DNA from: Candidatus Heimdallarchaeota archaeon
GTDB taxonomy: Archaea > Asgardarchaeota > Heimdallarchaeia > JABLTI01
Direction of reading: 5' to 3'
Assembly: GCA_019056785.1 (NCBI GenBank)
Contig: DXJV01000046.1
Location: 1-24,578 of the forward strand
DNA: 24,578 nt
The notes beneath the pieces were generated by a model. It worked only from the letters and a program-made list of their open reading frames with translations. It was not told where the DNA came from and searched no databases. Shown piece after piece: positions 1-24,578 of the stretch. Position 1 is the stretch's first letter; every line of letters starts with the position of its first letter. A program made the position numbers and the translations under genes.

Positions 1-116
1 AAATAAATGAGGACAACGCTTTTATCCTCAAGCTTTTGAACCTCCTCTTTCAAAAAGAAGAAGACGATGCCAAGCCTATAGAATCGACAAAAAATGAAAA
101 TAGCACAGAAAAGTAA
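1..116 (+). CDS. 3' end of a gene truncated by the window edge (unknown product)
   Basis: Open frame from nt 3 (INEDNAFILKLLNLLFQKEEDDAKPIESTKNENSTEK) to TAA at 114-116. It reads like a protein C-terminus. Confidence 0.6.
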   Translation, partial: INEDNAFILKLLNLLFQKEEDDAKPIESTKNENSTEK

Positions 117-182
117 TTCTAAAGGAAAGGATTTTTAAATCTAAAAACAATCCTCTCTTTGATAAAATTAGGGAGCTCCAGC

Positions 183-884
183 ATGAAAATACTTGTTCTA
201 GCGCCATGTAGTAAAATAATGAGTAACAAACAAATTCATAATTTAACTTGCAAAGATTTAGACTCTTCCGAAAAAATTGATTACCATTTAAAGACAAGTT
301 CGTTAAAAATTAATGCTCGTGAGCTCTTCCGGGGCGCGGTAAATATTAGTTTAGTTGCTGCTATTGATCAACTGCGGCAATTCTTCGATGTGAGTTATTA
401 CATCGTCTCCTCTGGCTTTGGGCTTTTAAAAGAGCACGACCGTATTCCTCCTTATGACTGTTCGTTCATGGAAATGAATGAGAAAGAAATAATTGCCCGT
501 GCAGAAATGCTGGGCATTCCCAGACAATTCAAAGACATCCTTGCGATAGAACAGCCGGAACTACTTTTCTTAGCATTAAACAAACACTATTTAACTGCCC
601 TGGGTAATTGGGAAGAAATGATTAATTGTGCAACAATTACTTATACGCCGTCCTCATCAAAGTTTGTGATTTCCCTCCCAGAAGAGTATTTGCCCCAAAA
701 AGAAACAATGCATCTGCCTGGCTTTCCCGTTCACAACACGGTCAGTTACCGTGGTGATTTATTACTTATTACGAAGCGCTATCTTGCTAATAGTAAAGAC
801 CCTGAGAAAACCCTTCGAGAGCTTTTTAAAAACCCCGATGAACTACGTTATATTTTGAACTCCATCCGCCAACATGGTTTATAA
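183..884 (+). CDS. DUF6884/YaaA-like protein
   Basis: Motifs ILVLAPCSK, ARELFRG and YYIVSSGFGLL...IPPYD resemble DUF6884/YaaA-type (xCSKxK, AxxLYxG, ILSAxYGL...PYD). The ATG at 183, preceded by GGGAG, is preferred over the TTG at 159. Confidence 0.6.
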   Translation: MKILVLAPCSKIMSNKQIHNLTCKDLDSSEKIDYHLKTSSLKINARELFRGAVNISLVAAIDQLRQFFDVSYYIVSSGFGLLKEHDRIPPYDCSFMEMNEKEIIARAEMLGIPRQFKDILAIEQPELLFLALNKHYLTALGNWEEMINCATITYTPSSSKFVISLPEEYLPQKETMHLPGFPVHNTVSYRGDLLLITKRYLANSKDPEKTLRELFKNPDELRYILNSIRQHGL

Positions 885-890
885 CAAAGC

Positions 891-1757
891 TTATTCATCT
901 CTTAGAAAGTCACAGACCAAATTAGCCACGATTTCTGCCCCTTTTGAATTCAAATGGATTTGATCGGTTAATAAAGAGAAACCAAATTTCTTGGAAATTT
1001 CATCTAGGTCTTGCTTTCTGATATATCGATGGTAAATGGCACGTTCCACTAATCGAATGGAATAATTGAATTTTGATTTGGATGGGTTTTTACGCAGATA
1101 AGCTATCATTTCCTCGTTTACCGGAAGATATGCAACTCCCTCTTCCTTTGCCACTTTTTCGATTATTCTAGAATAGGTAATCGCTTCCTGGAATGCTGGG
1201 TGTTGTTCCTTTTCCCCCAAGATCGGTAAAGAACAAAGAGCAATTTTTGCCTTAGCTGCCTTTTCTTTCAATGTTTTTACAATTCGAGTTAAGTTTTCTT
1301 CATACGATTGTTTTGTTGGTTGTTCTGGCAAGTGGAGCCGTTTCCAGAGCCGTTTATGATGCCTTGTATAAAACTCCCAATTCACATCATTTGTTCCTAT
1401 TAGAATAATTATATAATCTGGTTCCAGATGTTGAATGCTTTCGAGACGGGTTAAAACATGATAACTTAGTTCTGAGTTTATTCCAGCATTGATATATTGA
1501 TATTTTTCTCCCCCCAGTTTTTCCTCGACCTTTTCGATGAAACTTTTACTGACATTTGCTCTTGTCAGACTATCTCCGATAAAAACTACTTTTTTCTTTG
1601 TTGGTGAAAGCAGATTCTTTTCTATCAATATTTCTGGACTAGTTTCTGCAAGAGTATAAATATCCCGAATAATTGTTTTGTAAATAACGATTATTACTAG
1701 CATAACAATTACGAGTGAAAGTCCTGCTACCAGTAGAAAAATATACGTTCCTTTCAT
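891..1757 (-). CDS. Membrane-anchored SGNH/GDSL hydrolase (lipase/esterase)
   Basis: All four SGNH blocks are present (FIGDSLT, NAGINS, LIGTND, DQIHLN), plus an N-terminal hydrophobic helix. Start is ATG 1757 or TTG 1763. Confidence 0.92.
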   Translation of the reverse strand: MKGTYIFLLVAGLSLVIVMLVIIVIYKTIIRDIYTLAETSPEILIEKNLLSPTKKKVVFIGDSLTRANVSKSFIEKVEEKLGGEKYQYINAGINSELSYHVLTRLESIQHLEPDYIIILIGTNDVNWEFYTRHHKRLWKRLHLPEQPTKQSYEENLTRIVKTLKEKAAKAKIALCSLPILGEKEQHPAFQEAITYSRIIEKVAKEEGVAYLPVNEEMIAYLRKNPSKSKFNYSIRLVERAIYHRYIRKQDLDEISKKFGFSLLTDQIHLNSKGAEIVANLVCDFLRDE

Positions 1758-1948
1758 TGTCAATCATGAAACTTTCATTACTTTTTCTAAAACTTTTTCA
1801 TGGATTTAAATCTCATTTGATAATTCCTACAAATTTTTAGCAGCAGACCAAACCGCACAAAAAAGGGTGATTTCAGGATTGATGATTCACTCAAAACAAT
1901 TAAAAAGTCAGATGTTTAATGAATAATAAATCGAAAAAGGTGTTACTT

Positions 1949-3304
1949 TTGAGTTTGGAAAAAGTTTTTGCTAATATTGAAAAACAAAAAGAACAAGCAA
2001 TACAGGAGCTTTCTGATTTTGTTGCCATTCCTTCTGTGTCAGCAAAAAATCAATCTTTAGATGAAGCTGCTGCTTATGCTGCTAAATTACTTAAGCAAAA
2101 TGGCTTTGTAGTCAAACAGTTCGAGACCGGTGGCGGTCCAGTGGTCACAGGATTTATGGATGTTGGTGCCCCGAGAACATTAATGATCTACGACCACGCC
2201 GATGTCCAGCCTGCTGAACCGTTTGATTTGTGGGAGTCTGACCCTTTCAAACTTGATATTCGTGAGGGTCGTCTTTGGGGTCGCGGTGTTGCTGACAATA
2301 AAGGTGAATTTGTCGGCCGGGTAAATGCAATCAAGGCTTATCTTGCTGCCGGCTTACAACTTCCTTGCAACATAAAGTTTGTTGTAGAAACAGAAGAGGA
2401 AAGCAGTAGCAAAAATCTCACCAAATATTTCGACCAGGACAAGAATTTTTTTGATGATGTTGATGGCTGCATTTGGGAGTTTGGCGGAAAGAATCGTGAA
2501 GGCCTTCAAGAATTCGTTCTTGGTGTTAAAGGTATACTCTATGTTCAATTGTCTGTTCAAACAATGACCATCGATTCACATTCTGCTAGTGCAACCCACC
2601 TACCAAATGCTGCTGAACGTTTGATTAATGCTTACAAATTATTGAAAGACTCTTCAGGAAAGATTCTCATTCCACACTTTTATGATGATATTGAGGAAAT
2701 TTCTAACGAAGAACTCGAAGTCATTAAAAAATACAATTTTTATCCGGAGAAAATAAAAGAGCATTTTGGCATTACCACCTTTCGTTATGGCCTAACTGAT
2801 GAGGAGGCGAAAATTGCCTATTTTACCAAGCCTACCTGTAACATTTGTGGCTTCACTGCAGGTTGGCAAGGAGAAGGTGGGAAAACAGTCATTCCCAAAG
2901 AAGCAACCATGAAAATTGATTTCCGACTAGTGAAAAACCAACATCCAACAACCATACAAAAGAATCTTCGCGCATACCTTAATGAGCATGGATTTAAAGA
3001 CGTGCAGATTGATTGGTCCAACGGCTATCCTCCTTCCAAAACAGCTATTAACAGTCCATTTGTTCAGCTTTGTCGAGAAGCTAATTTGCAGGTTTATGGT
3101 CATGAACCGGCAATACAACCAACAAGCGGCGGCTCTGGACCGATGTATCTTTTTGGTGATCACATGCCGGTTGTCTCTTTGGGTTCCGGGCATCCTGATT
3201 CTAATAGCCATGCTCCCAATGAGAACATCTATATTGATGACTTCCTAAATGGCATGAAAATGATTGCAACGATCATTGACCAGTTCAAAAGCTGGCAAAA
3301 ATAG
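1949..3304 (+). CDS. M20/M25/M40 family metallopeptidase (dipeptidase/ArgE-DapE-like)
   Basis: Metal-ligand motifs HADVQP, GRGVADNKG, EEE and HAPNE. Probable start is TTG 1949, after SD AGGTG; the ORF is open from ATG 1919. Confidence 0.92.
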   Translation: MSLEKVFANIEKQKEQAIQELSDFVAIPSVSAKNQSLDEAAAYAAKLLKQNGFVVKQFETGGGPVVTGFMDVGAPRTLMIYDHADVQPAEPFDLWESDPFKLDIREGRLWGRGVADNKGEFVGRVNAIKAYLAAGLQLPCNIKFVVETEEESSSKNLTKYFDQDKNFFDDVDGCIWEFGGKNREGLQEFVLGVKGILYVQLSVQTMTIDSHSASATHLPNAAERLINAYKLLKDSSGKILIPHFYDDIEEISNEELEVIKKYNFYPEKIKEHFGITTFRYGLTDEEAKIAYFTKPTCNICGFTAGWQGEGGKTVIPKEATMKIDFRLVKNQHPTTIQKNLRAYLNEHGFKDVQIDWSNGYPPSKTAINSPFVQLCREANLQVYGHEPAIQPTSGGSGPMYLFGDHMPVVSLGSGHPDSNSHAPNENIYIDDFLNGMKMIATIIDQFKSWQK

Positions 3305-3312
3305 AAGAAAAA

Positions 3313-3339
3313 AAGCTGAGGGATGTTCTTCTTCAGCTT
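3313..3339. terminator. Hairpin between convergent genes, likely bidirectional terminator
   Basis: AAGCTGAGGGA-tgttc-TTCTTCAGCTT forms an 11-bp stem with G-U pairs, with an A-run on the left and a T-rich run on the right. Confidence 0.55.
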
Positions 3340-3341
3340 CT

Positions 3342-3689
3342 TTATTTTTCTAATAAGGGAATCACACAAATGAATTGTACTTGCTCGTTTCCATCGTTTC
3401 GATAGCCATGTTTCTCAAACGGGGGAACGTAAATTGCATTTGTTGCTTTCACGTGTGTTTTTTCTCCATTTCCTGCAATTAGGCCCATTTCTCCTTTCAA
3501 GACGAAAATTTCATGCTCTTCAGGATGGGCATGTGTTCCAATTACCGCTCCCGGTTCGAGTGTGAAGAGTCGCATTGCAAAGTGTGGTGCACCTTGCTCT
3601 TTTGAAATTAACCATTGAATTTTTGTTTTTGTTGAACCGTATGCAATAACATCTTGTGTTTCTATGTCTTCTAATTTTCGAACTAACAT
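3342..3689 (-). CDS. Cupin domain protein
   Basis: Cupin motifs HAHPEEHEIFVLKG and YVPPFEKHGYRN. AGTGA SD-like sequence upstream. Confidence 0.92.
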   Translation of the reverse strand: MLVRKLEDIETQDVIAYGSTKTKIQWLISKEQGAPHFAMRLFTLEPGAVIGTHAHPEEHEIFVLKGEMGLIAGNGEKTHVKATNAIYVPPFEKHGYRNDGNEQVQFICVIPLLEK

Positions 3690-3805
3690 TTTTTTATCAC
3701 TTCATTTTTTCTAACTACTTTTTCTTTTTAAATATTTCACGAACGAACAATTCAGTAAATTAAAAAGAAAAAAGAGAGAATGGAAGAGTTTAGATAGTGT
3801 AAACT

Positions 3806-5944
3806 CTACCCAGCAATAAATGCCAGGAGTCCTGCTCCGTTGTTTATGAGAATGAGCAATCCTAGAAAGATTGTTGCTGTGAGCACCATCACAACAAGGA
3901 GGGTATTAATACTTGGACCGGCGGTATCTTTGAAGGGGTCACCAACAGTGTCTCCTGTGATGGCTGCTTTATGAACATTTGTGCCTTTTCCTCCAAGATT
4001 GCCATCTTCAATCCACTTCTTCGCGTTGTCCCATGCCCCACCAGCATTTGACATGAAAATAGCAAAGACAAAACCTGACAGAATTGCCCCGGCAAGGAAT
4101 GCTCCCAGCGCTGCAACTCCGAAAAGAATGCCGATCAAAAGTGGCATTGCTATTGAAATGATGCTTGGTAGGACAAGCTCACGAAGGGCTCCTTTTGTGG
4201 CGATTTCTATAGTTCGTTTAAAATTCGGTGGTTCTGTTCCTTCGAGGATCTTGGGGTTGCTTTCAAATTGATCTCGTATTTCATCAACCATCTTTGCTGC
4301 ATTTCGTTGGACTGAGAGAATCAGCAAAGAGGAAAAGAGTACTGGTACCACTACTCCTAGAAATGCTCCGATAAGGACATTGATATTTAGCAAGTCTATC
4401 TCGAGCGGAATTCCCGCATCTTCTACGAAAGAGAAGAGGAGAGCAAAAACAGCCAAATTCGCTGCACCAATGGCAAAACCTTTGGTAATTGCTTTTGCGG
4501 TATTTCCTGCAGAATCAAGTTTATCAGCTGTCCTTATAACTTCTTCACCCAAGCCGCCTTGCTCTGCTATTGCACGGGCATTGTCAACAATGGGGCCATA
4601 GGCATCATTTGAAACGATTGTTCCTACAATTGCCAGCATTCCCACAGCCGCCATAGCGATACCATACACCTTATCCAGATAGTAAGAGATGGCCATTGCA
4701 ATAGCTATACCGATTGCTGGAGGAACGACACTTAACATTCCATAGGAGAATCCTGAAAGGATGACTACTGCATCTCCTTCTTGGGCTGCATGGGCAATGT
4801 CCCTTGTTGGTTTTTTATCATCTCGAGTAAACCAATCGCTTGTCCAACCGATGAGTATTCCCGAAAGCAAACCAACAACAACGCAAATGTAATCATACCA
4901 TAACTGCTTAATTTCCGCTGCTGTTAATCCCGGAGTTGTTTTGATAAGTACCCAAACAAAAAGCGCTCCTAAAGCTGCAAAAAGTGCTGTTGCTATATAG
5001 GTTCCTGTATTGAGCAGTTTTCCCGGGTCCTTGGTTTTCAACCATTTTATTAAGAGAATGCCAATAAGTGAGGCGATGAGTCCGACGGCAGAAATAACTA
5101 TCGGATAGATTACAAATGTTCCACGAACTGCATCTGTTGCACCTGCCATAAGCACATATCCAAGAATCATCGCTGCAAGAATCGAAGCAACATAGGAGTC
5201 AAATAAATCTGAACCCATGCCGGCAATATCGCCAACATTATCACCCACATTATCTGCTATTGTTGCTGGATTTCTAACATCATCCTCTGGTAAATGATAT
5301 TCTGCTTTTCCAACAAGGTCCGCTCCGACATCTGCTGTCTTTGTGTAAATCCCGCCACCACACTTCATAAACAATGCAATCGTGCTTGCTCCGAAACTGA
5401 ATCCTAAAACAACATTTGGTGTTTTGAAAATCCAGAAAATGCCTGAAATGCCAATTAATGCAAACCCAACGACGGCGAGCCCCATCACTGCGCCCCCAAA
5501 GAAAGCAACATCAAACCCTTTATCCAAACTTTTGGTGCAGCCAAAAGATGCTCGGGTATTTGCTTTCACACCAACCATCATTCCAAGATATCCTGCAAAC
5601 ATGGAGGCAATTGAGCCTATCAGGTAGGCTATTGCTTGACGCCAGTTGAGGGCATCTCCATTGAACGGTCTTATTAGAATTGGCACTTTTCCACCTGTTA
5701 ATTCCGAAGGGAGGAACAGGAGAATGATCAGGAATAGGATGAGCACAAAAATGGAGAGAATGCGATATTGCACGAACAGAAATTTTTTCGCGCCGTCTTC
5801 GATATATTTTGATACCTCAACCATCCGTTCATTTCCTGGGTCCTCTCGAAAGACGATTAGGCTGAAAATGATTGCCACTATTATTGAAATTACCCCTGCT
5901 ATCAATGCGATTATAATAGTCAAAGGCACATTTGCTAAAACCAT
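3806..5944 (-). CDS. hppA: Membrane-integral pyrophosphatase (H+/Na+-translocating family), K+-independent signature
   Basis: Motifs GGGIYTKTADVGADLVGK, EDDVRNPATIADNVGDNVGD, DAYGPIVDNA, GNTAKAITKG, GGAWDNAKK and GDTVGDPFKDTAGP, with many TM helices. ATG 5944 follows a GGTGA SD. Confidence 0.96.
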   Translation of the reverse strand: MVLANVPLTIIIALIAGVISIIVAIIFSLIVFREDPGNERMVEVSKYIEDGAKKFLFVQYRILSIFVLILFLIILLFLPSELTGGKVPILIRPFNGDALNWRQAIAYLIGSIASMFAGYLGMMVGVKANTRASFGCTKSLDKGFDVAFFGGAVMGLAVVGFALIGISGIFWIFKTPNVVLGFSFGASTIALFMKCGGGIYTKTADVGADLVGKAEYHLPEDDVRNPATIADNVGDNVGDIAGMGSDLFDSYVASILAAMILGYVLMAGATDAVRGTFVIYPIVISAVGLIASLIGILLIKWLKTKDPGKLLNTGTYIATALFAALGALFVWVLIKTTPGLTAAEIKQLWYDYICVVVGLLSGILIGWTSDWFTRDDKKPTRDIAHAAQEGDAVVILSGFSYGMLSVVPPAIGIAIAMAISYYLDKVYGIAMAAVGMLAIVGTIVSNDAYGPIVDNARAIAEQGGLGEEVIRTADKLDSAGNTAKAITKGFAIGAANLAVFALLFSFVEDAGIPLEIDLLNINVLIGAFLGVVVPVLFSSLLILSVQRNAAKMVDEIRDQFESNPKILEGTEPPNFKRTIEIATKGALRELVLPSIISIAMPLLIGILFGVAALGAFLAGAILSGFVFAIFMSNAGGAWDNAKKWIEDGNLGGKGTNVHKAAITGDTVGDPFKDTAGPSINTLLVVMVLTATIFLGLLILINNGAGLLAFIAG

Positions 5945-6137
5945 TTTTTCACCACTCAAATTTCAAAAGTGTAAATGGTGTAGTTTCTTTCTTATTTAAA
6001 AGTTGCTTGCATAACTAATTTTTCGTTGGGAATTTTGCCTTTTCTCATGGTAAAAAAAAGACACTTTATGTAATAAAGAATAAAATTAATAATGCTAAGC
6101 CTTTATTTTCCATTGTATTAAATGTGTGGTTTTTTAA

Positions 6138-8222
6138 ATGAGTGAAAAATTTCTTTGGCCGGCGGAATTATCGCAACATTTCCAACGCCTTTCTCCATCA
6201 CAGCGAGAGCAGCTAAATTTACGCCTGTTTGAAATGAGAGAAAAGAATGAACAAGATTATCTTTTAACGTTTATGGCAGCAGTACAAGAATTGGCTGAAC
6301 AAGAAGAGGATTTTCTCAAAGATACTGAATTTAAGTTCTTGCTTGCTCATACGTACTTTTTGAAAGCCGATTACAAACGGCTACTCGAGATTTGTGAGGA
6401 AGACTCAACACACCCTGGCTTACTGAATTTGAAAGCTCTCACTCTCATCAACCAAAAAAAATTCGAAGAAGTAGAGTCCTTGCTACAACAGGCTGAGGAA
6501 GCAGCCACGAAAACTGATCCCTACAACAAGCTTTTTTCCCATGCCAATAGAATGCTTTGCTATTATTATTCCCAACAATTTGAAAAACTCATTTCTGAGC
6601 AGAAAAACTTTGATGATCTTTATCTGCAACTCAAAAACAACTTCTCTGAGGAGAAAGATCTCCTTTTAGCACTAACTGATTTACATGTTTTAGGCAGTTC
6701 AGTCATGATAAATTATTTCCGGCGAGAAGGGCGTATCGAGGAGAGCATTGCCCTGGGAGAAAAACTCATCTCCCTCCTTCTTGAGAATAATAATCGCTTC
6801 TATTTAAATCGAATTTACAACAACACCGCTTTATGTTATGTTGAAAGTGGACGATTAAAGGAGGGGCTCCAATATCTCGAGAAAGCATTTCAATTCTCGA
6901 CTATTCTCTCAAATGACCTGCGATTGGCTATTGCGGCTAACAACATCGGCTTCATTTACCGGTTTATGGGTAACATTGAGAAAGCCATGCATTACTTCAA
7001 GCTTTCCCTCGAAAAGTCAGAAAAAGCAAATGTTGCCCCCTACATTATCGCTTCGCAAACAAACATTGCTCATCTCTACTTAGATTTTGGGCAGGCAAAT
7101 CTTGCCTTGGAGCAGTCGGAATTAGCTCTGGAGGAACTAGAAAAGAGTGAGGTACCCATCCCCCCTCAAATAACAATTGCCCTCAATTTCTGCAGGGCGG
7201 ACATATTTGAAACGCTGGATAAATTTACCAAAGCAAAGGATATTCTTAACGAAACATCTGAAATTATCAATGAAACAAAACTGGCGAAAGAGCAATCGAA
7301 AGTGTTCTTACGTCTTGGTCGTATTGCTGCTCGACAGTCAAATCTGGGCGAAGCCAAACGTTATCTCGAGGAAACCATCCAGACTGCGTTTCAAAACCAG
7401 AATTTTGAAGTTATCGTCAACGCCAAACTCCAATTAGCAGAGATTGATTTGCTTCGCTACCGGATGACTGGCGATGATAAACTGCTTATGGATACTCTCG
7501 AGAAGCTAGAAGATATTAAGAAGCTCTGTCTGGAACAAGATTACAAATTAATTTTAATTGACGTTTACATTTTGCAAAGCTTGCTGCTAACCTTAAAGAA
7601 TAAGAAACGGCAAGCCAAGAAAATACTCGAGTCAGCCATTCAATTGGCCGGCGAATTGGGTGTAAAAGAGAAGGAAGCTGAAGCAAGGAGCCAGCTTAAA
7701 GAAATCGAGCGCGAGAAAAAGAATGTTCTTGTGCGGATATTTACCCGGATCAATCAATCTATCCGCTCGACCATTGCTTTTGAGAGTATCACAAAACCCA
7801 AAGAAGTGAAATCAAAAGTTAAAGCACTCTTTATTATCATCAAGAATAGCGGCTTACCCTTGTTTCAAAAGCATTTTGCAACAGAGGAAGAAGGCGAAAA
7901 CATCGACCCGAACTTACTATCAGGACTTTTATCTGCCATTCAAACGATTGGTCAAACGATCTTAAACGCCCCAAGTGAGGATGGACAGTTAAAACTCATC
8001 GACCATGGCAATATTTCCATTATGCTTGAATCAAATGAGAAATGCCTTATTGCATTAATTGTTTCTCGGGAAACATATCTCCTTCGAGAAAAATTGCGGG
8101 AGTTCTCGAAAAAACTCCTCAATGAACCCTTCTATCAAAAAGTCGATTATTCCATCATTAAAAAAGACGACGTTCGAGACAAGTTAATTGAGAAGCTCAT
8201 CCAAGAAACCATTCTCAGTTAA
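6138..8222 (+). CDS. TPR-repeat protein with C-terminal longin-like domain
   Basis: TPR-like repeats (e.g. YNNTALCYVESGRLKEGLQYLEKA, NNIGFIYRFMGNIEKAMHYFKLS). The C-terminal ~135 aa carry LFIIIKNSGLPLF...LLSGLLSAI...IDHGNISIMLE, a pattern typical of Asgard longin domains. Confidence 0.82.
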   Translation: MSEKFLWPAELSQHFQRLSPSQREQLNLRLFEMREKNEQDYLLTFMAAVQELAEQEEDFLKDTEFKFLLAHTYFLKADYKRLLEICEEDSTHPGLLNLKALTLINQKKFEEVESLLQQAEEAATKTDPYNKLFSHANRMLCYYYSQQFEKLISEQKNFDDLYLQLKNNFSEEKDLLLALTDLHVLGSSVMINYFRREGRIEESIALGEKLISLLLENNNRFYLNRIYNNTALCYVESGRLKEGLQYLEKAFQFSTILSNDLRLAIAANNIGFIYRFMGNIEKAMHYFKLSLEKSEKANVAPYIIASQTNIAHLYLDFGQANLALEQSELALEELEKSEVPIPPQITIALNFCRADIFETLDKFTKAKDILNETSEIINETKLAKEQSKVFLRLGRIAARQSNLGEAKRYLEETIQTAFQNQNFEVIVNAKLQLAEIDLLRYRMTGDDKLLMDTLEKLEDIKKLCLEQDYKLILIDVYILQSLLLTLKNKKRQAKKILESAIQLAGELGVKEKEAEARSQLKEIEREKKNVLVRIFTRINQSIRSTIAFESITKPKEVKSKVKALFIIIKNSGLPLFQKHFATEEEGENIDPNLLSGLLSAIQTIGQTILNAPSEDGQLKLIDHGNISIMLESNEKCLIALIVSRETYLLREKLREFSKKLLNEPFYQKVDYSIIKKDDVRDKLIEKLIQETILS

Positions 8223-8292
8223 TTTTGTTCTTTTCTTTCGGCCAAAAAGATTATCTATTCCAATTCCTTCTATTTTTCTCAGTGATAGAGAA

Positions 8293-8853
8293 ATGAAAGT
8301 TGAAGTTGAACCTCAAGCAGCAGCTTACCCTGCTCCGGCGGCTCTTGTTACCGCCTTTAAACCAGACGGCTCTGCCAATGCCATGACTGCAGCATGGATT
8401 GCTAATATTTGTGCTATTCCCCCTGCTTTGGTGGTTGGAATAAGAGATGTACGCTACACCTGCGAATTAATCGACCAAACAGGCTGTTTTGGTGTCAATA
8501 TTCCAAGTAGCAAGATTGCTCCGGAAATAGATTATTGTGGGCTCGTTTCCGGTAGAGAGCATGACAAAATCAAGGAAACAGGATTGACAATTTTCAAAGG
8601 AAAAGTTGTCGAAGTGCCTTTGATCGAAGAATGCCCCATTAATATTGAGTGTCGGGTTCTTCAAAAAGTAAAAGTAGGAAGCCATTTTGCGTTTTTCGGC
8701 GAGATTTTGAAAGTTTATTACAGCGAAGAAATGATCGGTGAAGATAACAAACCCGACCTCTTACTTGGCGACATCATTGCTTATGGTACGAGAAAATACT
8801 ACCGGCTAAAAGAAGCAATTGGCACCTATGGTTTTTCCAGAAAAGAGGATTAA
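8293..8853 (+). CDS. Flavin reductase family (flavoredoxin-like, FMN-binding split barrel) protein
   Basis: YPAPAALV, NAMTAAW, FGVNIP, DYCGLVSGREHDK, PLIEECPINIEC and GSH..F.GE motifs. ATG 8293 follows AGTGA; the track's 8188 start overlaps the upstream gene. Confidence 0.92.
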   Translation: MKVEVEPQAAAYPAPAALVTAFKPDGSANAMTAAWIANICAIPPALVVGIRDVRYTCELIDQTGCFGVNIPSSKIAPEIDYCGLVSGREHDKIKETGLTIFKGKVVEVPLIEECPINIECRVLQKVKVGSHFAFFGEILKVYYSEEMIGEDNKPDLLLGDIIAYGTRKYYRLKEAIGTYGFSRKED

Positions 8854-8859
8854 GAAGGA

Positions 8860-10368
8860 TTAATATTCCTTCAATAATTTCTTGTTCATCTTTCGCATGA
8901 GAAATGCGCCCGTTTCCAGTCCAGAACTCATTGCTGCTTGCACCCCTGAACCGCCGACATTTGAGCCGGCAAAAAAGAGGTTTTTAATTTGGCTTTTAAA
9001 GCTCGGTAGTCGTTGATTGACTTTGGGGCCATACCAGGCACCATTTGTTGAACCGTTAAATCGTTCGAAGGTCATTGGTGTTGCCAATCGTTTGATTTTA
9101 ATATGCTTTGAAATGTTAGGCATAAAACTTTCCAGCTTCGTAATGATTTTTGCGATGATGCTCTTTTTTAGTTCTCGATATTCTTTTGTTCGCTTTTTAT
9201 TCCTGCCTATTTTCCAAAAATTATTCCAATTATAAGGTGCAAATGTCAACACTATCAGCGACTCTTTCTCCGGTCGTGCCTTGAGTTTATCTGAATTATT
9301 GGGTATGCGAACAGCAATACCATCAACATTGAAGTCATTTTCTTCGTAGTTCTTAGTGATATCGCTTGTACGCCCGATCATGAGATGAGCCGGATATTTT
9401 GAGAGATCGTAATTTTCAATGCCCAAATAAAGCAAAACGCCCGACATGGATGTTTCTATCTTCCGGATGCGGTCAGTAAATCGTCGCGAGAAATGTTTCT
9501 TTCCGATATATTCGAAAATGGTTTTGTGTAAGTCGCTATTTGCTATAATATAGTCTGCTTGAATTTCTTCGCCTGAAGTGAGCAACACACTCTTAGCGGT
9601 CTTTTTCTCGATAAGAATCTTTTTCACTGTGCTCTTATAACGCAACTCGCCTCCTCTGGTGACATACAACTCTGCCAGTTTTTTAGCGAAAGCGCCCATT
9701 CCACCCTCAGGGTAGTAAAGCCCTTCTGTAAAGGCAACACTTATGATGTATGCTAAAATTGGTGCTTTCAAGTTCTCGAGTTTTAAACCAAACCACAGCG
9801 AAAATAATTTGAAATAATCTTTCACTTCATCATTTGTGATGAACTCGTCTAGTAATTGTTTGTAATTTTTCCTGGCATATTTTCGCAACACAGGCCGTTT
9901 GAAAATTATTCGCAAAAGTTTTCCAAAAGTAATACCCTCATCCAGCGAAAGCTCTTTAATATCTTTTCTTATTTGGTGTGAAGTTTCAATTAATTTTCGC
10001 ACACCGGCACTTTGATCTGGGTGAACTTTTTCGATATCTTGTAAGAACAACTCAGGGTTTGAGAACATTCTTACAACATGATTATCATTATAATAAGCTT
10101 CCATCGGCTCTACTGTATGAATAGGGTGATAGAAATCATATTTCTGTAAAATCGCTCGCGAGGAGCTCTTTGCATACCCTAGAATGGTTTCTGCTGCAGA
10201 ATCAAAATAAAAGCCATTAATTGTGAAGCCGGAGACATATCCTCCTGGGTAATCATTCTGTTCAACGATTAGTGTCTTTAAGCCTGGGTTCTCGCTTTGG
10301 AGGTAAATACCTGCATGCAATCCGCCTATTCCAGCACCAACTATTATCACATCATATTTTTTCGTCAT
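8860..10368 (-). CDS. Phytoene desaturase (CrtI)/retinol saturase-like FAD-dependent oxidoreductase
   Basis: YDVIIVGAGIGG dinucleotide fold, PGGY...GFYFD, YYPEGGMG, ATPMTFERF...GAWYG and IKNLFFAG. The substrate cannot be assigned. Confidence 0.85.
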   Translation of the reverse strand: MTKKYDVIIVGAGIGGLHAGIYLQSENPGLKTLIVEQNDYPGGYVSGFTINGFYFDSAAETILGYAKSSSRAILQKYDFYHPIHTVEPMEAYYNDNHVVRMFSNPELFLQDIEKVHPDQSAGVRKLIETSHQIRKDIKELSLDEGITFGKLLRIIFKRPVLRKYARKNYKQLLDEFITNDEVKDYFKLFSLWFGLKLENLKAPILAYIISVAFTEGLYYPEGGMGAFAKKLAELYVTRGGELRYKSTVKKILIEKKTAKSVLLTSGEEIQADYIIANSDLHKTIFEYIGKKHFSRRFTDRIRKIETSMSGVLLYLGIENYDLSKYPAHLMIGRTSDITKNYEENDFNVDGIAVRIPNNSDKLKARPEKESLIVLTFAPYNWNNFWKIGRNKKRTKEYRELKKSIIAKIITKLESFMPNISKHIKIKRLATPMTFERFNGSTNGAWYGPKVNQRLPSFKSQIKNLFFAGSNVGGSGVQAAMSSGLETGAFLMRKMNKKLLKEY

Positions 10369-10786
10369 CTTTTCTTTTTCTTCCTTTTATATTCGTTCTT
10401 TTTTGGCATTATCTTTATGTGGAGAGATTTCTCACAGAATAGTTAGAAATGGCGTTTCAACTTTTGGTGAATAGGAGGCTAGAAAGTTTTTACAAAAAAG
10501 CCAGCTCTTTGTAAATAGGCATCTTTCAGCATTTTTAGTAGAAATCGTTGAAATATTCTTAACATTAAATGAGTAATGCTTTAGTTAAATGTTCTTTCCT
10601 TTTACTGTTAAAGCCACTGCTTCATTTCCTTAAGAATTTTGTTGTTTTTTCCCATAATTATAAAAAAAAAAGAAGTAGAAAGCCTTCTTTGAGGGTATTT
10701 TTCTTTGATCTTGCTGAGAGTAGGATTTTTTTTACACGTTGGCTTTCGAGGAAGGTTGAGTAGTTTTATAATAGAGAATTTTTCCC

Positions 10787-12616
10787 TTAGGTAGCCAGTT
10801 CTGTTAATTGCAATTTTTCCAAAAGAGTTTTTGTTGGCGAACCCGTTTTTGGATCCCAATGCCGTAACTTATAATATTCTTTCAATTGAATATCCAGGTT
10901 GGGTATTTTTCCCTTTGCTCCTCCTTCCTGTAATTTGTAGTGCATGATTTTTGGTAGCCGGTCATTTTTTCTTGTTAGCCCGAGCTTCATATTCAGCAAG
11001 CGCTTTATTGTTGTTATTCGTTCTCCTACTTGCATCACGTCAGTTATTGTATAGTCCCAACCTGTAGCTAGTGAAAGAGCTTTTACTGTATCTGTGAAAG
11101 ATGGCATGGCAAAATGACACATGATTAAAGCATTATATACTGCTCGAAAGTCTTGAACTTTGACAGCAATACGGGCTGCTTCAAGGTCATCAAATCTATC
11201 CTCGCATTGTAACCCTATTTCAGGGACGGTTACCCCCAAGCCCATTTTATACCCGTCGCCATTATTATGACAAGCTCCTCGTGAAGAAGTAGCATAAACT
11301 GTTGCCATTGAAAAGAACGCTCGCGGATCATGAAAAGGCAATTCCAACCCGTTAACTGTATGTGCTTCTTCTGGCAAGTTATAACTGGCGGCTAAAAAGT
11401 CCGACCCCTCGGCCATTTTCTCACCGATCCCTTCTCTTTTTGCGAGTTTTTCTAATAAGGCGATCAATGCATCAACATTTCCCCATTTTGCATCTATTCC
11501 TTCCAATTCCTCTCGAGTGATGACACCCCTCTCGTATAAATGGAAGACAAGGCCAATAATTTGTCCCGCTGAAATTGTATCCAAACCATAATTGTTTGCA
11601 AGATAATTCGCTTTTGCAATACCTCGCAGATTATCTATCAGTAAGTTTGTGCCAAAGCTTGCCAATGTTTCATACTCCGGTCCCCCTGTTTGTGGGATAG
11701 CATATTTTCCTTTGCTGATTTTTACAATTCGTCCGCAACCAATAACACAGCTATAACAATGGTACCGTTTCACCAAGATGGTTTCTTTCATCCGGCTACC
11801 ATCTATTGCTTCGGTATTTGGCATGAAACCTTTATACCAGTATTTTACCGCAACATCTCCCCATTTCATCCCTCCCGAAACATAGGCTGCTGTCCCAAAC
11901 ATCCTTCGTGCGACTGTATTTTCATAGATGTCCTTTCGCATTTTACTTCCGAGAGCTTTAACTTCAGCGTCATTTGCTACTGGTACAGCTCGCGTCGAAG
12001 AATAAAGTATAATTGCTTTCAGATTTTTTGACCCCATAACAGCGCCCATTCCTGTTCGTCCTGCTGCACGGTCACCATCATTCATTATTGCAGCAATTTT
12101 AACCTTTTTTTCTCCAGCAACGCCAATCGTTGCAAAACTTGAGATATTATCAAAACGCTTCTTGAGTTCTTCCTCAACAGCATAGACATTTTTCCCCCAG
12201 AGAAAGCTCGCATCCAATAACTCGACACTATTATCAATGATTAGCAATGCCTTTGGTTCATTTGCTTTGCCTTTGAAAAGCAAACCATCATAACCTAAAA
12301 ATTTCAGATAAGCACCAAACTTCCCCCCCGAGTTTGCTTCTCCCCAGATATTTGTTAAAGGCGATTTTGCACAAACAACATGTCGGCCACAGTTTGGTAT
12401 TTTTGTTCCCACTAATGGGCCTGTCATAAAACACAAGGGATTTTCCGCTGACAGAGGGTCCAAATCTTTTGTAAGTTCCTCATAGAGCAATTTTGCTGCC
12501 AGCCCACTTCCACCGATAAATTGCTTATAGTCTTCAACAGGTGGCGTTAGTGTATCAATTCTTTCATCTGCAAGATCAATTGTTAAAATTTTCCCGGTAT
12601 TCCCAAACAAAGACAT
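10787..12616 (-). CDS. aor: Aldehyde:ferredoxin oxidoreductase family (tungstopterin) enzyme
   Basis: KSPLT, AAGRTGMGAVMGSKNLKAI, CYSCVIGC plus a distal IMCHF (4Fe-4S ligands), GPEYET, GLDTIS and HDPR motifs. Confidence 0.95.
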   Translation of the reverse strand: MSLFGNTGKILTIDLADERIDTLTPPVEDYKQFIGGSGLAAKLLYEELTKDLDPLSAENPLCFMTGPLVGTKIPNCGRHVVCAKSPLTNIWGEANSGGKFGAYLKFLGYDGLLFKGKANEPKALLIIDNSVELLDASFLWGKNVYAVEEELKKRFDNISSFATIGVAGEKKVKIAAIMNDGDRAAGRTGMGAVMGSKNLKAIILYSSTRAVPVANDAEVKALGSKMRKDIYENTVARRMFGTAAYVSGGMKWGDVAVKYWYKGFMPNTEAIDGSRMKETILVKRYHCYSCVIGCGRIVKISKGKYAIPQTGGPEYETLASFGTNLLIDNLRGIAKANYLANNYGLDTISAGQIIGLVFHLYERGVITREELEGIDAKWGNVDALIALLEKLAKREGIGEKMAEGSDFLAASYNLPEEAHTVNGLELPFHDPRAFFSMATVYATSSRGACHNNGDGYKMGLGVTVPEIGLQCEDRFDDLEAARIAVKVQDFRAVYNALIMCHFAMPSFTDTVKALSLATGWDYTITDVMQVGERITTIKRLLNMKLGLTRKNDRLPKIMHYKLQEGGAKGKIPNLDIQLKEYYKLRHWDPKTGSPTKTLLEKLQLTELAT

Positions 12617-12647
12617 GTTGATTCACTCAATAGTATTAATCTCTTCG

Positions 12648-12755
12648 AGATTTTAAGCTTATTTCTTCCGAACGGGTTTTCTCTCGAGAATCATTTTTCA
12701 AGCGAAAAAGGGCCTTTTATCCCAAAAACAAAACTCAAAAAGCTTAAGTAAGTTG
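12648..12755. promoter_or_regulatory. Divergent archaeal promoter region (aor / TrmB-like gene)
   Basis: Purine-run + TATA-like elements AAAAAGCTTAAGTA (+, ~12737) and AAATAAGCTTAAAA (-, ~12664-12651) lie upstream of the two divergent starts. Confidence 0.4.
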
Positions 12756-12803
12756 TTATTAGATAATGAACTAAGAGAAAAATTTCGTTAGGAGTTAATC
12801 GAA

Positions 12804-15062
12804 TTGTCTGAAATACTCGAGAATTTACAGCTTTCAGCTACTGAACAACAAATTTATCTGGTTCTTTTATCTTCGGGACAACTTTCCATTCCTGAAATCG
12901 CTGAGCAGCTTGACTTAAAAATAGGCGATGTTGAAGAAGCCATAAAAGGACTACAAGCTAAAAATCTGGTCTATACAAACCCTTCTATTATTGAAAAGTT
13001 CACAGGCATTTATCCGCTAGTATCTCTTGCGGACAAAGCAAAGGATGCCTTAGAGACGATTAAAAATATTGGCGTTGAGATTAACAAATATGCGGCAGAA
13101 AAAACCGACGCCATAGACCAGATCGTCCGGCAACAAAAGGAGAGCATCCAGCAAATCACTGCTACTGCTAAAGAGGAAGTTCGTGTTGCAACTGACACAT
13201 CTATCAAAGAGATTTCCACAGAACTTGATAAGCTCATCGAAGAAATTAGCCAAATTCTCAACACTGAAGAGCATCAGATATCTTCTTTGTCGATGAGTAC
13301 CCAATCTGAATTGACAAAACACTTTCAAGAAACGACCGAAGCTGCAGGGAATACTATTAGCGCTGGTGTGAGCGATATTTCCAACAGCTTAAACGAATCC
13401 AAAGAAAATATCACGAAAGCGTTTACCACCTCTTCCAGTAGGGTTGAAGATGCTGCCACCACCTTTGAAAATAGCCTTCTCGCTTCTTTAGAGAATAACT
13501 TCAATGATTATACCTCTATTGCTGGTGACATCCAACAAAAAATCGAGAATGCCATTAAAGAATACAATGCTGCTGCGAGAGATAATATGTCACTACATTC
13601 CCAGTTGGTTAATGAAAATTATTCTACAGTTATAGAATCTGTGAATTCCAAACTTGGGGTGCACAATAAAGAAACAAACCAGATATTAGAGGAGCGAATC
13701 AGGAACATCACCCAATCAATTGGTGAGATGAATGATGACTTTGGTAAAATCATTCGTGAACGATTAACAGGTATAAAACGCGAATATAATCAATTGATTG
13801 AGACATTCAGCCAAAATGTCGAGTCGCTTTTCACCGAAGTCAACACACAACTTGAGACACTTATCGCCACGAAAACACGGAACAATGAAGAAAAATTAAC
13901 AAACCTCTTTAACCTGCTTAAAGAGAACCTCGAGAAAAGTGCAAATGAGACGAAACAAGAGATCAAAGCGAAGGAAGTCCGGATTGGAAATGATTTGCAT
14001 TCTGCCACTGAGACTACGCAGCGAAAGATGACAGAAATAAATGACAAACTCAACATGGAATTAGCGAACCGCTTTAACAAAGCAACAACTGACTTTTCTA
14101 CCGCTAAAAATAATATGAAAGATACTGTCACTCGGGCCAAAAGTGACATTATTGCCAAGTTTGCCGAAGCACGAGATACAGCTATCACAAGCATTGCAAA
14201 GGAATTCGAAGAAAAAGAACGAATCTTTGCTGAAATTAGCTCGAAAATCATCGACGATATCCGAGAGCTCAATACTGTTAGCGAAGCGAAAACTAAGAGC
14301 TTCATTAAAGACACCGAAGAAAGCGCTAAAAACGCTATTGCAAAAATCGAGATGCCAGCAAAGACTTTGCTCAATCGTGGCAAACAGACTGCCTTAAAAT
14401 ATGTCCACGAACAAGCAGACCTTGTAAACAAGACGATAGATAAAAGTCGTTCAGGCATAGAGGATTCCCTTGTAGCCGAAACATCCAATGTCAAGTCACA
14501 ATTCAAAGGCTATGGTGAGAAGTTCATTGAAAGTAACAAAATCATTGAACGTATTCTTACTGGACTTGAGCTCACCTATCGAGAGTTGATCACGAAAATT
14601 AGAGATATGCCTCGCCCACAATTGAACACTGTGACCCTTATAGGCAAAGATGCAGTGCTTAACCAAATGGCTAAAATCTTGACGGGGGTAAAATCAACCG
14701 TTACCGTTGTTTATCCCAACATCTCTGACATCCATATTGATGTCTTGTTAAATAGCAATCCTCGCACACGTATTATTGTTATCTCTGATTTTGACACCTT
14801 CAAGAACGCGGACATCATTCGCAAACTTATGGCTAAAGAAAACATTCAATTGAAATCCCTTGTCCTTGGGTCGACACAAAAACCCTATTATGCTATCGGC
14901 CGAGATGCTGAAGAAGGACTTATTGGTACGATTGATGATTCCGGCGAAGTCGTTGCTATTACCAGCAATTCCCAGGCATTTGTGGAATTGATCAGTACCG
15001 AAATCATTAATGGTATTCTTACGCCGAAAACAAAACGGGTTGTTCTTCCTGAAAACGAATAA
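12804..15062 (+). CDS. TrmB-type wHTH protein with ~530-aa helical (hendecad) insert and C-terminal TrmB effector/PLD-like domain
   Basis: N-terminal LQLSATEQQIYLVLLSSGQLSIPEIA...L.AKNLV (TrmB wHTH), then a long Pro-free helical region, then a C-terminal IGKDAVLNQMAKIL..VKSTVTVVYP...RDAEEGLIG domain. TTG start after GGAG. Confidence 0.8.
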   Translation: MSEILENLQLSATEQQIYLVLLSSGQLSIPEIAEQLDLKIGDVEEAIKGLQAKNLVYTNPSIIEKFTGIYPLVSLADKAKDALETIKNIGVEINKYAAEKTDAIDQIVRQQKESIQQITATAKEEVRVATDTSIKEISTELDKLIEEISQILNTEEHQISSLSMSTQSELTKHFQETTEAAGNTISAGVSDISNSLNESKENITKAFTTSSSRVEDAATTFENSLLASLENNFNDYTSIAGDIQQKIENAIKEYNAAARDNMSLHSQLVNENYSTVIESVNSKLGVHNKETNQILEERIRNITQSIGEMNDDFGKIIRERLTGIKREYNQLIETFSQNVESLFTEVNTQLETLIATKTRNNEEKLTNLFNLLKENLEKSANETKQEIKAKEVRIGNDLHSATETTQRKMTEINDKLNMELANRFNKATTDFSTAKNNMKDTVTRAKSDIIAKFAEARDTAITSIAKEFEEKERIFAEISSKIIDDIRELNTVSEAKTKSFIKDTEESAKNAIAKIEMPAKTLLNRGKQTALKYVHEQADLVNKTIDKSRSGIEDSLVAETSNVKSQFKGYGEKFIESNKIIERILTGLELTYRELITKIRDMPRPQLNTVTLIGKDAVLNQMAKILTGVKSTVTVVYPNISDIHIDVLLNSNPRTRIIVISDFDTFKNADIIRKLMAKENIQLKSLVLGSTQKPYYAIGRDAEEGLIGTIDDSGEVVAITSNSQAFVELISTEIINGILTPKTKRVVLPENE

Positions 15063-15084
15063 AAAAGCAAGCCATTCTTAGAGC

Positions 15085-15110
15085 TTTCTTTTTTTTCTTT
15101 TATTTTTTTT
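15085..15110 (+). terminator. Oligo-T tract terminator between convergent genes
   Basis: TTTCTTTTTTTTCTTTTATTTTTTTT begins ~22 nt after the stop at 15062. Archaeal intrinsic termination occurs at oligo-T tracts. Confidence 0.5.
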
Positions 15111-15131
15111 ACAAAAATCTTGGCCTTTATT

Positions 15132-17261
15132 TTAGAAAATGCGTTTGACTAATGAATCGACATAAAATCTATTTTCTTCTCCCAGAACAATTATAGGTTC
15201 TTCTTCTTTTAGGAAAAGAACATTTAGTTCTTCAGTGAAACGCTTCAACTGTTTCCGTATTAAGTAACTTTCCTTGTCAGTTACTAGAGCCACAATACAA
15301 TTTTCTGCCGGCTCTAGGAGAATATCAAAATCGCCGTGTTTTATCCCTTGTAAGAATCCTTGTTTAAGGTAGGATGTTTTTGTCCCTTCACTCATCTTTT
15401 CTGTGAAGGAGATTATTGCGCCTAAAAAACCTGAGACCAACGTTTCATCGATCTTACCAAAGACGTCTGTGAAATAATGAGAATAAAGCGGCAGCCCACT
15501 ACTCGAGAGAATCAGCAGCAAAATCGGATGTGTGCCCAATTCTATTATTTCATTCCGATTTACCTTTTTCGACGAAACGAGCAATGGTGCGGGTGTTCTT
15601 TCAAATTCATTGAACGATGCCAGTTGAGAACTTTTAGAGTTTAGAAATCCGAGTTGCCTGTAATTTTCGATGCGATGGAGGTAGTCTTGCACAGCATTGA
15701 TTTTTTCGAATAATTGGAGGTTTGAATAATACTTTTCAAGTCTTTTGAAAATTTTCTCAGCTTGAAGATATTCTCGATTTGAAAACAACAGAGAAGCCTT
15801 GAAAAACTCAAGTTCATTGTAGTCTTGAGAATGTTCATCCTTTTTAATGTGCCCTTGGAGGTCTAGAATGGCGATTTTGGCTTTTTTGAAATTCCTTTTC
15901 GATGGTTTAGCAATGTTTTTCAAAACTAGAACCGAAACAAGCTGCAAACTCGCTTTAAGTGATAACTGCTCCAACTTACTAAGTTCGGCGAACTCCTGAG
16001 CATTGGCAAAGAGAAATTCTGCTTTGCTGAAGTTTCCGGAGCAGAATTCAATAAACCCTTCGAAATAGATTAAATAAAATTCACCTGCCAGATCTCCCCG
16101 TCCTCGGAGAGCTGTCCTGGCCTTCTCAAGATAGAGTTCTGCTGAATCTAGATCATCTGCTTTGAGAAAGGCCAAAGTTAAATTCAAAACGGTTTGAGGA
16201 TTGTTGATTCTTTTACTTTCCAAATTCAAAAGGCGATTTGTTGCGGCAGAAATTTGGCCATAAGCTATTTCCAAGCCGGCGATTTTATTTATGGTAATTG
16301 CTTGTTCTTGAAAGTCACCCATTTTTTGAAACATTTTCTCAGCATGCTTACAGAACTTGATTCCCTCTTCGATATTCTTTTGTAAATGAAGATTAGATCC
16401 AATTGTCATTAGCGTTTTTGCTATAAGATATGGGTTCATTAATGAACGTGCAATAGCTGCTGCCTTTCTGTGATGTTGATTTCCAACCTCGGGTTCATTC
16501 ATAAATTCTATCAAATAATTTCCATAATACAGTTCAAAAAGAGCGATCAATACTTTGTGATCAATTTTCTTGGCAAGAGACAAACCACTATTAATAATAT
16601 CATACGCTTTAGTATACCTGCTCATAGAAAGTAGGATCTCGCATTCTTGGAGGAGGATTTGTGTTCGTAGGGTGTTGGCGTAAAGGACTCCAATTTCATT
16701 TTCATACGAGGAGAGAAATTCCTTAGCAGAAAGCAGCTGGAACAAACCATCTGTAAGGTTTCCTTTTGCAACAGAATACAAAGACTTTGCCAGGTAAAAA
16801 TCGATTTGATAAATTAAATCATCAGTCGATAATCTCGCTTCCACAATTCTAATATTGGCAATTGCTCTATTAAGTGAATTTTTCGCCACTAATCCCTTTA
16901 TCAAAGGTATTAATGTGAAATAATTCTTAGACGCCTTTGCGATTTTCTCTAAGTCATCCAGTTGCCGGAGTTCATAAGCAATATTTGCTGCAAGAAATTC
17001 CAAATTGGGATTTTTTCCCAGCTCGGCTTTTGCAAGCGAAAGCACCTTTTGGCTAAAATGCATAAAGGGTGTTTTGCTGCTATTGATAGTTTTGAGGGCT
17101 TTTTTTAAGAGCAATAATTCTAACGGTTCCAGGAGTGGCAAATAATGTTTAAACTCTCTCGGTATGAGACTCCGTTCTGCTTCTGTGATGAGTTTATCTA
17201 CACCCAAAGAAATAGCTCCAGTATGTTTGATTTTTCTCTTGTAAAAAGTTTTTTTCTTCAA
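15132..17261 (-). CDS. TPR-repeat protein with C-terminal longin-like domain
   Basis: Helical TPR-like repeats plus C-terminal LLLILSSSGLPLYSHYF...LVSGFLGAI...IKHGDFDILLE. A possible true start is TTG 17207, with GGAG 8 nt upstream. Confidence 0.8.
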   Translation of the reverse strand: MKKKTFYKRKIKHTGAISLGVDKLITEAERSLIPREFKHYLPLLEPLELLLLKKALKTINSSKTPFMHFSQKVLSLAKAELGKNPNLEFLAANIAYELRQLDDLEKIAKASKNYFTLIPLIKGLVAKNSLNRAIANIRIVEARLSTDDLIYQIDFYLAKSLYSVAKGNLTDGLFQLLSAKEFLSSYENEIGVLYANTLRTQILLQECEILLSMSRYTKAYDIINSGLSLAKKIDHKVLIALFELYYGNYLIEFMNEPEVGNQHHRKAAAIARSLMNPYLIAKTLMTIGSNLHLQKNIEEGIKFCKHAEKMFQKMGDFQEQAITINKIAGLEIAYGQISAATNRLLNLESKRINNPQTVLNLTLAFLKADDLDSAELYLEKARTALRGRGDLAGEFYLIYFEGFIEFCSGNFSKAEFLFANAQEFAELSKLEQLSLKASLQLVSVLVLKNIAKPSKRNFKKAKIAILDLQGHIKKDEHSQDYNELEFFKASLLFSNREYLQAEKIFKRLEKYYSNLQLFEKINAVQDYLHRIENYRQLGFLNSKSSQLASFNEFERTPAPLLVSSKKVNRNEIIELGTHPILLLILSSSGLPLYSHYFTDVFGKIDETLVSGFLGAIISFTEKMSEGTKTSYLKQGFLQGIKHGDFDILLEPAENCIVALVTDKESYLIRKQLKRFTEELNVLFLKEEEPIIVLGEENRFYVDSLVKRIF

Positions 17262-17400
17262 ATGCTTTTATTCAATTTTCATTAATAAGTTCTCTTGATT
17301 GTGCACTCTTTTTTTTTCCTTAATTATTAGATGGTTAAGACACTTTTTATTGCCCTGTTGTAATTTACTACGTATTAGAAAGAGATAAGGCGGCAATCAA

Positions 17401-18048
17401 ATGAGACAGCAAATTCCACCAAGACATTTTCGTGGTTGGTATGCCTTCTTTTTCTTACTCCTTTTCTGTAGTTTACCTCTTTATCCGGTTTCTGCCGATT
17501 ATAACATTAAAGTTGGCGATGCCTTCAAGTTTAAGATCGAGTTAATGGATGCTCCGTACATCTATTTACAAGTTGGCTCGCTTGTTTTTTCAGAAGGAAC
17601 TGTGATGAAGGTGAGAATCACTTATGTTAATATTCCTTACATTAAATATTCCATAACAATTAATAGTCAAACCGAGGAATTTACCATATTGTCGAACATT
17701 CTCGTTCAGGACCGAAACTGGGCAAACTTGACAGCGAAATATCAAGCCGAAGGTTATGAAATCTATGAGGATAGCAAAATTTGGGGCGTGAGGTTAAATG
17801 GTAGCACCTATTTAAAAGTCGATTATTTAAAGAGAGATGGAGTCCTCAATTATTTTCACGCTCGAAATGAGTCAACACTGAAATCCGCGTTGAAAATCGA
17901 TGAAATTGTACTCAATCGCATTTGGGATAACTACAAAATCATCTGGCCGTATGCTTTTTTTGCTCTCCTTCCCTTAGGTGGACTCGTTTATGGATTAGTG
18001 CGTTATAGCCAGAAAATCAATTCCTTGGAGAGAGAAAGGGAAGCTTGA
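17401..18048 (+). CDS. Secreted/surface protein with signal peptide and C-terminal TM anchor
   Basis: Signal peptide (..FFFLLLFCSLPLYPVSA|DY), beta-rich body with N-x-S/T sequons, and a C-terminal TM (IIWPYAFFALLPLGGLVYGLV) followed by a charged tail. Confidence 0.75.
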   Translation: MRQQIPPRHFRGWYAFFFLLLFCSLPLYPVSADYNIKVGDAFKFKIELMDAPYIYLQVGSLVFSEGTVMKVRITYVNIPYIKYSITINSQTEEFTILSNILVQDRNWANLTAKYQAEGYEIYEDSKIWGVRLNGSTYLKVDYLKRDGVLNYFHARNESTLKSALKIDEIVLNRIWDNYKIIWPYAFFALLPLGGLVYGLVRYSQKINSLEREREA

Positions 18049-18163
18049 GGGTCTTTAAAGAAGAATAGCAAGTTTGAGCGTAAATTAAATAAAGTACCCC
18101 TTGAAATAATTGCCCAAGGCAGTCTGATAATCAGTCGTTATTGATAGGAGGAGAATCTGCCTG

Positions 18164-24578: not shown

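Follow-up and report, generated by a model that had tools for sequence, protein, structure and literature searches.

A TrmB-family protein from a Heimdallarchaeota archaeon with a 528-residue hendecad rod, and a proposed two-fold antiparallel dimer

TrmB and TrmBL2, textbook examples of archaeal regulators and chromatin proteins, dimerise through a short helix. In Candidatus Heimdallarchaeota archaeon, a gene within the 24,578-nucleotide stretch of DNA analysed here (the window; contig DXJV01000046.1 of assembly GCA_019056785.1) encodes a protein whose two TrmB-type domains are set apart by 528 residues of rod. This raises the question of how such a rod is built and paired, and what a protein with this layout may do.

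Domain architecture of the gene product

The gene (P0001; positions 12804-15062, forward strand), taken from the open reading frame list and its translation, encodes a TrmB-like protein of 752 aa with a hendecad rod. It begins with a TTG codon, 8 nt before which a Shine-Dalgarno-like AGGAG (12791-12795, forward strand) can be read from the sequence, and orthologues share the same MSEIL... start. The product has no Cys and is acidic overall, with a net charge of about -15 on the rod. Its N-terminal TrmB-type winged helix-turn-helix (12804-13019, forward strand; residues 1-72, up to the invariant Pro71) is matched by PF01978 over residues 5-62 (32.6 bits vs. the Pfam cut-off of 25.6), and the best PDB matches of a profile of the family N-domain are TrmB 3qph (E 3.5e-13) and TrmBL2 (E 5.5e-11). 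At the other end, a Pro-containing linker, DMPRPQLN (14604-14627, forward strand; residues 601-608), assigned from the translation and modeled as coil by AlphaFold2, leads from the rod to a PLD-like domain of the TrmB/TrmBL2 type (14628-15038, forward strand; residues 609-745). The AlphaFold2 model of this domain (pLDDT 92.5) matches the PLD fold in Foldseek, namely that of TrmBL2 (TM 0.66-0.70; 0.69 for 5bpd) as well as TrmB 3qph and 2f5t. PF11495 was detected in 10 of 45 family C-domains (best E 3e-6), and the C-domain profile weakly matches residues 108-201 of 3qph, the N-subdomain of the TrmB effector-binding domain. Together, the N-domain profile, with 3qph as its top match, and the predicted C-domain model support assignment of the product to the TrmB family at both ends, with a TrmBL2-type layout, in agreement with the TrmB-like identity that an earlier note had read from the letters alone.

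The HxK motif of catalytic PLD/HKD proteins (HxK(x)4D) is absent from residues 609-752, where the sole His is H644 in H-I-D; as judged from the model, what it has in common with that catalytic superfamily is limited to the fold. The protein ends 7 residues past the PLD-like domain, with no sugar-binding beta-barrel subdomain (G320 and E326 in TrmB), which TrmBL2 likewise lacks (PMC4158304). Indeed, TrmBL2 of the Thermococcales (5bpd, 5bpi, 5bqt, and 5box) has the same order of winged helix, amphipathic helix, and PLD-like domain (PMC4877046). However, TrmBL2 is 264 aa long with a helix of ~30 residues, compared to the 528-residue hendecad helix of the rod protein, so the observation made previously that the short helix is hugely lengthened between the two domains holds.

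The winged helix departs from its characterized relatives at the surface that meets DNA in TrmB. In this subgroup it has a net charge of -6 and zero Arg, and its acidic recognition helix shows little conservation. Glu44-Glu45 align with Tyr50-Asp51 of the TrmB recognition helix, and Tyr is outside the eight commonest residues at the Y50 position among 83 long-rod relatives. Both canonical TrmB paralogues in the same genome keep Tyr at this position. Conservation is retained only at Arg/Lys65 of the wing. MreA, a functional member of the TrmB family, is also without the recognition Tyr (PMC4158304); therefore, its loss here is compatible with TrmB-family membership. DNA binding by the winged helix, which the earlier note had assumed, thus appears doubtful from its charge, its lack of Arg, and the replacement of TrmB Y50 by Glu44.

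Periodicity and fixed length of the rod

The rod (13020-14603, forward strand; residues 73-600) was delineated by Fourier analysis, a register table, and the AlphaFold2 helices (residues 73-331 and 340-600). The Fourier spectrum of Kyte-Doolittle hydrophobicity for residues 86-610 shows a sharp peak at 3.67 residues and no other, with a power of 615, ~45 SD above shuffled rods (n = 500; 47 +/- 13, maximum 110), while the power at 3.5 residues is 3. The rod is thus a hendecad array and not the heptad that the earlier note had named as fatal to its proposal, and the same 3.67 peak occurs in every long relative tested. From residue 92 to ~600, the register holds through about 47 consecutive 11-mers, exceeding the at least 24 counted originally, with large hydrophobics at 11-mer positions 2, 6, and 10 (60-64% each) and partially at 3, 5, and 9; positions 2 and 6 had been noticed beforehand, position 10 had been overlooked. 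Such a 2/6/10 core corresponds to hendecad core positions a, d, and h. The hydrophobic stripe occupies 3 of 11 positions and consists mainly of Ile, Leu, and Phe, in a rod composition rich in Thr, Ser, Lys, and Glu. Along the entire rod, the local 11/3 phase shows no jump, and its drift stays below ~90 degrees. With Pro at residues 30, 60, 71, 518, 603, and 605, the 446 residues from 72 to 517 are Pro-free (~445 by the earlier estimate), and the AlphaFold2 helix ends at residue 600, where the helical region had been expected to stop. To our knowledge, this rod is among the longest uninterrupted hendecad coiled coils in any prokaryote. Sub-threshold matches to NCBIfam ZorA and Sta1, Pfam Baculo_PEP_C and Sigma70_r3, and similar models were set aside as coiled-coil or HTH noise.

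The length of the rod is strictly conserved. Approximately 30 full-length orthologues are 750-762 aa long at 54-84% identity, and the rod is indel-free in 27 of 28 orthologues. In a second length class (524), whose reference is P0065 and whose members were collected by genome search (a word-based search gave 4 matches), 36 of 37 members have an indel-free rod at 26-38% identity to P0065. Lengths this strictly kept imply that the rod either serves as a kind of ruler or is paired residue by residue from end to end. Chemoreceptor (MCP) length classes behave in the same way, each having a fixed rod length in which single indels are untolerated. Across the family, anchor-to-anchor lengths (Pro71 to Thr609) form 47 distinct classes that are not quantised modulo 11, and variation in multiples of 11, as the earlier note had anticipated, is found neither among these classes nor among the nearly indel-free orthologues. 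Cross-class alignment for symmetric indels, at 15-20% identity and with aligner gaps of 4, 7, and 11 scattered, was uninformative.

Of 201 Asgard genomes, 129 contain family matches, with rods from ~100 to ~1540 residues in fixed length classes. The source genome, which is 82.5% complete, contains five long-rod paralogues including this protein, one of them with Pro-Asp-Pro at the rod midpoint; the number per genome reaches five. Every informatively named family member is from Asgard archaea, and no description of the family was found in the searchable literature; the rod family is so far Asgard-only and previously undescribed.

Pairing of the rod halves and arrangement of the chains

Covariation, charge, conservation, and AlphaFold2 support antiparallel pairing of the two rod halves at i + j ≈ 667, about residue 334. 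APC-corrected mutual information summed per anti-diagonal peaks at i + j = 666-669, including the top 3 of ~1000, which puts the pairing centre at residues 333-335. With entropy-matched covariation, this register ranks first of 931 anti-diagonals, with a 7-wide z of 5.2 (background SD 1.2). An independent check on the 524 length class, with 35 sequences drawn from other genomes, ranks i + j = 657-662 first among 923 anti-diagonals. When smoothed charge is compared to its own mirror, the strongest anticorrelation also falls at i + j = 666-669 (r of -0.58 to -0.68 with three window sizes), a peak specific to this class, the 524 class being without a clear one. Scans of residue-by-residue charge products and of hydrophobic coincidence over all anti-diagonals gave no peak. 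The most acidic stretch of the rod, a conserved patch in the N-terminal arm (13200-13265, forward strand; residues 133-154, with a conservation peak at 144-154), is the mirror partner of a basic stretch (14322-14387, forward strand; residues 507-528, charge +4.4) that is the most conserved of the rod (0.85-0.94), so that conservation peaks in both; I512, I515, E516, P518, K520, L523, N524, K527, and Q528 are invariant in the latter. In the AlphaFold2 monomer the halves are paired around a helix break at residues 332-339, with pLDDT <50 at 324-343; this break and the covariation place the dyad or apex of the pairing at the rod midpoint (13797-13820, forward strand).

Inter-chain pairing and intra-chain fold-back look alike in covariation, charge mirroring, and AlphaFold2. 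The rod of ~80 nm proposed earlier accordingly keeps its length (~78 nm) if pairing is between chains and is halved to ~39 nm if the chain folds back. Modeling of residues 200-470 as a two-copy complex, run without controls, gave no answer (score 0.01) and neither supports nor opposes self-association. The two arrangements can be weighed against the solved homologue. In Pyrococcus TrmB, the inter-domain helix forms an antiparallel inter-chain coiled coil with F81/I91' and F84/L88' contacts at i + j = 172 (PMC4158304), in a dimer derived from crystal symmetry that the review words as 'presumably builds a dimer'. Since the homologous TrmB helix pairs antiparallel, the rod is best read as that helix, expanded; and since the equivalent helix pairs between chains, a two-fold domain-swapped homodimer is the most parsimonious arrangement. 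With P71 mapped to TrmB P77 and T609 to TrmB I111, the anchors are 34 residues apart in TrmB and 538 in the rod protein, and the dyad is offset from the anchor midpoint by 6-8 residues toward the N-terminus in all cases (i + j of 172 vs. 188 in TrmB, 667.5 vs. 680 here, and 660 vs. ~674 in the 524 class). The P. furiosus TrmB structures (3qph and 2f5t) thus show the topology, and nearly the dyad-to-anchor offset, deduced here, although TrmB alone has the sugar-binding beta-barrel (G320, E326) and Tyr50.

The reading favoured over a hairpin, with a probability of roughly 0.5, is that the TrmB-type dimerisation helix has been lengthened from ~30 to 528 residues of near-straight 11/3 coiled coil, through which two chains would form a two-fold symmetric domain-swapped homodimer, a strut of ~78 nm. 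At each end of the strut, the winged helix of one chain would sit beside the PLD-like domain of the other. We infer for such a protein the role of a fixed-length architectural spacer or bridge, which would keep two winged-helix-bound ligands at a set distance; the ligand would be DNA, should the degenerate winged helix still bind it. TrmBL2 holds its winged helices side by side in adjacent major grooves and coats DNA as tetramers. In contrast, the rod protein has lost the recognition Tyr and has an acidic winged helix, and in the dimer model its winged helices, ~78 nm apart, would be out of reach of adjacent major grooves, unlike those of TrmB and TrmBL2. A spacer or bridge would also contrast with an operator-binding, sugar-sensing repressor.

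A possible but less probable arrangement is a hairpin, in which the rod folds back at residues 332-339 into an antiparallel arm of ~39 nm, similar to those of SMC, Rad50, and chemoreceptors, with the winged helix and PLD-like domain of one chain together at the base; two hairpins may then dimerise at the base as a four-helix bundle, leaving the conserved tip for a partner. All of the i + j ≈ 667 evidence fits a hairpin equally well, and the AlphaFold2 monomer is one, broken precisely at the middle of the rod and with Rad50 and a chemoreceptor as the top fold matches of the full-length model (7zr1 Rad50 and 9a65 MCP; E ~3e-3, TM 0.1-0.2, 0.22 for Rad50). However, single-chain AlphaFold2 tends to fold antiparallel homodimers back on themselves, pLDDT at the apex is <50, and in TrmB, the homologue with a solved structure, the corresponding contacts are inter-chain. 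In 83 relatives with rods of 445-1543 residues, coherence of the 11/3 phase is minimal at the midpoint (R 0.57 vs. 0.8-0.9) and Pro is ~6-fold enriched there, an excess that is modest in a Gly/Pro density scan and partly due to three related sequences. In paralogue C49, the midpoint has both an R-P-D-P sequence and a jump in phase. A phase break at the midpoint, found in ~30% of family members, is a natural hairpin-loop signature and counts against the dimer; on the other hand, ~70% of relatives remain in phase on both sides of the midpoint, which would not be expected if a loop intervened, and the largest phase break per protein, although modal at 0.50-0.55 of the rod, is widely scattered. 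In this protein and the 524 class, the centre has no Gly/Pro or other loop signature and the hendecad phase runs through it unbroken, which fits continuous helices across a dyad. Conservation of the flank at residues 287-330, like that of a chemoreceptor tip, and a geometry in which the winged helix stays by its own C-domain and a winged-helix pair could bind DNA are in turn favourable to the hairpin. The arms of SMC and Rad50 and the MCP hairpin likewise are antiparallel coiled coils of tens of nanometres with globular domains at the base, but they are heptad rather than hendecad, share no sequence homology with the rod protein, and pair within a chain where the rod may pair between chains. 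No ABC ATPase head, hinge, or zinc hook was found by Pfam/NCBIfam, and a kinase-control tip is absent as well.

Candidate functions, gene neighbourhood, and known hendecad systems

Extended to the family, the two-fold antiparallel reading leads to a more tentative proposal, namely an Asgard-specific family of fixed-length struts that would space or bridge DNA, or DNA and another structure, as a rudimentary nucleoid scaffold or ruler system. Such struts, which would be ~78 nm long here and up to ~230 nm in the 1543-residue class, would bear a winged helix and a PLD-like domain at each end, and a genome would hold several paralogues of differing conserved length; the proposal carries a low likelihood in this detailed form. 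If true, a scaffold or ruler would exist in the closest prokaryotic relatives of eukaryotes, and if these proteins organise DNA or tie it elsewhere, they would bear on the rise of complex cell and chromatin architecture near eukaryotes. Protein science, too, gains from the family a naturally occurring set of straight antiparallel coiled coils in graded lengths.

The gene neighbourhood raises the alternative of an ordinary, local TrmB-type regulator whose rod is an unusual dimerisation or sensor module. An aldehyde:ferredoxin oxidoreductase (AFOR) gene (10787-12616, reverse strand; Pfam AFOR_N and AFOR_C) lies divergently upstream as a neighbour, an arrangement that does not by itself imply a functional link; it adjoins the rod gene in each of the 8 orthologous loci whose sequence covers the upstream side. 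A GAPDH-like gene follows ~3 kb downstream, and TrmB-family regulators in Thermococcales control sugar-metabolism genes (PMC4158304). However, synteny is limited to close kin and spans >15 kb, so the AFOR adjacency is not specific, and the genes next to the paralogues and to distant family members are unrelated. Local regulation of the AFOR and GAPDH-like genes is improbable for further reasons, since the recognition Tyr is lost from a recognition helix of acidic, variable sequence, and five paralogues per genome with residue-exact rods of up to 1543 residues are hard to explain in this way. The gene-context search for conserved partner genes gave no functional partner for this subgroup. Among distant loci, a Cys-rich protein of ~300 aa with no Pfam match is encoded directly upstream in 4 of 14, with no counterpart found in the source genome at its 82.5% completeness, and a class-V aminotransferase gene turns up repeatedly nearby, in no set order.

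Less probable still is a parallel, in-register rod or filament of ~78 nm with winged helices at one end and PLD-like domains at the other, serving as a nucleoskeleton-like tether. The unbroken register across ~47 hendecads would be equally expected of it, and the winged-helix pair would be retained for DNA binding. Nevertheless, a parallel rod predicts no long-range i + j signal, yet this signal is the strongest of ~930 in two independent alignments; charge is mirror-complementary at the same register, and the homologous TrmB helix is antiparallel. Long-range parallel diagonals (j - i constant, offsets of at least 25) were not prominent, in a test that is blind to an in-register parallel dimer.

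A comparably slim chance attaches to an amphipathic 11/3 helix of the apolipoprotein, perilipin, or alpha-synuclein type lying on a lipid or membrane surface and tethering the ligand of the winged helix: an 11/3 periodicity is a signature of lipid-binding helices, Thr, Ser, Lys, and Glu abound in the rod, and the rod matches PF01442 (Apolipoprotein A1/A4/E; 43.1 bits vs. a threshold of 90) and, weakly, apolipoprotein A-IV in the PDB, but these matches arise because the rod shares the 11-mer periodicity only, its narrow Ile/Leu/Phe stripe (3/11) resembles a coiled-coil core, specific covariation and charge pairing between halves are unexpected on lipid, lipid-binding repeat arrays are seldom so free of indels, and there is no transmembrane segment and no lipid-related neighbour gene. 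Nothing positive was found for the lipid-binding and filament ideas of the earlier note, and covariation favours a coiled coil over a membrane-surface helix. Exchangeable apolipoproteins (PF01442) have the 11/22-residue amphipathic periodicity in common with the rod protein; in contrast, they consist of Pro-punctuated 22-mer class A helices, which the rod protein is without, its covariation pointing to a coiled coil rather than a lipid belt. It is from this 11/22-residue periodicity that nearly all family members carry a precomputed PF01442 label.

Known hendecad coiled coils form straight or slightly right-handed bundles (PMC6131620 and PMC3293630). The tetrabrachion stalk, the peripheral stalks of rotary ATPases (b2 and E-G), and Streptomyces Scy/FilP have the 11-residue repeat and the a/d/h(e) core in common with the rod. 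However, these are parallel, far shorter (the ATPase stalks) or often discontinuous, have no winged-helix/PLD-like fusion, and show no homology to the rod protein. One fragment of the rod family is publicly annotated as 'ATP synthase subunit b/b′'.

TrmB-type end domains joined by a hendecad rod

The open reading frame at 12804-15062 (+) encodes 752 residues from a TTG start, with AGGAG 8 nt upstream; the MSEIL... start is common to the orthologues in the alignment. A TrmB winged helix was matched above threshold in Pfam at residues 5-62, while an apolipoprotein match was far below threshold and an NCBIfam search returned nothing beyond the Pfam result. For a profile of the family N-domain, the best solved structures are TrmB (3qph, E 3.5e-13) and TrmBL2 (E 5.5e-11). 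The C-terminal 157 residues are predicted to adopt a PLD-like fold (pLDDT 92.5), the best matches of which include TrmBL2 (TM 0.66-0.70) and the TrmB effector domain; Pfam Regulator_TrmB is matched by 10 of 45 family C-domains. The HxK catalytic motif was looked for in the PLD-like domain of the rod protein and is absent. Since this domain is the last part of the protein, the sugar-binding beta-barrel of TrmB is missing, as it is in TrmBL2. Both TrmB and TrmBL2 have the order winged helix, dimerisation helix, C-terminal domain (PMC4877046), and this architecture is kept in the rod protein with a dimerisation helix approximately 15-fold longer. Thus, both end domains place the rod protein in the TrmB/TrmBL2 family and it is not categorically new; rather, it is a striking undescribed variant in which the hendecad coiled coil is giant, length-locked, and antiparallel. 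No description of the rod family came from full-text literature searches covering hendecad and long coiled coils of archaea, Asgard included, and TrmB with coiled coils in Asgard.

Between the end domains lies the rod (residues 73-600). Fourier analysis of hydrophobicity over residues 86-610, proposed in the earlier note for distinguishing periods of 3.67 and 3.5 residues, gave a single sharp peak at 3.67 with a power of 615, compared to 47 +/- 13 (maximum 110) for the shuffled rod (n = 500), and a power of 3 at 3.5, indicating that the periodicity is hendecad, not heptad. The earlier note had also read at least 24 uninterrupted 11-mers from the sequence; this register was borne out but understated, as approximately 47 rows of 11 are in register from residue 92 to about 600, and the local 11/3 phase shows no jump along the rod. 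Large hydrophobic residues fill 60-64% of 11-mer positions 2, 6, and 10, whose 4-4-3 spacing is that of the d, h, and a positions of a hendecad; at positions 3, 5, and 9, approximately 25% of residues are hydrophobic. Pro is absent from residues 72-517, and both Cys and Trp are absent from the entire protein. The hendecad rod is real and highly non-random.

Length classes, distribution, and paralogues

Approximately 30 full-length orthologues (750-762 aa, 54-84% identity) were found in Heimdall-type Asgard MAGs, and 27 of the 28 that were aligned are free of indels over residues 1-752, termini apart. When 1.84 billion representative proteins were searched with a profile, 285 relatives were found; 87 of these have both end domains, set about 100 to 1543 residues apart. 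One of the shorter relatives, P0121, has 323 aa and an anchor-to-anchor distance of 107 residues. Every long relative has a periodicity of 3.63-3.70 residues, and none is at 3.5. Lengths recur in classes of 524, 528, 542, 551, 572, 583, 682/688, 753, about 865, 1081, and 1543 residues; the spacing between these classes is not in multiples of 11, contrary to what had been anticipated from the sequence. The class with a 524-residue rod is present in all 31 genomes of a sister family, and its rod is indel-free in 36 of 37 sequences that share only 26-38% identity with the reference protein P0065.

Of 201 genomes sampled from the phylum, 129 have a family match (E <= 1e-8), and the informatively named family members are all Asgard (Heimdall, Hod, Kari, Thor, Frey, Sigyn, and Baldr), two MAGs suspected of mislabelling excepted. 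The exceptions are close orthologues (57-61% identity) in MAGs labelled Zixibacteria and Bathyarchaeia, which are probably mis-binned or mislabelled contigs.

The genome from which the window derives (G000, 82.5% complete) encodes five proteins combining a winged helix with an 11/3 rod, as well as two canonical short TrmBs. In addition to the 752-aa rod protein, these are paralogues of 781 aa (G000:C84:176645-178906; L002:1483-3828:+), 762 aa (G000:C49; L003:1498-3786:-), about 646 aa (G000:C84:143476; L073), and about 1199 aa (G000:C47:94354; L072). The largest is without a PLD-like C-domain, and the 762-aa paralogue carries R-P-D-P exactly at its rod midpoint.

Antiparallel pairing of the rod halves

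Antiparallel pairing of the two rod halves is a well-supported structural reading. The AlphaFold2 monomer model contains helices at 73-331 and 340-600; the low-confidence break between them (332-339) falls at the exact midpoint of 73-600, and the best fold matches of the full model are Rad50 and chemoreceptor hairpins. In the orthologue alignment, summing APC-corrected mutual information per anti-diagonal of the rod gave a maximum at i + j = 666-669, which includes the top three of approximately 1000 anti-diagonals; with entropy-matched columns and a 7-wide window, the z-score is 5.2 (background SD 1.2, best of 931). The same test in the independent 524 class gave a peak at i + j = 657-662 (best of 923), compared to a geometric expectation of about 666. 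Smoothed family-averaged charge, computed at three window sizes, is most anticorrelated with its own mirror at i + j = 666-669 (r -0.58 to -0.68), and stretch 133-154, the most acidic of the rod, lies opposite stretch 507-528, the most basic; conservation along the rod also peaks at these two stretches, the latter containing the invariant Pro518. In 83 relatives whose rods span 445-1543 residues, coherence of the 11/3 phase has its minimum exactly at the rod midpoint, where Pro is enriched.

Such pairing could join two chains or the halves of a single chain. A serious rival to the inter-chain reading is that the rod folds back on itself as a hairpin of approximately 39 nm: the covariation, charge, and AlphaFold2 data fit intra-chain pairing equally, and approximately 30% of relatives have midpoint Pro-x-Pro and phase breaks. 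The homologous contacts in TrmB, however, are inter-chain. The helix following the winged helix forms, in the Pyrococcus TrmB dimer, the pairs F81/I91', F84/L88', L88/F84', and I91/F81' (i + j = 172), an antiparallel inter-chain coiled coil termed domain swapping (PMC4158304). In profile alignments, the anchor residues Pro71 and Thr609, on either side of the rod, correspond to TrmB Pro77 and Ile111. The dyad (i + j) and the sum of these anchors are 172 and 188 in TrmB, 667.5 and 680 in the rod protein, and 660 and about 674 in the 524 class, so that in each case the dyad is offset from the anchor midpoint by 6-8 residues towards the N-terminus. Also against a hairpin, neither the rod protein nor the 524 class has a loop signature at the rod centre, where the hendecad phase is continuous; phase is kept across the midpoint in approximately 70% of relatives. 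The inter-chain precedent, the matching dyad offset, and the lack of a central loop together favour a two-fold antiparallel homodimer of expanded TrmB type, an oligomeric state suggested by sequence and the TrmB precedent. At 0.15 nm per residue, the 528 residues would give this homodimer a length of about 78 nm, and each end would carry the winged helix of one chain next to the PLD-like domain of the other. Homodimer and hairpin are open and closed forms of one contact map.

DNA binding, putative function, and gene neighbourhood

The TrmB recognition residue Y50 is replaced by Glu44 in the rod protein, and Tyr is outside the eight most common residues at this position among 83 long-rod relatives; both canonical TrmBs of the same genome retain it. 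The winged helix of the rod protein's subgroup has a net charge of -6 and zero Arg, its conservation is confined to wing Arg/Lys65, and the entire rod is acidic. Given the lost Tyr, the acidic and Arg-free winged helix, and the acidic rod, DNA binding is unproven, and it is doubtful for this subgroup. Moreover, while the winged helices of TrmB and TrmBL2 reach adjacent major grooves, those of the extended dimer would be too far apart to do so. Strict length conservation, several fixed-length paralogues, and the wide Asgard distribution suggest that the rod protein may serve as a fixed-length spacer, bridge, or scaffold, which would be a better fit than a local repressor.

An aldehyde:ferredoxin oxidoreductase (AFOR) gene (10787-12616, -) is divergent from and adjoins the rod gene, as in all eight orthologous loci covering the upstream side, and a GAPDH-like gene (18164-19192, +) lies 3 kb downstream. 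These neighbours recall the control of sugar metabolism by the TrmB family of Thermococcales. In Heimdall MAGs, both share synteny with the rod gene among close kin only, in which conserved synteny extends beyond AFOR to the whole window; the neighbours differ in distant family members. The close orthologues in the Bathyarchaeia- and Zixibacteria-labelled MAGs are those of locus L007 (DATKZI010000061.1) and P0026; the Bathyarchaeia-labelled locus, L007, has full Heimdall synteny around the rod gene.

Two TPR-repeat proteins of 694 aa (6138-8222, +) and 709 aa (15132-17261, -) are weakly similar to each other, and the TPR gene downstream of the rod gene is found in some orthologous loci only. 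A 215-aa ORF without a Pfam match (17401-18048, +; 29-45% identity) is kept just downstream of the rod or TPR gene in 9 of 9 orthologous loci examined. In four distant Asgard loci (L019:6350-7300:+, L023:5287-6177:+, L027:11677-12729:-, and L028:6954-7817:+), a Cys-rich protein of approximately 290-350 aa (C-x2-C ... C ... P-x-C-G, no Pfam match) is encoded by a same-strand gene directly upstream of the rod gene, of which it may be the operon partner in some of the length classes; it was not found by this query in the 82.5% complete genome of the window. The palindrome CTCGAG occurs at 20 sites within 4400-24399 (e.g., 12683, 12816, and 13929), compared to 3.5 +/- 1.9 (maximum 10) expected from dinucleotide-preserving shuffles, an excess that could stem from paired Leu and Glu codons or from a restriction-modification footprint.
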